In this document: one piece after another, positions 1 to 64,000 of the stretch | Layout: each line of letters starts with the position of its first letter | Position numbering within the stretch: position 1 is the first letter of the stretch | Origin: Thermoplasmata archaeon | Lineage (GTDB): Archaea > Thermoplasmatota > Thermoplasmata > Lutacidiplasmatales > UBA184 | Assembly (NCBI GenBank): GCA_035625085.1 | Contig: DASPQG010000078.1 | Location: forward strand, 2,151-66,150 | Direction: 5' to 3' | DNA length: 64,000 bases | Position numbers and translations under genes: made by a program | Notes under the pieces: generated by a model | Seen by the model: only the letters and a program-made list of their open reading frames with translations | Database searches by the model: none | Told to the model about the DNA's origin: nothing

Positions 1-1030
1 GGTCCGGGCTGATGTTGGCAAAGGGCAGGACTGCGATCCTTGGGAAGGCAGCCTCCGCGTGGACTGGTTCGAGGCGGGAGGGCCGGGAGACCGACGCCCC
101 GGCTTGTCCTGCCGCCGCGAGGGGCATGGATTCGACTCGAACAAACGAGTCTTCGAGGCCCGACCGCACTGCCCCTGTCGCCGCCCAGAACTGCTTGTTC
201 TCCGGGTCTCCGGCCCCGAACAAGTAGTCGTATCGGATACGATCCTCCGCGGGCGGGATCCGCAAGGCGCACTGAGCTACCCGGCTTCGGAGCTGCCGAG
301 CGCTCATGAACGACGGATGAACCGCGAGGTAGTACAGGGCGAGCTTCTCGACCTCGCGAATCGCGCGGCCCTCCTCGTGGGCGGCCAATACGAGCTGCGC
401 GATGGAGACGAGGATCTTGTCACCCACGCCCAGCGGGGCGACGGTGAACTCGTTTCCCCGAGGAATACGGCTCAGCAGGTCACTGCCTTTCGGTCGCGCT
501 CGAATCTGCTCGGTCAGCTCCTCGAGATCCTTGCCGCCACTCCCCGCCAGGCAGTAGGCCGTGGGGAACCGACGGGGAACTGCCGGATCAAGGTACGGCA
601 ACAAGGTCTCGTACGGCCACGCTTGATCCGATTGGGCATCCACTTCGTCGATGAAGCAGAGCCCGGGACCCGGCGCCGCCACGAACGCATCGAGACCGGC
701 CCGGGAGGTAGCAGGGTCCAACTGCGCAAGGTTCAACTCGTGATAGTGCACCTCCGACGGGAGGGACTTCGCGGTCTGCTGGACGAGGTAACTCTTTCCG
801 CTCCCCGGTGAGCCCCACAACAAGAAGTTCCTCGGTGTGAGACTCTTCGAAAAGAAAGACTCGGCCAATCTCTGCCGGAACTCCTTCAGGAGGTTTCGGC
901 TCCGCTCGTCAAATCGGAGACAGTTCCCCGCGACGGAGTACCTGTCAAGGTCGACGGTTTCCAACGAGACAAGCAGGTGACGCGCCTCGTCCGGGGCCGG
1001 CACCTTGGCCGCCTTCGGACGAGGCGACAT
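1..1030 (-). CDS. AAA+ ATPase-domain protein, partial (3' end runs off the window start)
   Basis: Not in the ORF track because there is no stop inside the window. Minus-strand frame from ATG (cat at 1028..1030) reads MSPRPKAAKV... It has Walker A LWGSPGSGKSYLV (around 790-830) and Walker B-like LCFIDEVD. After about 300 aa the frame continues into ...AFPRIAVLPFANISPD at the window edge. Confidence 0.7.
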   Translation of the reverse strand, partial: MSPRPKAAKVPAPDEARHLLVSLETVDLDRYSVAGNCLRFDERSRNLLKEFRQRLAESFFSKSLTPRNFLLWGSPGSGKSYLVQQTAKSLPSEVHYHELNLAQLDPATSRAGLDAFVAAPGPGLCFIDEVDAQSDQAWPYETLLPYLDPAVPRRFPTAYCLAGSGGKDLEELTEQIRARPKGSDLLSRIPRGNEFTVAPLGVGDKILVSIAQLVLAAHEEGRAIREVEKLALYYLAVHPSFMSARQLRSRVAQCALRIPPAEDRIRYDYLFGAGDPENKQFWAATGAVRSGLEDSFVRVESMPLAAAGQAGASVSRPSRLEPVHAEAAFPRIAVLPFANISPD

Positions 1031-1120
1031 CCCCCACGAGCACGCCCCACGGGCTCTTAGACCGTTCCTCGGCCCTGTTGCCGGGCGGATACACGGTGGG
1101 GTATTCGGAACTGAGAGAAC

Positions 1121-1195
1121 CGGGCGCGGAGGGATTTGAACCCTCGACCGCCGGGTTAGGAACCCGGTGCCCTGTCCAGACTAGGCGACGCGCCC
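1121..1195 (-). tRNA. tRNA-Arg (anticodon CCT)
   Basis: Minus-strand 75-nt cloverleaf: GGGCGCG TC GCCT AGTCTGGACA GGGC A CCGGG TTCCTAA CCCGG CGGTC GAGGG TTCAAAT CCCTC CGCGCCC G. It has a 7-bp acceptor stem, a 5-bp anticodon stem, loop TTCCTAA giving anticodon CCT, and T-loop TTCAAAT. CCA is not encoded. Confidence 0.9.
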
Positions 1196-1223
1196 TCACC
1201 CCCGGTTTCTCGGCGAGAGGATA

Positions 1224-2264
1224 TCAGGGCTTCGACGGAGCGGCCCGAAGCTCCGCCGGGAGGAGCCGGTCGTATCGGTGGTCGACTTGCGCCACGAACC
1301 CACTCGCTGCCTCCTGAAGGATCTCGATCCCTTCGAGGTAGAGGCGGAGCGTCGGCAGCACTGGCCGGCGGGGGCCCTGCACTCCGGCCGGCACCGGGGT
1401 CGAGCCGCCCAGCGCACTGATGAGCCACCGGTCGGATCCGACGACGAACAGGAAGGGGAATACCCGACACTCCCGCGTCAGCGTGGCGAAAAGACCCTCG
1501 GGCCGCGCACCGGGTTTCGGCGACCCAGTGAGGAACACGACCTGGTCGGCCGCCTTGCCCCGATGTTCCGGCACACGCGCCGGATCGAGGAGGGTCCGAT
1601 GGGTGACCCATCCCCTGGCCAACATCTTTCGCTGAGAGAACGGGAGACCGAACGGACCCACCAGATGACCTCCACGGCCCTGATCCGACGCCACGAATGG
1701 GCGGCGGAGCAACTCGCCGATCGCCCATCGCTGATGCGAGGTCAGCGGGGCGAGCGCTACCTCCTCGTCGGCAGCCCCGTCGACCGGACCTCCGAGGCCA
1801 TGCGGGTAGGCCAGAGTTCCCTCGAGACCGGCCAGGTGGCACCAGAGTCCCTCGAAGTCGAAGTAGACCGGGACGGTCGGCGCGTCGGCGCGAACCGTCA
1901 CCGACCAAGGCGATGTCGTTAGGCGGCTTGACTCGATTCGAGCGAGCAACCGCTTCGTGTCCGCCGCCTGAGCGTGGAAGATCACCGCGACGGTCATCTG
2001 GGCCCCCGACCAGAGGACGACGTTCCCGGGATCCTCCGCGACGGTCCGGCCGAACTCCTCGACCCGATCCGCGAAGGGGCGGGCGACAAGGAACGTCACG
2101 AAGGGCCGGCCGAGCGGAACGGGATGGGGAACGTACCGATCGCGGAGCCATCCTTCCTCGTACGCCCGTCGGCGGACCGCGTGGTACGTCGATCGAGGTA
2201 CCGGGACCTGATGCAATCGTTCGCGCTCCCGATCGGGTCGGGCCGCCAGGAGGACCGCGATCAC
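1224..2264 (-). CDS. hypothetical protein; apparent tandem duplication of an Lrp/AsnC-like HTH plus small alpha/beta module
   Basis: 346-aa ORF in the track with coding-like composition. The two halves align by eye: RRRAYEEGWLRDRYVPHPVPLGRPFVTFLVARP vs QRKMLARGWVTHRTLLDPARVP...VVFLTGSPKP. Each half has an HTH-like segment followed by beta-alpha-beta-like stretches. No catalytic motif was recognised. Confidence 0.6.
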   Translation of the reverse strand: MIAVLLAARPDRERERLHQVPVPRSTYHAVRRRAYEEGWLRDRYVPHPVPLGRPFVTFLVARPFADRVEEFGRTVAEDPGNVVLWSGAQMTVAVIFHAQAADTKRLLARIESSRLTTSPWSVTVRADAPTVPVYFDFEGLWCHLAGLEGTLAYPHGLGGPVDGAADEEVALAPLTSHQRWAIGELLRRPFVASDQGRGGHLVGPFGLPFSQRKMLARGWVTHRTLLDPARVPEHRGKAADQVVFLTGSPKPGARPEGLFATLTRECRVFPFLFVVGSDRWLISALGGSTPVPAGVQGPRRPVLPTLRLYLEGIEILQEAASGFVAQVDHRYDRLLPAELRAAPSKP

Positions 2265-2420
2265 GCGGGCTTCGGCGTCCGTGAGCGCCCTCAGAACCGG
2301 AACCTCCCGTGATTGCTACGGTGTAGCACGGCGTCCAAATCCGAGGGAGCCGCCCGGAGCGTCCGTTTAAAAGACGGTCCTTTCATGATTTCATTCGGAC
2401 GATTCCACGGAGGAGCGAAC

Positions 2421-3878
2421 ATGAGGCGCGCATCGAGGAGCGAGATCCCGGTTCTCGGCACGGTACTGGTTGCAGGCCTCATGGTATTTGTTCTCGCCTC
2501 CACTCCCGTTGAAGCGGCCCCCGTCCCCGCGAGCTCCACGTCTCTCGGTCACTGGTCGTACGGCAACCTCACCGTCATCAGGGTGCCGCTGCAGCACGCG
2601 GCCGGCGGGTGGATGTACCAGGGGAACGCGGCGTTTGGCTACACCGTGACCATTTACGAGAACGCCACCTCCGCGTCCACGCTCGAGCTGACTGTCTTCC
2701 GGACCATGGGGCTCTCGTTCTCCGTGAAGTTCTGCACGCCGTCGTGCTCCAGTCCCCTCCAGTGGGCCAACGAGTCGTTCCGGCTCTACGAATCCACCAC
2801 GACGTTCGCGAACTTCACCGATCAGGGGTCGGTGACGGAGAACGGAACGACACCGGTCCTCGCCATCGCCCTCGATAACACCACGTCGTTCCTCCACGCC
2901 AACCTCACTGAATCCTCGGACAATTACCTGCCCTCCCTCGGGCAGCGTGGCCCTCACCTTACCTACCTCGGAGCGGACCTCAAGGCCCACTCGACGATCT
3001 CCTTCACCCCGGCCCTCGGGCTGTTCCCGAGCAACCCGTCCGACTTGGTTCCCGGGAGCACGTGGAACTCGACCAGTGACTTCCGACAGAGCGGCGACGC
3101 GGCGTACTCGTGGTACTATGCCGCCCACGCACCGATCGGCCCAGTCATCCTGGGCCCGATCTCCGGTCACATCTCGGTCGCCACGAGCGGGGACGTGGGC
3201 CTCCAGGGATCCTACCGGGACGGCAGCACGTTCCCGTACGGCGGGTACGACTACCCGGCGATCTCCCTCATCGTCACCGGCCCGTTCGATGTTCGGGAGG
3301 GGTTCATCTTCGTTCCCAACTCCGCCGACGTCTTCGGCTCGAGTGCCTTGCCGTGGGGCGGTAACCAGTCGGGCGCCGCCTCGGCGCAGATGGCGACCCT
3401 CGACGTGAAGCCCGTCTCCGGCGATCAGCTCCAGCTCGTCGCTTCGAGCTGGGCGTTCGCATCGTCCACCGCGAATGCGGGGACCCCGACCTCGGTGACC
3501 CCCGGCACTTCGGGGCTCCTCCCGGCCAGCGTGTCGAGCAATCCGGTGACCTCGGGCACCCTCCAGGGCTACCCGGAGAGCGATGACCAGGCCAGCAGCT
3601 ACCAGCAGTGCCTCGTAACCGGGAACGGCTGCAGCTCCAATTCCGGGCCCAACCTCCGTGGGATCGTCGCCGACATCGCGCTTGTGGGAGTCACGGCCAC
3701 CGTGGCGGTGATTGCCGTCGTGCTGGTCACTCGGCGCCGGCGCGCTCCTCCCCCGGTCTACCCTAACGCGGTGCTGTACCCGCCCGGAGCGGCGTACCCT
3801 TCGGCGCCCGCGGGAACTCCCCAGCCGCCGGCGGCACCTCCCCCGCCCGAGGACGACCCGCTCGATCACCTCTGGTGA
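2421..3878 (+). CDS. secreted, C-terminally membrane-anchored glycoprotein (hypothetical surface protein)
   Basis: Track ORF 2313..3878. Start trimmed to ATG 2421, which has GGAGGAG 7 nt upstream and a TTTAAAAG box at 2366. N-terminal signal is MRRASRSEIPVLGTVLVAGLMVFVLASTPVEA. I count at least nine N-X-S/T sequons. C-terminal TM is IALVGVTATVAVIAVVLV, followed by RRRR and a Pro-rich tail. Confidence 0.75.
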   Translation: MRRASRSEIPVLGTVLVAGLMVFVLASTPVEAAPVPASSTSLGHWSYGNLTVIRVPLQHAAGGWMYQGNAAFGYTVTIYENATSASTLELTVFRTMGLSFSVKFCTPSCSSPLQWANESFRLYESTTTFANFTDQGSVTENGTTPVLAIALDNTTSFLHANLTESSDNYLPSLGQRGPHLTYLGADLKAHSTISFTPALGLFPSNPSDLVPGSTWNSTSDFRQSGDAAYSWYYAAHAPIGPVILGPISGHISVATSGDVGLQGSYRDGSTFPYGGYDYPAISLIVTGPFDVREGFIFVPNSADVFGSSALPWGGNQSGAASAQMATLDVKPVSGDQLQLVASSWAFASSTANAGTPTSVTPGTSGLLPASVSSNPVTSGTLQGYPESDDQASSYQQCLVTGNGCSSNSGPNLRGIVADIALVGVTATVAVIAVVLVTRRRRAPPPVYPNAVLYPPGAAYPSAPAGTPQPPAAPPPPEDDPLDHLW

Positions 3879-3907
3879 TCGGCCGGCCCTCGCCTCGCCT
3901 CTCGGGC

Positions 3908-5203
3908 CTATCCGGAAGGCGACGCCCTCGCGGGCGGTGAGGCCCGGGACGGGAGGGGGTACCGCAGGAGCGCCGCGACGCCTCGGAACGCCTTTGCGAG
4001 GAGCTCTCCTTCCTCGCTCTCGGTCGACACGAGCCGGGCCGTCGCGCCCGATTCGGCCGCGCGGCGGAAGAGACCTTCCACGTAGTCCTCGCTCGTCTTC
4101 TCCGTCAGCGTCCGCTGCCCGCACTTCGGGCACGGACCGTCGAGGACCGTGTCGATCTCCTCGTCGTGCAGCGATCGTTCGAACTCGTGGCCACAGGCGG
4201 TGCACGCGAAGCGGACGCGCTGCTGGCGGAGCCCTTCGGAGACGATCAGGGTATCCACCGCGCCGAGGTCGAGGGCGTGGTTGACGTCCACCTCGCCGTA
4301 GGCCGCGAGCCCGGATTCGGCCTTGCGGATCTCGTTGAGGAGCCGCTGGATGAGCCGCTTCTCCTCGGTGAGCTCGAGCCCGTGGAGCGTCTGGGTCGCC
4401 TTCTCGACCAGTTCGCGGAGACCGTAGTCGTCCGTGTAGCCGGTGTCGAACAGCGGCTGAACGACCTTCTGCTGGAGCTCGTAGTGGAGGTACCCCTCCT
4501 TGTAGAAGTACTCCTTGGTCGCGCCCGGCCCTCCGAGGAGGATCCCCTTCAGTTGGTCCTTGCGCGGGAGGAACAGCTCCGCCGCCATCTCCGCGATCTT
4601 CACGAAGAACTCGTGGGCGGCGTGCTCGATCATCCGCTCGAACCGGTGCTGAGACTGGCCGCCCCGACCGTGCTTGCTCGGGACGAGCGAGGAGCGGTTC
4701 CGCAGCGCCTCGACCCGCTTTCCGCGCAGGAGCCCGAGGGTCACCTCGGCCCGGTCCATCACGATGAGGCCCCATACGTCCGGCTCGTGGACCATCGCGA
4801 GCAGGGGATCCAGGAAGAACGTCGAGTCGCACCGGTAGAGGTACGTGTTGAGCGCCTCGGGAGGTTCGACGATGAACGTGACCGGTTCCGTCTTGTCCGC
4901 CCCTACCGCCTTGTTTCCGACGAAGAACGCCACCCCGTTCGGGGGCGGCTCTTTGAACGCCCGGACGCGGCCCATGAGCGACTCGATCGCCCACATGACG
5001 TTCTTGCGGGTCGTGCGGCTCTTGATGTTCGAGCTCTGGGCGTACTCGTTCCGGAGGTAGCTCATGACGTCCGAGATCTGCTTCCCCGGCGAGACGTACA
5101 GGCTGATCAGTTCGGTCGCACGACCCCGGCACGCCGCGATCTCGTCCAGCTTGCGCTGGAACGAATAGCGCGCGAGCTGCAGGTCGGCCGCCGGGGCACT
5201 CAT
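3908..5203 (-). CDS. prf1: peptide chain release factor aRF1
   Basis: 431-aa ORF with NIKS (SSNIKSRTTRKNV), YLYRCDSTFF (YxCxxxF) and GGQ (HGRGGQSQHRF). The C-domain carries a CxxC-x20-CxxC insertion. Confidence 0.95.
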   Translation of the reverse strand: MSAPAADLQLARYSFQRKLDEIAACRGRATELISLYVSPGKQISDVMSYLRNEYAQSSNIKSRTTRKNVMWAIESLMGRVRAFKEPPPNGVAFFVGNKAVGADKTEPVTFIVEPPEALNTYLYRCDSTFFLDPLLAMVHEPDVWGLIVMDRAEVTLGLLRGKRVEALRNRSSLVPSKHGRGGQSQHRFERMIEHAAHEFFVKIAEMAAELFLPRKDQLKGILLGGPGATKEYFYKEGYLHYELQQKVVQPLFDTGYTDDYGLRELVEKATQTLHGLELTEEKRLIQRLLNEIRKAESGLAAYGEVDVNHALDLGAVDTLIVSEGLRQQRVRFACTACGHEFERSLHDEEIDTVLDGPCPKCGQRTLTEKTSEDYVEGLFRRAAESGATARLVSTESEEGELLAKAFRGVAALLRYPLPSRASPPARASPSG

Positions 5204-5224
5204 GTCGGCCCCCCTAGCCGAGCA

Positions 5225-5234
5225 GGACTAAACG
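5225..5234 (-). promoter_or_regulatory. TATA-like box for aRF1 (leaderless spacing)
   Basis: The minus strand reads CGTTTAGTCC. The T-run starts 29 nt before the ATG at 5203. Confidence 0.4.
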
Positions 5235-5304
5235 ACTGCGGAGGCACGAGGGCAAGAACCGGGGGGCCCGCCGCCGGCGGCCACCCGTTCCCCGGGCTGC
5301 GGAG

Positions 5305-5622
5305 TCAGAGGAGCCGGCGGATGTGCTCGTCGATGACCTCTTCGGGGTACGCCCCGACGATCCGGTCGACGAGCTTCCCCTGCTTGTAGAAGAGGAGCGT
5401 CGGGATGCTCATGATGCCGAGGGCGCCCGCCTTCTCGCCGTTGTCGTCGGAGTTCATCTTGCCGAAGGCGACCTTGCCGTGGTACTTCTGGCTCAGACGG
5501 TCGACGATCGGGGAGACCATGCGGCATGGCCCGCACCAGGGCGCCCAGACGTCGATCACGGCGGCGGAGTTCTCCTGGGCGAAACGGTCGTAGTTGGCGT
5601 CGCCAACTTCCTGCACACTCAT
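5305..5622 (-). CDS. trxA: thioredoxin
   Basis: 105-aa ORF with the active site WAPWCGPCRM and thioredoxin-fold length. Confidence 0.92.
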   Translation of the reverse strand: MSVQEVGDANYDRFAQENSAAVIDVWAPWCGPCRMVSPIVDRLSQKYHGKVAFGKMNSDDNGEKAGALGIMSIPTLLFYKQGKLVDRIVGAYPEEVIDEHIRRLL

Positions 5623-5915
5623 CGGGCTTCCTCGAGGTCAACGAGGCGACTCGGCTATTAAATCGTTCTCTGACGCCGGGGAAATCGAGCGGTGCCGGCT
5701 TCCCTTCGGCCGCGCGGCGCGGCCGGGTAGGGCGAAGTGTCTTTGTAGACCGGAGACCATTGAGTCCCGTGACCTTTTTTTCGAGTGCCCGGGATGGGCC
5801 GGGCCTATCGACCGGCGGAAGCGCTCGCTCCGGCGATTCCGTTCCCTACGTCGACCGGGTCCGGTCGCGGCCGGCCGTCCTCTCGCCGGCGGCGCGGAAA
5901 GGGATCCGACAGCGG

Positions 5916-6581
5916 ATGCTGCTCTTCCGGAGCGCCTCCCTGGAGCGCATCTCTCAATTGACGGGGGCGCCGGCGTCGGAGCTCTCGAGGTTCCGTCGCG
6001 AGTTGAAGGAGGGTGACCTCCCCGACACGCTGCTCAGTCGAGGCGCCGGGGTCGCGTTCACGCGGGAGCTTCCCCAGGGAGCGCTCCTCTACCTGATCGT
6101 CCGTGCGGCGGCCCCGCGTCGCGTCGTCGAGACGGGCGTTCGACCGGGCTACTCCACGGCCTGGATCCTGTCGGCGCTCAACGCCAACGGCGAGGGGGAG
6201 CTCACCTCGCTCGGCCCGGGTCCGACGAACGGGCGCTCTCCGGGGGTGCGCGACGTCACCGTCGGTCAGTTCGTTCCGCCGACCCTGAGGACCCGCTGGA
6301 CGCTCGCCCTCGGGAACAGCGAGGAACGGCTTCGGGAGATCCTCGCGGGGTCGAGCCGTGTCGACTTGTTCCTCTACGATAACGGGCCGGTCGCGGCCCG
6401 CGCTCGGTTCGAGCTCCGAGCGGCGTGGGAAGCCCTCTCTCCGAGAGGGATCCTGCTCGCGCACCACATCGAGGCAAACACCGCGTGGAACGACTTCTGC
6501 CGGAACCAGGGCGTCGCTTCCCAGCTCCTCGACCCCGGGCCGCCGCCGATGGGCGCGCTCGCGGTCCGGTCGCGCGCCTAG
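5916..6581 (+). CDS. class I SAM-dependent O-methyltransferase (family 3 / Methyltransf_24-like)
   Basis: C-terminal part of track ORF 5526..6581; the upstream part overlaps trxA antisense. From ATG 5916 there is the SAM motif RVVETGVRPGYSTAWILSAL, then VDLFLYDNGP and RGILLAHH. An alternative GTG start exists at 5769. Confidence 0.75.
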   Translation: MLLFRSASLERISQLTGAPASELSRFRRELKEGDLPDTLLSRGAGVAFTRELPQGALLYLIVRAAAPRRVVETGVRPGYSTAWILSALNANGEGELTSLGPGPTNGRSPGVRDVTVGQFVPPTLRTRWTLALGNSEERLREILAGSSRVDLFLYDNGPVAARARFELRAAWEALSPRGILLAHHIEANTAWNDFCRNQGVASQLLDPGPPPMGALAVRSRA

Positions 6582-6594
6582 TTCGTCGCGGGGG

Positions 6595-7122
6595 TTACCG
6601 CTCGAGCTCTTCGACCAGGTGGATCGCCCCGGGGACGATCAACTTCTCGATCGCGGTGCGTACGGCCCGCTCGCTTCCCGGGAGTGCGAAGATCGGCTTT
6701 CCCTGGATGACGAACAGCGAGGCGCGGCTGATCATCGCGAGCGGCCCTACTTCGGCGAAACTGATCGAGCGGTAGAGTTCGCCGAACCCCTCGAGTTTCC
6801 GGCCCCCCATCGCCTCCAGCGCGTTGACGGTAAGGTCTCGGGAACTGACCCCCGTCCCGCCCACGGTGATCGCCGCCTCGACCCCCACCTCCCCGAGCCA
6901 TGGTTCGAGACGTTCCCGCACGTCGGCAATCGAGTTCGCAACCAGCGCGTAGTGCACGACCTTGTGCCCAGCCTTCGAGAGAAGGTCGCGCGCGAGGTGG
7001 CCGGACGGGTCGTCCTGTTCGGTGTGCGTGTCGGAGACGGAGAGGACCACGAACCCGAGCGATCGGGTCCCGTGCAGATGGTGGCGGCTCGTCGCTTCCG
7101 GCGTTCCTTTCGCTTCGCTCAT
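6595..7122 (-). CDS. moaB: molybdenum cofactor biosynthesis protein B (MoaB/MogA family)
   Basis: Track ORF 6595..7377 trimmed to internal ATG 7122 (MSEAKGT...). Motifs LSVSDT, ITVGGTGVSSRD and IFALPGSERAV. The start overlaps the moaC stop as ATGA. Confidence 0.88.
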   Translation of the reverse strand: MSEAKGTPEATSRHHLHGTRSLGFVVLSVSDTHTEQDDPSGHLARDLLSKAGHKVVHYALVANSIADVRERLEPWLGEVGVEAAITVGGTGVSSRDLTVNALEAMGGRKLEGFGELYRSISFAEVGPLAMISRASLFVIQGKPIFALPGSERAVRTAIEKLIVPGAIHLVEELER

Positions 7123-7568
7123 GATGCCTCCGGGGACGACTTCGCCTTCGCGACGACCCGGACCGGACCGAGGGAGGTCGTCGGATAGAGCCCCCGCGCA
7201 TCCTTCTCGAGGTACTTGACCATGTCCCATACCGTGAGGAGCGCGACACTCGCCCCGACCAGCGCCTCCATCTCCACTCCGGTGCGATCGACGGTCTCGG
7301 CCTCGACCCGGACCCGGACCCCCTGGCGGGAGAGCTCGAGCTCGACCGAGCTCGAGGTGAGGGGGACCGAGTGGCAATGGGGAATGAGATCCGAGGTGCG
7401 CTTCATCGCCAGAAGGCCGGCGAGCTCCCCGGCGGCGAGCGGATCTCCCTTCTCGACCCGGCGAGCCCGGATCGCGTTGCGCGTCGACGGCCGCATCCGG
7501 AGCTCTCCCTGGGCGATCGCGCGTCGATGGACTCGGGGTTTCCGTCCGACGTCTCTCTGGCGGGCCAT
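7119..7568 (-). CDS. moaC: cyclic pyranopterin monophosphate synthase MoaC
   Basis: 149-aa ORF with KGDPLAAGELAGLLAMKRTSDLIPHCH...GVEMEALVGASVALLTVWDM, typical of MoaC. Confidence 0.92.
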   Translation of the reverse strand: MARQRDVGRKPRVHRRAIAQGELRMRPSTRNAIRARRVEKGDPLAAGELAGLLAMKRTSDLIPHCHSVPLTSSSVELELSRQGVRVRVEAETVDRTGVEMEALVGASVALLTVWDMVKYLEKDARGLYPTTSLGPVRVVAKAKSSPEAS

Positions 7569-8555
7569 CTACTCCTTTCTCCCTTCGGCCCCCGCCGCGA
7601 CATGGGCGAGAACCGCTTCTAGTTGGATGCGGTCCGAAGCGCCCTGCGCGAGCCGGAAGTCCACTTCGCCCAGGTACTCGAGGAGGCGCACCTTGTCGCG
7701 CGCCGACAGCAGGTTCTCGGGGATGTCCGGCAGGTAGCTGTGGATCGCCCTCAGGATATCTTCACCGGAAGCCCCTCGCTCCACGAAGAGCGAGAAGAGC
7801 CGGTCCCGAGCCTCGCGAAAGTTCCCGGAGAGGGCCGCCGAGAGCATCCCCTCGACCTCGCGGCGGAGCGGTACGGTAGCGTACTCCTTGATCGTCTCCG
7901 CGGAGATGTTGTCCGTGTGCGTGCCGGCAAGCTGAAGGAGATTGGTCGCCCGCCGCATGTCCCCACCGCTCGCCGTCAGGATCGTTTCGAGCGCGTCGGC
8001 CGAGAGCTTCTTGCCTTCCGCGGTCGCCACGCGTTTGAGTTGGGTACGGACGGCGTCGGGGGAGTAGGCGCGGAACCGGAACACGGCGCACCGCGACTGG
8101 ATCGGGTCGATGATCCGCGAGGAGTAGTTGCAGGAGAGGATGAACCGGCACGACCCCGAGTAGCGTTCCATCATTCGGCGAAGCGCCCCTTGCGCTTCGG
8201 AGGTGAGGTTGTCGGCCTCGTCGAGGAATAGGAGCTTGAACCCGATGTCGCCGAGCGGAGCGGTGCGCGCGTACTGCTTGATCGTCGTCCGGACCGTGTC
8301 GATCCCGCGTTCATCCGACGCGTTCGTCTCCAGGAAGTTCTGGCGCCATTCGGTCCCGTAGAGGTCTCGTGCCAGGGCGAGTGCCGCGGTGGTCTTCCCG
8401 CTCCCCGGCGGTCCGGCGAACAGGAGGTGCGGCATCGACCGCTTCTCCGCGTACGACCGGAGCAGCGGAATGATCGCCTCCTGGCCGACCATGTCCTTGA
8501 GGGAGGTGGGCCGGTACTTTTCGACCCAAACGGCCTCGGACCCGCGAGCCGCCAT
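7569..8555 (-). CDS. rfcS: replication factor C small subunit
   Basis: Track ORF 7569..8867 trimmed to ATG 8555 (MAARGSEAVWVEKYRPTSL...). Walker A GPPGSGKTT, LDEADNLT and SRC motif (IQSRCAVFRF). No intein. Confidence 0.93.
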   Translation of the reverse strand: MAARGSEAVWVEKYRPTSLKDMVGQEAIIPLLRSYAEKRSMPHLLFAGPPGSGKTTAALALARDLYGTEWRQNFLETNASDERGIDTVRTTIKQYARTAPLGDIGFKLLFLDEADNLTSEAQGALRRMMERYSGSCRFILSCNYSSRIIDPIQSRCAVFRFRAYSPDAVRTQLKRVATAEGKKLSADALETILTASGGDMRRATNLLQLAGTHTDNISAETIKEYATVPLRREVEGMLSAALSGNFREARDRLFSLFVERGASGEDILRAIHSYLPDIPENLLSARDKVRLLEYLGEVDFRLAQGASDRIQLEAVLAHVAAGAEGRKE

Positions 8556-8587
8556 TTCGCTACCGCCAGCTCTCGCGGGCGAGCTAA

Positions 8588-9052
8588 TTAGGGTTTCTCG
8601 GCGCGAGGGACCGCACGCGCCAACGGTCGGGTGTTCGACCTTGCCTCGAGCCACCGTTCGTCCCGGCGGTGCCGGCGCAACGCCTCCGCGAGCACCCGGC
8701 CGTACTGGCCGAGCGCCTGCCGGTGACCGCCGTGACCGTCGGACTCGACCACTCGGTAGAACCACCAGAACTGCTCCAACGAGGTGTCGAACCACTCGTG
8801 ATCGTGCAGGATCACTTGGGCGCCGCGGGCCGTTTCCCCGCCTGCCGATCGCAGGGGAGCGACCCATCGGTCGGCCTCCTTCCGGTGGGATCGAACCGCA
8901 TCCTCCACCGCGTCGATCGCCGCTTGGATGTCACGGAGGGGGTACTCCTCGAGCAGCACGAGGCTGTAGCTCCACCGCTCGAGCCAATCGATGAGGTCGT
9001 CGAACGCCGGCGGAGGGGAGCGAATGTCGACCTCGGGCCGAGGAAAGGGCAC
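8588..9052 (-). CDS. hypothetical protein (His/Trp-rich helical; hemerythrin-like is only a guess)
   Basis: 154-aa ORF ending 32 nt upstream of rfcS on the same strand, with coding-like composition. No firm motif (ILHDHEWFDTSLEQFWWF, DGHGGH). Confidence 0.5.
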   Translation of the reverse strand: MPFPRPEVDIRSPPPAFDDLIDWLERWSYSLVLLEEYPLRDIQAAIDAVEDAVRSHRKEADRWVAPLRSAGGETARGAQVILHDHEWFDTSLEQFWWFYRVVESDGHGGHRQALGQYGRVLAEALRRHRRDERWLEARSNTRPLARAVPRAEKP

Positions 9053-9365
9053 CCCCGCCCATCCGGCCGACTCGGGAAAGCGGTTGCGGCGCTTCGATTC
9101 GCTATCGCTCGGCGCTCACCGAGCGTGAGTTTCGCGTGTGCGTCCGGGGAATACCCCTCCGAACCATTCCGAACTCGATGAACGGCCTCTACGCGAGAAC
9201 CGCCATAGAAATCGCCACCAACCGCCGAGAGCACCCCGAGACTCCGTCCGTCCGGGACGCTTCGAGTTACGCAGGACGCCGCGGGCTCGTTCCGGAGCAA
9301 CGGTACTGGACGCGTCCCATGGAGTGGATCACTGGGACCTGAGCCCGCCTAGTAGTGCCACTGAC

Positions 9366-9411
9366 GGACGCGGGAGCTTTCCGCTACCCGCGTCCCAACC
9401 TTTGTTCTTTG
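9366..9411 (+). terminator. strong hairpin followed by a T-rich tract, with no annotated plus-strand gene upstream
   Basis: GGACGCGGGAGC-TTTCC-GCT(A)CCCGCGTCC forms a 12-bp stem with one bulge at 9366..9395. CAACC follows, then TTTGTTCTTT at 9401..9410. Confidence 0.35.
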
Positions 9412-9454
9412 TACGACAGGGACCCACCCGCCGGTGGCCCTCCCGAAACCGGCC

Positions 9455-10504
9455 CTAGGTATCTGGGGGAGGAGCCCACGACGCACCCACCGGCACCTTC
9501 ACCAGGTTGGTGCGGGCCTTGAGTTTCCGGTCGAGGCGATAGAGCAGGTAGACGAATATCGCCGTCACGCCGAGAATCCCAGGGACCAGGATGAACTCGA
9601 TGAGGACGTCCCAAGCGAACAGGGCCGAGAGCATACCGACCGCAAACCGGAACTCGGAGCGTTCCAGATCCTGAGTCCCGACCCTTACGAGCAGGACCAC
9701 GAGCACTCCGCCGTTGGCCACCAGCACGAGCGACGCGCTGGCCAAGGCGGGGATCGCACGCGTGCTCGCCATCACCAGCACGATGACGTAGACCGCGAAC
9801 TCCACGGCTCCCAGAAAGACCAGCGCCGTCCGCCCCAGTCTCGGCGGCCCGGGAACGGTCCTCAGCAGATCGCGCGGCACCCAGATGGCCAGAGTCGCCA
9901 GCGTTGCGACGACCGCGAGGAAAAGAAGGAGCACGGGCGGAGACGGCCCGTGGCCGACCACGAATGCTCCGAACCCCGCGACCTCCCCGAAGAAAAGCAC
10001 TGCGAGCAGCGTCACGGTGCGGGGCGTGAGCCAGCGGTGGTCGCGCTCCTCCGGGAACCAGAGCCGAACCAAGAGAATGGGCAGGGCAATCGAGTAGGTC
10101 GCGTGGAAGAGGGTGAGGAGGAGCGCCCATAGCCAGTTGACCCCGAAGAGATGGCCGTAGGACCCCAGGGCGCCCACAGGGGTTCCCGACGGTTGGAAGA
10201 AGGTGTGCACCTCGAAGCCTTCCTCAGCAATCCCGTACGCGGCCCCGAGTAAGAGGATCGAGGCCCACCCCTTACGGTAGACCACCGCGAACTCACGGAT
10301 CAGGAGCGCACCCGATCCGTAGAGGGCGATGTCGAGGGGAAAGCCGACGGCGAATCCGACCGGATTGAAAACGAGATTCGAGATCGGAGTAGAGCCCGTC
10401 AGAAGCTCCGGGATCGACGGGGCGAGCAGAAGGAGGGAGAGCGCCGGCAGGTTGCGACGCACCCAGCTCCGAAACCGACCCGGGGCCTCTCCTCGACGGG
10501 CCAC
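9455..10504 (-). CDS. integral membrane protein, about 9-10 TM, unknown function
   Basis: 349-aa ORF dominated by hydrophobic helices (LSLLLLAPSIPELL, WASILLLGAAYGIAEEGFE, LWALLLTLFHATYSIALPILLV and others). Confidence 0.7.
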   Translation of the reverse strand: MARRGEAPGRFRSWVRRNLPALSLLLLAPSIPELLTGSTPISNLVFNPVGFAVGFPLDIALYGSGALLIREFAVVYRKGWASILLLGAAYGIAEEGFEVHTFFQPSGTPVGALGSYGHLFGVNWLWALLLTLFHATYSIALPILLVRLWFPEERDHRWLTPRTVTLLAVLFFGEVAGFGAFVVGHGPSPPVLLLFLAVVATLATLAIWVPRDLLRTVPGPPRLGRTALVFLGAVEFAVYVIVLVMASTRAIPALASASLVLVANGGVLVVLLVRVGTQDLERSEFRFAVGMLSALFAWDVLIEFILVPGILGVTAIFVYLLYRLDRKLKARTNLVKVPVGASWAPPPDT

Positions 10505-10596
10505 GTCATCGATTGCTCGAGGCGGTTACTTGAAACATCGGTCGGAGAGCGCCGGGCCGGAGTTATTAGCCGAGACGGCCCTCCGGCCGGGGGACG

Positions 10597-11391
10597 ATGC
10601 GCGAAGCTCTCGCCCATGTGGCCTTCCGAGGGACGATCCGGGAGCGAACGGTGGAGCCGTACCTGCGGCTCCTCAAGGTACTTCGATACAAACGTCGTGT
10701 GAAGGGAGTCCTCCTCGACCTCTCGAGCGGAGGCGGGGAGGCGATCGCTTCGATGGACTTCTACCTCGGCGTGAAGCGGCTCAACGAGGTGAAGCCGGTG
10801 TACGCCTCCATCGGGTCTATCGGGGCGTCCGGCGCGTACATGGCCGCGCTCGGTGCGCGGAAGATCTTCGCGTATCCGGAGTCCGATGTCGGCTCGATCG
10901 GGGTGATTTCAGCCCACTTCGCCGTTCGGGACCTGCTGCGCCGCCTTGGGGTCTCGGTCGAGCTTCTCCACGCGGGCGTCCACAAAGACGCCTACCAAGG
11001 GTACCGCCCGCTCACCGAGGTCGAACGGGCCAAGCTGCAGGCGATCACCCAAGAAGGGTACGACGTGTTCGTGCACCTCGTGGCTCAAGAGCGCAAGAAG
11101 ACGGTGGAGGAAGTCCTCCCGCTCGCCACGGGAGAGTTCTGGACGGGAAGTCAAGCGCTCAGGCTCGGTCTCATCGATGGGCTTGCCGACCGGGAAGCCG
11201 CGCTCGAAGCGCTGGCGGAGGTGACGGGCGTCTCCTCCCGTCGGACGCTCCGACTGAGCCCGCCGAGGCCGCTTTTCGACCGACTCCTGAACGGTAGCGC
11301 ATCGAGTCTCGGCTCCGGGCTCGTCAGCCGGATCCAGGACGCTATCGAAGACGCGGTCCTCGAGGGCGAGCGCTACTCGTTCCGCCGGTAG
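10597..11391 (+). CDS. sppA: signal peptide peptidase SppA (S49 family, 36K type)
   Basis: 264-aa ORF with LDLSSGGGEA, SIGSIGASGAYMAALGA, SDVGSIGV and FWTGSQALRLGLIDGL. Confidence 0.85.
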   Translation: MREALAHVAFRGTIRERTVEPYLRLLKVLRYKRRVKGVLLDLSSGGGEAIASMDFYLGVKRLNEVKPVYASIGSIGASGAYMAALGARKIFAYPESDVGSIGVISAHFAVRDLLRRLGVSVELLHAGVHKDAYQGYRPLTEVERAKLQAITQEGYDVFVHLVAQERKKTVEEVLPLATGEFWTGSQALRLGLIDGLADREAALEALAEVTGVSSRRTLRLSPPRPLFDRLLNGSASSLGSGLVSRIQDAIEDAVLEGERYSFRR

Positions 11392-11406
11392 CCTCCCCGA
11401 AAGCGG

Positions 11407-11413
11407 TTATATA
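11407..11413 (+). promoter_or_regulatory. TATA box (TTATATA) with a purine-rich BRE-like GAAAGCGG upstream, for secG
   Basis: Located 33 nt before ATG 11440, with no SD-like sequence in between. Confidence 0.5.
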
Positions 11414-11439
11414 GCGACCTCACGCTTCACGGGTTCGAC

Positions 11440-11601
11440 ATGCCGGAGAAACGCCAGCGGGGCTTCTCGAGCGCCGCCGGTCTCATCCAGTACTACGACA
11501 TGGAGGAGACGCGGGCGCTCAAGCTCAATCCCTATCTCGTGATGGGAATGGGGCTGGCGGCCGCCGTCTTCATCGAAGTGCTGAACTGGCGGCTGATCTA
11601 G
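11440..11601 (+). CDS. secG: preprotein translocase subunit Sec61beta (archaeal SecG)
   Basis: 53-aa ORF below the track cutoff: MPEKRQRGFSSAAGLIQYYDMEETRALKLNPYLVMGMGLAAAVFIEVLNWRLI. It has the SAGL-x-YYD motif plus a single C-terminal TM. A TTATATA box lies 33 nt upstream. Confidence 0.85.
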   Translation: MPEKRQRGFSSAAGLIQYYDMEETRALKLNPYLVMGMGLAAAVFIEVLNWRLI

Positions 11602-11628
11602 TTCGACGTGGACCCGCCCGTTCGGTCG

Positions 11629-12615
11629 TCAGCTGCTCACGGCCGCGGCGGCTATTCGGAGCGGGCGCTCGACGGGGCTGCGTCCGGGAAGAAACCGACC
11701 CTCGTTGGACCAGCCTAGCAGAACGACCTTGGAATCTGGTGACTCGTCGAGGAACTGATAACCGGTGCGCGTGGCGAGCCGGTGGGCGAACTCGGCGACG
11801 TCGCCGTGGGTCGGCTCCTGGTCCCGCCCCAGCCGCCGCCGGGACTTGCCCATGTAGACGTACCCCTTGGGCTCGATGAAATCCGGACGCGCCTCAAGAT
11901 CGAGCTCCGCGTAGGATTCGACCCAGCCGAGATTCCAACCCTTCACCAGGGTATGGCGGACCACGCGGCGGGTCTTGAGGTCGCGGACGATGCGGAGCGA
12001 CTCGAGCAGGCGCTCCCACGCGTCGTCTTGCGCCGGCAGCGTGAGACGACGGAACACCTGCGCATTCGGGGCGGTCACCGAAACGTAGAGCTGCGTCGGC
12101 AGCGGGTCGAGAGCGCGGAGCGCGTCCGGGTTCGTGCCGTTGGTCACGAGGAACGTCGTGATTCCGCGCTCGTGACAGAGCTCGAGGAACCGGTTCATCT
12201 TCGGGTAGAGCGTCGGTTCCCCGGTGAGGGAGATCGCGATGTGGCGGGGGGTCTGGGACTCTTCCCACCGTTCCGGCACGACGGAGGGGTCTCCCTTGAA
12301 TCCCGAGAGGATGCGCCGCTGCGCCTCGACGGAACGGTCGAGCAGCGTCTCGGGGTCGTCGAACTCGGGCATCGATTCGTCGTTTTCCCACCCTTGGTTT
12401 CTCCAGCAGAAGCGGCAGTGGAGATTGCACGAATCGATCGCCGGGGACATCTGCAGACACCGGTGACTCTCGATGCCGTAGAAGCGGCCCTTGTAGCAGT
12501 CCCGTCCCCGGGCGAGCGACTCCCGCGACCAGTAGCAGAGCTTGACGGCGCTGTGCTTGCCCACGAGCTGGTATCCCTGCCCGGTGAGCTCGTTCGAAAG
12601 GTCCTGGTCCGCCAT
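11629..12615 (-). CDS. taw1: tRNA 4-demethylwyosine synthase (radical SAM, Taw1/TYW1)
   Basis: 328-aa ORF with GKHSAVKLCYW, radical-SAM CNLHCRFCWR and ISLTGEPTLYP. Confidence 0.9.
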   Translation of the reverse strand: MADQDLSNELTGQGYQLVGKHSAVKLCYWSRESLARGRDCYKGRFYGIESHRCLQMSPAIDSCNLHCRFCWRNQGWENDESMPEFDDPETLLDRSVEAQRRILSGFKGDPSVVPERWEESQTPRHIAISLTGEPTLYPKMNRFLELCHERGITTFLVTNGTNPDALRALDPLPTQLYVSVTAPNAQVFRRLTLPAQDDAWERLLESLRIVRDLKTRRVVRHTLVKGWNLGWVESYAELDLEARPDFIEPKGYVYMGKSRRRLGRDQEPTHGDVAEFAHRLATRTGYQFLDESPDSKVVLLGWSNEGRFLPGRSPVERPLRIAAAAVSS

Positions 12616-12696
12616 CGCTCGGCGGCTCGACCGAAGGTTTACCCATAAGGCTTTGCGAATCCGCCCGTCGACCTCGGTGCGTCGGGGGGGAACAGG

Positions 12697-13941
12697 GTGG
12701 ATCGCAATGTTCGCTGGCTGGGGGCCAGCGGGGCGATCCGGGCGACCGGGCAGAGCCTGGTTCTGCCGTTCATCGTGCTCTACCTCCGGAACGTCCTCGG
12801 GATAGGGTACGTCGAAATCGGGGTGCTCGTCGCCCTCACCGGTGTCGCGCCGCTCCTGATCAACCCGCTGGCGGGATTGCTCACCGATCGGGCGGGTCGT
12901 CGCCGGGTGTTCCTGATCGCGCTCACGATCGAGGCCGCCTCCTACCTCGGGCTCGCCGTTGCGATGCAGGCCCGCTCGCTCCTCGAGGTGTTCCTCTTGG
13001 CGACCGAAATCCAGGTGGTAGGAGCGATCGCCGGTCCGGCGATTTCCGCCTACGTCGCCGACTTCACTCAGGGCTCCGACCGGACGCTCGGCTTCACGTG
13101 GCTCCGAATCGGGTGGAACGTCGGATTCACTGTCGGAGTTCTCGTCGGGGGGTCCCTCATCGGGCTACTGGGGTTCGTCGACGTAGCACTGGCGGCGGGC
13201 GTCGTGCTGCTCGCCGGAACGGCGTTCGTGGCCGCGTTCCTCGACCCTTCTCCCTACGACCTCGCCCGAGTTCGTTCCCGGAGGGGCTCGTCCGAAACCA
13301 GTCCCCGGCCGCGGCCGGGCTCGATCCGGCAGAGCCTAGCGGTCCTCGCCCGCGACCGACCGTTCCTAGCGTTTTGCGGAGCCTGTGCGATTTCCCAGCT
13401 GACCGTCGGGCAGTGGGGCACGATCTTCCCCCTCTACGTCAACAGCGTGCTGGGGATTCCGTACGCCATCCTTGGTGCGGGCCTCGCCCTCAACGGACTG
13501 ATCGTGGTATTCGGCCAGGCACCGATGACCCGCGCGTCCCTTGGCCGGCGACACACGCTCCTGTACGTCCTCAGCATCGCGCTGTACGCGGCCGGTTTCC
13601 TCTTGCTCGGAGTCGTGGGACAATGGTCGTTCCACCTGGTCCCCGCCTTCTTCGCGGTCGTCTTCGTCCTCACGCTCGGCGAGAATTTCGGATCGATCCC
13701 CAGCACCACGCTTCCGTCGAACCTCGCCAGCCCGACAGAAATCGGCGCCTACAACGGGATCTTTCTGGCCATCCTCGGGGTGGGCCAGATCCTGGCCCCC
13801 GTGCTGGGAGGCGTGGTCCTCGCGACGAGCTCGAGCCCGCTGCTGGTCTGGTCGGTGCTGGTGGCACCCGTCGTACCGGCCGGTGCGATCCTCGCGCTCT
13901 ACGTGACCCCCCGCCTTCGGGCCGAGGCGAACACCGCGTAG
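12697..13941 (+). CDS. MFS transporter
   Basis: 414-aa ORF with about 12 TM in two bundles. MFS loop motif GLLTDRAGRRRV lies between TM2 and TM3. Confidence 0.85.
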   Translation: MDRNVRWLGASGAIRATGQSLVLPFIVLYLRNVLGIGYVEIGVLVALTGVAPLLINPLAGLLTDRAGRRRVFLIALTIEAASYLGLAVAMQARSLLEVFLLATEIQVVGAIAGPAISAYVADFTQGSDRTLGFTWLRIGWNVGFTVGVLVGGSLIGLLGFVDVALAAGVVLLAGTAFVAAFLDPSPYDLARVRSRRGSSETSPRPRPGSIRQSLAVLARDRPFLAFCGACAISQLTVGQWGTIFPLYVNSVLGIPYAILGAGLALNGLIVVFGQAPMTRASLGRRHTLLYVLSIALYAAGFLLLGVVGQWSFHLVPAFFAVVFVLTLGENFGSIPSTTLPSNLASPTEIGAYNGIFLAILGVGQILAPVLGGVVLATSSSPLLVWSVLVAPVVPAGAILALYVTPRLRAEANTA

Positions 13942-13961
13942 TCCGGAGGCGGGCGACGGTC

Positions 13962-14855
13962 CTACGTGAACTCTTCCCGCTCGAAGAAGAACAGCCCCGC
14001 GAACGTCGTTCCGATCCAGTAGCCGAGCATGACGCCGATCCCCTCGAGGTAGGTGGGGTTGTACGCGGTGGAGGTGACGCGGGTGAATGGGTTCCGTACG
14101 TGCTGGATGTGCGCGGGTACCCCGCTGAGCGGATAGCCGATCACTCCGTTCGCGTAGGAGAGCATGAACCACGGCTCGATGTGCGCCAAGTCGAGGACGA
14201 CCGTCTGCACGATGCTGAACCCGAACAGGAACAACACGGCGACGACGAGGACCGCGTAGACGCTCGTCTTGAACATCGAGCTGAACAGGAAAACGAATCC
14301 CATCAACGCGAGAAGGTAGAGGATCGCGAGCGCAATCGATGCCGCGAGTGGGCCGAGGTCCGAGAACGCTCCGACCCCGAGGTAGTACGTGCCGTTGCCC
14401 ATGATGATCGCGAGGTAGACGAGGATCGAGACCAGGGAGGCCAATAGCACCGCGAGGTACTTGCCCGCGTACACGGTGGCCCGGCGCACGGGGAGACCCA
14501 TCAGGAAGTAGCCCGTCTTGTTCTGGAACTCCCCCGCGATCGCGTCTCCGCCGAAGATGATCCCGGCGAACAGGATCAGAAACGTCGCGCCGCCCGCCCA
14601 GAGGCCTCCGTAGAAGTCGTTCGCGTTATCGAGGAGGGAAGACGGCCGGAAGTAGGCCACGACGGCGGTCAGGATGGCACCCGTCGCGGCCACGATCGCC
14701 ATCATCAGGATGAACCGCCGGGAGCGGAGGTAATCCCGGAACTGGTAGCGGGAGAGGAGGAGCACTTGCTGGAACGTGCTCGGGACCTGCCCGAGGGTTC
14801 CGTCCCCTCCGGCCGCCCCACCCTCGGTCGGGACCGGTACCGGGATCGCGCTCAT
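13962..14855 (-). CDS. ABC-2 type transporter permease
   Basis: 297-aa polytopic membrane ORF. Its start overlaps the stop of the upstream ABC ATPase by ATGA. Confidence 0.8.
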   Translation of the reverse strand: MSAIPVPVPTEGGAAGGDGTLGQVPSTFQQVLLLSRYQFRDYLRSRRFILMMAIVAATGAILTAVVAYFRPSSLLDNANDFYGGLWAGGATFLILFAGIIFGGDAIAGEFQNKTGYFLMGLPVRRATVYAGKYLAVLLASLVSILVYLAIIMGNGTYYLGVGAFSDLGPLAASIALAILYLLALMGFVFLFSSMFKTSVYAVLVVAVLFLFGFSIVQTVVLDLAHIEPWFMLSYANGVIGYPLSGVPAHIQHVRNPFTRVTSTAYNPTYLEGIGVMLGYWIGTTFAGLFFFEREEFT

Positions 14856-15799
14856 GCGTCCCCCACGGAGATCTCTCGAAGGTAGACCTCCTCGAGGGCG
14901 CTCCGGGACTCTCGGAAGCTCACCAATCCGAGCCCGAGCCCCGCCAGTTGCGAGAGCAGGCGCGACTGCTCGGGAAGGCCCCCCTTCACCTGAAGGGTGA
15001 GCCGGGTCGGGCTATCCCGCGACCAGCTCACGACCCCGGGAAGCGGTTGGACCTTCTCGGCGACGACGGCATCGTCGATCGGGGAGGTGAACTCCGCCTC
15101 GATCCCCCGGACGCCGCCACCGAGCCGGTCGGCCACCTTCGCGAGGCGGTCCGCGAAGAGGAGCTTTCCGCGGTCGAGCAACGCGACCTCGTCGCAGACG
15201 TCAACGACCTCGCTCAGGATGTGGCTGCTCATGAAAATCAGTCGGTTCTCGTTCTTGAGGCCCCGGACGATGCTCCGCACCTCGGCCATCCCGCGCGGGT
15301 CGAGCCCGGTGCTCGGCTCGTCCAGAATCACGACGTCGGGGTCGGAGAGGAGCGCCGCCGCGATGTTCACCCGCTGCTTCATCCCCTTCGAAAAGCGACC
15401 GACCTTCTGGTTGGCCCACTCCGTCATCTTCACCTCGTCGAGGACGATCGCGGTCCGGGCGCGAATTTCCTCCGGCCGCATTCCGCGCAGCGCCCCGCTC
15501 ATCTCGAACGCTTCCCGGGGGGTCAACGCCGGGTAGATCTCCGGGGACTCGATCAGGTCGCCGCAGGTCGAGAGCGCCTGCTTGCGGTCCGTCTGCACGC
15601 AGACGCCGTTGATGAACGCCTGGCCCTCGGTGGGGAAGATGAGGTCGGTGAACATCTTCAGGGTCGTCGTCTTGCCGGCTCCGTTCGGGCCTAGGAAACC
15701 GACGCACTTCGCCCCCTCGACCTTGAGGTTGAGATGGTCGAGCGCGGTGAACGAACCGAACCGCTTCGTCAATCCCACCGCTTCGAGACTGGGCGTCAT
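14852..15799 (-). CDS. ABC transporter ATP-binding protein
   Basis: Track ORF 14852..16075 trimmed to ATG 15799 (MTPSLEAVGLTKRF...). Walker A GPNGAGKTT, signature FSKGMKQR and Walker B VVILDEPSTGLD. Confidence 0.92.
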   Translation of the reverse strand: MTPSLEAVGLTKRFGSFTALDHLNLKVEGAKCVGFLGPNGAGKTTTLKMFTDLIFPTEGQAFINGVCVQTDRKQALSTCGDLIESPEIYPALTPREAFEMSGALRGMRPEEIRARTAIVLDEVKMTEWANQKVGRFSKGMKQRVNIAAALLSDPDVVILDEPSTGLDPRGMAEVRSIVRGLKNENRLIFMSSHILSEVVDVCDEVALLDRGKLLFADRLAKVADRLGGGVRGIEAEFTSPIDDAVVAEKVQPLPGVVSWSRDSPTRLTLQVKGGLPEQSRLLSQLAGLGLGLVSFRESRSALEEVYLREISVGDA

Positions 15800-15870
15800 G
15801 CTCGTCCGGAATTGCGGAGGTCTGCCGAGTGGACTAAAAAGCGTGCCGCCCCCACCGCAGTGCCGAAGGG

Positions 15871-17970
15871 TCACACGGCGGAAGGGACCGTCCGAGCATC
15901 CGGGCCCGGACGCTCCCAACGGAGCGAGAGGGAATTCAGCACGACGGTGGTGGAGGAGATACCCATGGCGAGTGCGCCGGTGATCGGGAGCACGTTGTAG
16001 ACCCCGAGCCCGAACACGGGGACCAGCGCCCCCATCGCCACCGGAAGGAGGACCGAGTTGTACCCGAGGGCCCAAGCGAGATTGCCCCGCACTTTGCGGA
16101 CGGTTCGTCGGCCCATGCGAAGGGCGAAGGCGACCTCCCGGAAGTCGGAGCGCAGGAGAATCACCCCTCCGGCCTCTCGGGCGACCTCGGTCCCGGCCCC
16201 AATCGCGATCCCGAGGTCCGCGGCGGCGAGCGCCGGCGCATCGTTGATCCCGTCCCCCACGTAGGCGACCTTCGCCCCCCGCTGCTGGAATCCTCGGATC
16301 AGCTCGAGCTTCTCTCGCGGACCCAGCCCGGCGTGGACCTCGCGGATCCCGACCGACTGCGCTACCCGGAGGGCGGCCGCCTCGTGGTCTCCGGTGACCA
16401 TCACGACGCCGATGCCGTCTTGGGCGAGGTCGCTCACCGCAGCGGCGACCCCGGGGGCGACCTCATCAGAGAATCCGAGAAGGCCGATGGCGACCCCGCC
16501 CCGGAGGACCGCCGACCACGCCTTCCCTTCGTCTTCGAGGCGCTCGGCGGACTCCTGAAGCGGTCCTAGGTGGACGCGTTCCTCGGTGACGGCCTTGCCG
16601 CTGAGCACCGCGACGGGCACGCCCCCGAGCGAAGCTCGAACCCCCTTGCCCGGGTCCGCACGGACCGCTTCCGCCACCGGGAAGGAGAGTCGGCGGCCCT
16701 GGGCCGCCTCGATCACAGCGCGGGCGAGCGGATGCTCCGAGCCCGCTTCGATGGTGGCTGCGAGGGCGATGAGTTCTTCCGGGCGGACGCCCGCTGCGGG
16801 AACGGTATCCGTGAGCGACGGGCGACCCCGCGTCAGCGTCCCGGTCTTGTCGGTCAGGACGACGGAGACCCCGCTCGCCCGTTCGAGCGAATCCCTACCC
16901 TTGAACAGGATCCCCTCCTCGGCCGCCCTTCCGGTGCCCACTACGATGGCGGCCGGTGTCGCGATGCCGAACGCGCAGGGACAGGCCGTGATCGCCACCG
17001 AGACGAAAACGAGGAGCGCGATCGTGAATCCCGCGCCCACGACATACCAGCCCGCGGCCGCTAGGGCCGCGAGGGCGAACACGAGGGGAACGAACGCCGC
17101 CGCGATGCGATCCGCGAGTTGCTGGAGAGGCACTCTGCTGGTCTCTGCTTCCGTTACGAGTTGGCCGACCTGCGCGAGCACCGTGTCGGACCCCACTCTC
17201 GTGGCGAGGACGGTGAGCGTACCCTCACCGTTCGTTCCCCCAGCCAGCACGGTCGAGCCCGGTCCCTTCTCGACGGGCAGGCTCTCTCCGGTGAGCAACG
17301 CCTCACTGGTGAAGGAGAGGCCCTCGATGACCGTCCCGTCCGTCGGGTAGCGGCCTCCGGGCAGCACCCGCCAACGATCGCCGGGCTGAACCTCCGAGAC
17401 CGGTACCTGGACTTCCTGGCCGGTCCGCAAGACCGTGGCCGTGGTCGGCACCAGCTCGGCGAGCGCACGAACCGCTCCGCGAGCGCGTTCCCGGGTAAGG
17501 TGCTCGAGGTAGTTCCCGGTAAGGATGAGGGTCACGATCAGAGTCGAGGCATCGAAGTAGAGCGATGCGGGAAGACGGCCCGGCGCCACGAGCACCGCGA
17601 CGCTGTAGGCGTACGCCACCGTGGTGCCCACGGCGATGAGCACGTCCATGTTCCAGGTCCGGCTCCGAACGGCGGCCCTGGTGCTCACGTAATACTGGGA
17701 GCCGGGGTAGAACTGGACGATGCTCGCAAGGGCGAGCATGAGCCAATCCGAGCCGGGGAACCGGAACAGGTACGTGAGCAGGACCACTCCGATTGAGAGT
17801 GGCCAGGCGACCCCCAGTTTCCGGCGAAGCGCACGGAGGGCCCCTTCGGGCCGAGCGAACTCCTCGAGGCAGTGGGAGGAACAGAAGTAGTAAGTCCGAT
17901 TCCCACGAACCAGTCGGAGCTCCGCGTCCGCCTCGTCGACGAACATTCCACAGATCGGGTCCGTCGCCAT
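15871..17970 (-). CDS. copA: copper-translocating P1B-type ATPase with an N-terminal YHS/TRASH metal-binding domain
   Basis: 699-aa ORF. N-terminus DPICGMFVDE...YYFCSSHCLEEF. TM motif CPC (ACPCAFGIATP), DKTGTLT, SEHPLA and GDGINDAPAL. Confidence 0.93.
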   Translation of the reverse strand: MATDPICGMFVDEADAELRLVRGNRTYYFCSSHCLEEFARPEGALRALRRKLGVAWPLSIGVVLLTYLFRFPGSDWLMLALASIVQFYPGSQYYVSTRAAVRSRTWNMDVLIAVGTTVAYAYSVAVLVAPGRLPASLYFDASTLIVTLILTGNYLEHLTRERARGAVRALAELVPTTATVLRTGQEVQVPVSEVQPGDRWRVLPGGRYPTDGTVIEGLSFTSEALLTGESLPVEKGPGSTVLAGGTNGEGTLTVLATRVGSDTVLAQVGQLVTEAETSRVPLQQLADRIAAAFVPLVFALAALAAAGWYVVGAGFTIALLVFVSVAITACPCAFGIATPAAIVVGTGRAAEEGILFKGRDSLERASGVSVVLTDKTGTLTRGRPSLTDTVPAAGVRPEELIALAATIEAGSEHPLARAVIEAAQGRRLSFPVAEAVRADPGKGVRASLGGVPVAVLSGKAVTEERVHLGPLQESAERLEDEGKAWSAVLRGGVAIGLLGFSDEVAPGVAAAVSDLAQDGIGVVMVTGDHEAAALRVAQSVGIREVHAGLGPREKLELIRGFQQRGAKVAYVGDGINDAPALAAADLGIAIGAGTEVAREAGGVILLRSDFREVAFALRMGRRTVRKVRGNLAWALGYNSVLLPVAMGALVPVFGLGVYNVLPITGALAMGISSTTVVLNSLSLRWERPGPDARTVPSAV

Positions 17971-18019
17971 GAACGACTCACGGGACCCGGCGAACCGCCT
18001 CGAACGTGGGGGGGCGGGT

Positions 18020-18166
18020 TTACCCGGACCGGGGGTGGGTCTTTTCGTAGTGCTTTTGGCAGCTTGCAGAACAGAAGTAGATGGTCGTGCCGCCGTACGT
18101 GCCGTGGGCCGCCGCTTTGGAGTCCTCGATGACCATCTCGCACACCGGGTCGGTCACTCTCGCCAT
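18020..18166 (-). CDS. YHS/TRASH-domain small metal-binding protein (putative copper chaperone)
   Basis: 48-aa ORF not in the track: MARVTDPVCEMVIEDSKAAAHGTYGGTTIYFCSASCQKHYEKTHPRSG. It has the same Cys pattern as the CopA N-terminus and lies 49 nt upstream of copA. Confidence 0.75.
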   Translation of the reverse strand: MARVTDPVCEMVIEDSKAAAHGTYGGTTIYFCSASCQKHYEKTHPRSG

Positions 18167-18198
18167 GCTAATGCCCGAGATGCGTTAGTCCCATTAGC
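18167..18198. promoter_or_regulatory. inverted repeat GCTAATG-N18-CATTAGC between the YHS/copA operon and the CGNR gene
   Basis: Perfect 7-bp arms at 18167..18173 and 18192..18198 in the only AT-richer stretch of the 70-bp divergent intergenic region. Candidate operator. Confidence 0.35.
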
Positions 18199-18236
18199 TT
18201 ATTTCCCTTTCGCACTTAGGAGGTTCGTCCGGGAAG

Positions 18237-18833
18237 GTGGGGGTGACGCCGACCAAAGACCGGGAGGACTCCCGTTGGTTCGCCGTGGACTTCGCGAACA
18301 CCACGGCCTGTCCGGCCTGCCAGGGGAGCGATGTGCTCGTCTCGGAGAAGGACGCCCGGGCCTGGGCGCGGAAGAGAGGATTGACCGACCTCGGCCCTAT
18401 CCGCTCGCCCGAACTGCCAGCCCTTCGGCGTTTTCGCGGCGATCTCGTTCGGCTCTTCGGGGCGGTGGCCGACGGGACTTCGCCGTCGGACGATGCGATC
18501 GCCGCGATCAATCGAGCGGCCGTGCGCTCTTCGATGGTTCCGCAACTTCGACGGAGCTCTCGCTCCTGGGTTGTGGAACAGTCGAGGATAGGACGAGGGG
18601 GTTCGGCTCGGGTGACCGCCCGTGCGGCGCGGTCTGCGATGGAGCTACTTGCCGGAACGCCGCCCGCCCGGATCCGGCGTTGCCTCGGACCGGGCTGCCT
18701 CCACTTCCTCGTCGCTCCCACGAAGTCCCAGCGATGGTGCTCTCCCACCGGCTGTGGAAACCGGGTACGTGTCCAGCGTCACTATCGGAAGGTTCGAGAC
18801 CTTCGTCAACGGACTGCGAAGCGGGCCCAGTGA
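18237..18833 (+). CDS. CGNR zinc-finger (ABATE-domain) protein
   Basis: 198-aa ORF whose C-terminus CLGPGCLHFLVAPTKSQRWCSPTGCGNRVRVQRHYRK matches the zf-CGNR pattern. It is divergent from the copper operon. Confidence 0.8.
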   Translation: MGVTPTKDREDSRWFAVDFANTTACPACQGSDVLVSEKDARAWARKRGLTDLGPIRSPELPALRRFRGDLVRLFGAVADGTSPSDDAIAAINRAAVRSSMVPQLRRSSRSWVVEQSRIGRGGSARVTARAARSAMELLAGTPPARIRRCLGPGCLHFLVAPTKSQRWCSPTGCGNRVRVQRHYRKVRDLRQRTAKRAQ

Positions 18834-18926
18834 ATCGGCACCGCCGCCGTCCGCGCGGGCGGGCCGCTCCAATCCTTCCCGGTGCCACAACAAAGGCTAA
18901 GGCCTCGCACGTGTGGCGGGGCCGAC

Positions 18927-19253
18927 ATGCTGGAACAGCTCGACCCCGGAGCCGTCGCTCAGCGGTTGCGCGCAAAGCCGGACTCGGTCGTCCTGCTGGA
19001 CGTTCGGGAGTCGTTCGAGCGGGAGCTCGCATCGATCGATCCCTCCCTGCACATTCCGATGGGGGATGTGCCGGCGCGTCTCGAGGAGATCCCTAGGGAC
19101 CGGCAGGTGGTCGTCTACTGCCATTCGGGCGCCCGGTCGCTGATGGTGGCCGGATTCCTCGCCGAGAACGGGTTCTCGAAGGTCGCGAACCTCTCCGGCG
19201 GGATCGACGCCTGGTCGGTCCGCGTCGACCCGAAGGTTCCCCGCTACAGTTAG
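18927..19253 (+). CDS. rhodanese-domain sulfurtransferase
   Basis: Track ORF 18882..19253 trimmed to ATG 18927 (MLEQLDP...). Active-site loop VVYCHSGARS and C-terminal LSGGIDAW. Confidence 0.88.
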   Translation: MLEQLDPGAVAQRLRAKPDSVVLLDVRESFERELASIDPSLHIPMGDVPARLEEIPRDRQVVVYCHSGARSLMVAGFLAENGFSKVANLSGGIDAWSVRVDPKVPRYS

Positions 19254-19256
19254 CGC

Positions 19257-19586
19257 TCAGCGAGGAGATCGGCGTCGCCCGGCCGGGTCGGGAGCCTGCT
19301 CGAACACTTCGATGTACCCGCGCATCTTCCAGTAGGTGTCGAGGAACTCCTGTCCCCTCGGGGTGATGTCGTAGGCGGGTCGGCCGTCGATCTCCTCGGA
19401 CTTGAGGAGCCCGAGCGCGAGCAGCCGGTCGACGAAGTTTCGGAGCCGGTCGACCGGCATGCCGGCACCGTAGGAGATCCTCGTGATACGGGCGGCGCCA
19501 TGGTAGCGCTTGACGACCTCGAGGACCGTGGCGTAGAGATCGCTTACCTCTCTTCGTCGAGGGGTGCCGGACGCGCCGTCCATCAT
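19257..19586 (-). CDS. winged-helix DNA-binding protein (archaeal HTH_45-like)
   Basis: 109-aa ORF with RITRISYGAGMPVDRLRNFVDRLLALGLLKSEE..YDITPRGQEFL. It lies 15 nt downstream of the bactofilin-like gene on the same strand. Confidence 0.7.
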   Translation of the reverse strand: MMDGASGTPRRREVSDLYATVLEVVKRYHGAARITRISYGAGMPVDRLRNFVDRLLALGLLKSEEIDGRPAYDITPRGQEFLDTYWKMRGYIEVFEQAPDPAGRRRSPR

Positions 19587-19601
19587 CGGTGCGTCCTCGG
19601 C

Positions 19602-20819
19602 TCACAGGGGGAACGGAGGTAGCTCCGTCACCTTCTGGGGCGTGGCCCGCACCCGGGCTCCGTCCCGCATCTCGAGCGACTCGGTGTACGTCACCTGGTC
19701 GACGGAGGCACCGTCGCTCAAGACCACTCGTCGCGCGAACACTCGCACCGCCTCGGCCTTCTCGTTCAGCTCCACGGTGTCGCCGTAGATATCCTCGGCT
19801 GTCGCCTTCGTATCCAGCTGAACCTCACCGCCGACCAGCGGGCCCCGGGCGCGGGACTTCCGGTCGAGCCGCACTCGCGCGGCCTTCAGTCCCTCGCGGG
19901 TGGTGACGACCCCGCCGATCTCTACCTCCCCGCTGAACACCGCTCGCCGGGCCTCGATCTTGCCGCCGACTTCCAGATTCGCCCCGGTCACCCCCTCGCC
20001 CACCGAGATCTCTCCTCCCACCTCAAGCCGGCCGGTGAGCTCGAGCGATCCCTTCACCGTGAACCGGCCCCCGACCTCGACGTCCCGGCCGCGGCCGTTG
20101 CCCCCAATCGAGCCGAACCCTCCGACCTCGAGGTCCTCGAACGTGAGGTCGCGGTCGGCGCTCATCATCCCTCCGGCCTCGATGTGGCGACCCTTCGCCG
20201 CATCGTGGAACTGGGCGATACCCCCGACTTCGAGCGCGCCGAACTCCAGCGGGGCCGAGGAGGTGAACCGACCCCCCACCTCGATCGACCGCCGAACGAT
20301 CCCCCCGGCGAGGCTCACGAGACCTCCGACTTCGATCGAATCCAGTGCGACCTCCTTGAGGTCGACGGAACCTCCCGCCTCAACACTCTCGGCGGTCAAC
20401 TTCCCGGCCAGACGGAGCTTACCCCCGACAGAGACCGTCTTCGCGGTGAGGGTCTGGGCACCTTCGAGCTTCCCGCCGACCTCGAACTCCTCGGCCGTAG
20501 CGGGACCCCCCACGTTCAACCCCCGGTCGACGTCTACGCTTCGGGCCCGGAGCTCACCGTCCACCTCGACCGCCCCGTCACGCGATTCGAGATCCTCCGC
20601 AACGAACAGATGACCGCGCACCCGGACCGTGCCATCGTCGGACCGGAACGACCGGCATTCCATGTCGCCCCGCACGTCGGCGTTCCCATCGAATCGGGCC
20701 TGGCCCGCGACGGCGAGGCGGCCGTCGACGTCAATCTCGACATCCGGATCGGCCCGTAGGTCGCCCTCGAGAGCCCCGAGTCGGATCCTCGCGTGCCGCG
20801 GGATTCGCGTTTCTGCCAT
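19602..20819 (-). CDS. polymer-forming cytoskeletal (bactofilin-like) beta-helix repeat protein
   Basis: Track ORF 19602..20837 (GTG). I prefer ATG 20819 (MAETRIP...), which lies 29 nt after a TATAGAA box. There are about 14 repeats of hydrophobic-E-V/A/I-GG spaced 15-20 aa apart (FEVGG, VSVGG, VEAGG, IEVGG, LEVGG and others). Confidence 0.8.
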   Translation of the reverse strand: MAETRIPRHARIRLGALEGDLRADPDVEIDVDGRLAVAGQARFDGNADVRGDMECRSFRSDDGTVRVRGHLFVAEDLESRDGAVEVDGELRARSVDVDRGLNVGGPATAEEFEVGGKLEGAQTLTAKTVSVGGKLRLAGKLTAESVEAGGSVDLKEVALDSIEVGGLVSLAGGIVRRSIEVGGRFTSSAPLEFGALEVGGIAQFHDAAKGRHIEAGGMMSADRDLTFEDLEVGGFGSIGGNGRGRDVEVGGRFTVKGSLELTGRLEVGGEISVGEGVTGANLEVGGKIEARRAVFSGEVEIGGVVTTREGLKAARVRLDRKSRARGPLVGGEVQLDTKATAEDIYGDTVELNEKAEAVRVFARRVVLSDGASVDQVTYTESLEMRDGARVRATPQKVTELPPFPL

Positions 20820-20842
20820 CGGTGGAGGGAGAGGCACCCCCT

Positions 20843-20850
20843 TCTATAGG
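20843..20850 (-). promoter_or_regulatory. TATA-like box (minus strand CCTATAGAAG) for the bactofilin-like gene
   Basis: Located 29 nt before ATG 20819. The longer GTG start at 20837 would lie almost inside the box. Confidence 0.4.
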
Positions 20851-20924
20851 GGTAGGTCACGCTGGGTGACTACCGGGACGGAGGTCACGGGAATCCCCAA
20901 GAGGGGGCGACGCTCCCTCCCGGC

Positions 20925-21638
20925 GTGGCCGATTCCCTCGAGCTCGTCCGCCGCGAGGTGGTCGTCTGCGCCCGGTGTCCCCGCCTGGTCCGGTACCGGG
21001 AGCGCGTCGCCCGGGAGAAGAAGCGAGAGTTCCGCGATGAGGAGTACTGGGGCCGACCGGTCCCGGGCTTCGGCGACCCCGCGGCCAGGCTCGTGGCGGT
21101 CGGCCTCGCGCCAGCGGCCCACGGGTCGAACCGAACCGGTCGGGTCTTCACGGGGGATCGTTCGGCCGCGTTTCTCGTCCGGGCGTTCCATGCGGCGGGG
21201 TTTGCGAACCAACCAACCTCGCTGCACCGGGGGGACGGCCTGCGGTATCAGGACCTGTACCTCACGGCGGCGCTGCGCTGTGCCCCGCCCGACAACCGCC
21301 CAACGCCCGAAGAACGCGCGCATTGCGCGCCGTTCCTCGAACGGGAGCTGCGCCTCCTGACGGAAGCCCGAGCGATCCTCGCGCTCGGAGGGGTGGCCTG
21401 GGATGCCGTCCGCGATGTCGTGCCCGGCGTGTACGGGAGCGAACGTCCGGCGGGCGCCTTCGCTCACGGAACCTGCGTTCCCCTCGGACCGGGACGCCCG
21501 CTGCTGTGGGGCTCGTACCATCCCAGCCCGCAGAACACGAACACGGGCAAACTCACCCTCGCGATGCTCGTGGACCTCCTCCAGAGGATCCGGGCGGGGT
21601 ACGAATCGACCGCGGGGCCGGGGACTCGCCATCCTTAA
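20925..21638 (+). CDS. udg: uracil-DNA glycosylase, family 4/5 (UdgB-like, Fe-S)
   Basis: 237-aa ORF with CARCPRL, GLAPAAHGSNRTGRVFTGD, LRCAPPDN...HCAPFL and SYHPSPQN. Confidence 0.88.
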   Translation: MADSLELVRREVVVCARCPRLVRYRERVAREKKREFRDEEYWGRPVPGFGDPAARLVAVGLAPAAHGSNRTGRVFTGDRSAAFLVRAFHAAGFANQPTSLHRGDGLRYQDLYLTAALRCAPPDNRPTPEERAHCAPFLERELRLLTEARAILALGGVAWDAVRDVVPGVYGSERPAGAFAHGTCVPLGPGRPLLWGSYHPSPQNTNTGKLTLAMLVDLLQRIRAGYESTAGPGTRHP

Positions 21639-21650
21639 CGGGGCAAGACG

Positions 21651-23582
21651 GTGGCCGGCGAGATGGTCGACTTCGAGCTCCTCGACCGGGACGGTCTGGC
21701 GCGGCTGGGGCGGTTCTCCACCCCGCACGGCCCGATCGAGACACCCGCCCTGCTCCCCGTGGTGCATCCGGATCCGGCCCGTCAGCCCGTGGCCCCGGAG
21801 GAGATGCGCGCCCGGCTCGGAGTACGAGCGGTGATCACGTCGGCGTACATCACGTGGCGAACCCCGCCGTTGCGCACCGTCGCCGAGGCGGAGGGCATCC
21901 ATCGCCTCATCCGCTTCGATGGTCCGGTGATGACCGACTCGGGCGCCTTCCAGCAGCACGCCTACGGTTCGGTGGAGGTCGCCCCGGAGGAGATCCTGGG
22001 GTTCCAGAACGCGATCGGGAGCGACATCGCGACCGTCCTCGACGTCTTCTCGGAACCGGAGGACTCCCACGAAGCCACTGAGTCCGCCCTTCGGGCCACG
22101 ATCGATCGGGCCCAGAAGAGCCGGGCGGAGCGGGAGGGTCTCCTCGCGGTCCCCGTACAGGGGGGTTCCCATCCCGACCTGCGGGCCGAGTCGGCGCGCG
22201 CCGCGAGCGAGCTCGGGGACGTGCTCGCCGTCGGCGGGGTCGTCCCGCTGATGGAACAGTACCGGTTCCCTGAGCTCGTCCGAGTGCTCGTCGCGGCCCG
22301 GCCGTGTCTATCTCCGGCGAGGGTGGTGCACCTGTTCGGGACCGGGCATCCGATGACGTTCGCCTTCGCCGCCCTCTTCGGGGTCGATCTGTTCGACTCG
22401 TCGGCGTACCACAAATTCGCCCGCCGGGGGAGCTTGATGTTCCCGGACGGGACCGTCCCGCTCGAAGACGTGCGGGAGGAGACCTGTCACTGCTTCCTCT
22501 GCGTGGAGCGGCCGCTCCCCGAGGTGGCCCGCCTCCCGGCCGAAGAGCGGGAGCGCCGCGTGGCGTACCATAACCTGATGGTCTCCGTCGAAGAGATCCG
22601 TCGGGTCCGGCAGGCGATCCGCGACGGGACCCTGTGGGAGCTCGCCGAACGGCGATGCACGGCCCACCCGGCGCTGCGCGCCGGGCTCCGGGAGACGATG
22701 CGTCACCCGGACGTGTTCCTCCCCACGGAACCCGATTCCCGACGGGCATTCCGGGAGATGATCTCGGAGAGCCGCGAGCGGCCGGTCGCCGTCCGCTTCC
22801 GGCATTCGGTCGAGGCGTACCGCGTGGGCAAGCCCGAGAGCCACCCGATCGTGCGGTTTCCGCTCCGACCGGAGTACCTTCGCTATCTGCCCACCGCGGA
22901 CGGATCGGATCGGACGCTCGAGTGGGAAAGCTCGACGCCGTTCGGCCCCGTGCCGGTCGAACTCACCGACCTCTACCCCGTCGGCCCCTATCTCGGCGTG
23001 GACGAATTCGTCGAGCGGGCGCGCCACCGTTCGCCCTCCGCCTTCGCGGAGGCGGTCGCCACGTCGCTGGGATCGAGCTACGATCGGGAGCGGGATTGGA
23101 CTGCGGATTGGGATCGGCGCCAGCTTGCCCGGCTCCTCGAGTGGCGATACGGTGCGGCGAGCGCCGTGGCCCTCGGGGAGGGACTCCGTGCCGAGCGATC
23201 GCGCCGGACCGGCCGGCTCCGGGCGATGCATCGCGACGGGGAGCCCGAGTTCATCGTGGGGACCGACGGAATCCCGCGACCGACGTTCCGAGGAGGCGCG
23301 CGGCTCCACGCGTGTCTTCCTCCGGGCCGGGAGCGGGTAATCGTCCTCGATGACGCCGTCCCATTCGTGCGGGAAGGACGGAGCCTGTTCTCGACGTTTG
23401 TCGTCGGGGCCGACCCGGCCCTCGTTCCCGGGACCACCGCGCTATTGGTCGACGAACGAGACGCCTATCTCGCGGTGGGACGACTCGTGCTCGCGCCCCA
23501 CGAGATGGGTCGGCTCCGCCGCGGGGTAGCAGTCCGCGTGACCGCGCACGCTCGTTCGCCACCGGTCGAGCCGGAAGAGTGA
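21651..23582 (+). CDS. tgtA: archaeosine tRNA-guanine transglycosylase (ArcTGT) with a C-terminal PUA region
   Basis: 643-aa ORF (GTG 21651; alternative ATG 21663). It has FELLDRDGLARLGRFSTPHGPIETPALLPVV, DSGAFQ, FGTGHP and Zn site CHCFLC. The long C-terminal extension is typical of ArcTGT. Confidence 0.9.
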   Translation: MAGEMVDFELLDRDGLARLGRFSTPHGPIETPALLPVVHPDPARQPVAPEEMRARLGVRAVITSAYITWRTPPLRTVAEAEGIHRLIRFDGPVMTDSGAFQQHAYGSVEVAPEEILGFQNAIGSDIATVLDVFSEPEDSHEATESALRATIDRAQKSRAEREGLLAVPVQGGSHPDLRAESARAASELGDVLAVGGVVPLMEQYRFPELVRVLVAARPCLSPARVVHLFGTGHPMTFAFAALFGVDLFDSSAYHKFARRGSLMFPDGTVPLEDVREETCHCFLCVERPLPEVARLPAEERERRVAYHNLMVSVEEIRRVRQAIRDGTLWELAERRCTAHPALRAGLRETMRHPDVFLPTEPDSRRAFREMISESRERPVAVRFRHSVEAYRVGKPESHPIVRFPLRPEYLRYLPTADGSDRTLEWESSTPFGPVPVELTDLYPVGPYLGVDEFVERARHRSPSAFAEAVATSLGSSYDRERDWTADWDRRQLARLLEWRYGAASAVALGEGLRAERSRRTGRLRAMHRDGEPEFIVGTDGIPRPTFRGGARLHACLPPGRERVIVLDDAVPFVREGRSLFSTFVVGADPALVPGTTALLVDERDAYLAVGRLVLAPHEMGRLRRGVAVRVTAHARSPPVEPEE

Positions 23583-23673
23583 GCGCTCGGCTCGGGGCTC
23601 TCGGGGGCCCTCTGCACCGGTCGCCTTTAAGACGGAAAGGGCTAGCGGATGTCGCACCGGTTCCGGGGACTCG

Positions 23674-23904
23674 ATGACCAAGACGTTCCTGCTCCTGCAA
23701 CTTGACAGCGAAGGGGCGTCGTACTCCGAGGTCGCCGCTCTGCTCGAGGACATGGGATTCCAGCCGGAGACGGAAGGATACGATTTCCTCTACGACTGGG
23801 GCCGCCCGGCCAGCGTGGCGGAGTCCCTCGCGTTCGCCGACCGGATCCAGGAAGCCCTGCACGGTTCGCGCGTTCGTTTTCGGATCGAGTCGACGGAGGA
23901 GTGA
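23674..23904 (+). CDS. small hypothetical protein (76 aa)
   Basis: ATG ORF with high GC3 and acidic alpha/beta-like sequence. A CTTTAAGA box lies about 45 nt upstream. No recognisable motif. Confidence 0.45.
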   Translation: MTKTFLLLQLDSEGASYSEVAALLEDMGFQPETEGYDFLYDWGRPASVAESLAFADRIQEALHGSRVRFRIESTEE

Positions 23905-23933
23905 ACGCCGCTCCCCGCTCGGCGGGGCGGAGG

Positions 23934-23940
23934 GTTATAA
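23934..23940 (+). promoter_or_regulatory. TATA box (GTTATAA) for kae1
   Basis: Located 28 nt before ATG 23963. Confidence 0.45.
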
Positions 23941-23962
23941 CCGCCCTACCGGTGGAAGGCCG

Positions 23963-24949
23963 ATGGTGATCCTGGGCATCGAGTCGACGGCCCACACCGC
24001 CTCCGTGGGCCTCGTGGACGAAGGGGCCAAAGTGCTCGGGCTTGCCTCGGATTTCTACCAGCCTCCGGCCGGTGGCATCCATCCGCGAGAGGCGGCCAAT
24101 CATCACGTCGAGGTGCTTCCCGGCCTGGTCACGAAGGCGCTCGAGGCCGCGCAGGTTCGGCCGAAAGAGATTGAGGCGGTCGCCTTTTCCCAGGGACCCG
24201 GGCTCGGCCCGTGCCTTAGGGCGGGAGCGACCGTGGCGCGGATGCTCTCCCTCGCCTGGGACCGCCCTCTTGTCCCCGTGAACCACTGCGTGGCCCACGT
24301 CGAGATCGCCCGGGTCCTGAGCGGGCTCGACGACCCACTCCTCCTCTACGCGAGTGGCGGGAACACGCAGGTGATCACGTACGCCCGCCGCCGCTATCGG
24401 GTGCTCGGGGAGACGCTCGACATCGGCGTCGGCAACTTCCTCGACAAGCTCTGGCTCGGCCTCGGGGGGACGTTCCCCGGCGGACCCGCGATCGAGGAGG
24501 AGGCGCGCCGAGGCGAAGAGCTCCTCCCGCTCCCGTACTCGGTGCACGGCATGGACGTCGCCTTTTCGGGCATGCTGACCGCCTCCCTCGCTCTCCACCG
24601 CCAGGGCGCGAAGCGACCCGACCTCGCGCTCTCCGTCGAAGTGACCGCCTACTCGATGTTGACCGAGATCACCGAGCGAGCCCTCGCGCATCGCGGTCGG
24701 AAGGCGGTGGTGTTGGGCGGCGGCGTGGCCTGCAACGGACGTCTAAGGGAGATGGTCCGGGCGATGACCGAGAGTCGCGGCGGGTCGATGTACGGCCCCC
24801 CGAAGTCGTTGTGCGTCGACAACGGGGCGATGATCGCCTGGACCGGGCATCTCGCCTACCGGTCCGGGGTGACGACGACGATTGAGGGGTCGGCGGTGCA
24901 GCCTCGGCAGCGGACCGACCTCGTTCAGACTCCCTGGCGGCCCGACTGA
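23963..24949 (+). CDS. kae1: tRNA N6-adenosine threonylcarbamoyltransferase Kae1 (not fused to Bud32)
   Basis: Track ORF 23702..24949 trimmed to ATG 23963 (MVILGIESTAHTASVG...), which lies 28 nt after a GTTATAA box. It has VNHCVAHVE, SGGNTQ and GVACN motifs. Confidence 0.92.
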   Translation: MVILGIESTAHTASVGLVDEGAKVLGLASDFYQPPAGGIHPREAANHHVEVLPGLVTKALEAAQVRPKEIEAVAFSQGPGLGPCLRAGATVARMLSLAWDRPLVPVNHCVAHVEIARVLSGLDDPLLLYASGGNTQVITYARRRYRVLGETLDIGVGNFLDKLWLGLGGTFPGGPAIEEEARRGEELLPLPYSVHGMDVAFSGMLTASLALHRQGAKRPDLALSVEVTAYSMLTEITERALAHRGRKAVVLGGGVACNGRLREMVRAMTESRGGSMYGPPKSLCVDNGAMIAWTGHLAYRSGVTTTIEGSAVQPRQRTDLVQTPWRPD

Positions 24950-24989
24950 CGGGTCCCGCCGTTAAGAGCGAACGGCGGCTGGAGGGACC

Positions 24990-26240
24990 GTGGACGAGGT
25001 GGATGTCCTCGTGGTGGGCGCCGGGCCCGCGGGATCGACGGCCGCCGCCCGGCTCGCGAAGGCCGGCCACTCGGTCCGAATGGTCGAGGAACATCCGAAG
25101 GTTGGCTATCCCGTTCAGTGCGCCGGCCTCGTCTCCCAGAGAGTCCTCGACCTCGCCGGCTCCACCTCCATGGTCCGCCGCCCGGTCTACGGGGCGAGTG
25201 TCTTCGGGCCGTCGCTCGAGGCGATCCGGTTTCGTGCGAATTCCCCGCGCGCCTTCGTGATCGACCGGGCCGGATTGGACATCTACCTCGCCGACCGGGC
25301 CGCCCGCGCGGGGGCCGAGATTCGGACGTCAACTCGGTTCGACTCCGTCGATACCGCGTCGGCCGACCGACTGACCGTCCGTCTTCGCGGTCCGGACGGC
25401 GGGGCGGAAGAACTGCGGGCGCGCCTCGTCATCGGAGCGGATGGGGTGGCGAGCGCGGTCGCACGGGCGTTTCGCCTTCGTCGGCCGGTCGAAGTGCTAC
25501 CGGCGTTCGAAGCGGAGTTTCCGGAGAGCCCGGGGGACCCCGACACGGTCGAAGTGTACCTCGGCCGGACGTTCGCCCCCGGCCTCTTCGGCTGGTGGAT
25601 CCCGGACGGTCGGAGAGGGGCCCGGGTCGGCATCGCCGCGGACGCCGACGGGACGCCGGCCCGGGTCTACTTCGACCGACTGGTCGAGCTCATGGCCCGG
25701 CGGTTCGGCACTCGACTCGCGAACCCGACCGCCTACCTCGTTTCGGGGATCCCCATCGGCGCGCTCCCCCGGACCCACGCCCGACAGGTCCTGCTGGTCG
25801 GTGACGCCGCCGCGCAGGTGAAACCGCTCTCAGGGGGAGGGATCTACACGGGGATGCGATGCGCGGAGATCGCGGCCGATGTCGCCGTGGACGCATTCGC
25901 CCGTGGGGACCTATCGGAACCGGCCCTCGCCGAGTACGACCGCCGGTGGCGAGCGGAACTCGGGGACGAGTTCCGCCGGGCGCTGTACCTGCGGCGCCTG
26001 TTCACCCGCCTCACCGACGATGAGCTGGACCGCGTGATCCGAGCGCTCAACGGAGCGCATCTGGCCGGCACGATCGTCGCGTTCGGCGACATCGACTTCC
26101 CGACGCATGTCGTCCGGGAGCTCCTCCGGGAGTCGCCGGGCCTCGTCCGACTGTTGCCGAAGGCGCTCGGGGCCTGGGTCTCGGCTGGCCCGGGTCCCTA
26201 TCGGACGCCGCCGCTCGACTTCGACGCCCGCCGGAAGTAG
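24990..26240 (+). CDS. geranylgeranyl reductase family protein (probable digeranylgeranylglycerophospholipid reductase)
   Basis: 416-aa ORF with FAD motif VLVVGAGPAGSTAA, PVQCAGLVS and GDAAAQVKPLSGGGI. Confidence 0.88.
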   Translation: MDEVDVLVVGAGPAGSTAAARLAKAGHSVRMVEEHPKVGYPVQCAGLVSQRVLDLAGSTSMVRRPVYGASVFGPSLEAIRFRANSPRAFVIDRAGLDIYLADRAARAGAEIRTSTRFDSVDTASADRLTVRLRGPDGGAEELRARLVIGADGVASAVARAFRLRRPVEVLPAFEAEFPESPGDPDTVEVYLGRTFAPGLFGWWIPDGRRGARVGIAADADGTPARVYFDRLVELMARRFGTRLANPTAYLVSGIPIGALPRTHARQVLLVGDAAAQVKPLSGGGIYTGMRCAEIAADVAVDAFARGDLSEPALAEYDRRWRAELGDEFRRALYLRRLFTRLTDDELDRVIRALNGAHLAGTIVAFGDIDFPTHVVRELLRESPGLVRLLPKALGAWVSAGPGPYRTPPLDFDARRK

Positions 26241-26980
26241 ACAAACGCGCCGGCCCCGACCAAGAGGAGGGACGCCCCCAGGATGAACGCGAGCGCCCAG
26301 TCCCAGCTGGAGGAGGAGACGAGGATCGCCGTCTCGGCCGTGACCCCCGAGACGCCGAGCATCGTGAGATTGAGCGTCACGCTCCCGTTCGGAAGCGTTG
26401 TGGCCGCGTCCCAAAGCGCCGTCGGGAACCACCCTCGCGACTCGAGGCGGTAGCTCGTCCCGTTGGCAACGAACGAGAGGGCGGTGCGCACCGCGAAGGT
26501 CCCCGCCGGCGTATTGGTCGCCGTCACGACCCCCACCGACCCTGTCTCCTGGGTCCTAGGAGAGAGCGCGCCGAGCGAGAGGTTGACCACCGTCGCGGAA
26601 GCGCTCGGCGTGACGAGAAGCGGCGTGCCGGCGCTCGCGACGGTGGACGTCGCGTTTCCCGGGAACGCGTTGAAGGCGTAGACGTCGAGCGTGAGCACAA
26701 TCGAGCTCATCGCCGAGAACCCGCTCGGGTCCCCCACCTCAAACGCGAGGGACCCGGAGTTTCCGGGAGTCAGGTCCGGCCCCGATAGGTTCGAGAGGAA
26801 CGTCCGGTCGAAAGCGATCGGGAGGGCGGGGAAGGAGACGGCCGCCACCGGCCGGACTGGGGCGACGAGCACCACCAGCGCGACCGCGACCCCCACGACG
26901 ATCGAGATCGGCCGACGGGACGCCCTCCGGTGCTCAGCCACCGGACTCCTCCGGGAACCGTCCGCTCTCGGCGAGCGCAA
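26198..26980 (-). CDS. secreted, C-terminally anchored glycoprotein (hypothetical)
   Basis: 260-aa ORF. N-terminal TM/signal ISIVVGVAVALVVLVAPV, several N-X-S/T sequons, and C-terminal TM WALAFILGASLLLVGAGAFVYF plus RR. The start is uncertain (alternative GTG 26941) and overlaps the stop of the upstream M48 gene. Confidence 0.65.
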   Translation of the reverse strand: MRSPRADGSRRSPVAEHRRASRRPISIVVGVAVALVVLVAPVRPVAAVSFPALPIAFDRTFLSNLSGPDLTPGNSGSLAFEVGDPSGFSAMSSIVLTLDVYAFNAFPGNATSTVASAGTPLLVTPSASATVVNLSLGALSPRTQETGSVGVVTATNTPAGTFAVRTALSFVANGTSYRLESRGWFPTALWDAATTLPNGSVTLNLTMLGVSGVTAETAILVSSSSWDWALAFILGASLLLVGAGAFVYFRRASKSSGGVR

Positions 26981-27830
26981 CGAGCCGCCGGATCCGCTCC
27001 ACCGCCTGGCGCCGACCGCGCCGGCCCCCGACGCCGAGGAGCCCCGGCAGGCTTCCCCCGAACGAGGGGGACAACGCGGCGGCCTTGTAGAGGGCGCGGG
27101 CGAGCGCTCGAGGTCTCCGCGTGACCTCGACCGCGTCCAGGTCCGCCCGAAACTCTTCCCGGCGAGTCAGGGTCTCCGCGAAGAGCGCGAGGATCGGGTC
27201 CCATCGCATCAACCGGGACAGCGTTCGGAAGAAAGTGAGGTACCGCCCGTCCAGCTCCCGCAGATGGCCGAGCTCGTGGGCGAGCACCGCCTCCCACTCG
27301 CGCGGTTCGAGCTGCTCGAGCAGGCCCTCCGAGACCATGATCACGTCACGGGGCCGGACTCCGTACGGCCCGCCGCGCTCGAGAAGCGTGAACGCGAAGG
27401 CGCCCTCGGCCGACGAGCGAAACACGCGCAGGCTCGTCGCGCTCGACGATAACGGCAAACCGGTGGGCCACGGCAACTCTTGCGACGGGAACAGTCGAAG
27501 GAAGCCTCGTCCAACGGTCTGGCTCAGGACGAAGGCGACCAGGAAGACGAGGAACGCCCCGAGCGCGCCCGCGAGCCAGATCGGAACCGCGTCCGGGGCG
27601 AGCAAGAGGCTCGGCGACCTCAGGAGGGCCATCGCCGCGCCCCAGCCTCCTTGGGTCAGCACGTAGACCAGCGCGGTCGTCGCAAGGACGGCCCAGAGAC
27701 CCAGGAAGAGGGCCGTCAGCCGGAAGACGGTGGTCGAGGGGGATCGGCGGTAGGCGAGCAGGAGGGAGACGCCCAGCCCGGCCCATAGGAGAAGCGGCGC
27801 GTAGGCCCAGACGAGGAAGGCGGACGGCAT
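26934..27830 (-). CDS. M48/M56-family membrane metalloprotease (BlaR1/HtpX-like)
   Basis: 298-aa ORF with about 4 N-terminal TM helices, then HEXXH in AVLAHELGHLRELD and a downstream EEFRAD. It lies immediately downstream of a BlaI-type repressor gene. Confidence 0.82.
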   Translation of the reverse strand: MPSAFLVWAYAPLLLWAGLGVSLLLAYRRSPSTTVFRLTALFLGLWAVLATTALVYVLTQGGWGAAMALLRSPSLLLAPDAVPIWLAGALGAFLVFLVAFVLSQTVGRGFLRLFPSQELPWPTGLPLSSSATSLRVFRSSAEGAFAFTLLERGGPYGVRPRDVIMVSEGLLEQLEPREWEAVLAHELGHLRELDGRYLTFFRTLSRLMRWDPILALFAETLTRREEFRADLDAVEVTRRPRALARALYKAAALSPSFGGSLPGLLGVGGRRGRRQAVERIRRLVALAESGRFPEESGG

Positions 27831-27849
27831 GGCTCGAGCGGGAACGGGC

Positions 27850-28209
27850 TCAATCGAGCCCGAGCCGGCGTCGAAGTTCTCGCTCCTCTTTCGGGTTCAG
27901 CTTCGCGATCTCCTCGTTCAGGTGGACGACCCCCGCGGGGCCGAACATGTCGACCACCCCGCGCAGGACGTTCATGAGGTATTTGTGCTCGACGTTGGCC
28001 GGTCGGTACACATACCGCTCCCCCCCGCGGCAGGTCTCGCGCCGGCGTTTCACGAGCCGCTTTGCGTGCAGCCGTGCGAGGATCGTAGCGACGGTGGTGT
28101 ACGCCACGCGCACGCCTCGAGCCTCGAGCGCCTTGCGGACGTCCCGCGCCGGAGCTTCCCCGAGCCCACGGAGCGCCCCCAGGACCTCCGACTCCAGTGA
28201 ACCGAGCAT
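27850..28209 (-). CDS. BlaI/MecI/CopY-family winged-helix transcriptional repressor
   Basis: Only the last 119 codons of track ORF 27850..29823 are used, from ATG 28209: MLGSLESEVLGALRGLGEAPARDVRKALEARGVRVAYTTVATILARLHAKRLVKRRRE..RYVYRP. Confidence 0.85.
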   Translation of the reverse strand: MLGSLESEVLGALRGLGEAPARDVRKALEARGVRVAYTTVATILARLHAKRLVKRRRETCRGGERYVYRPANVEHKYLMNVLRGVVDMFGPAGVVHLNEEIAKLNPKEERELRRRLGLD

Positions 28210-28380
28210 TCCCGTGGCGTCCTCTCCGCCGAGGAAAAACGAGGTTACCTTAACACGTTCGACGGAAGTGAAATGACCGGTTCGTACCAATCGTATCTGC
28301 CGCTGTTTTTCCCCGCTCCGACGGCGCCACGCCTCGGGCGGCGGGCAAGGATTAATGGGGGAGGGGGGCTCCGCGCAGTC

Positions 28381-29781
28381 GTGCCTGCGCGTCATCGTCG
28401 TCCGCAGAGCATCCTCGACCTCGTGGGGAACACGCCGCTCGTTCCCCTGCGGCGCGTCGCCCGGGACCTTCCGTACCGCATCCTCGCGAAGCTCGAGTAC
28501 TTGAACCCGGGAGGATCGGTCAAGGACCGAATCGGCGCCGCGATGATCGACGCCGCTGAGAAAGACGGGAGGCTCAAGCCCGGCGGGACCCTTGTCGAGG
28601 CGACGAGCGGCAATACCGGCGTCGGCCTCGCGATGATCGCGGCGGTCCGCGGCTACCGTCTGGTCATCGTCATCCCCGACAAGATGAGCTCGGAGAAGAT
28701 CCGGATGCTCCGGGCGTTCGGCGCCCGGGTCGTGGTCACCCCTTCGGGAATCCCTCCGGACCACCCGATGAGCTACTACTCGGTCGCGAAGCGGCTCTCC
28801 CAGCAGATCCCCGGAGCCTACTACCCGAACCAGTACGAGAATCCCGGAAACCCCGACGCGCACTACCGGACCACCGGGCCCGAAATATCCCAGGACGTCC
28901 CGGACGGACTCGGTGCGGTCATCGGAACGGTCGGCACCGGAGGGACGATGAGCGGGATCGGCCGCTACTTCAAGGAGCACCGGCCTTCGGTGCGCATCGT
29001 CGCCGTCGACCCGGCCGGCTCGATCCTCGGACACTACTTCCGGACCCATGAAGTCGGTAAGCCGGTCCCGTACCTCGTGGAGGGGATCGGTGAGGACATG
29101 GTCCCGAAGTCGATCCAGTTCCAGTACCTGGACGACTTCGTCGAGGTGGGCGACCGGGAGTCGTTCCTGATGACACGTCGGTTGGCCCAGGAGGAAGGCC
29201 TGTTCGCCGGAGGTTCCTCGGGGTCGGCCGTGGTGGGTGCCCTTCGTTGGCTCTCGGGCCGTCCGATCCCTGAGGGGAGCAGCGTCGTGGTGATCCTCCC
29301 CGACTCGGGCGACCGGTACCTGACGAAGATCTACTCCGACGACTGGATGCGCGAACAGGGATTCCTGGACGTGGCTGTGACGGCGCGCGATCTGATCGCC
29401 CGCAAGACCGAGACACCCGCGTTGGTGGCGGTCGAGCCCACGACCGTGGCGCGCGACGCCCTCGCGTTGCTGCACAAGCATGGGATCTCCCAAGCGCCGG
29501 TCCTCTCGGGCGGAAAGCAGGTCGGCCGGGTCGAGGAAGAGGACCTGATGCGGCGGGGGCTTATCGACGAGACGATCCTCGACCGGTCGGTCCAACGGAT
29601 TCCGTCCCCACCCCTCCCCGAGGTGACGGCCGAGGCCACGGTCGCCGAGCTCCTCCGCAATCTGCGCGAGGAGCATGCCGTGGTGGTCCGCGATGCGGTG
29701 ACCGGGACGCCCCTCGGCGTCTTGACGCGCACCGATCTTGTCGGCTATCTTTCCGAGGAAGGAGGTCCCCGTGCGGTTTAA
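28381..29781 (+). CDS. cystathionine beta-synthase (PLP CysK-fold plus tandem CBS domains)
   Basis: Track ORF 28273..29781. The conserved region starts at ILDLVGNTPLVPL. I prefer GTG 28381 because the 36 upstream codons have visibly lower GC3; ATG 28273 remains possible. It has PLP-Lys motif NPGGSVKDR, TSGNTG and a C-terminal CBS pair. Confidence 0.88.
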   Translation: MPARHRRPQSILDLVGNTPLVPLRRVARDLPYRILAKLEYLNPGGSVKDRIGAAMIDAAEKDGRLKPGGTLVEATSGNTGVGLAMIAAVRGYRLVIVIPDKMSSEKIRMLRAFGARVVVTPSGIPPDHPMSYYSVAKRLSQQIPGAYYPNQYENPGNPDAHYRTTGPEISQDVPDGLGAVIGTVGTGGTMSGIGRYFKEHRPSVRIVAVDPAGSILGHYFRTHEVGKPVPYLVEGIGEDMVPKSIQFQYLDDFVEVGDRESFLMTRRLAQEEGLFAGGSSGSAVVGALRWLSGRPIPEGSSVVVILPDSGDRYLTKIYSDDWMREQGFLDVAVTARDLIARKTETPALVAVEPTTVARDALALLHKHGISQAPVLSGGKQVGRVEEEDLMRRGLIDETILDRSVQRIPSPPLPEVTAEATVAELLRNLREEHAVVVRDAVTGTPLGVLTRTDLVGYLSEEGGPRAV

Positions 29782-30913
29782 CACGCGACTGTTGCACGAT
29801 GCGCAGCCCCCGGACCCGCTCACCGGCGCCGTGAACGCCCCGATCTACCTGTCGAGCACCTTCCGGCAATCCGCGCCGAACCGTCATCTGGGCTACGTCT
29901 ACGGACGGACCGGGAACCCGACGCGGGCGGTGCTCGAGGCAGCGCTCGCGAAGCTCGAGGGAGGATCGACCGGCCTTGCGTTCTCCTCGGGCCTCGGCGC
30001 GCTGACGACGCTGCTCGAGTCGGTCCCCTCGGGCCGACGGATCGTCTCCGTGGACGACGTCTACGGCGGGACGTGGCGTCTCTTCGAGCACCACCGGCGA
30101 CAGTTCGGCCTGCGGGTCGACTACGTCGACATGACCGATCTTGGGAAACTGCGAGCCGCGCTCTCCGAGCCCGCGGACCTCGTCTACCTCGAGACCCCCA
30201 CGAACCCGCTTCTCAAGCTGGTCGACATCCCCGAGGCGATCCGACTCGCCCGGAAAGTGAAGGCATTCGTGGCGGTCGACAACACCTTCGCCACTCCCGC
30301 GCTCCAGCGACCGATCGAGATGGGCGCCGATCTCGTGCTTCACTCCACGACGAAGTACCTCGGGGGCCACTCCGACGTGATCGGCGGGGCCCTCGTGCTG
30401 AGCGACCGCAAGGACGGGGAGCGGTTCGCCTGGCTGCAGAACGCGGTCGGTGCGGTGCCGAGTCCGTTCGACTGCTTCCTCACCCTCCGGGGGATCCATA
30501 CGCTCGGCGTCCGGATGCGAGCGCATGGCGAGGGCGCTCGAGCGGTCGCGGAGGAGCTGGCGGGATCGCGCAAGGTCCGCCGCGTCCTCTACCCGGGACT
30601 TCGAAGCCATCCCCAGTACGCGTTGGCCCGCCGCCAGATGAGCGGTTTCGGAGGGATGGTCAGTGTCGAGGTCGAGGGGGGGCGGCGGGGCGCTCTCCGC
30701 TTCCTGAAAGGACTCCGGGTCTTCACGCTCGCGGAGAGCCTCGGTGGGGTCGAATCGCTCGTCGACCACCCGGCCTCGATGACCCACGCGAGCGTTCCCC
30801 GGCGGGAGCGCGAGGCCCACGGTGTGACGGACGGACTCCTCCGGCTCTCGTGCGGCATCGAGGACCCGGCGGACCTCGCCGAGGATGTGCGGCACGGCCT
30901 CAAGGAGGTCTAG
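29771..30913 (+). CDS. cystathionine gamma-lyase/synthase family PLP enzyme
   Basis: Track ORF 29738..30913. GTG 29771 is preferred because GGAGGT lies 5 nt upstream. It has YGRTGNPT, DNTFATP and PLP-Lys HSTTKYLGGHSD. The start overlaps the CBS stop by 11 nt. Confidence 0.9.
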   Translation: MRFNTRLLHDAQPPDPLTGAVNAPIYLSSTFRQSAPNRHLGYVYGRTGNPTRAVLEAALAKLEGGSTGLAFSSGLGALTTLLESVPSGRRIVSVDDVYGGTWRLFEHHRRQFGLRVDYVDMTDLGKLRAALSEPADLVYLETPTNPLLKLVDIPEAIRLARKVKAFVAVDNTFATPALQRPIEMGADLVLHSTTKYLGGHSDVIGGALVLSDRKDGERFAWLQNAVGAVPSPFDCFLTLRGIHTLGVRMRAHGEGARAVAEELAGSRKVRRVLYPGLRSHPQYALARRQMSGFGGMVSVEVEGGRRGALRFLKGLRVFTLAESLGGVESLVDHPASMTHASVPRREREAHGVTDGLLRLSCGIEDPADLAEDVRHGLKEV

Positions 30914-30915
30914 CC

Positions 30916-32358
30916 GTGCGGCGGTTCACCGTCTACGACAGCCGGACCCGCGATACCCGGGTCTTTGCTCCCATCGCCCCGCCGCGCGTCGGGATGTACG
31001 TGTGCGGGCTCACGCCGTACGCTCCCGCCCACATCGGTCACGGCCGCACGTTCGTCTTCTTCGACGTCGTCGCGCGCGCGCTCCGCCGCTGGGGATACCG
31101 TCTGTTCTACGTCCAGAACGTGACGAACCTCGACGACAAGTTGATCGCGCGGGCGGCCGACGTGGGGGTCGATCCGCTCGTGCTCGCGGAGCAGTACTTC
31201 GCCGAGTACCGACGCTCGATGGCGGTGCTCGGCGTCAGCTCCGTCGATTACTACCCGTTCGCCACGGACTACGTTCCCGAGATCCTCGCGCAAATCCGCC
31301 CGTTGATCGACAAGGGATATGCCTACGTGGCCGACGATGGCTCGGTGTACTTCTCCGTCTCGAAGTTCGCCGAGTACGGGAAGCTCTCCGGGCAGCGCGT
31401 GGAGTCGCTGCAGCCGGGTGCCCGGCTCGAGCTGGACACCCGCAAGCGGGCCCCGGAGGACTTTGTCATCTGGAAGGCGACCACCCCCGGCGAACCGAGT
31501 TGGGAAAGTCCCTGGGGGCCGGGGCGACCGGGCTGGCACGTCGAGGACACGGCCATGATCCTGCGGCTCCTGGGCGAGCGCTGCGACCTCCATGGCGCGG
31601 GGCTCGACCTCATCTTCCCGCACCACGAGGCTGAGGTCGCGCTCGCGGAGGCGACCACCGGCGTCGTGCCGTTCGCCAACTACTGGATGCACTCCGGGAT
31701 GCTCCTCATGGAGGAGGAGAAGATGTCGAAGTCGCTCGGCAACGTCGCCTCGCTGTCCGAGTCGCTCGAGCAGTTCGGCCCGGGCCCGTTGCGCCTCTTC
31801 TACTTGAACGCCCAGTATCGGAGCCCTCTCCTCTATCAGCCCGGCAAAAGCCTCGAGGAAGCCCGAGAAGCGTACGCGCGGCTCACCGTCGTGGCGGAGC
31901 GCATCGCGGAGATCCTGGAGCGGGACGGGTCCGACCGGCCCGGCGCGGAGATCCCCGAACCCCTCGCCGACGAGGCCGAGCAGCTGGTCGAGCGGCTCGA
32001 CACCACGCTCGCCGAGGACTTCAACACGCGCGAGGCGATCGCGCTGCTGTTCGGCTGGACGCGTCGGCTCGCGGAAGAGCTCCCTCGACTGGAGGGCTAC
32101 TCCGGGAGCGCCCTCGAGGAGCTCGCCTCACCGTTCCGCTGGGGCGAGGAAGTGCTGGGTCTGTTCGTCCGGCCCCCATCGGGGCCGTCCGGCGCCTGGG
32201 CCGCGCTGGTGCCCGTCGCGATCGCTGCACGGGCGCGCGCCCGGGCCCGAGGGGACTTCGCCGAGGCCGACCGGATCCGCGACGAGCTGCGCGCCGTGGG
32301 GGTCGATCTCGAGGACGATTCGCACGGGACCCGCTGGCGGGCCGTGCGAAGGCCGTAG
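30916..32358 (+). CDS. cysS: cysteine--tRNA ligase
   Basis: Track ORF 30073..32358 trimmed to GTG 30916, with AAGGAGG 8 nt upstream and 3 nt after the previous stop. It has HIGH (PAHIGHGRT) and KMSKS (EEKMSKSLGN). Confidence 0.93.
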   Translation: MRRFTVYDSRTRDTRVFAPIAPPRVGMYVCGLTPYAPAHIGHGRTFVFFDVVARALRRWGYRLFYVQNVTNLDDKLIARAADVGVDPLVLAEQYFAEYRRSMAVLGVSSVDYYPFATDYVPEILAQIRPLIDKGYAYVADDGSVYFSVSKFAEYGKLSGQRVESLQPGARLELDTRKRAPEDFVIWKATTPGEPSWESPWGPGRPGWHVEDTAMILRLLGERCDLHGAGLDLIFPHHEAEVALAEATTGVVPFANYWMHSGMLLMEEEKMSKSLGNVASLSESLEQFGPGPLRLFYLNAQYRSPLLYQPGKSLEEAREAYARLTVVAERIAEILERDGSDRPGAEIPEPLADEAEQLVERLDTTLAEDFNTREAIALLFGWTRRLAEELPRLEGYSGSALEELASPFRWGEEVLGLFVRPPSGPSGAWAALVPVAIAARARARARGDFAEADRIRDELRAVGVDLEDDSHGTRWRAVRRP

Positions 32359-32364
32359 CGGATC

Positions 32365-33405
32365 ATGCGCGGGTTCGGGTTCCAGCAGCACGGAGGGCTC
32401 GACCGGCTCGCGTTCGTCGACGTACCGGACCCGACCCCCGGACCCGAGGAAGTGCGGGTGCGAATCCGGGCCGCCGCGTTCAACCATCTCGACCGGTTCA
32501 CCCTGGAAGGGATCCCGGGGGTTCCGATCGCTCTCCCCCATGTGCTCGGGTCCGACGGCTCAGGGACGGTCGACCAGGTCGGCACCAACGTCCACGATCT
32601 GGCTGCCGGTGCGAAGGTGCTGATCAACCCGGGGATGTGGGACGGGACGTGCGCCGCCTGTCGCGCCGGCCAGGAGGCGCTCTGCCGGAACTACCGCATC
32701 CTCGGCGAGCACACCCAGGGCTCCGCCGCGACGTTCACCGTCGTTCCCCGTCGCAACCTGCACCCCCTGCCGGATCGAATGGGGTTCGTGGAGGGAGCCG
32801 CGGCACCGCTCGTGTTCCTAACGGCCTGGAGGGCCCTCTCCACGGTGGGGGGTGTTCGCTCGGGGGACCGGGTGGCTCTGGTCGGCGCGGGCGGCGGCGT
32901 CTCGACGGCGGCCGTCCAGGTCGCGAAGCTGCTGGGCGCGACCGTCGCCGTGGTCTCCCGCTCGCCTGAGAAGGAGGCGAAGGTTCGGGCCCTGGGAGCC
33001 GACGCGTTCCTCCCGTTCTCGGAGAGCCGACCGATGGACCGGGTCCTCTGGGAATGGAGCGGGAAGAACGGGGTGGACGTGATCCTCGACTCCGTGGGGG
33101 CCGCGACGCTGCCTCGCTCGGTACGGTCGCTCGCGCGCGGCGGAAGGGTGGTCGTGATCGGTGCGAGCACCGGGTCGGCGGTGGAGCTCGACGTGCGAAC
33201 GCTGTTCTGGCGGCAAGCCTCCGTGCGGGGGAGCACGATGTCGTCGGCGAACGAGTTCCGGGAGGTCTACCAGCACCTCGCCGCGGGGCGGTTGCACGCG
33301 GTGGTCGATTCCGCCGTGCCGTTCGAACAAGCGGAGCCTGCGTTCCGCCGGTTCGACGCCCCGGACCTGTTCGGGAAGATCGTCCTACAAGACCCGCCCG
33401 GCTGA
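32365..33405 (+). CDS. zinc-type alcohol dehydrogenase / quinone oxidoreductase (MDR superfamily)
   Basis: 346-aa ORF with GSDGSGTV, C..C..G....C and NAD(P) fold LVGAGGGVSTAAVQVAKLLGA. Confidence 0.85.
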   Translation: MRGFGFQQHGGLDRLAFVDVPDPTPGPEEVRVRIRAAAFNHLDRFTLEGIPGVPIALPHVLGSDGSGTVDQVGTNVHDLAAGAKVLINPGMWDGTCAACRAGQEALCRNYRILGEHTQGSAATFTVVPRRNLHPLPDRMGFVEGAAAPLVFLTAWRALSTVGGVRSGDRVALVGAGGGVSTAAVQVAKLLGATVAVVSRSPEKEAKVRALGADAFLPFSESRPMDRVLWEWSGKNGVDVILDSVGAATLPRSVRSLARGGRVVVIGASTGSAVELDVRTLFWRQASVRGSTMSSANEFREVYQHLAAGRLHAVVDSAVPFEQAEPAFRRFDAPDLFGKIVLQDPPG

Positions 33406-33466
33406 CCCGCCGGAACGCCCCGGTCCCTCGCCAACGCCGAGGTGGTCGCCGGCGAGCGAAGGCACA

Positions 33467-33474
33467 GTTAAATA
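33467..33474 (+). promoter_or_regulatory. TATA box (GTTAAATA) for the giant surface protein gene
   Basis: Located 31 nt before GTG 33499. Confidence 0.45.
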
Positions 33475-33498
33475 CCTGAACCCGACCTTTCTTCGGTC

Positions 33499-36400
33499 GT
33501 GAGTCGTTCACTGGGCCGTCCCTCTCGCTCCGGGGGAACGCGACGCCACGCCCCTGCCCGAATGTCCCAAATCTGGGTCTCGGCCGTCCTGCTGCTGGTC
33601 GTCGTCGGGTCCCTCGGATTGCTCACCGTTCTCGTCGGACCCGGCCTCGGGGCCTCGCCCGGCCCGGCGCGGTCGTCCGGAGCCTCTCCCGCGGCGGCGC
33701 CGCCGACGCACGGAGACCTCGTCGTGCCGGCCGGTCAGACCTACACGATCCAGCCGAACCTGGGGGGCAAGATCTACTACCAGGGCGGCAACATCACCGT
33801 GCAACCGGGCGGCACGTTGAACGTCTGGAACGTCACGCTCTCTTTCGTCCAGTACGTTTCGAACGTCGGGACCGCCCAGGAACGCCTATCGCACCTCTTC
33901 CAGTTCACCGATGGGGGAACCGTCAACTTCTACGACGCGAACCTGACGACCGACGTCCAGGTCCTCAACGCCTACGCGAAGCTGAATCTCACGGTCACCG
34001 GCGTCCTGAACGCCTTCAACGCCACGTTCGGTTTCCCCGGATGGATCTACGTCCACGGTAGCGGCGCCGTGATGACACTGAACGCTTCCCAGATCACCTG
34101 GAACCCCGCGGTTCAGGCGCTCAACGAGCCGCTCCCGATCTTTGGCGACACGCTCTGGGCCCCCACGATCACGGTCTCGGCCGGCGGCAACCTCACCCTC
34201 CTGGCGAGCAAGATCCTCCACCCGTACGCGGACGACACGGCGGCCTTCGGATTCGCTCGACCGACCCCGCTGTTCTTCTCGGACGCGGAAGGGTTCGCGC
34301 TGGGACCCGGCACGACCGACCTGGCCGTGAACGGCCCGTCCGACTCCGCGAACCTGTCGCTCGACTACCTCTACCCGACCGCGGGCGCCTTCAACGGCTA
34401 CATCAGCATCGAGTACCAGGGCGCCGCGAGCGGCGGGGACACGACCGTCAACATCGGCATCCTCTATGGCGGGACGAACTACCCGGTCGCCTCCGGTGTC
34501 GACTTCGCCCAGGCCTCGTCGGCGACGCTCACCTACACGTTCCCGGGGAATCTTGACCAGGCGATCACGTCGGCGGGCATGCTCCAGTACCTCAACAACA
34601 CCGGCGACTTCGGTGTCGCTGGCGAGATCGCGGTCACGGTTGACAACACCGCCGGACCGACCGCGACTGCCACCCAGGCGAGCTTCCAGCTCAACACGAC
34701 GGGGCCGAACTACAACGACCAGGTGATCGACGGGCAAGTCAACGCCGTGAACGCGGCGCTCGGTTTCAACTGGAACTCCTACAACACCACGTCGTACTCC
34801 GTGTACTCCCAGGCCATCCCGTACCCGTGGAACTCGAACAAGCTACTCTTCCTCGACCACTCGGTCGGGTACCTCGCCAATATCACCACCCCGGGCGCCC
34901 CGCTGCCGGGGGTCTTCTACGCTTCCGCCCTGCTCCCCGATAGCACGAGCGTGGTCTACACGTACCGCTGGCTGCAGTTCAACCTCACCGGCCGCGGCGG
35001 GCTGCTACCGATCCAGGGAGCGACGCTCTCGGCGTTCTACGCCTACGATTCGAACCAAGCGAACAACCTCACCGCGACGAAGCTCAACAACCTCAAGACG
35101 AGCGTGCCGGCGATTTGGGGGTACCTCCAGTACTGGGACCTCTACCACGGCGCGCCGAAGTACGGCGATTCGAACGCGGCCGGCCAAGGATTCCTGCTCC
35201 TGCTCTCGGGAAACATCACGAGCGCCTCGCTCCCCGACGGGATCTTCACGGGCACCTACCACGTGGGCATCTCCGTCCCGGCGGTCGGCGTGAAGAGCCA
35301 CTGGTTCGTCTGGTCGGTGAGCGCGTTTCCGGCCGGTGTGGCGGCTTCGAGCCTGTACTACAACGGACCCGATTTCTCACCGCCGCAAGGATTCCCCGAC
35401 TACTACGGGGCGATGACCCTCTTCTCGATGAAGGTGAGCGCGAACGGGCAGCCGCTCCCGAACCTCGGGATCGACCTCGGCCAGACGTTGACCGTCCGCG
35501 TGACCGCGAACGATTCCGGCACCGCGACGATCACGCAGGTGCGCGCGTTCCTCTACTACAACACGACCCAGCTCCCGAACGCGCTGGTGGCCCAGTACGA
35601 GAACACCGCGCTCGACCTCACGACGCCCGGACAGCAGACGTCGTTCAACCTCACCTGGGTCACGACCGACCGGGTCACCGGCCTCCACGGCTGGTTTACG
35701 CACGATATCGCAGTCGTGCTCCAGTGGAACTACAACATCTCCTCGCTCGCGGGCGGTGTGGTGAACACGACCCTCGGGGTGAACTTCGCCCCGTCGCTCA
35801 TCAAGATCACGTACTTCCAGCCGCCGCCGACAACGCTGCAGCTCACCACGTCGCCGCTCTACTTCACCAACGGAACGGTGCTCTACAACGGCACCCAGGC
35901 GGCCACGATCTTCCTCTTCGCGACGGCGCTCGGGACCACGAACGAGATCCAGATCGCGGCGAACACCACCTTCTCCGGCGCGTTCTCGCTTCCGCTCTAC
36001 GCCCTGCAGGGCTACCTCAATCCGGGGACGAGCTACACGCTCACCGTGAGCGCGGAGTACAACCACCGGTGGTTCAACTCCACCGTCCTCGGCCCGAACG
36101 GACAACCGGAAGTCTTCACGGTCCCGAAGGGTCCCACGTCTCCGGCGAGCTTCCTCTTCCAGACGTTCCTTGGACTGCCGGTCTGGCTCTGGATCGCGAT
36201 CGCGGGAGCCGCGGCCGCGGGCATCCTCTTGTTCCTCTTCTTCGCCCGCCGGCAGGCGGCCGGCAAGCTCGTCGAGTGCGGCGAGTGCGGGAATCTGATC
36301 CCCGAGGATGCCACCGTCTGTCCGAAGTGCGGTGCGGAGTTCGAGAGCGATCTCATCCGATGTAGCCGATGTGCCTCGACAATCCCGGCCGATTCGAAGT

Positions 36401-36903
36401 TCTGCCCCGAATGCGCGGCGCAACTTCTGGGTAAGCCCGGCGAGGCCGAGGCCGATCCGGAGAAGCAGGCGTACGCCGACTTCACGGGGAAGTACCGGGC
36501 GGAGGCGAAGCGCGAGCTCGGCGACAACTACACCGAGGGAGCGTTCTGGGACTGGTGGAAGCGCCAGCCGTCGTACACTCCGTTCAGCCAGTGGAGCCTC
36601 CAGCAGGGCCAGGGCACGGCGCGCGCCGGAATGACGGCCCCGCCCACCGGCACCGAGACGACTCCCGAAGCCCCGCTCGGGCAGACTCCGCCGAAGGGCG
36701 GAGCCCCGTCGGGCTGGACCGAGGCCCAGGGCGCGGCGGCGGCCGCGGCGCCCACCAAGGCGCCCCCCCCGCCGCCGCCGACCACGACGACGGTGCCCCC
36801 GCCGGCCCCCGGCGGCGCCGGCCTCAAGGCGTGTCCAAGCTGCGGTAAGGAGATTCCGGCGGAGTATCTGGTCTGCCCGTTCTGTAACGCGGTGACCCAG
36901 TAG
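33499..36903 (+). CDS. giant surface glycoprotein with a single C-proximal TM and a cytoplasmic tail carrying three zinc ribbons
   Basis: 1134-aa ORF. GTG 33499 lies 31 nt after a GTTAAATA box (alternative ATG 33562). N-terminal anchor VSAVLLLVVVGSLGLLTVLV. About 25 N-X-S/T sequons by eye. TM at about 36175..36246. Zinc ribbons follow at 36277..36414 (double) and 36832..36885 (terminal). Confidence 0.85.
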   Translation: MSRSLGRPSRSGGTRRHAPARMSQIWVSAVLLLVVVGSLGLLTVLVGPGLGASPGPARSSGASPAAAPPTHGDLVVPAGQTYTIQPNLGGKIYYQGGNITVQPGGTLNVWNVTLSFVQYVSNVGTAQERLSHLFQFTDGGTVNFYDANLTTDVQVLNAYAKLNLTVTGVLNAFNATFGFPGWIYVHGSGAVMTLNASQITWNPAVQALNEPLPIFGDTLWAPTITVSAGGNLTLLASKILHPYADDTAAFGFARPTPLFFSDAEGFALGPGTTDLAVNGPSDSANLSLDYLYPTAGAFNGYISIEYQGAASGGDTTVNIGILYGGTNYPVASGVDFAQASSATLTYTFPGNLDQAITSAGMLQYLNNTGDFGVAGEIAVTVDNTAGPTATATQASFQLNTTGPNYNDQVIDGQVNAVNAALGFNWNSYNTTSYSVYSQAIPYPWNSNKLLFLDHSVGYLANITTPGAPLPGVFYASALLPDSTSVVYTYRWLQFNLTGRGGLLPIQGATLSAFYAYDSNQANNLTATKLNNLKTSVPAIWGYLQYWDLYHGAPKYGDSNAAGQGFLLLLSGNITSASLPDGIFTGTYHVGISVPAVGVKSHWFVWSVSAFPAGVAASSLYYNGPDFSPPQGFPDYYGAMTLFSMKVSANGQPLPNLGIDLGQTLTVRVTANDSGTATITQVRAFLYYNTTQLPNALVAQYENTALDLTTPGQQTSFNLTWVTTDRVTGLHGWFTHDIAVVLQWNYNISSLAGGVVNTTLGVNFAPSLIKITYFQPPPTTLQLTTSPLYFTNGTVLYNGTQAATIFLFATALGTTNEIQIAANTTFSGAFSLPLYALQGYLNPGTSYTLTVSAEYNHRWFNSTVLGPNGQPEVFTVPKGPTSPASFLFQTFLGLPVWLWIAIAGAAAAGILLFLFFARRQAAGKLVECGECGNLIPEDATVCPKCGAEFESDLIRCSRCASTIPADSKFCPECAAQLLGKPGEAEADPEKQAYADFTGKYRAEAKRELGDNYTEGAFWDWWKRQPSYTPFSQWSLQQGQGTARAGMTAPPTGTETTPEAPLGQTPPKGGAPSGWTEAQGAAAAAAPTKAPPPPPPTTTTVPPPAPGGAGLKACPSCGKEIPAEYLVCPFCNAVTQ

Positions 36904-37000
36904 GCACGCCGCCCGGCCGGTCGAACGCGCCCGGCCAACCCCTTCCCTTCGTTCCGCCCCACCCTTTATCTGGCCCGGCCCATCCGCGGAGCGGGGAGCG

Positions 37001-38236
37001 ATGGCCGGGGATCTCGCTCGAGGTCGCCTGAAGATCGAATGGGCCCGACGGCACATGCCCGTCCTCGAGGGAATTCGTCGCCGGTTCGAAGCGGAGCATC
37101 CGCTCCAGGGCCTCACCGTCTCGGCCGTGCTGCACGTCGAGGCGAAGACCTGCGCGCTGGCCCTGGCGCTCAAGGCCGCGGGCGCGGAGGTGCGCCTCGC
37201 GGCCAGCAACCCCCTCTCTACGGACGACGATGCCGTCGCCGCGGTCCGTGAGGAGGGGGTTCCGACCTGGGCCGTAAAGGGCGAGAGCCTCGTGCAGTAC
37301 CAGGCCGGGGTTCAGGCGGTCCTGGACGCGGACCCGGAGGTCATCGTCGATGACGGCGCGGACCTGGTCGCCCTTGTTCACACCAAGATCGGCCAGCGCG
37401 GGAAGATCCGGGGGTCGACGGAGGAGACGACGACGGGGGTCACCCGCCTGCGCGCCCTCGAGCATTCGGGGAAGCTGCTCTTCCCGGCGATCGACGTGAA
37501 CGACGCCGAGATGAAGCACCTCTTCGACAACCGCTACGGCACCGGCCAATCGACCGTCGACGGGATCCTCTCCGCCACGAACCTGCTGATCGCCGGCAAG
37601 GTCTGCGTGGTCGCGGGCTACGGCTGGTGCGGGAAGGGCGTGGCGGCGCGGCTCCACGGCCTCGGCGCCGAGGTAATCGTCACGGAGGTCGACCCGGTGC
37701 GAGCGATCGAGGCGCGGCTCGACGGGTACCGGGTTCTACCGATGCTCGACGCAGCGCGCGAGGCCGATCTGATCGTCACCGTCACGGGCACCACCGGCGT
37801 GGTCCGGGAGGAGCACTTCCGCGTTCTCAAGGACGGATGCTTGCTCGCGAACTCCGGCCACTTCGACGTCGAGGTGTCGAAGCGAGACCTCGAAGGGATG
37901 GCGGTGAGCCACCGGACCGCGCGGCCGAACGTCGAGGAGTATCGGTTCGCGGACGGGCGGCGGGCGTACCTCCTGGGGGAAGGACGCCTCATCAACCTGG
38001 CCGCGGGCCAGGGGCACCCGGTCGAGATCATGGACCTTTCGTTCGCCCTGCAGGCCCTGAGCGCGGAACATATCGCCAAGCACGGTCTTGAGATGGCGGC
38101 ACGCGTCCACCCCGTCCCGCCCTCGCTCGACCGCGAGGTCGCCCGGGCGGCGCTGGCACCGCTCGGCGTCCGGCTCGAGGAGCGGACGGACGAACAGGTG
38201 AAGTACGCCGCGGCATGGGAGGGAGGAACATCATGA
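37001..38236 (+). CDS. ahcY: adenosylhomocysteinase
   Basis: 411-aa ORF with LKIEWARRHMPVL, ASNPLSTDD, TEETTTGV, NAD motif GYGWCGKGVA and GHFDVE. Confidence 0.94.
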   Translation: MAGDLARGRLKIEWARRHMPVLEGIRRRFEAEHPLQGLTVSAVLHVEAKTCALALALKAAGAEVRLAASNPLSTDDDAVAAVREEGVPTWAVKGESLVQYQAGVQAVLDADPEVIVDDGADLVALVHTKIGQRGKIRGSTEETTTGVTRLRALEHSGKLLFPAIDVNDAEMKHLFDNRYGTGQSTVDGILSATNLLIAGKVCVVAGYGWCGKGVAARLHGLGAEVIVTEVDPVRAIEARLDGYRVLPMLDAAREADLIVTVTGTTGVVREEHFRVLKDGCLLANSGHFDVEVSKRDLEGMAVSHRTARPNVEEYRFADGRRAYLLGEGRLINLAAGQGHPVEIMDLSFALQALSAEHIAKHGLEMAARVHPVPPSLDREVARAALAPLGVRLEERTDEQVKYAAAWEGGTS

Positions 38237-38628
38237 GCGAGGAGAGGGTCCCGAACGACCTGCGGTACACGAAGAGCCACGAGTGGGTGAAGGTCGATGG
38301 GAACGTCGCCACCGTGGGCGTGACCGACCACGCCCAGGCGGCGCTCACCGACATCGTCTTCGTGGACCTTCCCGCCGCCGGGAAGGCCGTCACGAAGGGC
38401 GCCAGCGTCCTCGTCCTCGAGTCAGTGAAGACTGTCGCGGACGTCTACGCGCCGGGGAACGGGACCGTCACCGAGTCGAACGCGGAGCTGAAAGCCCATC
38501 CCGAACTCGTGAACCAGGACCCGTACGGAAAGGGGTGGCTGTACCGCGTCCAGCTCTCGACCCCGATCGCCACGGCGGACCTCCTGAGCGCGGACGAGTA
38601 CCGCGCGTTCGTCGCCTCCGGGAAGTAA
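38233..38628 (+). CDS. gcvH: glycine cleavage system H protein / lipoyl carrier
   Basis: Track ORF 38215..38628 trimmed to ATG 38233 (ATGA overlap with the ahcY stop). It has YTKSHEWVK, lipoyl-Lys motif LESVKTVADVY and DPYGKGWL. Confidence 0.9.
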   Translation: MSEERVPNDLRYTKSHEWVKVDGNVATVGVTDHAQAALTDIVFVDLPAAGKAVTKGASVLVLESVKTVADVYAPGNGTVTESNAELKAHPELVNQDPYGKGWLYRVQLSTPIATADLLSADEYRAFVASGK

Positions 38629-38662
38629 TCCCGCAGCGCCGCCCCGGGGCCGGTCGGCGGAC

Positions 38663-40570
38663 CTACCGGTTCTTGAAGTCGGGCTTCCGCTTCTCGAGGA
38701 ACGCCCTCATCCCCTCGAGCCGGTCCTCGGTGCCGAAGGTGTGGCCCGCCGATTCTCCCTCGATGTAGAGGGCGGTCTCGAGCGGGGCGTCCATCCCTCG
38801 GTCGATCGCCTTCTTGATCCAGCGGACCCCGAGCGGGGCTCGGCTCGCGATCGTCTCCGCGAGCTGGGCGACCTCGTCCCGCGCGGTCGCCGCCGGGACG
38901 ACCTTGGCCACGAACCCCATGCGCAGCGCCTCCTCGGCCGGGACCGGGACTCCGGTGAACGACAGGAGCTTCGTCCGGGCGCGGCCGATGAGCCGGGTGA
39001 GGCGGCTCGCACCACCCATCCCCGAGTGGATGCCGACCGTCACCTCGGGGAGGCCGAGCAGCGACCCCTCGGCGGCCACGATGAAGTCCGCCGCGAGGGC
39101 AATCTCGAGCCCGCCACCGAGTGCGTACCCCTCGACGAGCGCGATCACCGGCGTCGGGAACCGTTCGATCCGGTCGGCCACGCGCTGACCCTGGAAGCCG
39201 AACTCCACTCCCTCGGCGAGACTCTTCGTCTCCATCTCCGCGATGTCGGCCCCCGCCGCGAACACCGGGGACGAGCCGGCCATGACCACGACCCGGAGGC
39301 CGTGCTCCGACTCAAGCGAACGGAACGCTGCGTCGACTTGGTCTAGGAGCGCTGAATTGAGCGCGTTCAACGCCTCGGGACGATCGAGGAGGACCCACGC
39401 CACGGGCCCTTTTCGCTCGACCCGGACGAGCCGCAGGGGCCAGCTCCTCTCGCCCCGCGCGGCTCGAGCCTGGAGCTCCTTCGAGACCGGGAAGTTCCCC
39501 GGCCAGCGGTGAGAGAACTCCTCCACGAGCCTCAGCCCCTCCGGCACGCCGACCGAGGAGAGCTGGGCGAACGGCCCGAACTCCCGGCGCAGCCCGACGG
39601 TGGCGCCGCGATCGGTTGCTTCCGGGGTCGCGACTCCCTCCTCGACGAGCCGTGTGGCGATCCCAATCGTGAGGCCGAGGAACCGCTCGCGGACCGCCGC
39701 CTTCTGAGACGGGTCCACCTCGGTCTCCTTCCACTTCCATGACTGGTTCGACTGGAACTGGGCCTCGAGGAGCTTCGAGGGCGCGTACGCGGGGCCGAAC
39801 GCTCGGTAGAGGCTCGTCTCCGCGTGGAAGGCGATGGGTATCCCGGTCACGTTCATCAGCTCGAACGGACCGAGCGTCGCGCCAAACAGCTCTCGACCGA
39901 CCTCCTCGATCGTGGCGAGGCTCGCCACGTTCTCCTCGGCCAGGCGGGTCGCTTCGTTCAGGTACGGGACGAAGAACCGGTTGACGCAGAACCCGGCCCG
40001 GTCGGCGGTCTCGATCGGGATCTTCCGGATGAGGTATCCGAACCGCTCGAGCTCGGCCATCGTCGCGCTGTCGGTGGCGGACCCCGCGATGATCTCGAGG
40101 AGCTTGTTGACGGCCGCGGGATAGAAGAAGTGGAGACCCGCGAACCGCCCCGGGTTCGGGAATCCCTCGGCGAGCTCGGAGACGGAAAGGGAGGACGTGT
40201 TGGTCGCCACGACGACGTCCCGCCCCACGACCGGAGCGATCTCGGCAAAGAGCGCCGACTTCACCTCTCGGTCCTCGAAGACCGCTTCGATCACGAGGGA
40301 CGCCTCCTTCACGGTCGCCGCGAGGTCGGTCGAGAAGCTGATCCGGGAGAGAATCTTGTCCCGCTGGGCGGGGGACATCTTCTTTCGCTCGATCGCCCCC
40401 GCCAGCATCTTGTCGAGGAACCCGCGCCCGCGGGAGATCGCCGCGTCGTCGACGTCCCGGACCCGGACCGTGAAGCCGGCCTGCGCGCACGTCTGGGCGA
40501 TGCCATTCCCCATGTTCCCGGCGCCGAGCACTGCCACGATCGCCGGGGGTCGCAACGACGGTGTCGACAT
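38663..40570 (-). CDS. fused 3-hydroxyacyl-CoA dehydrogenase (N-terminal) / enoyl-CoA hydratase (C-terminal)
   Basis: Track ORF 38663..40648 trimmed to ATG 40570 (MSTPSLRPPAIVAVLGAGNMGNGIAQ...). The C-terminal half is crotonase-like (VVMAGSSPVFAAGADI, GYALGGGLEIALAADF). Confidence 0.9.
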   Translation of the reverse strand: MSTPSLRPPAIVAVLGAGNMGNGIAQTCAQAGFTVRVRDVDDAAISRGRGFLDKMLAGAIERKKMSPAQRDKILSRISFSTDLAATVKEASLVIEAVFEDREVKSALFAEIAPVVGRDVVVATNTSSLSVSELAEGFPNPGRFAGLHFFYPAAVNKLLEIIAGSATDSATMAELERFGYLIRKIPIETADRAGFCVNRFFVPYLNEATRLAEENVASLATIEEVGRELFGATLGPFELMNVTGIPIAFHAETSLYRAFGPAYAPSKLLEAQFQSNQSWKWKETEVDPSQKAAVRERFLGLTIGIATRLVEEGVATPEATDRGATVGLRREFGPFAQLSSVGVPEGLRLVEEFSHRWPGNFPVSKELQARAARGERSWPLRLVRVERKGPVAWVLLDRPEALNALNSALLDQVDAAFRSLESEHGLRVVVMAGSSPVFAAGADIAEMETKSLAEGVEFGFQGQRVADRIERFPTPVIALVEGYALGGGLEIALAADFIVAAEGSLLGLPEVTVGIHSGMGGASRLTRLIGRARTKLLSFTGVPVPAEEALRMGFVAKVVPAATARDEVAQLAETIASRAPLGVRWIKKAIDRGMDAPLETALYIEGESAGHTFGTEDRLEGMRAFLEKRKPDFKNR

Positions 40571-40710
40571 GGAAGACCACCGAAGCGCCGGTAGACCTCT
40601 CGGCGGCGGAGCAGGGGTGCCGGCTCTTAACCGTTGGGCCTCCGCCACGCCCGCTATCGAGAGCGCGGCCCGACCCTCACATCCCTTAAGGGCCGAGTAC
40701 TGACCCCGGC

Positions 40711-41556
40711 GTGGAGTCCGACCGGTCCGAGCGAGCGATCGAGGCGGCGCTGGACGCCGAGCGGCAGTTCGTGCTGACTCTCGGCGGATTCGCCCTCGAG
40801 GTCGCGGGAGCTTCGCTCGTCACCCACGAGAAGCTTCCCGTTCCTCGCTTCAACTTCGTCCAGGAGCGCGGCGTCGGCCGGGAACGGCAGGCCGCCTTTT
40901 TCGAGCACGCGCTCGATCACTACTTCCAGCGCGCCCTTCGGCCGACCTTTCGGATCCCGCGGCCGGTGCCGGATCACATCGACTCGGGGCTGCGACGTTT
41001 CGGCTTCCGCCCCCGGGAACAACCGCTCGAGCTTCTGCTCTCGGAGAACCGAACCGATTTGGCAGGCCCCTCGGAAGTGGAGGTAGCCGTCGCCCGCCCG
41101 AGCGAACTCGACCTCGTCGCCTCCTTCTGGACCTCCGAACGGGAGCGCCCCGAGTTCCGTTCGGCGCTCGAGATCGCGTGGGCCCATCCGCACCCGAGCG
41201 AGCAGCTCGTGCCGCTCCTCGCCCGGATCGCTGCCGACGTGGTCTCCGCGGCGCTGGTCTACCGGTATCGGAGCACGGCGGGGATCCACGCGGTGGCGAC
41301 CCGGGAGACCGCCCGTGGCCGAGGAGCCGCTTCGGCACTCGTCGCGTTCGCCCTCGGCTCGGCCGTCGCGGGACCCGTCGACGACTACTCGATCTTCGCC
41401 GACTCGCCGAGGCTCGAACGGCGGCTTGAGAGTCTCGGGTTCCGGCCGGCCCGCTCGTTCACCGAGTACGAGCTTCCGCGCACCGCCGAGCTCTCGCTCC
41501 CGCCTCCGGGTCCGCCGAGCGGACCGAAGTGGCGGCCCCCCCGAACCCACGCCTAG
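40711..41556 (+). CDS. GNAT-family N-acetyltransferase (tentative)
   Basis: 281-aa ORF. GTG 40711 lies 25 nt after a CTTAAG box. The acetyl-CoA motif-A-like stretch is IHAVATRETARGRGAASALV. Otherwise unassigned. Confidence 0.55.
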   Translation: MESDRSERAIEAALDAERQFVLTLGGFALEVAGASLVTHEKLPVPRFNFVQERGVGRERQAAFFEHALDHYFQRALRPTFRIPRPVPDHIDSGLRRFGFRPREQPLELLLSENRTDLAGPSEVEVAVARPSELDLVASFWTSERERPEFRSALEIAWAHPHPSEQLVPLLARIAADVVSAALVYRYRSTAGIHAVATRETARGRGAASALVAFALGSAVAGPVDDYSIFADSPRLERRLESLGFRPARSFTEYELPRTAELSLPPPGPPSGPKWRPPRTHA

Positions 41557-43895
41557 GCGCGAGCGCGCAGTCCCTGGAGTTTCATCCGCTGCTCGAGGGA
41601 CGCGATCGTTCGGATCGTCGGGACGACGGTGTCCGCGTTGAGCGAGATCGAATCGATCCCCTGGCGCACGAGGAACTCCGCGAACTCGGGGTAGACGCTC
41701 GGCCCCTGACCGCAGATCCCCACGGTGCGGCCCTCGGCGTGAGCGCCCTCGATTAAGACCTCGATCGCTCGCTGCACCGCGGGATCGCGCTCGTCGAAGT
41801 AGCCCATCCGGCCGAGGGTCTCTGAGTCCCGGTCGGCGCCGAGGACGAGCTGGGTGAGGTCGTTCGAGCCAATCGAGAACCCGTCGCAATGCTTCGAGAA
41901 CTCCCGAGCCAGGAACGCGACCGACGGGACCTCGGCCATGAGGTAGAGCTGGAAGTCCCGGGAACGGCGGAGTCCCTGGGAACGCATCATCTCGGCGATC
42001 TCCTCGAGCTCCCAGGTGTTCCGGACGAACGGCAGCATCACCATGGCGTTCTTGAGGCCCATCTCGGTGCGCACCCGGTGGATCGCTTCGAGCTCGCAGA
42101 GGAACGCCGGTCGGTAGACCGGCGAGATGTACCGCGAGCAGCCGCGCCAGCCGATCATCGGATTCTCTTCGACCGGCTCGAACTCCTCTCCGCCGGGCAT
42201 CCCGCGGTACTCGTTCGTCTTGAAGTCGGACGTCCGGATGATCACCGGGCGGGGGTGGAACGCCTGACAGACCTTGCCGACCCCCTCGGCGAGACGTCGG
42301 ACGAGCTCCTCCTTGTGTCCCTTCTTGAGAAGGGCGAGGGGGTGTTCCCGCACATGGGCCGTGAAGATGAACTCAATGCGCAGGAGACCGACGCCCGAGA
42401 CGGGTAGCCGCGCGTACTCCTCGGCCTTCTCCGGGACGCCGACGTTAACGTAGATCTTCGTCGCGGTGATCGGCGCGGCGTCGTGCCCGACCCCGCCCGC
42501 GTGGGTAGTCGCGGCCGCCATCGCCGGCGCCGGGGCGATGCTCGCGCGGGTCCCCCGGAAGACGGACCCGGTCTTGCCGTCCACGGTCACCTCGAGCCCG
42601 TCGGAAACGAGCTTCGTCGCTTCCCGGGTCCCGACGACGCAGGGGACGCCGAGCTCGCGCGACACGATCGCGGCGTGGCAGGTCATCCCACCCTCGTCGG
42701 TGACGATCGCCGCCGCCCGGGACATCGCCGGAACCATGTCCGGCGTCGTCATGGTGGTGACCAGGATCTCGCCGGCCTTCAGCTTCTCCATCTCCGCGGC
42801 GCCGTGAAGGATCCGGGCGATCCCCGATGCGACCCCGGGGCTCGCCCCGAAGCCCCGCAGGAGCGGTGGCTCATCGGCGGGTTTCGCCGCGGCCGCCGCC
42901 GGGGGCGCCCCCTCCTTGGTGCCGCCCGGGACGGTGGATTTGGGAATCGTCGTCACGGGCCTCGCCTGCACGATGTAGAGCGCTTCCGCGTCGCCGCACC
43001 ACTCGACGTCCATCGGACGACGGTAGTGGGACTCGATGACCCGCGCGAGGGACGCGAGGCGCTGCAAGCGGACGTCCGGGAGCTTCTGCGCGGTCCGTTC
43101 TCCGACCGGGACGTCTTCACGGCGGTTCCCACCCCCCTCGGCGCGAACGAGGCGAACCTTCTGCTCAGATAACTGCTTGTGGATGATCTTGAGCGTACTA
43201 CCGTCGATCACGTAGTGGTCGGGTGTGACCTCCCCGCCGACGATCGCCTCGCCGAGGCCCCAGCCGGCCTCGACGATCATGTGGTTCTCCCCCGTGTTCG
43301 GGTCCCGCGTGAACAGGATGCCGCTCACGTCGGCGTCCACCATCTTCTGAATGAGGACGGCGAGGCGGACAGCCCGCTGGTCGAAGCCCTTGCGGTGGCG
43401 GTAGATCAGTACGCGAGGGGTGAAGAGCGACCCCCAGCACTTGCGGACCGCATTGACGACCTCCCTCGTCCCCGTGACGTTGAGATACGTGTCCTGAAGC
43501 CCCGCGAACGAGGCGCCCTCAAGGTCTTCCGCGGTCGCGCTCGAGCGCACGGCGCAGAAGCGGACCGAGTACTGCTGGGCGAACGCCTCGTAGGCGGCGG
43601 AGATCTCCTCGAGCAGAGCCGGTGGGAACGGAACGGTCTCGAACAGGTGCCGGATCCGCTGAGAAGCCGCGTCGACCGTCTCCCCCTGCTCGGGACGGAT
43701 CGATGCGAGCGCCTCGGGTAGCTCGGTCTTGAGGGCGGTGCCCTCGACGAAGGCGCTGTACGCTTCGGTCGTCAGCACGAATCCCGGCGGCACGGGAAGT
43801 CCTTCCCGGACCAGCTCGCCGAGCTTGCTCGCTTTACCCCCGACCAGCGGGAGGTCCCCCTCCGAAACCTCGCCGAGCGCCACGACGCGCGCCAT
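41553..43895 (-). CDS. ppsA: phosphoenolpyruvate synthase
   Basis: 780-aa ORF with an N-terminal ATP-grasp region (VGGKASKLGEL), the phosphohistidine motif GGMTCHAAIVSRELGVP and a C-terminal PEP-utilising TIM domain (GFSIGSNDLTQL). Confidence 0.94.
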   Translation of the reverse strand: MARVVALGEVSEGDLPLVGGKASKLGELVREGLPVPPGFVLTTEAYSAFVEGTALKTELPEALASIRPEQGETVDAASQRIRHLFETVPFPPALLEEISAAYEAFAQQYSVRFCAVRSSATAEDLEGASFAGLQDTYLNVTGTREVVNAVRKCWGSLFTPRVLIYRHRKGFDQRAVRLAVLIQKMVDADVSGILFTRDPNTGENHMIVEAGWGLGEAIVGGEVTPDHYVIDGSTLKIIHKQLSEQKVRLVRAEGGGNRREDVPVGERTAQKLPDVRLQRLASLARVIESHYRRPMDVEWCGDAEALYIVQARPVTTIPKSTVPGGTKEGAPPAAAAAKPADEPPLLRGFGASPGVASGIARILHGAAEMEKLKAGEILVTTMTTPDMVPAMSRAAAIVTDEGGMTCHAAIVSRELGVPCVVGTREATKLVSDGLEVTVDGKTGSVFRGTRASIAPAPAMAAATTHAGGVGHDAAPITATKIYVNVGVPEKAEEYARLPVSGVGLLRIEFIFTAHVREHPLALLKKGHKEELVRRLAEGVGKVCQAFHPRPVIIRTSDFKTNEYRGMPGGEEFEPVEENPMIGWRGCSRYISPVYRPAFLCELEAIHRVRTEMGLKNAMVMLPFVRNTWELEEIAEMMRSQGLRRSRDFQLYLMAEVPSVAFLAREFSKHCDGFSIGSNDLTQLVLGADRDSETLGRMGYFDERDPAVQRAIEVLIEGAHAEGRTVGICGQGPSVYPEFAEFLVRQGIDSISLNADTVVPTIRTIASLEQRMKLQGLRARA

Positions 43896-43904
43896 CGCCT
43901 GCCC

Positions 43905-44927
43905 TCACCCCGACCGCGCGAACGCGAACATCACGAGGTCCGAGGAGGGGGAGTAGGGGTGCACGACGCGCTGAGCGGCGAGCGAGAAGTCTCCGATGGG
44001 GGAGAGCGCGTTCACGAGCGTGGATCCTCTGCGTCCGAGCTCCGACCGGGGCACCACCTCGTAGTAGTACAGACGTCCCCCGGGCGTAGCGGTCCGCGCC
44101 ACCGAGGGTAGATACTTAATCCCTTCGTGAGGGAGATTCATCACCACCCGTTCGACGGGAGGAGCGGCCGGCAAAAACTCCTCGAGACGAGCGACGAGAG
44201 GGTGGATGCGTTTCGCGAACGGGTACCTCGCGAGCGTCGCCTGCAGCAGGGCGATCGCCTCGTGGTTCGCATCGACCGCGGTGACCTCGGACGCCTTCCC
44301 GAGGTGAGCTATCGTGATCGCGAAGGGCCCGACCCCGCAGCAGAGGTCGTACACACGGTCGCCCGACTGGACCTCTTCGGCGACACGGGCGTGCTCGCGT
44401 GCGAGCCGGGGGGAGAAGTACGCTCGCTCCACGTCGACGTCGAGCTCCACCCCGTTCTCCTTGTGCCGGGTCCGCCACGGGCCCGTTCCCGCGATCGGCT
44501 CCACCTCGCGGCGGCGGTCCGCCCCGTGAACGCCTCGATCGAGACCGACCAGGCGCGCCCCGGGCACGAACTTCTGAAGCGCTCCTCCGATCGACTCCTT
44601 CCGACCCTCCAGCTCCGGGGGGATTCGGATGAGCACGATGTCGCCGATGACGTCAAACGACCTCGGAAGCGACTCCTTCTCCTCCTCCGACCACGGAAGC
44701 AGATCCCGGTAGCGAGCGGGGCCCTTCCGCGGAATGATTCGGAACTCCCGCTCGACGATGGAGCCCCACGCCGGAGGAACTTCGTCCGGGTTTCCGGCCA
44801 GCGGAAGTACGAGGGACTCCTCCTCGCGGCGAATCTCGAGGTCGGAACGAAGGAGGCCGGCGTCCACGAGGTCCTGCCGGACCTCCTCGCCCCGATTTCG
44901 GGGAACGAGAAGGCCTGCCGCGATCAT
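43905..44927 (-). CDS. trm5: tRNA (guanine37-N1)-methyltransferase Trm5 (Met-10+ family)
   Basis: 340-aa ORF with FDVIGDIVLIRIP, the SAM motif VYDLCCGVGPFAI, and NLPH. The start overlaps the apgM stop as ATGA. Confidence 0.85.
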   Translation of the reverse strand: MIAAGLLVPRNRGEEVRQDLVDAGLLRSDLEIRREEESLVLPLAGNPDEVPPAWGSIVEREFRIIPRKGPARYRDLLPWSEEEKESLPRSFDVIGDIVLIRIPPELEGRKESIGGALQKFVPGARLVGLDRGVHGADRRREVEPIAGTGPWRTRHKENGVELDVDVERAYFSPRLAREHARVAEEVQSGDRVYDLCCGVGPFAITIAHLGKASEVTAVDANHEAIALLQATLARYPFAKRIHPLVARLEEFLPAAPPVERVVMNLPHEGIKYLPSVARTATPGGRLYYYEVVPRSELGRRGSTLVNALSPIGDFSLAAQRVVHPYSPSSDLVMFAFARSG

Positions 44928-46255
44928 GACCCTGGGGCCGGAGGATGGAACAAGAGCGGCATCACGTCGGCGCCGGTCCTCCGCCCGAGCGCTCCATGGG
45001 CGGCTGCGGCTTCGCCGAACTTGACCGACCTCGCCCCCTCCGCCACGGGAACTCCTGCCCCGGCGAGGAGCAGCGGCACCGGGTCATCGGAGTGCCCTTT
45101 CAGTATGCACGGTGTGGCGTGATCCGCCGTCACGGCCACACGGACGCGAGTGAGGTCGAGCCCCTCGAGGAAAGGACCGAAGAACGACCGGTCGATCGCC
45201 TCCACGATCTCTCGCTTCAGCGGCGCGTTCCCGTCGTGTCCGGGCTCGTCCGGCCCTTTGAGGTGAACGTAGACGAACCGGCTTCGCCCCAAGAGCTCCT
45301 TCGTCACCGCCGCGCGCTCGCGATACCCGGCGTCCCGGTCAGCGCCCATCGGGCCGACGTAGCGGTCCTCGAGGCCGAGCACGCGGGCGATCCCGCGCTC
45401 GACGGGCATCTCGGTGACCGCGGCGCCTCCGACACCGTACTTCGCCGCGAAGGACGGACACGGATGCTCCGGAAGCGCCCCTGCGTTCCGGACGAGCAGA
45501 CCGTTCGCGACCTTCTTCCCCCCGAGCGCCCTTCGCGCGTTCACCCGGTGGCCCGCCAGCACGTCCCGCGCTCGAAGGAGGAACAGGTTGATTGCGCGCG
45601 CCGTTCGCGCCGCTTCGGGTGTCCCGTCGATCGGGGTCACGTCGAGCACCTTCGGCGCCTCCGGACGACGCGCCTGGCCCATCCCGCCCACCTTCTCGTA
45701 AAACGGGTCGGCGTTCGTCACCTCGGGAGAAAGGGGACCGCCCCCGGTCGGGTGGAGCCAGAGGACCCCGCGATGCCCCACGGTCGACCGCACCTCGGCC
45801 CGGATCTCCTCGGCGGCGAGGAGGTTTGCCTCGGTCAGGCTCCGGGCGAGCTCGCGGGCCTCGTTCGTGCCGAGAGAGCGACCGACCCGAGAATCAATAA
45901 CCGTACCATCCCCATCGATCGTGGCGAAGTTGAGTCGGAGAGAGACGTCTCCAGGGGCGAGCGGGATCTCCACTCCGAGCGCTTCCAGAACGCCCCGCCC
46001 GGGCGAATCGCGCACCGGGTCGTAGCCCAGCAATGCGAACACACCCGCATCCGACTCCGGGGCGACTCCGGGACCTACGACGACGATCTCTCCGATCATT
46101 CCCCCGGCGGTGAGCCGGTCCAGGTTCGGGGTCTTCGCCGCCTCGACGGGACTCCGATTCTCCGTCGCGGGATGGGGGCGATCCGCAAGTCCGTCGAGGA
46201 CAACCAATGCCAGGGACAGGCCCGGCTCACCGCCGGGTCGACTCGTGGTTGCCAT
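44924..46255 (-). CDS. apgM: 2,3-bisphosphoglycerate-independent phosphoglycerate mutase, archaeal type
   Basis: 443-aa ORF with LVVLDGLADRP, YVHLKGPDEPGHDG and VTADHATP. Confidence 0.88.
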   Translation of the reverse strand: MATTSRPGGEPGLSLALVVLDGLADRPHPATENRSPVEAAKTPNLDRLTAGGMIGEIVVVGPGVAPESDAGVFALLGYDPVRDSPGRGVLEALGVEIPLAPGDVSLRLNFATIDGDGTVIDSRVGRSLGTNEARELARSLTEANLLAAEEIRAEVRSTVGHRGVLWLHPTGGGPLSPEVTNADPFYEKVGGMGQARRPEAPKVLDVTPIDGTPEAARTARAINLFLLRARDVLAGHRVNARRALGGKKVANGLLVRNAGALPEHPCPSFAAKYGVGGAAVTEMPVERGIARVLGLEDRYVGPMGADRDAGYRERAAVTKELLGRSRFVYVHLKGPDEPGHDGNAPLKREIVEAIDRSFFGPFLEGLDLTRVRVAVTADHATPCILKGHSDDPVPLLLAGAGVPVAEGARSVKFGEAAAAHGALGRRTGADVMPLLFHPPAPGS

Positions 46256-46292
46256 CAGCTAATAAGGAGGGGCCGGTCTGACCCCCCGTTCC

Positions 46293-47369
46293 GTGGCGCC
46301 ACAACCTCAGGGCCGCTTTAGGCGTTTCCTTGCGACGCGGATCGGTTGGGTCCTGCTCTACGCGCTCGCCACCCTCGTCGTCATCTTCTCGATGTACCTC
46401 AACGTGCTCATCGCCATCCCGGCGGTCCTACTCTTCGGGCTGGCGGTCCCCATCTGGTCCGGTCACAAGCGCCCCCGATACCTGGCCCTCGGTGGCGTGA
46501 TCATCGTGGTCGCGAGCGCACCGCTCGCGAACGCGCTGTTCACCCAGCTGCTCCAGACCCCCGTGGGGGCCGCGGCCTCGGGAAGCGGCGGTGTGTTCTC
46601 GAACGGCCCGCCGCTGATGCAGAACGCTACGGTCACGCCCTACACCGGCACGAAGAGCACCAACTTCACCTGGAGCGTCACCATATTTCCGGCGAACCAT
46701 CCAATCGGGAATACGACCCCGAACGAGCTCGATCTTTACATCAGCGATTGTCCCGGAGCGACTGGCAACAACTCCACGTACTGTTCTCCCGGATACACCC
46801 TGATCGTCCTCCAGAACAAGACCCTCCCGAACACCACGAGCCCGTACACGGTGACGTTCCACTACCGGATCGGGTCGAACGGCATCTGGGCGTGGCAGAT
46901 GGGGATCTGGACGGAGAACTCCACCACCAAGAAGCCGTACTTCCAGCTCCTCATCGGGGACCCCCAGTACAACGGCATCGAGGGGCCTGTCATCGGAGGC
47001 TTCTGGGTGATCTACGGCTTGGTGCTCGAGGATGCCTTCTTCGAGGACTTCCTGTTCATCGCTGCGCCGTACTTCGGGCTCCTGCTCGTCTACATGCTGT
47101 TCAAGGCGCGCGAGCGCCGGCGCAAGGAGGCCGAGCAGCGGGCTCCCGGCCCGTTGCCTCCCGCGGGCGGTGGCCCGCGCCAAGCGGAGGCGAAGGAGGC
47201 CCCCCTCCCGTCGTCGTCCGGCGGTCCTCCGGCCGCAACCGCGTCGGCCTCCTCCGAGCTCAACTGTCCGAAGTGCAACGCGGTGGTCTATGCCGGCGAG
47301 CAGACCTGCTGGAAGTGCGGTGCCCCGCTCCCGGCGACGACCGCGCCCGCCGGGAAGACCTCCAGCTGA
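46293..47369 (+). CDS. polytopic membrane glycoprotein with a cytoplasmic C-terminal zinc ribbon (hypothetical)
   Basis: 358-aa ORF (GTG start). It has N-terminal TM helices and an exposed domain with sequons (NATV, NFTW, NTTP, NNST, NKTL, NTTS, NSTT). A TM (FLFIAAPYFGLLLVYMLF) plus RERRRK follows, then CPKC-x10-CWKC at 47265..47318. Confidence 0.75.
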   Translation: MAPQPQGRFRRFLATRIGWVLLYALATLVVIFSMYLNVLIAIPAVLLFGLAVPIWSGHKRPRYLALGGVIIVVASAPLANALFTQLLQTPVGAAASGSGGVFSNGPPLMQNATVTPYTGTKSTNFTWSVTIFPANHPIGNTTPNELDLYISDCPGATGNNSTYCSPGYTLIVLQNKTLPNTTSPYTVTFHYRIGSNGIWAWQMGIWTENSTTKKPYFQLLIGDPQYNGIEGPVIGGFWVIYGLVLEDAFFEDFLFIAAPYFGLLLVYMLFKARERRRKEAEQRAPGPLPPAGGGPRQAEAKEAPLPSSSGGPPAATASASSELNCPKCNAVVYAGEQTCWKCGAPLPATTAPAGKTSS

Positions 47370-47417
47370 AGTTCTCCCGTTCTGACGGAGACGTCGAGGG
47401 ACCGGTCCGACCCCGAA

Positions 47418-48995
47418 CTACGTCGCGGAGTACGTGGTGGTGTCGTAGATCCAGCCCACGATCGTGACGCCGTTATAGACGGTGAGCGTCAGGAAGAACT
47501 CGAGCGTCCCGAGGCTCGAAGGCTTCCAGCGCCCCCCGGACGGGTTGATGGTGATCGACGAGCCCTGGTTAACGGACGTGGTGCCGATCGTCCAGTGAGC
47601 CGTGCCGTTCCCCGTGTTGGAGACCCAGACCGTCCCGGAGAACGAAAGCGACGCGGGTCCGCCGAGTGCCGTGGTCCAGTTGTCCCATACCGTCACGTTG
47701 CCGTAGCCGCACGTGGGGGGTGAGCCGGTGGTGGTGCAGGTGTGCGAGGGGGGTACCTTCGTGTAGAACACGGCTCCTTGGACGTAAAGTGGAGTGGCAA
47801 TGGTAAGCGACCCGCTCGCCGAACCCACTCCGGTGATCGTGGCCGAGACGTTCACCCAGACCGACGAGTTCAGGAGCCACGAGGAGAACGACCCACCGCC
47901 CGGCCAGATCGCGTAGACCGTCATGGTCGACGGCCCCGAGATTTTGAGGGGTTGCGCCGGCCCGGTGAGCGGGGTCGAGGTCTTGGAGTGCGCCGTGAAC
48001 GGGGCGTGAGGAGTTTGGTTCACCCAGAAGGAGACGTTGAGGGCGGCGTTGGTCAAGGTGCCGGTATACGTAATCACCGCCGCGAAGTAGTCCGCCCCGA
48101 TGAAATTCGTCGGCGGTTGCGGTACCGCCACCACCTCGACCGTGATGGGGATCCCGCCCGGATTGCTGATGATCGTGATGACGACCGTTCCGATCGCCGT
48201 CTGCCCGGTGCCATTCAGGCCCGAGGCATTGACGAATCCATAGAACGTCCCGTTCAACTTGGTCACGCCGGTGCTGACGTTGTAAATCCACTGCCCTAGA
48301 CCATTCAACGTCATCCGCTGGGGAGTGGCCGGGGCTCCCGGGACGGAACCCAGGTTGACGTACACCGAGTTCATCTTGTAGGAGCCCGTCAGCGCCGCGT
48401 AGACGACGAACGGCTGCCCGATAATCGGGGTGGATGGGACGGTGTAGGTCGACACGACCGTCGGCGGCGTGTGGAACGTCGTGCCGGGGAGAATCACGCT
48501 GAACAGCAGCTGCGATTGGGAGACAATGTAGATCGTGATGTTGCTGGCGGCCTGCGGCATCTGCGTGATGGGGAACGTCAAGGTCCAGATCTGCCCAAGG
48601 TTCCAGATCGTGGAACCGCCGGGGAGCCCGGAGGCCACCGTGTACGGGCTCTGGAACTCAGGAGCCGTCGGCTGGTTCGCGGACTTGAGGTAGATGAGCC
48701 CGCTCCCGGGAACCTGCGGTCCGGCGAGATGGACGATGCGGATCCCGGCGACCCACTTGAGCGTCCCATTCGACGGATAGAACAGCGAGGCCTGGAACTG
48801 GTTATTGTTCTGGGCCGGAGGGGAAGGGAACGTCGTGACGAACGCGAAGATCGCCGCGAAGAGGGTAACGGTCAGCGCCAGAAGAAGAATCGTCGCAATG
48901 ACGTCCGAAATCCCCCGCCCGCGTCGCTGGATTCCCCGCCGGTGGGACGAACTTGCGCGCCACCGGCTCCGCATGCCTGCCATGGATCGAATCAC
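47418..48995 (-). CDS. large secreted protein with an archaeal type IV pilin-like (class III) signal peptide (Pilin_N/DUF1628-like)
   Basis: 525-aa ORF (GTG 48995; alternative ATGs at 48983 and 48974). It has RRGRG-ISDVIATILLLALTVTLFAAIFAFV near the N-terminus. About 13 N-X-S/T sequons by eye, and Thr/Gly/Val-rich beta-type sequence. Confidence 0.8.
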   Translation of the reverse strand: MIRSMAGMRSRWRASSSHRRGIQRRGRGISDVIATILLLALTVTLFAAIFAFVTTFPSPPAQNNNQFQASLFYPSNGTLKWVAGIRIVHLAGPQVPGSGLIYLKSANQPTAPEFQSPYTVASGLPGGSTIWNLGQIWTLTFPITQMPQAASNITIYIVSQSQLLFSVILPGTTFHTPPTVVSTYTVPSTPIIGQPFVVYAALTGSYKMNSVYVNLGSVPGAPATPQRMTLNGLGQWIYNVSTGVTKLNGTFYGFVNASGLNGTGQTAIGTVVITIISNPGGIPITVEVVAVPQPPTNFIGADYFAAVITYTGTLTNAALNVSFWVNQTPHAPFTAHSKTSTPLTGPAQPLKISGPSTMTVYAIWPGGGSFSSWLLNSSVWVNVSATITGVGSASGSLTIATPLYVQGAVFYTKVPPSHTCTTTGSPPTCGYGNVTVWDNWTTALGGPASLSFSGTVWVSNTGNGTAHWTIGTTSVNQGSSITINPSGGRWKPSSLGTLEFFLTLTVYNGVTIVGWIYDTTTYSAT

Positions 48996-49175
48996 GGTGA
49001 TGGGGCTGCGCCCGAATACCGCTGTAAAGAGGTGGGAGGGCTCTATTTAGTCGTTATCGTCCGTCCTCGTCCTCCCGACCCCGGACGGCTCGCGTCGGAC
49101 TCCCCGCGAGAGCTGCGGACAACACTGGCGGCTCGGCACCGAACTTGCGAGGAGCACGCCGCCTGTTTGGGATTC

Positions 49176-49224
49176 GGAGAAAAGAATCAGGAAAAGGTTG
49201 GACCCTCCCGCTCTCGCGGGAGGG
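49176..49224 (-). terminator. hairpin plus U-tracts downstream of the small pilin-like gene
   Basis: The minus strand reads CCCTCCCGC-GAGA-GCGGGAGGG (9-bp stem, 49203..49224). It is followed by TCCAACCTTTTCCTGATTCTTTTCTCC. Confidence 0.5.
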
Positions 49225-49247
49225 TTGGTACGACTCCGTCCGCTCCC

Positions 49248-49832
49248 TTACTGGAAGCTGTTCGACGGCACCGTGCCGCTGTAGCCGTTCACGCCGATCG
49301 CGACGAGCTGGAAGCCGAACAGACCGGAAGCGTGCGTTGGCGCGACCTGAATGACGATGGTGAACCCACCGCCGATCGTTCCCGCAAACGTTCCCAAGTT
49401 CGTCCACGCCGAAGTGTTCGTGTTGTACGACGCGACGGGTCCGGTTCCCACGGACGGGCTGATCAGCTTCACGGCGTCGGACGCTGTCACCCAGGGAATC
49501 GTCGCCCCGAGCGTGTTCCGCAGCGCCAGCTGGAAGTTCGACGTGCCGACACCGCCACCGGCTCCCGCGATCTCAATGCTGTAGCAGTACGAGGCGGTCG
49601 CCGACGTGCATCCCGTGGTCGTCGACCCCGTGATGTTGAACGGCGTTCCCCACGAGAAGTTCGTTCCCAGGGGCGCCGATCCCGTACCGTGCGTCAGCCC
49701 CGAGATCAGCACATAGAGCACGGCGGCCAGCACGACCGTAATCGCCACGAGCAAGATCGTAGCGATGATCGGCGACACTCCGCGCTTCCGCGCCTTTCTC
49801 CAGCTTCGTTCGTTCTTTCCGAAGACGTTCAT
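49248..49832 (-). CDS. archaeal type IV pilin-like protein (Pilin_N/DUF1628-like)
   Basis: Track ORF 49248..50105 trimmed to ATG 49832, with GGAGG 8 nt upstream. Sequence starts MNVFGKNERSWRKARKRG-VSPIIATILLVAITVVLAAVLYVLISG. The mature part of about 170 aa has sequons. Confidence 0.85.
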   Translation of the reverse strand: MNVFGKNERSWRKARKRGVSPIIATILLVAITVVLAAVLYVLISGLTHGTGSAPLGTNFSWGTPFNITGSTTTGCTSATASYCYSIEIAGAGGGVGTSNFQLALRNTLGATIPWVTASDAVKLISPSVGTGPVASYNTNTSAWTNLGTFAGTIGGGFTIVIQVAPTHASGLFGFQLVAIGVNGYSGTVPSNSFQ

Positions 49833-49965
49833 CCGCGTTCGTTCCTCCGTTTCGTGGGCCCTTCGACCCGCGGGTGAGGGTATGGCCGATATCAGGTATT
49901 TGAAACTACGGGGCAGTGGAAACGGCGCAAAACGAAGCTCACATCGTTCATTGACGTAATACGCA

Positions 49966-49981
49966 TCAATGCGCATATTGA
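49966..49981. promoter_or_regulatory. inverted repeat TCAAT-N6-ATTGA containing the perfect palindrome ATGCGCAT (49969..49976)
   Basis: Read directly in the AT-richer pilin/RHH intergenic region. Confidence 0.35.
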
Positions 49982-49987
49982 CACACC

Positions 49988-50008
49988 TTCGCACGTCAGA
50001 GAACGCAC
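49988..50008 (+). repeat. direct repeat copy 1 (TTCG-CACGTCAGAGAACGCAC)
   Basis: The 12-nt core CACGTCAGAGAA at 49992..50003 is identical to 50188..50199. Confidence 0.6.
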
Positions 50009-50030
50009 GGTGGGGCTTCACCCGGAAGCG

Positions 50031-50294
50031 GTCGAACCGCTCGTGCGACCGATGGATCTCACGGTTCGGGAGCATGCGGAAGTGCGCCGGACAATGACCT
50101 CTCACGTCCGCACGTGCGCGTTACGGGGGTTATACTGAATCGATCGGCTCTGCAGGTGGTGTTCGACCACTACAAATCGATGTTCGACACGTCAGAGAAT
50201 GCGCTTATTGCGGCCAGGCCCTCGCTCTTATCGGTCGAGTGTGGCTGTGTTTAAGTAGATGGACTTTCCATCCCTCTGCTCGACTGTGTTCGAC
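50031..50294. promoter_or_regulatory. cluster of four GTTCGAC / GTCGAAC heptamers (candidate operator sites)
   Basis: GTCGAAC lies at 50031..50037 in inverted orientation. GTTCGAC lies at 50161..50167, 50182..50188 and 50288..50294; each of these three is preceded by T, giving TGTTCGAC. A 6/7 copy, CTTCGAC, lies at 49861..49867. Confidence 0.45.
50183..50204 (+). repeat. direct repeat copy 2 (TTCGACACGTCAGAGAATGCGC)
   Basis: Same 12-nt core as copy 1, 196 bp downstream, fused to one of the TGTTCGAC motifs. Confidence 0.6.
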
Positions 50295-50786
50295 AACGCT
50301 TCCCGACGAGCCAAAGGGGCATCCGAAGAGCCACCGGCCCGTGGGGAAGAGCCCGAGGACGCGCGCATCGCCCTACGGTGCAACCGCAAGGAGCTCCAGT
50401 TGGTCGACTCGTTCGTGGCAAACGGCGAGTTCCCGACCCGCTCGGAGCTCATGCGGGCGGCGCTGCACGCGTTCCTCCGGGCCCGCGCGATGTCGACCGC
50501 GCCAACGCCCGCCGTGGACGCCGAGGGCTTCATCGAGGTCCCCGTGCGCCTGCGGCCCGAGGAGTACGCCCGCCTCGAGACCTACGCCCACCACGTCGCC
50601 AACCGCGGCTCGGTGAAGGACATCCTCGCCGAGATCGTGCGTCGCGGCGAGTTGGAGATGAAGGTCCACGAGCTCGTTCAACGGGCCCGCGAAACGGTGC
50701 GCGAGGCGGTGGAAACCCGGACTCAGGTCGGAGCGCTCGGAGAGAGCGCGAAGGACCTCGAACGCAAGGGGGTCGTGGGCCGGTAG
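50259..50786 (+). CDS. ribbon-helix-helix (CopG-family) DNA-binding protein with a C-terminal helical extension
   Basis: 175-aa ORF. The RHH core is RIALRCNRKELQLVDSFVANGEFPTRSELMRAALHAFL. A second beta-strand-like stretch (FIEVPVRLRPEEYARLETYA) and a charged helix follow. The start may be GTG 50286, about 35 nt after a TTTAAGTA box. Confidence 0.8.
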   Translation: MDFPSLCSTVFDNASRRAKGASEEPPARGEEPEDARIALRCNRKELQLVDSFVANGEFPTRSELMRAALHAFLRARAMSTAPTPAVDAEGFIEVPVRLRPEEYARLETYAHHVANRGSVKDILAEIVRRGELEMKVHELVQRARETVREAVETRTQVGALGESAKDLERKGVVGR

Positions 50787-50805
50787 ATGCGCGCGAGCGG
50801 TTGGA

Positions 50806-51747
50806 GTGCTCCGTCAAGGGGGGGTTGTGGAGACCTACGAGGCCGGGCAATCGAGTGACGACCAAACGGGAGCGGGCGGGAGCGGGGAACCGAGCGGGGC
50901 CAGTTGGGAGAATCCGCTTCGGCTCGGACATGACGTCCGTTTCGTACTAGCCGCCGTCGGCGGCGGGGCGATTCGGGTCGCCCGCGAGGTCGCGCGCCAC
51001 CATCTCCGGCACCTGGAGACCGTCGCCATCAACTGCGACCCCAAGGTCCAGGGATTCGATGAGTTCGACCGCCGCGTCTACCTCGGCCCGGACTCTGGGG
51101 CCGATACCGACACGGGAGGCTCCCCATTTGTCGGCGGCGTGCTCGCGCGGGCCGCGGAGCCCGCGCTGCAGCGGATCTTCCATGGCGTCACGTTCGTCAT
51201 CGTTGTCGGCAGCCTCGGAGGAGGGGCCGGGAGCGGGGCGTTCCCGTACGTCCTCGAGGTCGCCTCCCGGAACGCCGAGGTCGTGAGCGCGTTCGTGATC
51301 AAGCCGTTCCGGTGCGAGGGCGAACGCCGGGCGCTCGCCGACCGTGCCATCGGCCGCCTTCACTTCGTGGAGTCGTTCACCGAGAAGCGGGAGCGGGGCG
51401 TCGCGACCCTCCAGACCCTCGACAACGAGAGCCTCGTCGCCACCTGTGGCTCGCTCGCTTTCTGCCGAATCGCCGACCACTGGGCGTCGGTGATCGAGGA
51501 ACACATCGAACGGTCATTCCTGGCCCCGACCGAGGCGATCCTCGCGGCGGCCGAGCTCGCCCCGGGCGCCGTCGCGCCCTCCATGGCCCCCGACGCGGTT
51601 GGCGGCACGGAGCTCGGAGTAGTTCCGCCACCCCCGGCTCCCGAGCCTCAGCTCCCGGTCCCGGTGCCCGCTCTTCGGGCAGCCGCGGCCGAGGTTGAGC
51701 TCACCTTCGAGGTCGACGCCAAGGCGAACCCTCCTTCCGCACAGTAA
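50806..51747 (+). CDS. FtsZ/tubulin-superfamily GTPase-domain-only protein (no FtsZ C-terminal domain) with an Ala/Pro-rich tail
   Basis: 313-aa ORF (GTG 50806; alternative GTG 50827). FtsZ motifs occur in order: AVGGGAIRVA, AINCD, TGGSPFVGGVLA, VGSLGGGAGSGAFP (51217..51237), IKPFRCEGERR, LDNESL and FCRIADHW. From about aa 236 the sequence is low complexity only. Confidence 0.75.
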   Translation: MLRQGGVVETYEAGQSSDDQTGAGGSGEPSGASWENPLRLGHDVRFVLAAVGGGAIRVAREVARHHLRHLETVAINCDPKVQGFDEFDRRVYLGPDSGADTDTGGSPFVGGVLARAAEPALQRIFHGVTFVIVVGSLGGGAGSGAFPYVLEVASRNAEVVSAFVIKPFRCEGERRALADRAIGRLHFVESFTEKRERGVATLQTLDNESLVATCGSLAFCRIADHWASVIEEHIERSFLAPTEAILAAAELAPGAVAPSMAPDAVGGTELGVVPPPPAPEPQLPVPVPALRAAAAEVELTFEVDAKANPPSAQ

Positions 51748-51759
51748 TCCGATCGGGGC

Positions 51760-51776
51760 GGGGGACCGAATCCCCC
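51760..51776 (+). terminator. GC hairpin (GGGGGA-CCGAA-TCCCCC) 13 nt after the FtsZ-like stop
   Basis: 6-bp stem, 5-nt loop. Flanking GGGGCGG (51755..51761) and CCGCCCC (51785..51791) could form an alternative outer helix. The downstream T-content is weak (CTTCTCC...ACTTTAT). Confidence 0.3.
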
Positions 51777-51828
51777 CGGCTTCTCCGCCCCGCGTAACTT
51801 TATGAGAGGTTCCGTCTCGGGGACGGCG

Positions 51829-51996
51829 ATGGACGGTCGGCTCATCACGGTCCTCGGGCTTCTCCTCCTCCCGGCTGCCCTCATCGGGGTGACGGTCGAG
51901 GAGTTCCACTCGAACCCCGTCGCGATCCTGGGTCTGCTCGCCGTGATGATCTTCGGCGCGTTCTACCTCGTCTCGTACACCGAGACGTTCGCGTGA
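51829..51996 (+). CDS. small two-TM membrane protein (55 aa; 64 aa if ATG 51802 is used)
   Basis: MDGRLITVLGLLLLPAALIGVTVEEFHSNPVAILGLLAVMIFGAFYLVSYTETFA, with high GC3. ATG 51829 lies 30 nt after a CTTTAT box that overlaps the upstream ATG 51802. Confidence 0.55.
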   Translation: MDGRLITVLGLLLLPAALIGVTVEEFHSNPVAILGLLAVMIFGAFYLVSYTETFA

Positions 51997-52024
51997 GAGG
52001 GACCCGGACGAACCCGGACCCGGA

Positions 52025-52822
52025 TCACCCGTACATTCCCGGCGTGGGAGCCGGGGTTTCGACTTGCGGTACCGAAGCGGGGTGTGACTTCATGACGGCG
52101 CGGAGCGCCTTCTCGATCTGCTCCGCCTGGGCGCGCAGGGGCTTTGTGTCAATCTCCACCTCGGGGAGCACACGGTCGAGCGCCTCGATCAGTGCCGCCC
52201 CCGCCCGATGGTCGGGTAGACCCTCGGCGACCCGGGCGCTCACGAGCATCACGACGACCGGAATCGAGCGGCCCATCCCCTGGACGAGCAGCGCGCCCGA
52301 GACCCCCCCGATCACGCCGTCCTCGAGCAACCGCGCCTGCGCCGGCTCGAACGTCTTCACGATGGCCGCGTCTTTCCGCGAGTAGGCGACCCAAACCTGC
52401 TCGGGGGGTTGGTCCTCCGCGACCGCGCTCTCTTCGTCCGTCTCCTCGTCGCCCGGAGGGTGAGGAACGACCCCCTCGAACCCCACGATCATCCGAGCGT
52501 GGTGACGCTCGGCCGCGTCCAGGATCGTCCGGGCGATCGAGTTCGCCTGCGACGGGCTCGGCGGAAACTCCGAAAGGACCAGACCGAGGTCCTGTCGCCC
52601 GTAGACCCGGATCGTAGGGTGGACCTCCCCGCCTTGGACGACCGCGATCGGGGCGATCTCGGGGGACTCGAAGCGGCCGACGCGCGGCAGGTTCAGGGCC
52701 CGGATCATGTAATGGCCCGCGACCGTGGTCGCGAGGCCGGCGCTCGGGAACGCCGACACCAGGACCGAACCTTCGCCGAAACTCTTGCCCGGGGGCGCTT
52801 CCTCTCGCCACGTGAACTCCAT
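52025..52822 (-). CDS. PAC2-family proteasome assembly chaperone (PbaA/PbaB-like)
   Basis: 265-aa ORF with LVSAFPSAGLATTVAGHYMI, GVIGGVSGALL and LPDHRAGAALIEAL. The C-terminus is ...PGMYG (HbYX-like). Confidence 0.8.
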   Translation of the reverse strand: MEFTWREEAPPGKSFGEGSVLVSAFPSAGLATTVAGHYMIRALNLPRVGRFESPEIAPIAVVQGGEVHPTIRVYGRQDLGLVLSEFPPSPSQANSIARTILDAAERHHARMIVGFEGVVPHPPGDEETDEESAVAEDQPPEQVWVAYSRKDAAIVKTFEPAQARLLEDGVIGGVSGALLVQGMGRSIPVVVMLVSARVAEGLPDHRAGAALIEALDRVLPEVEIDTKPLRAQAEQIEKALRAVMKSHPASVPQVETPAPTPGMYG

Positions 52823-52921
52823 GGGCGGACCTTCCGGAGAGCGGAAACGCCGGTCCCTATAGAGTCTGGCGGGAGAAACGCCGCGCTAATCCCAAGTACT
52901 CGGCCCCCCTCGGAACGCCCC

Positions 52922-53962
52922 GTGGGGCTTCCCCTCCGGGACCTGGTCGTCGCGCAGGAGCTTCCGTGGGACGCGCTCGCCGGTCGGATGCTGGCAGTGG
53001 ACGGCTACAACGCCGTCTACCAGTTCCTCGCGACCCTTCGCCAGCGCGACGGTCAGCTGTTCTGCGACGCCGAGGGGAGGGTGACCAGTCACCTGATGGG
53101 GGTCTTCTACCGGACGACGTCGCTTCTCCGCGAAGGCGTGCTGCCGGTCTGGGTGTTTGACGGGAAGCCGCCCGAGCGCAAGACCGGAACGATCCGTCAG
53201 CGGATCGAGGCGAAGGAGAAGGCGGAAGGAGAGTGGCAGCAGGCGCTCGCCGCGGGGGACCTCGAGACCGCCCGGAAGAAGGCGGCCCAGACGTCCCGCC
53301 TGACACGGCCGATGGTCGAGGAACTCCGAGAGCTCCTGCGCGCCCTCGGCGTCCCTTCGGTCCAAGCTCCGAGCGAGGGGGAGGCACAGGCGGCGGTGAT
53401 GGCCGCGCGCGGGACCGTTTGGGCGACCGCGTCCGAGGATTACGACTCGCTTCTGTTCGGCTCGCCCAAGCTCGTCCGGGGTTTGGCAGCGCGGGCTCGG
53501 GGCGGGGCCACCCCGGGGGCCCAGCTGATCGACCGGTCGGAGGTGCTCTCTTCTCTCGGAATCAGCGAGGAGGAGCTGATCCTGCTCGGGATCATCATCG
53601 GGACCGACTTCAATGACGGGGTCCGGGGGTACGGTCCGAAGAAGGCGCTCAAACTAGTCCAGGAGCACCTTGGATTCCGGCCGACGCTCGCGAAGGTAGG
53701 GATCGAACCGGCGGAGGCCGACGAGGTGGCGGAGATCTTCCGCCACCCGTTGTCGGTCGAGGTAACTCCCCCCGCGTTCGGGCCGGTCGACGAGGCCGCT
53801 GTCCGGACGCTCTTGATCGACCAGCACGGCTTCTCCGAGGAACGCGTGCGGGCGGCGATCGGTCGCGCCCGCCAGAGGCCGAGGACCAGCAGTTCCCCAC
53901 AAGAAGCGCGCGGGCATCAGACTCTTCTTGAGACGTTCGGTGGGTCGTCCGAACCTCCATGA
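52922..53962 (+). CDS. fen: flap endonuclease 1
   Basis: Track ORF 52409..53962 trimmed to GTG 52922. This gives (M)GLPLRDLVV...LAVDGYNAVYQFL, matching the conserved FEN1 N-terminus MG-x-L-x-(D/E)-L. It also has VWVFDGKPP, SEGEAQAA and GTDFN. Confidence 0.92.
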   Translation: MGLPLRDLVVAQELPWDALAGRMLAVDGYNAVYQFLATLRQRDGQLFCDAEGRVTSHLMGVFYRTTSLLREGVLPVWVFDGKPPERKTGTIRQRIEAKEKAEGEWQQALAAGDLETARKKAAQTSRLTRPMVEELRELLRALGVPSVQAPSEGEAQAAVMAARGTVWATASEDYDSLLFGSPKLVRGLAARARGGATPGAQLIDRSEVLSSLGISEEELILLGIIIGTDFNDGVRGYGPKKALKLVQEHLGFRPTLAKVGIEPAEADEVAEIFRHPLSVEVTPPAFGPVDEAAVRTLLIDQHGFSEERVRAAIGRARQRPRTSSSPQEARGHQTLLETFGGSSEPP

Positions 53963-55434
53963 CGCTGTTCGAGTGCGTGCCGAACTTCTCCGAGGGAAAG
54001 GACCCGGATCGGATCGAGCGGATCGTAGCCCCGGCGCGCCAGGTTCCCGGAGTGACGGTGCTCGATGTCGAGCGGAACGCGGACCACAACCGCTGCGTCA
54101 TCAGCCTGGTCGGCGAGGGGGACGCGCTGCTCGATGCGGTGTTCCGGATGATGCAGGTCGCGACCGAGCTCATCGACCTCAACGCCCAACGGGGTGAGCA
54201 CCCCCGAATGGGCGCCACCGACGTCGTGCCGTTCGTCCCGATCGGGAGTTCGACCATGGCCGACGCGATCCGCCTCGCGGAGCGGCTCGGCGCCCGGGTG
54301 GCGAAGGAGCTCGGAATCCCGGTCTACCTCTACGCCGCGGCAGCGAAACGACCCGAGCGGGCCGATCTCGCCAAGGTGCGGGAGGGGCAGTTCGAGGGGC
54401 TACGCGAGGTGATCGCGACCGACCCCACCCGCGCGCCGGATTTCGGCGAGCCGAAGCTGCACCCAACGGCCGGCGCCGTCGCGATCGGAGCGCGTCCCGT
54501 GCTGATCGCCTACAACGCCTACCTCACGACCCCCGACGTGGCGATCGCGAAGAAGATCGCGAAGGCAGTCCGCGCTCGCGACGGTGGTCTCCCGGAGGTC
54601 AAGGCGCTCGGGTTCGAGATCCGCGAACGCAATCGGGCTCAAGTGTCGATGAACCTCACCGACTACCATGTCACGCCGGTCCACCGCGCCCTCGAAGCGG
54701 TCCGTCGGGAGGCCCAGCGGTTCGGCGTGTCGGTGGAGGAGTCGGAGATCGTCGGCCTCGTGCCGGAGGACGCGCTGTTCGATGCCGCCGAGTACTATCT
54801 TCAGCTCCATTCGTTCGACCGCGCGGCGGTGCTCGAACGGAAGGTCCGGGCCGCCGAGAGCAGTGGTCCGGGCCACGAGTCGATCGCGTCGTTCGCCGCG
54901 CGCCTCGCGGCTCGAACGCCGACTCCGGGCGGCGGGAGTGCCGCGGGCGTGGTCGCGGCGCTCGCCGCCGCCCTGGGTGAGATGGTGCTCGCCTACTCGA
55001 TCGATCCGGCCAAGCCCGACGCCGATCTGGTGGCGGTCCAGCGGATGCTGACCGAGGGACGGCACCGATTCCTCGAGCTCGCGGACGAGGATGCCCGTTC
55101 GTACGACGCGGTCCGCTCTTCGAAGAAAGCGCGTAAGGAGCACCCCAACGATCCGGCCGCCCAGGAAGGGTACCTCCGGGCGGTTCGGGGCGCCGCCGAG
55201 GTCCCCCTCGAGACCGCACGGCGTTCGGTCGACCTCGCGCACCGGTTCGACAGCGTTCGGGCCCGGACGCGGGCCGCCCTTTCGAGCGATCTCGTCACTT
55301 CGCTCGCCCTTTTCCGGGCGGCCGCGGAGGGGGCCCTTGCCAACGTCGCGATTAACCTCGAGGACCTGAAGGCCGCCGGGCAATCGATCGACGACCTCGA
55401 AAGCGAGGTCGCGCGGCTTCGCGCGGCCGGGTGA
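53959..55434 (+). CDS. glutamate formimidoyltransferase fused to formimidoyltetrahydrofolate cyclodeaminase (FTCD-like)
   Basis: 491-aa ORF with N-terminus MTLFECVPNFSEGKD and GATDVVPF. The C-terminal about 190 aa is helical cyclodeaminase-like (TPGGGSAAGVVAAL). ATGA overlap with the fen stop. Confidence 0.85.
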   Translation: MTLFECVPNFSEGKDPDRIERIVAPARQVPGVTVLDVERNADHNRCVISLVGEGDALLDAVFRMMQVATELIDLNAQRGEHPRMGATDVVPFVPIGSSTMADAIRLAERLGARVAKELGIPVYLYAAAAKRPERADLAKVREGQFEGLREVIATDPTRAPDFGEPKLHPTAGAVAIGARPVLIAYNAYLTTPDVAIAKKIAKAVRARDGGLPEVKALGFEIRERNRAQVSMNLTDYHVTPVHRALEAVRREAQRFGVSVEESEIVGLVPEDALFDAAEYYLQLHSFDRAAVLERKVRAAESSGPGHESIASFAARLAARTPTPGGGSAAGVVAALAAALGEMVLAYSIDPAKPDADLVAVQRMLTEGRHRFLELADEDARSYDAVRSSKKARKEHPNDPAAQEGYLRAVRGAAEVPLETARRSVDLAHRFDSVRARTRAALSSDLVTSLALFRAAAEGALANVAINLEDLKAAGQSIDDLESEVARLRAAG

Positions 55435-55444
55435 GGTTCGCGGG

Positions 55445-56197
55445 ATGGTGTCGCCGGAGGAGGCGCATGCACGACGACCGCTCGTCTGGGTGAACTGCGC
55501 GGCCTCGCTCGATGGACGGCTCGCGTTCGCCGGCGGTCGACGGGCGGCACTCTCCGGACCGGAGGATCTCGCCCGGGTGCAGCGACTTCGCGCCGGGTCG
55601 GACGCGATCCTGGTCGGCGTAGGGACGGTGGTGAAGGACGACCCTTCTCTCCGGGTCCACTGGGAGCTCCTCGGGGAACCTCCGGGACCGAACCCGACCC
55701 GGGTTGTGGTGGACGGAAGCGGCCGAACCCCCGCTTCCGCGCGGGTGCTCGATGGCTCGACGGCCACGATCATCGCGATGTCCGAGCGCTCGACCCGGAG
55801 CTTCCCGGCTCATGTGCAGACGGTCGTGGCCGGTGCGGCCCGGGTCGATCTCGGACGCCTCTTCGCCCTCCTGTACGACCGAGGGATCCGCAAGCTGATG
55901 GTCGAGGGTGGGGCCGAGATCCTCTCGAGCGTGCTCCGAGCGGGCCTGTTTGACCGGTTCTCGATCTACTACGCCCCCGTGGTCGTGGGAGGTGCCACCG
56001 CCCCTTCGGTGGTGAGCGGGCCCGAGACCCGGGGCCTGGAGGACGTCACGACGTTCGAGCTCATCGCCCTCGAACGCCTCGGTGCGGGCTCGCTCGCCAC
56101 GTACGCCCCTTCGGGGCACCGAGAGCCTCTCCCCGAGGCCTGGGAGACGAGGCTTCGCCCGGGAACACACCTTCATAACCCGGGACGGAACGTCTAG
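55445..56197 (+). CDS. 2,5-diamino-6-(ribosylamino)-4(3H)-pyrimidinone 5'-phosphate reductase (RibD C-terminal domain family)
   Basis: 250-aa ORF with VWVNCAASLDGRLA, DAILVGVGTVVKDDPSL and LMVEGGAEI. Confidence 0.85.
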   Translation: MVSPEEAHARRPLVWVNCAASLDGRLAFAGGRRAALSGPEDLARVQRLRAGSDAILVGVGTVVKDDPSLRVHWELLGEPPGPNPTRVVVDGSGRTPASARVLDGSTATIIAMSERSTRSFPAHVQTVVAGAARVDLGRLFALLYDRGIRKLMVEGGAEILSSVLRAGLFDRFSIYYAPVVVGGATAPSVVSGPETRGLEDVTTFELIALERLGAGSLATYAPSGHREPLPEAWETRLRPGTHLHNPGRNV

Positions 56198-56229
56198 GAG
56201 CCGGCAGTCGGCTCTGCCCGGAGGAGATC

Positions 56230-56631
56230 GTGTCCGCCCAACCGGCGCCCCAGTACGTTGCCCCGCCGTCCCGACCGCTCGGCGTTGCCATCCTCGCCGT
56301 CCTCGTCGGGCTCTATGGGTTCCTGCTGATTCTCGCAGGGGTTCTCGTCCTCGCCGGCGTCGCGGTCACCCACTTCCTGGGGGTTCCGACGGGGTTCGCC
56401 GGCCTCGGCACAGTGGCGATCGGGCTGATTGTCCTGATCGTTGGGCTGATCATCCTCGGCCTCGCCCTCGGCCTCTGGCATCTCCGCATGTGGGCCCTCG
56501 TGCTCACGCTGCTGTTCGTAATCTTCGAGCTGATCAGCTTCGGGCTCGCGGGCGCGTTTGTGAGCTTCGGCTTCATCGTCGCGCTGATCCTGTTCATCTA
56601 CCTGCTCGCGGTCCACCGGCACTTCCAGTAA
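56230..56631 (+). CDS. small integral membrane protein (about 4 TM), unknown function
   Basis: 133-aa ORF (GTG) that is almost entirely hydrophobic helices. Confidence 0.6.
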   Translation: MSAQPAPQYVAPPSRPLGVAILAVLVGLYGFLLILAGVLVLAGVAVTHFLGVPTGFAGLGTVAIGLIVLIVGLIILGLALGLWHLRMWALVLTLLFVIFELISFGLAGAFVSFGFIVALILFIYLLAVHRHFQ

Positions 56632-56727
56632 CCGGTTCGCCTACCGAACGGGTCGTCGGCGGGGCCGCACGCGGCACGTTCGCACCCGTTATCCGCCCGG
56701 GCGGTTCCCCGGCCGGGAGGGATCCCC

Positions 56728-57732
56728 GTGAAGCTCGTCCATTTCACGCTTCAGGACCAGTTCCATTTCGGGATGATCACGGACGTCAACGAGTTCATCG
56801 ACCTCGACACGGCAGTCCGTGACTACTACGGTGTGAATCCGGTGAAGGGAGCGGACCCCAGCCGGTTCCGCGACATGCAGGCGTTCTTTAGCGGCGGGGC
56901 CGACTCCGTCGAGCTCACGAAGAAGATCCTCCAGTACATCGACCGCCGCCGCCAAGCCGGCTGGACACCCCGCGCCGCCACGGGGGCTCGGTACCTGTTC
57001 AAGCCGGAAGAGGGCGTGAAGCTGCTCGCCCCGGTCGTTCGCGGCAGCAAGGTCTACTGCCTCGCCTCGAACTCGAGGAGCCACCTCACCGAGCAGGGAA
57101 AGCCGCTCCCGAGCCAGCCGTACGTCTTCTCTCGGTACTTCAACAGCCTTGTCGGCCCGAGCGAGAGCCTCGTTCTCAACCCGGCGGGGACGTTCCCGGA
57201 CGTCGAGCTCGAGCTCGCGGCCGTGATCGGCCAGCGCGGAAAGCACATCCCGGCCGAGAAGGCGATGGGGTACGTCGCCGGGTACACTATCGCGCTCGAC
57301 ATGGGGTACCGTGACCTCCAGTACCCGGCCGGAGGCGCCGTCGACTGGGTGATGGGCAAGGGGTTCGACGCGACGATGGCTGTCGGCCCCTGGGTCGTTC
57401 CGAAGGAGGAGGTCGGTGATCCGTACCCGCTCGCGATGGAGCTCAAGGTCGGCGGGACCGTCCGTCAGAAGGGCGACACCACCGACTACGTGTTCCGCAT
57501 CCCCGAGATCATCGCCCACTTCTCCCGCGGGATCACGTTCGAGCCGGGCGACATTCTCTCGCTCGGGAGCCTCGGAGGGGTTCCGGGGTTCGAGTTCGGT
57601 AACGAGTCCCGGAAGCTGAAGCCGGGCGACCAGGTCGAGGGGTCGATCGAGAAGATCGGCCGGATCGTCATCCCGGTGAAGGCCGAAGCTCCGCCTGCCC
57701 CCGCAACAGCAGAAAAAGCGCCAACGGGGTAG
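56728..57732 (+). CDS. fumarylacetoacetate hydrolase family protein
   Basis: 334-aa ORF (GTG) with VELELAAVIG, YTIALDMGYRD, GKGFD and HFSRGITFEPGDILSLGS. It has an Ala/Pro-rich C-terminal extension of about 18 aa. Confidence 0.85.
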   Translation: MKLVHFTLQDQFHFGMITDVNEFIDLDTAVRDYYGVNPVKGADPSRFRDMQAFFSGGADSVELTKKILQYIDRRRQAGWTPRAATGARYLFKPEEGVKLLAPVVRGSKVYCLASNSRSHLTEQGKPLPSQPYVFSRYFNSLVGPSESLVLNPAGTFPDVELELAAVIGQRGKHIPAEKAMGYVAGYTIALDMGYRDLQYPAGGAVDWVMGKGFDATMAVGPWVVPKEEVGDPYPLAMELKVGGTVRQKGDTTDYVFRIPEIIAHFSRGITFEPGDILSLGSLGGVPGFEFGNESRKLKPGDQVEGSIEKIGRIVIPVKAEAPPAPATAEKAPTG

Positions 57733-58933
57733 GCAGCTCGTCGGTCCCGTCCGGGATGGTGTGAAGTTCTCCGTCGGGGAACGGGTACCGCGCCTCGTCC
57801 ACGTAGCGCACCGGGGTCCGCGCATCGCCATCGGTCGCGACGAGGGCGTCCCGGAACGGGTCGAACTCCGCGATCTCGTCGCGTCCGAGCGGAACGACGC
57901 GGAATCCCGTGCCGCCGTGCAGCGAGTTGGGAAGGCGGATCAGGCGATGGATGTCGGTGGTCACCGGCGCGTCGGTTTCCCCCTGCACCTCGATCGCGGC
58001 GCGAGGCACTACCGCCTCGAGGAACTCCGCCGGGAGGTCGGCGCGGAATACGTCGAGCGAGAGGGACGTCCGGATCTTCGCGGCGCCTCCGTGGTCGATG
58101 AGCTTCCGGGCGTACTGTCGCGCTTTCGCCGGTGGAATCCCGTAGCTCGCCATCTCCTCGGCGGCGACCTTGGTCCCCTGCTCCTCCCACCGACGCAGGA
58201 GCTCGAGCAGGGCCCGCGTCGTCCGGCCCGGCCAACCCGGGGCATCGGGAGGGGCTAACGTGCGGGTCCGGACCGCCCGCGTGCGGCCCTCAACCCCGTC
58301 CGCCTCGACGTCGGCGGCGGCCGCCGTGGCTCCCGCGCGAACGTCCGCCCGACGGCCCTCGACCGCCATCATGGGGTCGAAGCCAACGCCCAGCACGTAG
58401 TCGACGAGCTCACGGCGCTCGGGGCTCGTGAGCGGCAGGAACCGGTCGTCCCGGACGTGGACATGGTAGCCGCGGCCGCCCGAGAAGACGAACGAGGTCG
58501 CGGCGGGATCGATTCCGAAATCTCCGAAGAGAAAGTCGTCGACGAGCGCGATGAGCCGCGTCTTGACGAGGGCGAGCTGCCCCGCGTAGTCGAGCGCCTC
58601 GGCGCCGCGGAGGTGGTCCGAGTCGAGGTCGAAGATCAGGTCGGCGCCGAGCCACTCCTTCGCCGACATCGTGGGCTCGGCCGGGCGCCGGTAGTACGCG
58701 GAGGAATAGTAGACGTGACGGGGCGGTTCGCGCCGGAGGAACGCGAGGAACTCCTCGGGGGTCCTCAGCGTCGCGTGGCGGCGCATCATCGTCTCGGTGG
58801 TGAACGGGAAGGCAGCAAACTCCCGGCGGGCGAGTCGATGCGGAGGGGGGACTGAGGTGGTCTCGTAGTACCGCGCGAACTGTCTCCGGGCCCATTCGAG
58901 GCTCGGACCCTCGAGCGCGAGCGTCTTGCCCAC
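57668..58933 (-). CDS. priS: DNA primase small (catalytic) subunit PriS
   Basis: 421-aa ORF with YY...REFAF, the catalytic LIFDLDSDH, SGGRGYHVHV and IHRLIRLPNSLH. Confidence 0.92.
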   Translation of the reverse strand: MGKTLALEGPSLEWARRQFARYYETTSVPPPHRLARREFAAFPFTTETMMRRHATLRTPEEFLAFLRREPPRHVYYSSAYYRRPAEPTMSAKEWLGADLIFDLDSDHLRGAEALDYAGQLALVKTRLIALVDDFLFGDFGIDPAATSFVFSGGRGYHVHVRDDRFLPLTSPERRELVDYVLGVGFDPMMAVEGRRADVRAGATAAAADVEADGVEGRTRAVRTRTLAPPDAPGWPGRTTRALLELLRRWEEQGTKVAAEEMASYGIPPAKARQYARKLIDHGGAAKIRTSLSLDVFRADLPAEFLEAVVPRAAIEVQGETDAPVTTDIHRLIRLPNSLHGGTGFRVVPLGRDEIAEFDPFRDALVATDGDARTPVRYVDEARYPFPDGELHTIPDGTDELPTPLALFLLLRGQAELRPSPG

Positions 58934-58937
58934 GGGA

Positions 58938-59510
58938 CTATCCCCCGACGTCCTCGCCGTCGTCAGACGCGGTGGCTTCCTTGACCGCGTCGTCCCGCTT
59001 CAGCCGCGCGAGGAGGTGGAAGACCGTCGAGTGCTCGCTCCCCCTCACCAGGAGCTCGACGGCGCGGGTCGCGCGGACGAGCTGCTCCTCTTCCCCGATA
59101 AGCGCGACCGTGGAGCCGTAGACGCTGACCCAGCATCCGGAAAGCTCCTCGATCCGAGCCCGAGCCCGTCCGTGGGTCCCGATCACGCGGGAGCGGATCC
59201 GCCGCAACGCGGCCTTCTCGCGGTGGCCGGTGGCGAGCTTGATATCGAGCACGCCGAGGAACGTGTTCTCCTTGAGGAGTCGCATCGCACGCTCCGGCGA
59301 GAACCCCCGTCCGATGGCGAGCACGATGTCGCGGGCCTTCAGGACCCCCATCGGGTCGGTGTCGGGGCCGTTCACACAGACCTCGCCTTCCGCCGCGTCG
59401 ATGTCGAGCTCGGTGGACGTTGCGGCGGCGATCGCCTTCTTGGTGCGTCCCGCGGGTCCGATCACGACGGCGACCCGGTCCTCGGGAATCCGAGCGTACA
59501 GCGTCGGCAC
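58938..59510 (-). CDS. KH-domain RNA-binding protein (archaeal Dim2/Pno1-like)
   Basis: 190-aa ORF with two KH-like GxxG segments (VIGPAGRTKKAI, VIGTHGRARARIEE). It sits between rio1 and priS with 2-4 nt spacers. Confidence 0.85.
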   Translation of the reverse strand: MPTLYARIPEDRVAVVIGPAGRTKKAIAAATSTELDIDAAEGEVCVNGPDTDPMGVLKARDIVLAIGRGFSPERAMRLLKENTFLGVLDIKLATGHREKAALRRIRSRVIGTHGRARARIEELSGCWVSVYGSTVALIGEEEQLVRATRAVELLVRGSEHSTVFHLLARLKRDDAVKEATASDDGEDVGG

Positions 59511-59512
59511 AG

Positions 59513-60304
59513 CTACGCCTCCTGCGGCGGTGGCCCGAGCAGCTTGCCACCCACAGCGTCCAGGAACTCCGACGGCTCGACCGAGTAACCCAAGCGGCCG
59601 AGGAAGCGGGCGAAGTTCCGGACGTCCCGCTCCATCAGCTGCGGAGCGTGCGGGTGGTCGCTCGGCACGGCCTGCGCGACATCGATCAGCACCGGGTGAC
59701 CCTCGTGGAACAGCACGTTGTACGGCGATAGATCCCCGTGTACCAGATGGGCCTCTCGGGCCATACGGCCGATCTCGTGGACGAGATCCTCGTAGAGCAC
59801 GGCCGGGTCGTCGACCACCGCGTCGATGAGGCGCGGGGCCGCCAAGCCGTCCGCGCTGCCGATGAACTCCATGACGAGCACGTTGCGGAAGTGCCCGAAC
59901 GGCCTCGGCGCCCGCACCCCGACCTCGGCAAGCCGGCCGAGAATGGTGTGCTCACGACGGGTCCAGGCGAAGATCAGCCCTCCGAAGTTCTTCACGCTCG
60001 ATTCGCGTCGCAGCGCCGCCAGGGTATGCTCGGGGAGATGCCGGAACACCGTGTTGCTGACGCGGTAGATCTTCACCGCGCGGAACTCCGGCCCCGCCGT
60101 GGCCCGGAAGACCCCGCCCTCCTTGCCGGTCGAGATCGGGAAGTCGACCGAGTCGAACAGGCCCCGGTTGACGAGCCGCGACACGGCGAGCAGGGTCGAG
60201 TGGTCGAAGAACTCGTCGAGCAGTTTCCGGTGCTGGATCTCCTTGCGCCGGTCCTCCTCCCGCTCGCGCCGATGCGGGAACACGACATCGTGGGGTCGGG
60301 GCAT
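59513..60304 (-). CDS. rio1: RIO-type serine protein kinase Rio1
   Basis: 263-aa ORF with STGKEGGVFRA, AVKIYR, LVMEFIG, the catalytic LVHGDLSPYNVL and IDVAQAV. Confidence 0.92.
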   Translation of the reverse strand: MPRPHDVVFPHRREREEDRRKEIQHRKLLDEFFDHSTLLAVSRLVNRGLFDSVDFPISTGKEGGVFRATAGPEFRAVKIYRVSNTVFRHLPEHTLAALRRESSVKNFGGLIFAWTRREHTILGRLAEVGVRAPRPFGHFRNVLVMEFIGSADGLAAPRLIDAVVDDPAVLYEDLVHEIGRMAREAHLVHGDLSPYNVLFHEGHPVLIDVAQAVPSDHPHAPQLMERDVRNFARFLGRLGYSVEPSEFLDAVGGKLLGPPPQEA

Positions 60305-60412
60305 CCGCGCGAGAATGGGGCCAGCCGCTCTTAGGCTCTCGGGAGCCCGCCGGCCGCCGCGCCTCCTCCCGCTTGCCTGAGAGGTAGGCTCGTTTCCTTT
60401 CGGTAAGCGACC

Positions 60413-60419
60413 CTATATC
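60413..60419 (+). promoter_or_regulatory. TATA box (CTATATC) for the HEXXH protein gene
   Basis: Located 29 nt before ATG 60443. Confidence 0.4.
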
Positions 60420-60442
60420 CCGAGTGGTTCGGTGTCTTCTCC

Positions 60443-61009
60443 ATGTTCCTTCCGCTCGAAGCGACGCGGGGCCTCGCTCCCACTCCCTCGCACGATACCC
60501 CCTCAAGCCTCGCCTCCCGCCGGGCTCCGCTGGCCCGCGGGCTGGACGGTCCCGCGGACTACGACGCCGTCTTCCGGGTGGTCCGAGACGCCGTCCGGAG
60601 GGTTCTCGGAATCGAGCGGCCGGGCCTTGGGCTCGGGCTCTCCGACCTTCCTCCCCAGCTCGGGGCGTACTGGCAAGTCACCGGCAATCTGATCGTCCTC
60701 AACGAAGGGCTCGTCGACGCGATGCGCGCGCACGCGCGGAACCCGACCGAACTCAACTCGTTCGTCTACGTGATCCTGGCCCACGAGTATCTCCACTCGC
60801 TGGGGTACCTCGACGAGCGGTCGGTGCGAGAGGTCACCGCCCGGGTGACCCGCACCGCGTTCGGGCCGGACCACCCCGCGACCCGGATGGCCGAAGGGGA
60901 TCTCTGGCGCCTGTACCCGTTTCTCGGGTTCGCCCGCGGAGGGCGTGGCCGTCGCCTCAAGGTCGTCACGAAGTTCGACCTCGACACGACGGACCGGTAC
61001 ATCCGGTAG
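60443..61009 (+). CDS. hypothetical protein with an HEXXH motif (putative zinc metallopeptidase-like)
   Basis: 188-aa ORF. ATG 60443 lies 29 nt after a CTATATC box. The only motif seen is VILAHEYLHSLGYLDE. Confidence 0.55.
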   Translation: MFLPLEATRGLAPTPSHDTPSSLASRRAPLARGLDGPADYDAVFRVVRDAVRRVLGIERPGLGLGLSDLPPQLGAYWQVTGNLIVLNEGLVDAMRAHARNPTELNSFVYVILAHEYLHSLGYLDERSVREVTARVTRTAFGPDHPATRMAEGDLWRLYPFLGFARGGRGRRLKVVTKFDLDTTDRYIR

Positions 61010-61067
61010 CCGCCCGGACGACCCCGAAGCTTAATCCTCGCCGAGTTCTCTGCGCCGACCGGGGAAT

Positions 61068-61538
61068 GTGAGCGTGATCGACCCGACGATTGGCATTGCG
61101 CTGGTGATCGTAGGGATCATCCTGCTGGCCTTCGAGCTCGTCCACCCAGGGGCGCTGCTCTTGATCCCCGGTTCCATCTTGCTCGTGGCCGGGTTCCTCT
61201 ACCTGTTCCTTCCCGACGTCCTGCTCGACAGCTACATCGGACCGGTTGCCATCGTCGTGGTCGCGGTCGTGGCGGCCCTCATCGAGATCCCCTACTACCG
61301 GTGGATCGCGCCGACGCATTCCCCGTTGAGCACGACGAGCGGGGGCCTGGTCGGGGCCGAGGGCATCGTGATCGCGCCGATCGTCCCGAACACCCTCAAG
61401 GGAAAGGTGCGGGTCCGCTCGGAGGTCTGGTCGGCCCGAGCGTCCGTCGACATTCCGGAAGGGACCAAGGTGCGGATCGTCCACGGCGAGGGAGTCTCGG
61501 TGACGGTCGAGCCGATCGAGCCGCCGAAGGCGGCGTAA
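61068..61538 (+). CDS. NfeD-family membrane protein
   Basis: 156-aa ORF with N-terminal TM helices and a C-terminal OB-like KGKVRVRSEVWSARASVDIPEGTKVRIVHGEGVSVTVEP. It is followed by an SPFH gene. Confidence 0.85.
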   Translation: MSVIDPTIGIALVIVGIILLAFELVHPGALLLIPGSILLVAGFLYLFLPDVLLDSYIGPVAIVVVAVVAALIEIPYYRWIAPTHSPLSTTSGGLVGAEGIVIAPIVPNTLKGKVRVRSEVWSARASVDIPEGTKVRIVHGEGVSVTVEPIEPPKAA

Positions 61539-61632
61539 GCGACTCTCGGCCCCGACGGAAAGGGTTACTTCCTCCCGAGCGCTGGGCCGCCTAGGTCGCC
61601 GTCGTCGGACGGCGGACACCGAAGAGGTTCCG

Positions 61633-62913
61633 ATGGACTACACGTTCGTTGTCGTGGCAATCGTCCTCGCGTTCGTGGTGCTCCTGGTCCTCCTGACCCG
61701 GATGATCTACACGATTCAGCCGTACCAGCAGGGGATCGTCACGCTCCTCGGTTCGTACAAGAAGATGATCAACCCCGGGTTCAACATCGTGAGCCCGCTC
61801 GCGAGCGTCCTCAAGATCGACCTGCGGACGCAGGTGCTCGAGGTCCCCCGCCAAGAGGTGATCACCAAGGACAACTCCCCGACGAACGTCGACGCGATCA
61901 TCTACATCAAGGTCGTCGACGCGCCGAAGGCGATTTTCCAGGTCCAGAACTATCAGATCGCCACTCTGGCGCTGGCCCAGACCACGCTCCGTTCGATCAT
62001 CGGCGACATGGAGCTCGATGAGATCCTCTACAACCGCGAGCGGATCAACGCCCGCCTCCGCGACATCCTCGACGAAGCGACCGACAAGTGGGGCGTCCGC
62101 GTGGACGCGGTCGAGATCAAGGAGGTCGACCCGGTCGGCCCCGTCAAGAGCGCGATGGAGGAGCAGACGTCCGCCGAGCGTCAGCGGCGGGCCGCCGTCC
62201 TGCGCGCCGACGGGGAGAAGCGGAGCGCGATCCTCGTCGCCGAGGGCCAGAAGCGGTCGCGCATCCTTCAGGCCGAAGGGGTCCGGCAATCCCAGATTCT
62301 CGAGGCCGAGGGAGCCCGGGTCGCCACCATCCTTGAGGCGCAGGGAGAGGCCCAGCGGCTGCGCATCCTCTCGCTCGGGGCGACGGTCCTCGACTCGAAG
62401 GCGCTCACCGTGCTCTCGCTCGATACCGTGACCAACGTGGGGAACGGCCAAGCGACGAAGATCCTGTTCCCGTTCGAGTTCTCCCGCCTGATGGAGGGAG
62501 CCTCCGAGTACCTCGGCACGAGCCGCCAGGTACCCGACCGGAGCCTGAACGCCCTCGACGATCTCCAGAAGCAGGTCGGCACGATGGACGATATCCTTGG
62601 GCCGATCCCGCGGCAGGAGGAGCTCCTCACCGAGATCAAGACCATCGAGGACGAGATCAAGGCCGAGTCGGACGAGTCGTCCTCGCTCGTTTCCCCGTTC
62701 GCGAAGGGGTCGAGGGCGGGGCTGCCCCCGGATCTCCCTCCGGCGGACACCATCGCCCCTCCACCGCCCTCGCGACCGAACCCGCTCGGGACTCCGACCT
62801 CGCCCGGCACCGCGGATACCCCGGGATCCGCGCCCCCGCCCGGACCTACCCCCGACGAGGGGCGGACGGCCCCGAGGCGGCGGCCGCGCCCCAACGGGTC
62901 GCCGGACCAGTAG
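61633..62913 (+). CDS. SPFH/Band 7 (stomatin/prohibitin-like) protein with a long Pro-rich C-terminal tail
   Basis: 426-aa ORF with an N-terminal TM, then the SPFH core (QQGIVTLLGSY, EVITKDN, TLRSIIG, GVRVDAVEIKEV) and a coiled EAE/AER repeat region. The last roughly 80 aa are Pro/Ser/Thr/Gly-rich. Confidence 0.9.
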   Translation: MDYTFVVVAIVLAFVVLLVLLTRMIYTIQPYQQGIVTLLGSYKKMINPGFNIVSPLASVLKIDLRTQVLEVPRQEVITKDNSPTNVDAIIYIKVVDAPKAIFQVQNYQIATLALAQTTLRSIIGDMELDEILYNRERINARLRDILDEATDKWGVRVDAVEIKEVDPVGPVKSAMEEQTSAERQRRAAVLRADGEKRSAILVAEGQKRSRILQAEGVRQSQILEAEGARVATILEAQGEAQRLRILSLGATVLDSKALTVLSLDTVTNVGNGQATKILFPFEFSRLMEGASEYLGTSRQVPDRSLNALDDLQKQVGTMDDILGPIPRQEELLTEIKTIEDEIKAESDESSSLVSPFAKGSRAGLPPDLPPADTIAPPPPSRPNPLGTPTSPGTADTPGSAPPPGPTPDEGRTAPRRRPRPNGSPDQ

Positions 62914-63012
62914 GGAGACTCCTCGCGCGCTCCCCGGACGCGGTCCCGAGGGGTTGCGGACGGCACGGCGGCAAAGCTCGGCGTCCGCTCTCCCTATAAG
63001 CATCGGGAGCCC

Positions 63013-63822
63013 GTGCCGGCCGGGGAGACCCCGATGCCCGGCGTGCTCACCGAGAAGAACGGCGCTGTCCTGACGATCACGATCAACCGACCCGACCGAC
63101 TGAACGCGCTCGACGTCGCGACGATGGTCGAGCTCCGAGGGGCGCTCCAGGGCGCGACGGTGGCCGGCGACGTCCGGGCGGTCCTTCTCACGGGGGCCGG
63201 CTCGGCATTCTGCGCCGGCGGCGACGTCGCGGTCATGGAGGAGTACCGGGCCCGGGGCGACCTCGCGGACCTGTTCCACCGGCTCACCGCGGAGCAGGAG
63301 CACATGGTCCGCGAAATCCTTGGGATGCCGAAGCCGGTGGTCGCGGCGCTTCCCGGTGTGGCGGCCGGAGGCGGGCTATCGCTGGCGCTCGCCGCAGACT
63401 GGCGAATCGCGAGCGAGACGGCCGTCTTGGTGCCGGCGTTCTTGCAGCTCGGGACGGTTCCCGATGGGGGCCTCTCGTACTTCCTCCCCCACTTCCTCGG
63501 CATCGGCGGCGCGCAGGAGCTCCTCTTCTCCAACGCGCGGGTTCCGGCGGCACGCGCCCGGGAGATGGGGCTCGTTCACGAGGTGGTCCCTGCCTCGGAG
63601 CTCGCGGCCCGCGCGCGAACGCGGGCGATCGAGCTCGCGGAAGGGCCGACGCGCGCGTACGGCTGGGCCAAGCGGTTGATGGTTTCGGCGTTCAGCGAGA
63701 GCGTGGAGACGCAGATGGCCCTCGAGCGTCGGGGAGCGGTCGAGGCCGCCCGCGGGGGCGAGCTCCCTGAGGGAATCCGCGCCTTCCGCGAGAAGCGAAA
63801 GCCGAGCTTCCCCGCCCCGTAA
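63013..63822 (+). CDS. enoyl-CoA hydratase/isomerase family protein
   Basis: 269-aa ORF (GTG 63013; alternative ATG 63034) with LTITINRPDRLNAL, LTGAGSAFCAGGD, PGVAAGGGLSLALAAD and FREKRKPSF. Confidence 0.9.
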   Translation: MPAGETPMPGVLTEKNGAVLTITINRPDRLNALDVATMVELRGALQGATVAGDVRAVLLTGAGSAFCAGGDVAVMEEYRARGDLADLFHRLTAEQEHMVREILGMPKPVVAALPGVAAGGGLSLALAADWRIASETAVLVPAFLQLGTVPDGGLSYFLPHFLGIGGAQELLFSNARVPAARAREMGLVHEVVPASELAARARTRAIELAEGPTRAYGWAKRLMVSAFSESVETQMALERRGAVEAARGGELPEGIRAFREKRKPSFPAP

Positions 63823-63842
63823 GCGCGCTGGCCGACCTAGGC

Positions 63843-64000
63843 TCAGTCGGGCGACCGACGATTCCAGGGCCGCTTCAGCATCTCCTCGAGTCGCCGTTTC
63901 ACTGCGGGCCACTCGGGGGCGAGGATGCTGTAGTAGAGCGATGTGCGATAGTAACCACCCCGGACGAGGTGCGCCTCTCGAAGCGCGCCCTCCTTCACGG
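63843..64000 (-). CDS. GNAT-family acetyltransferase, C-terminal fragment (5' end beyond the window end)
   Basis: Not in the track. The minus-strand frame reads ...VKEGALREAHLVRGGYYRTSLYYSILAPEWPAVKRRLEEMLKRPWNRRSPD with a stop at 63843..63845. The EG-x-LR-x(n)-G-x(n)-L-x-EW pattern is typical of RimJ/RimL-like GNAT C-termini. Confidence 0.5.
   Translation of the reverse strand, partial: VKEGALREAHLVRGGYYRTSLYYSILAPEWPAVKRRLEEMLKRPWNRRSPD

Follow-up and report, generated by a model that had tools for sequence, protein, structure and literature searches.

The open reading frame at positions 33499..36903 of the window, i.e., of the whole stretch of 64,000 nucleotides which was analysed, encodes a protein of 1134 amino acids (plus strand, as are all features given below). 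Its cytoplasmic tail would most likely act as a bitopic adaptor, docking a pilus machine of the PilB3 type to a surface glycoprotein; a probability of about 0.45 is given to this role. The protein would be bitopic, N-glycosylated and displayed at the surface, where a stalk of Ig-like domains would carry a beta-solenoid head. The tail would be a docking module composed of a juxtamembrane double zinc ribbon, Trp-rich helices, a linear motif and, borne by a flexible arm, a terminal ribbon. The partner of this module would be a type IV pilus-like machine, bound at its cytoplasmic face and built with two ATPases (T2SSE) and two platform proteins (T2SSF). The glycoprotein would couple the machine to a large surface structure; it could be an anchor or stator, or else an adhesin placed where the machine is. 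Since the tail was found almost only in those sampled genomes of Thermoplasmata which possess the two-motor machine, it probably ties the machine to the cell surface; we infer binding of the tail to a component of the two-ATPase machine, and likewise what the coupling would achieve. A module which tracks one pilus-type machine is a concrete candidate for tying archaeal type IV filament motors to the surface. The soil and peat Thermoplasmata which host the gene are abundant and uncultured, and the founding genome paper of the order contains no mention of their envelope or surface machines.

The locus of the PilB3 type in a genome of the same genus has the order T2SSE(PilB3_C)-T2SSF-T2SSF-T2SSE. 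In a first sample, the 19 genomes of the same class outside family f1 which carried the module were exactly those with two ATPase matches at E <= 1e-68, and module and ATPases were convergent and 1-3 kb apart in 19 of 19. Both features occurred together in only 2 of 48 genomes of family f2 and in 1 of 5 of family f8. A second sample comprised 121 genomes of the class, 93 of them with the complete tail module: both features were present in 90, neither in 26, the tail only in three and the ATPases only in two, counts in which related genomes are not independent observations and for which the ATPase threshold of 1e-62 was chosen after the gap in scores had been seen. All five discordant genomes are drafts. 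Four of them are split into 90-230 contigs, and two of the four are 75-83% complete; the fifth, G474, is not fragmented (7 contigs, 93% complete). Tail and locus were adjacent and convergent in about half of the genomes, and by tblastn both ATPase genes were located directly downstream of 16 distant tail-bearing genes.

Within the family of the organism studied here, both features were present in 7 of 9 genomes of the first and 8 of 11 of the second sample, on different contigs. Each genome of this family had one tail-bearing gene, which was the orthologue of the gene at 33499..36903 in those that were checked. The two-ATPase machine of the present genome is encoded on contigs C36 and C75, not beside this gene, which, wherever flanking sequence was present in the 45 orthologous loci, was always located between adh and ahcY-gcvH. 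Its immediate neighbours, being housekeeping enzymes, gave no functional clue. With the gene standing among housekeeping genes and not beside the pilus locus, co-occurrence is the sole link to the machine in its own family. In the sister family f51, two genes bear a strong tail and neither of them adjoins the ATPases, while about 4 kb upstream of ATPase1 lies a third, tail-like match which is weak (31% identity, E 1.9e-9); copy number and linkage of the tail thus appear to be fluid.

An earlier note on this DNA had proposed a cytoplasmic partner for the tail and had named, among others, the FtsZ-like and bactofilin-like proteins of the window, neither of which gains support here. The general idea fits the conservation of the tail (see below), but comparative genomics favours the two-ATPase pilus-like machine over the FtsZ-like protein. 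Homologues of tubulin/FtsZ were found in 117 of 121 genomes of the class, including all 12 genomes of f2 without the tail, and FtsZ therefore shows no specific co-occurrence with it. The same distribution counts against a division-ring anchor, in which the tail would link FtsZ filaments with both the membrane and a structure outside. The model for such a role is CdpC of Haloferax volcanii (HVO_0399, DUF7093), a membrane anchor of FtsZ1; its ribbons are essential, the terminal one binding the cytoskeletal protein FtsZ1, and distant multi-ribbon relatives have been reported in all classes of Thermoplasmatota (bioRxiv 10.64898/2026.07.16.738847). The order of membrane zinc ribbon, disordered linker and C-terminal zinc ribbon is indeed similar in both proteins, and four genes of the tubulin/FtsZ family are present in this genome. 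However, CdpC lacks an ectodomain and is attached by an N-terminal amphipathic helix instead of a transmembrane helix, and neither ftsZ nor sepF adjoins the gene. DUF7093 was absent among the best 25 of 32 Pfam matches to the tail (E <= 10) and among those to the whole protein at E <= 1. A division-ring anchor is considered quite improbable.

The tail comprises 218 residues (aa 917-1134) and contains all 12 Cys of the protein, which are invariant in 101 homologues. The double zinc ribbon (aa 925-975; 36271..36423; pLDDT 81-87) starts about 10 residues past the membrane. Its CxxC pairs CGEC, CPKC, CSRC and CPEC begin at 36277, 36319, 36361 and 36403, with 10 residues between successive pairs. 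Pfam searches with the whole protein yielded Zn_Ribbon_1 (PF13240) with 47.7 bits (cut-off 25) and DZR (PF12773), a family suspected previously, with 42.3 bits (cut-off 27.3); with the tail alone the scores were 55.8 and 48.2 bits, respectively. A three-helix Trp-rich domain follows (aa 985-1040; 36451..36618; pLDDT 96-97), with the signature F-x2-W-W-x3-P-x7-W. F1016, W1019 and W1020 are invariant even in distant relatives, and conservation of P1024 and W1032 is 90% or higher across 15 distant tails (set A3). No Pfam family and, in a Foldseek search with the tail, no PDB fold at E <= 0.001 matched this domain; judging from the predicted model, it is a new, previously undescribed small helical domain.

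The conserved linear motif QWSLQQGQGTARAGMTAPP (aa 1031-1049; 36589..36645) is predicted to be coil, and model confidence drops to about 71 and then 47 over aa 1034-1053. Q1035, Q1036, R1042, M1045, P1048 and P1049 are invariant in the 101 homologues; more distant relatives possess a third zinc ribbon at this position. The flexible linker rich in Pro, Ala and Gly (aa 1050-1108; 36646..36822; pLDDT <50) is 47% identical and variable in length among homologues. It leads to the C-terminal zinc ribbon LKACPSCGKEIPAEYLVCPFCNAVTQ and the stop codon (36823..36903; pLDDT about 92), with CPSC and CPFC beginning at 36832 and 36874; this piece alone matched Zn_Ribbon_1 with E = 2e-5. The earlier note was right about the six CxxC pairs, the Trp-rich segment and the Pro/Thr linker, although the three ribbons which it took to be regularly spaced are two adjacent ones (DZR) plus one terminal. 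Single ribbons resembled small protein-binding ribbons (NZF/RanBP2 type, archaeal ArnA) with an rmsd of about 1 Å; such ribbon matches in the PDB were generic and without significance (best E = 0.48).

Lutacidiplasmatales-like Thermoplasmata from soil and peat yielded more than 200 full-length homologues, of which some lie on contigs as long as 1.7 Mb. As all have the same architecture, an assembly chimera of two reading frames, which had been considered before, is ruled out, and the gene is confirmed as a real core gene in single copy. The spacing of the Cys is conserved in the orthologues. Mean identity to 100 homologues was 93% for the double ribbon; the helical part reached 76-83% and the terminal ribbon 85%, versus only 35-57% for the ectodomain. 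The far better conservation of the tail fits the idea of a cytoplasmic partner; it tracks that of the neighbouring enzyme AhcY in 45 species. No second tail-bearing gene was found in this assembly, and a complete-looking genome of the same genus contains a single one. Throughout the class the complete module occurs in single copy and in large reading frames, mostly of about 1200-2800 aa. Five of these relatives were scanned with Pfam and all carry CARDB in the ectodomain (2-9 repeats); CARDB gave no Pfam match in the protein described here. In distant relatives the ribbons are followed by Lys-rich VVKK repeats, absent from this protein, and the equivalent of the terminal ribbon sits in relatives directly after the helical domain. 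Literature searches for this protein architecture yielded no description. The tail module gives context to many generic annotations as "zinc ribbon domain-containing" protein.

The protein has only two hydrophobic segments. The first (aa 24-50; 33568..33648; hydropathy up to 2.7), a signal anchor or long signal peptide, is preceded by an Arg-rich N-terminal segment, predicted to be cytoplasmic (aa 1-23; 33499..33567), with seven Arg. The second is a predicted transmembrane helix (aa 890-916; 36166..36246; pLDDT 95-98 in a model of the tail only), followed by RRQAAGK, in agreement with the single membrane span and RRQ noted earlier. The predicted topology with the ectodomain outside and the ribbons inside is supported by the positive-inside rule, by sequons almost only in the outer part and by the Cys, of which none is outside and all are inside; the cytoplasmic placement of the Cys-rich tail, as proposed before, is in keeping with these data. 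A class III (pilin-type) signal peptide was rejected, there being no [KR]-[GA] motif before the hydrophobic helix (the sequence reads ...APARMSQ/IWVSAV). Across orthologues this motif is inconsistent, RG or HG being found there in about 20 of roughly 50 complete ones, and prepilin peptidase PF01478 was not found in the 91%-complete assembly.

The previous estimate of about 25 sequons was accurate: 25 N-X-S/T sequons (X not P) were counted, 24 of them in the ectodomain (aa 51-890), where 10.9 +/- 2.9 were expected and 0 of 2000 shuffles reached 24. Their density is 2.2 per 100 aa versus a genome mean of 0.31 per 100 aa, and N98, N195, N366, N461, N523 and N797 are nearly invariant in the 101 homologues. 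The ectodomain spans 840 residues without Cys. AlphaFold2 predicted it as folded from aa 69 to 880 (33703..36138), with pLDDT >90 throughout, consisting of a beta-solenoid-like part (aa 70-250), beta-sandwich domains (aa 258-400), a mixed beta/helical part (aa 407-620) and two beta-sandwiches of the Ig/MG type (aa 639-874). The N-terminal parallel beta-helix proposed in the earlier note is consistent with short strands in triplets at aa 70-235 (pLDDT >90), the DSSP strand pattern of aa 74-235 fitting a beta-solenoid, rather than proven, since Pfam models of beta-helices (a fold of the pectate-lyase or NosD type was considered) gave 0 matches to the protein. No Pfam family matched the ectodomain and no NCBIfam model the protein. 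Foldseek with the whole model found only generic MG/Ig arrays (alpha-2-macroglobulin, C3, mastigoneme) with TM-scores <=0.16, and a search of PDB sequences with the family profile found nothing significant, the best hit being a fimbrial subunit with E = 0.005.

An ectodomain of this size, rigid, free of Cys and heavily furnished with conserved sequons, would also suit the main membrane-anchored coat glycoprotein of the cell, S-layer-like or forming a glycocalyx, with a tail for self-assembly. The ribbons, including that on the arm, would then form cross-links between neighbouring molecules or attach to a membrane skeleton, organising the coat from inside. STT3/AglB is present in the genome, and the gene is core, single-copy and syntenic with its own promoter. 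The terminal ribbon is carried on a flexible arm of 60 aa, and the equivalent ribbon of relatives lies right after the helical domain, which would be compatible with contacts in trans. However, the genome encodes at least 15 other large sequon-rich proteins, one with 64 sequons, and the protein thus need not be the main coat protein. By codon adaptation the gene ranks 218 of 1288, no higher than the upper fifth, a rough value with 2 of 6 reference reading frames probably mis-framed. Such a role, which is rated as unlikely, would leave the absence of the module from all sampled genomes lacking the two-ATPase locus unexplained.

Zinc ribbons are also found in RPABC4, Spt4 and TFB, which explains the JGI family label "RPABC4/Spt4", and the VVKK repeats of distant relatives could bind polyanions. 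One might therefore think of outside-in signalling or of nucleic-acid tethering, where the ribbons would sequester a transcription factor or part of RNA polymerase, or bind DNA or RNA, upon events at the ectodomain. Yet the label is based on ribbon similarity only and the Lys-rich repeats are absent here. Pfam revealed no enzymatic or known signalling domain in the tail, and a single rigid transmembrane helix would be a poor transmitter of conformational signals. Signalling or tethering, in either form, appears very unlikely.

Known systems offer partial parallels to an adaptor at the pilus-like machine. Makarova, Koonin and Albers (2016, PMC4858521) list membrane-anchored "S-layer-like" proteins and Zn-ribbon or DZR proteins as accessories of type IV pilus loci in archaea. 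In the former, as in the present protein, the ectodomain is large, secreted and rich in beta structure, and one transmembrane segment at the C-terminal side anchors it; the signal sequence, the large ectodomain and the C-terminal span are all present in the protein at 33499..36903, and its tail-sharing relatives are encoded beside T2SSE/T2SSF genes. They differ in that no long conserved cytoplasmic tail was described for them, whereas the 218-aa module is the best conserved part here, and in being encoded in the locus, which the gene has left in its own family. Of the ribbon proteins, arCOG07264 (N-terminal Zn ribbon, bindosome loci of Sulfolobus) and arCOG06883 (double Zn ribbon, Thaumarchaea) likewise show a genomic association with type IV pilus-like machines (PMC4858521); they belong to other lineages and architectures and were compared by description only.

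Known bitopic adaptors include GspL of type II secretion, PilM-PilN of type IV pili and ArlX of the archaellum. They could serve as a working analogy, with a cytoplasmic part holding a T2SSE-type ATPase and an outer part contacting extracellular structures, although there is no sequence or fold similarity and the outer part here is a glycoprotein of about 840 aa. By this analogy, the tail could be the missing bitopic adaptor which clamps two-ATPase filament motors to a giant glycoprotein, encoded by a stand-alone core gene in Lutacidiplasmatales-like archaea; the clamped glycoprotein would then act as a stator or anchor for the machine in cells that may lack a rigid wall. This more specific form of the docking role is possible, if rather doubtful.

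A similar layout had been pointed out in an unrelated membrane glycoprotein of 358 aa (46293..47369). It does possess a predicted cytoplasmic zinc ribbon, CPKC-x10-CWKC, after KARERRRK at the C-terminus, but falls outside the tail module family. Four transmembrane segments and 8 sequons in an exposed loop were found, and the gene is syntenic in relatives, being the next reading frame after apgM. About 17 membrane proteins of this genome bear a zinc ribbon, and the combination of a membrane span and a ribbon alone is thus a common theme; what is special in the protein at 33499..36903 is the complete tail module.

A TATA box, TTAAATA, is located at 33468..33474, 25 nt upstream of the start codon; this spacing implies a leaderless or nearly leaderless mRNA. 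In 26 orthologous loci a TATA-like heptamer is kept at a fixed distance from the GTG start codon (33499..33501). All 26 loci possess this GTG without change, their reading frames stay open, and indels beyond it come in multiples of three. A conserved hairpin close to the start of the coding sequence, within its first 40 nt (33519..33537), was predicted with RNAalifold on the same loci, with a 5' arm TCCCTC (CCUCC-like), a loop of 7 nt and a 3' arm GGGGGA (GGAGG-like). Compensatory changes occur at 4 of 6 pairs, and the covariation score of 0.45, versus 0.26 in shuffles, was reached by 0 of 500 shuffles; slid controls scored <=0.24. Folded alone, the sequence of the window shows no unusual stability (z = 0.73), and Rfam gave no match for the hairpin. 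The peptide PSRSGG, which overlaps it, had been considered as a cytoplasmic motif and was rejected in favour of the RNA hairpin, since the arms covary and the amino acids change along with them. Gene calls in databases often begin at the ATG at 33562 and not at GTG 33499, and some orthologues have no alternative start ahead of the transmembrane segment. The results on start codon and promoter correct the public gene model, many records being short by at least 21 residues.

The ORF at 33499..36903 on the forward strand encodes 1134 residues. By a hydropathy scan, hydrophobic segments were detected at just two places, aa 24-50 and aa 890-916. Seven arginines lie upstream of the first segment, and RRQAAGK follows directly after the second. 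Between the two segments 24 of the protein's 25 N-X-S/T sequons were found (the earlier note had estimated about 25 by eye), compared to 10.9 ± 2.9 expected from 2000 shuffles of this stretch, none of which reached 24; the 840 residues between the segments contain no cysteine, and all 12 cysteines follow the second segment. They occur as four CxxC motifs with ten-residue spacing (36277..36414, forward strand) and as CxxC-x10-CxxC at the extreme C-terminus (36832..36885, forward strand). The ribbons scored above the curated cut-offs of Pfam (Zn_Ribbon_1, 47.7 bits; DZR, 42.3 bits). A gene for an STT3/AglB oligosaccharyltransferase was found in the same genome. Since the positive-inside rule and the distributions of sequons and cysteines concur, the predicted topology proposed in that note, with the glycosylated part outside and the Cys-rich tail inside, is confirmed, and with it a surface protein bearing a cytoplasmic ribbon tail. 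Three regularly spaced ribbons had also been described; the ribbons are present, but their arrangement is that of one double ribbon and one terminal ribbon. Both ends of the protein would be cytoplasmic if the N-terminal segment is retained, or a type I protein would result if it is cleaved. In about 20 of about 50 complete aligned orthologues, RG or HG stands right before the first hydrophobic helix, similar to a class III (pilin-type) signal; members of the same genus have MSQ, MSK or similar residues at this position.

A model of the whole protein was calculated with AlphaFold2, using 101 homologues, and showed pLDDT >90 for aa 70-880. Short strands in triplets at aa 74-235 are beta-solenoid-like, consistent with the parallel beta-helix that had been surmised for the N-terminal part; they are followed by beta-sandwich domains, a mixed beta/helical domain and two Ig/MG-like sandwiches. 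As modelled, the ectodomain resembles a rigid stalk bearing a solenoid head. No family was recognised in it by a Pfam search, and Foldseek comparison of the whole model with the PDB yielded only generic MG/Ig-domain arrays at very low TM-scores and no specific known structural relative of the ectodomain. A model of the tail only, based on a more diverse alignment (44 loci), had pLDDT values of 95-98 for the TM helix, 81-87 for the double ribbon, 96-97 for the three-helix domain and about 92 for the terminal ribbon, with a disordered linker. The tail gave no match to PDB structures at E ≤ 0.001, and the three-helix domain matched no Pfam family. Single ribbons superpose within about 1 Å on the protein-binding ribbons of NZF, RanBP2-type and archaeal ArnA proteins, as well as on ribosomal ribbons; this likeness is generic. 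A function of the tail in signalling or in tethering of nucleic acids is considered unlikely.

More than 200 full-length homologues of the same architecture were found. Every one with an organism name, and almost every record title, belongs to Thermoplasmata of soil, peat and sediment metagenomes; the titles include Candidatus Lutacidiplasmatales and acid-soil isolates of that order. The gene's own assembly (1.77 Mb, 91% complete) contains one copy. Wherever flanks were available, in 45 species-level genomes, a gene for a zinc-type alcohol dehydrogenase is located on one side and ahcY-gcvH on the other, and these flanks are retained even at about 30% ectodomain identity. An assembly chimera of two ORFs, which had been named as a possible objection, is excluded by the number of homologues and this constant synteny; the gene is a real, conserved core gene. 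Its codon-adaptation rank, a rough measure, is 218 of 1288. Mean identities against 100 homologues were 35-57% for the five parts of the ectodomain, 58% for the TM helix, 93% for the double ribbon, 76% for the helical part, 83% for the Trp-rich part and the motif after it, 47% for the linker and 85% for the terminal ribbon. Conservation of the tail is about that of the neighbouring AhcY in the 45 syntenic loci.

Within the tail, the coil segment QQGQGTARAGMTAPP is almost invariant, yet was modelled with low to moderate confidence, as would be typical of a docking peptide. Distant relatives possess a third ribbon at the exact place of this coil, directly behind the helical domain, and in some of them both the third and the terminal ribbon are present. 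Four ribbons (double, third behind the helical domain, and terminal) were observed in intermediate relatives, namely at loci L061 and L064 and in protein P0244, which hints at the origin of the three-ribbon form; at L064, ahcY-gcvH is likewise located downstream. Because of its position within about 10 residues of the membrane, its near-invariance, the invariant disordered peptide and the lack of an enzymatic domain, the tail is read as a docking module, which would act at the inner face of the membrane. The protein might instead be a coat protein whose tail serves lateral self-assembly, which we consider rather unlikely.

When 1.8 billion representative proteins were scanned without a profile, the TM helix with the tail was found at the C-termini of many different large proteins (900-2800 aa), and CARDB domains were detected in the ectodomains of five of five relatives scanned with Pfam. 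According to six-frame genome searches, the full module (ribbons and helical domain) is present in single copy in almost all genomes bearing it; extra weak matches were ribbon-only proteins, and beyond the class the matches were confined to the double ribbon. About 17 membrane proteins of the own genome have some zinc ribbon, including the 358-aa protein at 46293..47369, in which recurrence of this layout had correctly been noticed. The combination of a TM helix and a ribbon is therefore a common theme; it is the full tail module that is specific.

Searches by tblastn with the own-genome T2SSE ATPases of a PilB3-type pilus locus (T2SSE-T2SSF-T2SSF-T2SSE) showed both ATPase genes directly downstream, in convergent orientation, of 16 distant tail-bearing genes. 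In a first, phylum-wide sample the full module occurred in 19 genomes of the same class outside the own family; exactly these 19 had two ATPase matches at E ≤ 1e-68, and in 19 of 19 the distance was 1-3 kb on the same contig. The threshold for ATPase matches (1e-62) was set after a clear score gap had been seen. Module and ATPase pair occurred in 2 of 48 genomes of one other family of the class (f2) and in 1 of 5 of another (f8); a third family, f4, had neither. The contrasts within f2 and f8 argue for joint gain or loss of module and ATPase locus. Among 121 class genomes of a second sample, 90 contained both, 26 neither, 3 the tail only and 2 the ATPases only; the counts in both samples span related, hence non-independent, genomes. 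Every one of the five discordant genomes is a draft assembly. G474 has 7 contigs and is 93% complete; the other four are fragmented into 90-230 contigs, with a completeness of 75-83% in two of them.

In about half of the 90 double-positive genomes the features are at most 10 kb apart. They are unlinked in several families, the own order among them, and in the own family both were found on different contigs in 7 of 9 genomes of the first sample and in 8 of 11 of the second. A genome of the same genus (20 contigs) contains a pilin-like gene, T2SSE (PilB3_C), T2SSF, T2SSF and T2SSE, then unrelated genes; the one gene with the tail in that genome is orthologous to the gene described here. In the own assembly the locus is divided between two contigs outside the window, C36 (8424-12486) and C75 (1-3235). 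A T2SSF-like gene is found in near-identical copies at the ends of both, which points to strain heterogeneity or to a break in the assembly. Codon-adaptation values of these pilus-locus genes are among the highest of the genome.

In contrast, 117 of the 121 genomes contained tubulin/FtsZ homologues, among them each of the 12 f2 genomes without the tail. CdpC of Haloferax volcanii, which binds FtsZ1 (bioRxiv 10.64898/2026.07.16.738847), has the ribbon-linker-ribbon layout in common with the tail; however, the CdpC family model did not match the protein and the membrane attachment differs, so that an FtsZ anchor of this kind is considered unlikely. The best-supported partner of the docking tail would be the type IV pilus-like machine with two ATPases and two T2SSF proteins. 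The protein would then be a putative bitopic adaptor, by which the machine is linked to a large extracellular glycoprotein, and the coupling could provide an anchor or stator, or perhaps place an adhesin at the machine; a probability of about 0.45 is assigned to this reading.

Among the accessory components that Makarova, Koonin and Albers list for archaeal type IV pilus loci (PMC4858521) are TM-anchored "S-layer-like" proteins and, as a separate entry, Zn-ribbon and double-Zn-ribbon proteins. No conserved cytoplasmic module of ribbons and helices, as in the protein studied here, was described for the "S-layer-like" proteins, and literature searches yielded no description of the present architecture. 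The paper founding Lutacidiplasmatales makes no mention of the envelope. The protein is classed as a TM-anchored archaeal surface protein of the type IV pilus-associated kind with an undescribed, class-wide cytoplasmic module; in its lineage the gene has been relocated to a housekeeping neighbourhood. The proposed adaptor would be analogous to GspL, PilM/N and ArlX in logic, not in sequence.

The gene start was analysed in an alignment of 26 orthologous loci. The GTG at 33499 (forward strand) is invariant in 26 of 26, indels 3' of it are multiples of three, and some orthologues lack any alternative start ahead of the membrane segment; this GTG is therefore the start of the gene. A TATA box, TTAAATA, is located 25 nt before it (33468..33474, forward strand), and the mRNA is probably leaderless. 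Many database records start at least 21 codons too late, and public calls are often at ATG 33562. Between 19 and 39 nt from the beginning of the coding region a hairpin with CCUCC-like 5' arm (33519..33524) and GGAGG-like 3' arm (33532..33537, forward strand) was found, conserved in the 26 loci, which was also predicted independently by RNAalifold; four of its six pairs show compensatory changes. Its covariation score was 0.45, versus 0.26 in shuffles (0 of 500 reached 0.45), and slid controls did not exceed 0.24. Unusual fold stability was not found for the window's own hairpin sequence (z = 0.73), and there was no match in Rfam. What looks like a peptide motif, PSRSGG, is the translated hairpin. 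A short inverted repeat (33490-33510) spans the start codon; several orthologues have it as CGGTC-GTG-GACCG, others as CGCTC-GT-GAGCG, and it may be an operator or initiator element at the DNA level.

The sole STT3/AglB homologue of the genome makes up the N-terminal portion of an ORF of 2194 aa that has 39 sequons (C77:19349-25933, outside the window), an unusually long oligosaccharyltransferase fusion. The highest sequon density of the genome, 4.1 per 100 aa, was found in the 1566-aa product of C40:16370-21070 (outside the window), which has 64 sequons; judged by composition, this product is the stronger candidate for a main glycoprotein of the envelope. The gene for the 358-aa zinc-ribbon glycoprotein (46293-47369), whose position after apgM is kept in relatives, is convergent with a pair of pilin-like genes (47418-49832), the 525-aa product of which is matched by Pilin_N of Pfam.

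Follow-up and report, generated by a model that had tools for sequence, protein, structure and literature searches.

GTP hydrolysis by FtsZ and tubulin requires that one subunit supply its T7 loop to complete the nucleotide pocket of the next. FtsZ monomers add via their GTP-bound top face onto the bottom end of the filament, where T7 is exposed. In archaea, the synteny and regulation of the cdrS-ftsZ2 gene pair have been published, and the ribbon-helix-helix (RHH) protein CdrS controls division in model archaea (PMC7439475). Unusual members of the FtsZ family have been described as well. Agrobacterium FtsZ1 and FtsZ3 are shortened paralogues that are conserved in Hyphomicrobiales and have been proposed to have a tuning and not a driving role in division, and overexpression of FtsZ1 stops division (bioRxiv 10.1101/2025.09.29.679267). 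FtsZl1 is composed of about 1000 residues with a coiled coil and an α-helical C-terminal domain, and is encoded in vWA, GTPase and OmpA neighbourhoods; its T6–H7 region and FtsZ C-terminal domain are not recognisable (PMC2875224). FtsZl2 contains a 300-residue α/β C-terminal region (PMC2875224). The sequence-only reading of the locus described here had invoked GTPase-only FtsZ-like families already predicted by others. The published families do not match that description, being either long and multidomain or equipped with the 300-residue C-terminal region (PMC2875224).

The locus lies in a 64,000-nucleotide stretch of a Thermoplasmata contig from a soil archaeon (DASPQG010000078.1), hereafter the window. 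Among the Thermoplasmata are the Lutacidiplasmatales, which are abundant in soil, and the methanogens of the order Methanomassiliicoccales, which live in the gut; we know of no genetic model for division in these archaea.

The three-gene module and its conservation

Three open reading frames (ORFs) follow one another on the + strand at 50286–51996. They encode an RHH protein, a short FtsZ, designated half-FtsZ, and a small membrane protein with two transmembrane (TM) segments, designated TM55.

50286..50786, + strand: CdrS-like tandem RHH protein, 166 residues from a GTG start (profiles, homology, 82 of 84 loci)
50827..51747, + strand: half-FtsZ, 306 residues (Pfam, NCBIfam, homologue lengths, AF2, Foldseek, hhalign)
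51829..51996, + strand: TM55, two-TM membrane protein of 55 residues (83 of 84 loci, alignment, homologue at locus L086)

The RHH stop codon and the GTG start of half-FtsZ at 50827 are separated by 40 nt. In Thermoplasmata archaea, the three genes form a conserved module. The RHH gene is found in 82 and the TM55 gene in 83 of the 84 orthologous loci, and all three genes are present together in 82–83 of them. At L086, where half-FtsZ is only 37% identical and the GC content is 61%, the trio is kept while every other neighbour gene is different, and a TM55 homologue (E = 1.5e-6) adjoins the half-FtsZ gene. The linkage of half-FtsZ with the genes for an RHH and a mini membrane protein, proposed from the sequence of the window, thus holds in the gene-neighbourhood comparison even for a relative with otherwise different flanks. 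Truncated FtsZs that are more remote, from Methanomassiliicoccales and other lineages, also have an RHH gene upstream.

The neighbours of half-FtsZ comprise the RHH and two-TM genes, PAC2 and pilins. Type IV pilin genes lie upstream of the module in most loci. The module as a whole sits within conserved chromosomal synteny, with housekeeping genes around it. L086, L088 and L091 have lost the pilin synteny but not the RHH-ftsZ pair.

Half-FtsZ has 450 homologues, and the best 120 of the 450 are about 306 residues long. Within the Thermoplasmata (order UBA184/Lutacidiplasmatales), at least 80 GTDB species encode the same protein of about 306 residues, and its ORF recurs in hundreds of independent assemblies built from short or long reads. 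Because the homologues are 306 residues long, the start is placed at GTG 50827 and not at 50806; the 313-residue ORF proposed earlier is real but begins seven codons early. The dN/dS ratio rises from 0.044 in the domain to 0.12 in helix H7 and 0.46 in the linker, and is again low, at 0.088, in the peptide EVELTFEV.

One orthologue, L076, carries a frameshift. Such a lesion would be in keeping with an artefact or a decaying pseudogene, that is, a frameshifted or mis-assembled ftsZ, but the probability of this explanation is negligible. The same ORF is present across hundreds of independent assemblies, the domain and the terminal peptide evolve at a dN/dS of 0.04–0.09, and a remnant of FtsZ_C is found in no frame. 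These comparative data refute a pseudogene or artefact. The truncation is genuine and evolutionarily fixed. It is not an assembly error, as one ORF recurs in at least 80 species, and the earlier view that a single frameshift does not account for it is borne out by the lack of an FtsZ_C remnant in any frame.

Architecture of half-FtsZ

Half-FtsZ is sequentially composed of a disordered N-terminal segment (residues 1–29), a nucleotide-binding domain with an extended helix H7 (about 30–247), a Pro-rich linker (248–288), a peptide of sequence EVELTFEVD (289–297), and a short end.

51217..51237, + strand: T4 tubulin-signature loop GGGAGSG, canonically GGGTG[ST]G (sequence, alignments)
51568..51690, + strand: disordered Ala/Pro-rich linker, residues 248–288 (pLDDT, dN/dS, length kept)
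51691..51717, + strand: conserved C-terminal peptide EVELTFEVD (conservation in 114 sequences, dN/dS)

The Pfam Tubulin/FtsZ GTPase family PF00091 matches the ORF at 46.6 bits (cut-off 33), whereas FtsZ_C (PF12327) gives no Pfam match in the protein; both outcomes agree with the initial assignment. The NCBIfam model TIGR00065 (ftsZ) is matched with E = 9e-19 and 68 bits over model positions 24–160 of 353 only. Half-FtsZ thus falls below the equivalog cut-off for canonical FtsZ (295.2 bits). The AF2 model computed from 114 sequences is confident over residues of about 30–247 and disordered in the tail. In a Foldseek search with a model of the protein, the best 50 matches are all FtsZ (E about 1e-11), with alignments covering about 200 columns of targets of some 300 residues. 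The overlap with solved FtsZ structures is limited to the N-terminal nucleotide-binding domain and H7. Similarly, hhalign aligns half-FtsZ with canonical archaeal FtsZ at 99.2% probability, but residues 27–225 of the query correspond only to FtsZ residues 42–230. The N-terminal domain is strongly divergent from that of FtsZ, with 23–29% identity. Half-FtsZ is an FtsZ homologue that contains the nucleotide-binding domain and H7 only; the suggested structure prediction and fold search return the FtsZ fold for its N-terminal half alone.

The missing half is not encoded nearby. With four canonical C-terminal domains as tblastn queries, the best match in the window and the 84 orthologous loci has E = 0.15, in line with the prior claim that no other frame encodes FtsZ_C. 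FtsZ_C-like coding is found neither in the module nor within 5 kb at the 84 loci. The T7 synergy loop NxDFxD, which follows H7 in canonical FtsZ, is absent from half-FtsZ in the alignment. Neither AF2 model displays a folded domain beyond H7 or anything packing onto H7, and the terminal peptide is not confidently docked.

The loops T1–T6 are nearly invariant among the half-FtsZ orthologues. The T2 motif AINCD is present in 65 of 65 orthologues and the T4 motif GSLGGGAGSGA in 54 of 65, the latter with a T to A change relative to the canonical signature. KPFRCEG[ED]RR and LDNESL are each found in 56 of 65. The FtsZ motifs listed in the sequence-only reading are real and nearly invariant among these orthologues. 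In addition, a patch of L and F residues at the start of H7, which together with the loops constitutes the top polymer face of FtsZ, is kept. From its conserved loops, half-FtsZ is predicted to bind GTP. Some distant members of the family possess a degenerate T4 signature (GGEAGTE, GGETGSS, GGRSGTG, GGSSGTG), and GTP binding may for this reason be dispensable across the wider family.

The tail had been described as low complexity. A disordered linker followed by a selected terminal peptide is a better description, and this layout is also that of the C-terminal linker and peptide of FtsZ. The Pro-rich linker has a pLDDT mostly below about 55 in both AF2 models and changes in sequence among homologues while its length stays constant. 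The terminal peptide is under purifying selection as judged by dN/dS. Across 114 sequences, E291 and E295 never vary, and conservation reaches 90% or more at L292, T293 and F294. Homologues at 35–42% identity have similar C-terminal peptides (VELRFE, DVTFE, VECVIE, VEILLE, LELLLE, VELLFE).

A linker followed by a C-terminal peptide is a hallmark of membrane-tethered FtsZ filaments, and the extreme conservation of the domain resembles that of a core machine part. Half-FtsZ also follows a CdrS-like RHH gene, the slot held by full-length FtsZ in other Thermoplasmata. It could accordingly be imagined as a polymer that would replace FtsZ2 in these wall-less archaea, self-assembling via a non-canonical interface or complemented in trans by a separate protein with the missing bottom face or catalytic residues (split FtsZ), and a non-canonical filament mechanism has been raised for FtsZl1, which likewise lacks T7 and the C-terminal domain (PMC2875224). 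Such a polymer is improbable, given that the module and the 5 kb around it at 84 loci encode no FtsZ_C-like protein and that AF2 places nothing onto H7. Also against it, to our knowledge no member of the superfamily, be it FtsZ, tubulin, TubZ or CetZ, polymerises without its C-terminal domain.

The RHH protein, TM55 and flanking DNA elements

The RHH protein contains two repeats, the first starting with RIALRCNRKELQLVDSF and the second with IEVPVRLRPEEYARLETY, followed by a helical C-terminal tail. The ORF called mechanically from ATG 50259 encodes 175 residues. That ORF, used in the sequence-only reading, is real, but the start is most likely GTG 50286, since a TATA box occupies 50250–50257 and positions 50259–50285 are not conserved as coding sequence. 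Pfam RHH_1 matches the protein with E = 0.006, below the cut-off. The best NCBIfam match is CdrS (NF058555; E = 2e-6), although its 27.6 bits fail the equivalog cut-off of 100 and the likeness to CdrS is weak. The earlier label "CdrS/CdrL type" can be kept to this extent for CdrS and should be dropped for CdrL, as nothing resembling a CdrL protein (RHH plus double zinc ribbon) is present. The protein also matches the PHROG phage transcriptional-repressor family phrog_876 (E = 1.8e-5).

The homology of the RHH protein with those encoded ahead of other Thermoplasmata ftsZ genes, both short and canonical, spans its full length, and CdrS is always the best NCBIfam match of these proteins (up to 1.4e-15). 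Full-length Thermoplasmata FtsZ genes, carrying both PF00091 and PF12327, are preceded by homologous tandem RHH genes of 104–105 residues. As part of the explanation favoured below, and with the same tentative standing, the module would descend from an archaeal pair of RHH regulator and ftsZ, of which cdrS-ftsZ2 is the known example. A neighbour-joining (NJ) tree does not recover the half-FtsZ and canonical RHH-linked clades as sisters (1% bootstrap) and gives weak support (43%) to a single origin of all truncated forms.

50129..50135, + strand: GTTATAC box, some 130 nt ahead of the RHH ORF (same offset in 14 loci)
50160–50168 and 50181–50189, + strand: two direct TGTTCGAC(C/A) repeats, candidate RHH operator (repeat family D1)
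50250..50257, + strand: TATA box TTTAAGTA, putative promoter of the RHH/short-ftsZ unit (kept in all orthologous loci)
50287..50295, + strand: third repeat, TGTTCGACA, overlapping the probable GTG start and the expected transcription start
51754..51792, + strand: GC-rich hairpin between the half-FtsZ stop and the TM55 promoter (folding energy)
51797..51806, + strand: TATA-like box ACTTTATGAG of the TM55 gene (conserved in all loci)

The two direct repeats are spaced by 21 bp. Three of the eight TGTTCGAC copies in the window fall within 135 bp, where 2.5 copies are expected per 64 kb, and the copy at −76 is conserved at all loci examined. Canonical ftsZ loci contain related GTC[AG]GACA repeats downstream of their TATA box. 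The conserved repeats around the TATA box suggest that the RHH protein regulates its own gene, and the third copy, which overlaps the probable start codon, suggests autorepression. The GTTATAC box has a constant offset in 14 of 14 aligned orthologous loci, down to 48% protein identity, and could belong to a second or a divergent promoter.

The gene order, a DNA-binding adaptor with upstream repeats and then a tubulin-superfamily NTPase whose C-terminal tail is flexible, could also be that of a DNA-segregation cassette analogous to TubR-TubZ or ParR-ParM. Centromere-like repeats would then be bound by the RHH protein, and the tubulin-like protein would use its tail to move DNA; RHH adaptors are typical of ParR and ParG. 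This explanation is very unlikely. Pfam Tubulin_2 (TubZ-like, PF13809) reaches only 15.7 bits (cut-off 27), PHROG gives no match to the short FtsZ or the membrane protein, and none of the three genes matches defence systems. Moreover, the locus resides in conserved chromosomal synteny among housekeeping genes, the three or four short repeats flank a promoter like an operator and do not form an iteron array, and half-FtsZ is devoid of the polymerisation domain. The profile scores and the synteny likewise set half-FtsZ apart from the TubZ type.

TM55 follows the pattern MDGR–TM1–EF(H/S)SNP–TM2–FYLxSYxExF and has no match in family profile searches. A two-TM protein of 55–64 residues with its own TATA-like box had been proposed. 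The box is conserved and the protein is 55 residues from ATG 51829 in all orthologues; the upstream ATG at 51802 falls inside the box and is not the start. A TTAT/TTAA box precedes the ATG by about 25–33 nt in all loci, and this distance implies that the TM55 mRNA would be leaderless. The downstream GC hairpin noted earlier does fold (−28.5 kcal/mol, z = −2.3), and its GC-rich stem is recognisable in close relatives.

Proposed role and comparison with known systems

Half-FtsZ is most likely a regulator of division filaments and not one of their building blocks. The best explanation, to which we assign a probability of about 0.4, is that half-FtsZ is a GTP-binding, non-hydrolysing capper or modulator of FtsZ filaments under tandem-RHH control. 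By binding the TGTTCGAC repeats, which flank the promoter and overlap the start of its own gene, the RHH protein would set the level of the operon. With a complete nucleotide-binding domain and H7, half-FtsZ possesses the GTP pocket and the top polymer face; with the C-terminal domain and T7 loop missing, it has neither a bottom face nor the catalytic aspartates. It would bind GTP, yet neither hydrolyse it in a homopolymer nor extend a filament. A canonical FtsZ filament exposes T7 at its growing (bottom) end, and this loop would fit onto the top face of half-FtsZ. Half-FtsZ would therefore act as a sub-stoichiometric end-capper or as a modulator of the length or dynamics of the division ring. 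The conserved acidic peptide at its end would tether it to a partner, perhaps the adjacent membrane protein or an FtsZ membrane anchor, and TM55 would be expressed from its own promoter. The cytoplasmic parts of TM55 comprise only a few residues, making it a weak candidate for a docking site.

A related formulation is less probable and, in our view, doubtful. Here half-FtsZ would be a membrane-linked, GTP-loaded end-cap or single-turnover timer, or would replace FtsZ2 in its slot without canonical polymerisation, together with a CdrS-like autoregulator and a mini membrane protein. If true, this would represent the first natural split of the tubulin/FtsZ active-site halves between a filament former and a non-polymerising paralogue.

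Capping requires a canonical FtsZ in the same genome and would be impossible if it were absent. No match of WGS prefix and no shared flanking gene joins the two sets of loci, and the contigs of 1.5–2.3 Mb that carry half-FtsZ are not among the 240 best canonical FtsZ matches. The lack of a demonstrated co-occurrence would suit a stand-alone GTP-binding switch or adaptor that makes no contact with FtsZ filaments and acts as a monomer or dimer at the membrane with TM55 or the peptide partner. The tight and independent conservation of TM55 beside half-FtsZ, the strong divergence of the N-terminal domain (23–29% identity, 68 bits on TIGR00065), and the exposed face of the extended H7, which could be a new interaction surface, would be compatible with this role. 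Such a switch could control an envelope or membrane process, possibly tied to the type IV pilin genes upstream in most loci. However, the RHH-ftsZ pair outlasts the pilin synteny in L086, L088 and L091, the retained RHH protein is of the CdrS type that controls division in model archaea, and half-FtsZ retains the top-face loops together with the L and F residues where H7 begins. A stand-alone switch is thus rather unlikely.

Half-FtsZ is a natural pocket-side-only paralogue under strong purifying selection, with a proposed tether peptide of its own and a place in a conserved, putatively regulated module. The polarity of filaments and the dynamics of their ends could be probed with it directly. 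The module hints at a level of division control in Thermoplasmata that has not been studied, and would broaden the cdrS-ftsZ2 paradigm by a tandem-RHH regulator whose candidate operator is recognisable.

In cdrS-ftsZ2 of Halobacterium and Haloferax (PMC7439475, PMC8406309), a small RHH gene is located directly upstream on the same strand, as it is here. However, CdrS is a single RHH of about 60 residues (61 positions in NF058555), whereas the protein described here has 166 residues with tandem RHH repeats and a helical tail. The partner is a full-length FtsZ2 in the haloarchaea and an FtsZ without the C-terminal domain and T7 loop in this module, to which a 55-residue membrane-protein gene is added and in which CdrL is absent.

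Canonical FtsZ (TIGR00065) and half-FtsZ share the N-terminal fold, loops T1–T6 and H7, but half-FtsZ lacks the GTPase-activating domain and the T7 catalytic loop, and its T4 loop reads GGGAGSG. Both end in a disordered linker and a conserved terminal peptide, although EVELTFEV is unlike the "GID" motif of archaeal FtsZ and the "PAFLR" motif of bacterial FtsZ. CetZ is set apart by architecture, as its tubulin-like core has both domains and half-FtsZ contains the N-terminal one only.

Agrobacterium FtsZ1 and FtsZ3 keep the whole globular core (the first about 315 residues) and have lost most of the linker and the tail peptide. Half-FtsZ displays the opposite pattern, with half of the core lost and the linker and terminal peptide kept. 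FtsZl1 and FtsZl2 are divergent members of the FtsZ superfamily like half-FtsZ, but their similarity to FtsZ is much weaker. Half-FtsZ is not an FtsZl1, having 306 residues, no fold after H7, and RHH, two-TM, PAC2 and pilin genes as neighbours.

The proposed role would be analogous to that of MciZ, SulA, MipZ and engineered bottom-face FtsZ mutants, which block a filament end or sequester subunits (see PMC9897490). MciZ, SulA and MipZ are natural inhibitors with no relationship to FtsZ, and the mutants were made in the laboratory, whereas half-FtsZ would be a capper that is itself an evolutionarily fixed FtsZ paralogue.

Identity and predicted structure of the short FtsZ

The module consists of three forward-strand genes, all of which had been proposed in the sequence-only reading and are present in the window:

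50286–50786, +, CdrS-like tandem ribbon-helix-helix (RHH) protein
50827–51747, +, short FtsZ homolog of 306 residues (half-FtsZ)
51829–51996, +, 55-residue protein with two transmembrane segments (TM55)

The central frame had been started at 50806. Because its homologs are 306 residues long, its start is placed at the GTG at 50827 instead. The product does belong to the tubulin/FtsZ superfamily, matching PF00091 with 46.6 bits (cut-off 33). The NCBIfam FtsZ model, TIGR00065, is matched with an E-value of 9e-19, only over model positions 24–160 of 353 and with 68 bits, below the cut-off of 295. A family profile retrieves solved FtsZ structures (E = 1e-13), again over the N-terminal part only.

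Profile–profile comparison with hhalign aligns residues 27–225 with residues 42–230 of canonical archaeal FtsZ at 99.2% probability, and the alignment ends within helix H7. A multiple alignment shows that the T7 loop (NxDFxD) is missing along with everything downstream of it, and so is the surface that accepts the next subunit. The nucleotide pocket and its loops are kept, as is a patch of hydrophobic L/F residues where H7 begins. Since T7 and the FtsZ_C domain are missing and all matches are N-terminal, half-FtsZ is the nucleotide-binding half of FtsZ plus H7, without the GTPase-activating half.

Two AlphaFold2 models, built on 19 and 114 sequences, both contain a confident globular domain at residues ~30–247, closed by one long helix. 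The pLDDT of this domain is mostly 85–97 in the model with 114 sequences. The N-terminal ~29 residues have values below 50, and the C-terminal ~60 residues lie at ~35–55. The fold anticipated from the motifs is borne out by Foldseek, whose top 50 matches in the PDB are all FtsZ (E ~1e-11), with alignments of ~200 columns on targets of ~300 residues. MAFFT hinted that the terminal peptide is a relic of FtsZ strand S10, and this was rejected when hhalign gave no second match. The peptide does not fold back onto the domain in either model.

The missing half is not encoded nearby. As had been claimed for the other reading frames, tblastn searches across all frames of the window and 84 orthologous loci, with the C-terminal domains of four canonical FtsZs as queries, found nothing. 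No second FtsZ-like gene occurs in the window, and neither a second FtsZ copy nor a separate FtsZ_C gene lies near the locus in the window or the 84 loci.

Conservation of the gene and its neighborhood

Half-FtsZ has 450 relatives in the protein database. The best 120 of these, drawn from JGI, ENA, NCBI, and Logan assemblies, are almost all 304–311 residues long. A scan of one genome per species places the gene in at least 80 GTDB species, nearly all labelled Thermoplasmata, with one record named 'bacterium' and one Thermoplasmatota. Identity is 77% to UBA184 and 48% to Candidatus Lutacidiplasma silvani. UBA184 is the GTDB name for the order Lutacidiplasmatales, with a GC content of 65–71% (PMC9287336); the 68% GC of the window is consistent with this range.

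Over 123 pairs, the Nei–Gojobori dN/dS is lowest in the GTPase domain (0.044), followed by the nine-residue peptide EVELTFEVD (0.088) and H7 (0.12), and highest in the linker (0.46). Loops T1–T6 are almost invariant across orthologs. Judged by these constraints, the folded domain, variable spacer, and constrained end peptide follow the same plan as the linker and terminal peptide at the C-terminus of FtsZ. The recurrence of the same ~306-residue protein in many assemblies and at least 80 species, at low dN/dS, upholds the truncation as genuine, and an assembly artefact is given almost no weight. One ortholog (L076 5010–6059, MFD03399.bin.2.114) carries a frameshift near residue 195 and lies ~4 kb from the 55-residue gene, with pilin-like and other genes in between. 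It represents a true pseudogene accompanied by a rearrangement, or else a homopolymer error of long-read sequencing.

TM55 starts at the ATG at 51829, ~25–33 nt downstream of a conserved TATA-like box of its own. Its conserved features are an N-terminal MDGR, SNP in the loop, and a C-terminal FYLxSYxExF. It is assigned to no family, and its Pfam matches are all sub-threshold. A GC-rich hairpin (−28.5 kcal/mol, z = −2.3) lies between it and the short ftsZ.

The predicted linkage of the three genes holds in 82–83 of 84 loci, where an RHH homolog lies just upstream and a 55-residue two-transmembrane protein downstream. This count alone is weak evidence, because most of these genomes share a wider synteny of pilins, PAC2, FEN1, and formiminotransferase-cyclodeaminase (FTCD). 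Annotated features around the module are as follows:

1121–1195, −, tRNA gene (64.6 bits), the sole Rfam match in the window
47418–48995 and 49248–50105, −, two archaeal type IV pilin-like genes (Pilin_N; arch_flag_Nterm, E = 5e-14)
52025–52822, −, PAC2 proteasome-assembly chaperone (E = 1e-30), downstream of the module
52409–53962, +, FEN1/XPG nuclease (orthology with L001)
53959–55434, +, FTCD (orthology with L001)

The three downstream protein genes are all syntenically conserved. The pilin-like pair is syntenic in most Lutacidiplasmatales loci and not in distant relatives.

The decisive case for linkage is L086, which has 61% GC and encodes a relative of 37% identity; apart from the trio, all its neighbors differ. 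Its short FtsZ is accompanied by a 152-residue RHH homolog (E = 1e-15) and a 56-residue membrane-protein homolog (E = 1.5e-6). Remoter truncated FtsZs (21–24% identity, 240–300 residues, without FtsZ_C) occur in Methanomassiliicoccales and other lineages and are likewise preceded by an RHH gene. One of them, L091, adjoins a 66-residue two-transmembrane protein on the opposite strand. In L078 (5965–6513, −) and L083, which are Ca. Lutacidiplasma silvani-type genomes with a GGSSGTG T4 loop and a diverged T3 loop, a 182-residue opposite-strand frame separates the short ftsZ from the 55-residue gene.

In a rival reading, half-FtsZ would be a stand-alone GTP switch acting with the membrane protein. 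We regard the switch as rather unlikely.

The RHH protein and the upstream DNA elements

Each of the upstream proteins shows two RHH-like repeats in tandem, and all are mutually homologous (L091 against L093, 7e-14; L086 against the window, 1e-15). The suggestion of a CdrS/CdrL-type regulator stands in part. Haloarchaeal CdrS (NF058555) is the best NCBIfam match of every upstream RHH protein (1.4e-15 to 2e-3; 2e-6 for that of the window), but all of them score below the equivalog cut-off. A CdrL-like regulator is ruled out, as the protein has no zinc ribbon.

A tandem RHH gene of 104–105 codons also precedes full-length Thermoplasmata FtsZ genes, which carry both PF00091 and PF12327. Given these homologous neighbors, the RHH–ftsZ pair is ancestral in Thermoplasmata and a counterpart of the published cdrS–ftsZ2 arrangement (PMC7439475).

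Phylogenetic footprinting defines four conserved upstream elements:

50129–50135, GTTATAC box, ~130 nt upstream of the RHH frame, at an unchanged offset in each of 14 orthologous loci compared, with protein identities as low as 48%
50160 and 50181, TGTTCGAC repeats
50250–50257, TATA box TTTAAGTA, promoter role from conservation and position
50287, third repeat TGTTCGACA, overlapping the GTG codon

The GTTATAC box could be a second or divergent promoter. As 50259–50285 shows no conservation at the coding level, the GTG at 50286 is the probable start of the RHH protein, on a nearly leaderless mRNA. The TATA box was considered in the light of the general archaeal TATA-to-start spacing. The promoter and operator assignments are candidates based on conservation and position, and on the same basis the RHH protein may bind the repeats and regulate its own gene.

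Canonical FtsZ loci contain related GTC[AG]GACA repeats downstream of the TATA box. GTnnGACA repeats (GTCAGACA, GTCGGACA, GTATGACA) lie between the TATA box and the start codon in L099, L110, L119, L093, L086, and L088. Their presence at RHH–ftsZ loci of different Thermoplasmata orders suggests an operator type common to this RHH clade. At 49968–50046 and 50188–50210, the long pilin–RHH intergenic region also holds an inverted TTCGAC-type site, GCGGTCGAACCGC (50027–50046), and partial duplicates of CACGTCAGAGAA(T/C)GC and AATGCGC(A/T)TATTG. These may point to further regulator sites or to an ancient duplication.

A viral, plasmid, or defense origin was rejected. PADLOC gives no matches, and PHROG none to the short FtsZ or TM55; the sole PHROG match in the module is that of the RHH protein, with a family of phage transcriptional repressors. 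That the module is a DNA-segregation cassette is judged very improbable.

Proposed action and relation to known systems

An incoming FtsZ monomer uses its GTP-bound top face to bind the bottom end of the filament, where T7 is exposed and growth takes place (PMC8936486). Half-FtsZ is in effect a natural subunit with no bottom face. It would bind GTP, join the filament end, and halt growth; alternatively, it would sit at a hetero-interface with hydrolysis of one GTP. The tail peptide would tether it to a partner, and the RHH protein would set its dose. A GTP-bound end-stop or hetero-interface, peptide-tethered and RHH-dosed, is the most economical reading, with a probability of roughly 0.4. In some distant members the T4 loop is degenerate (GGEAGTE, GGETGSS, GGRSGTG, GGSSGTG), a warning that not every protein of the wider family need bind nucleotide.

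Canonical FtsZ was sought with the Thermoplasmata queries P0215 and P0434, by inspection of the loci of P0354, P0434, P0553, P0548, and P0523, and by a scan of JGI metagenome contigs. Soil Thermoplasmata of 63–65% GC have a highly conserved canonical RHH–ftsZ locus. In two such loci (L200 10313–11155, L201 8521–9363), a 280-residue double-zinc-ribbon protein (PF12773) lies ~5 kb downstream and is reminiscent of CdrL and CdpC, the zinc-ribbon division factors of haloarchaea. No same-genome link between half-FtsZ and canonical FtsZ emerged from a comparison of WGS prefixes and neighboring genes. No Mb-scale half-FtsZ contig is among the best 240 canonical matches listed, which is absence of evidence and not evidence of absence. 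The supplements of the Lutacidiplasmatales paper and the Thermoplasmatota survey make no mention of FtsZ. In a further reading, half-FtsZ would form a non-canonical or complemented polymer in place of FtsZ2. No superfamily member is known to polymerise without the C-terminal domain, and such a polymer is judged improbable, less so than a segregation cassette.

The origin of half-FtsZ is not settled by a distance-based neighbor-joining tree of 202 columns. Bootstrap support is 100% for the Lutacidiplasmatales-type clade and 88% for this clade with two remote truncated forms, only 43% for monophyly of all truncated forms, and 1% for their sister relation to the canonical RHH-linked clade. The M. 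jannaschii FtsZ1 sequence served only as a tip in this tree. The best non-family matches of the profile search are three metagenomic proteins of 731–840 residues (P0146, P0148, P0149), each a tandem fusion of two FtsZ units that are complete in both domains.

The module probably descends from cdrS–ftsZ2 and would work like it. Its RHH protein fails CdrS membership on score. Half-FtsZ itself falls outside FtsZ (C-terminal domain, T7 loop, and score) and outside FtsZ2. FtsZl1 membership is ruled out on architecture, and the architectures of FtsZl1 and FtsZl2 are unrelated to that of half-FtsZ. The truncated FtsZ paralogs of Hyphomicrobiales have lost the tail while retaining the complete core; half-FtsZ is their mirror image. 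Full-text literature searching found no description of the family, whose members are named 'hypothetical protein' or 'Tubulin/FtsZ family, GTPase domain' in databases. The fold and the gene-pair logic are already known. What is new is a half-core with a retained tether peptide, a tandem-RHH regulator, and a linked mini membrane protein.
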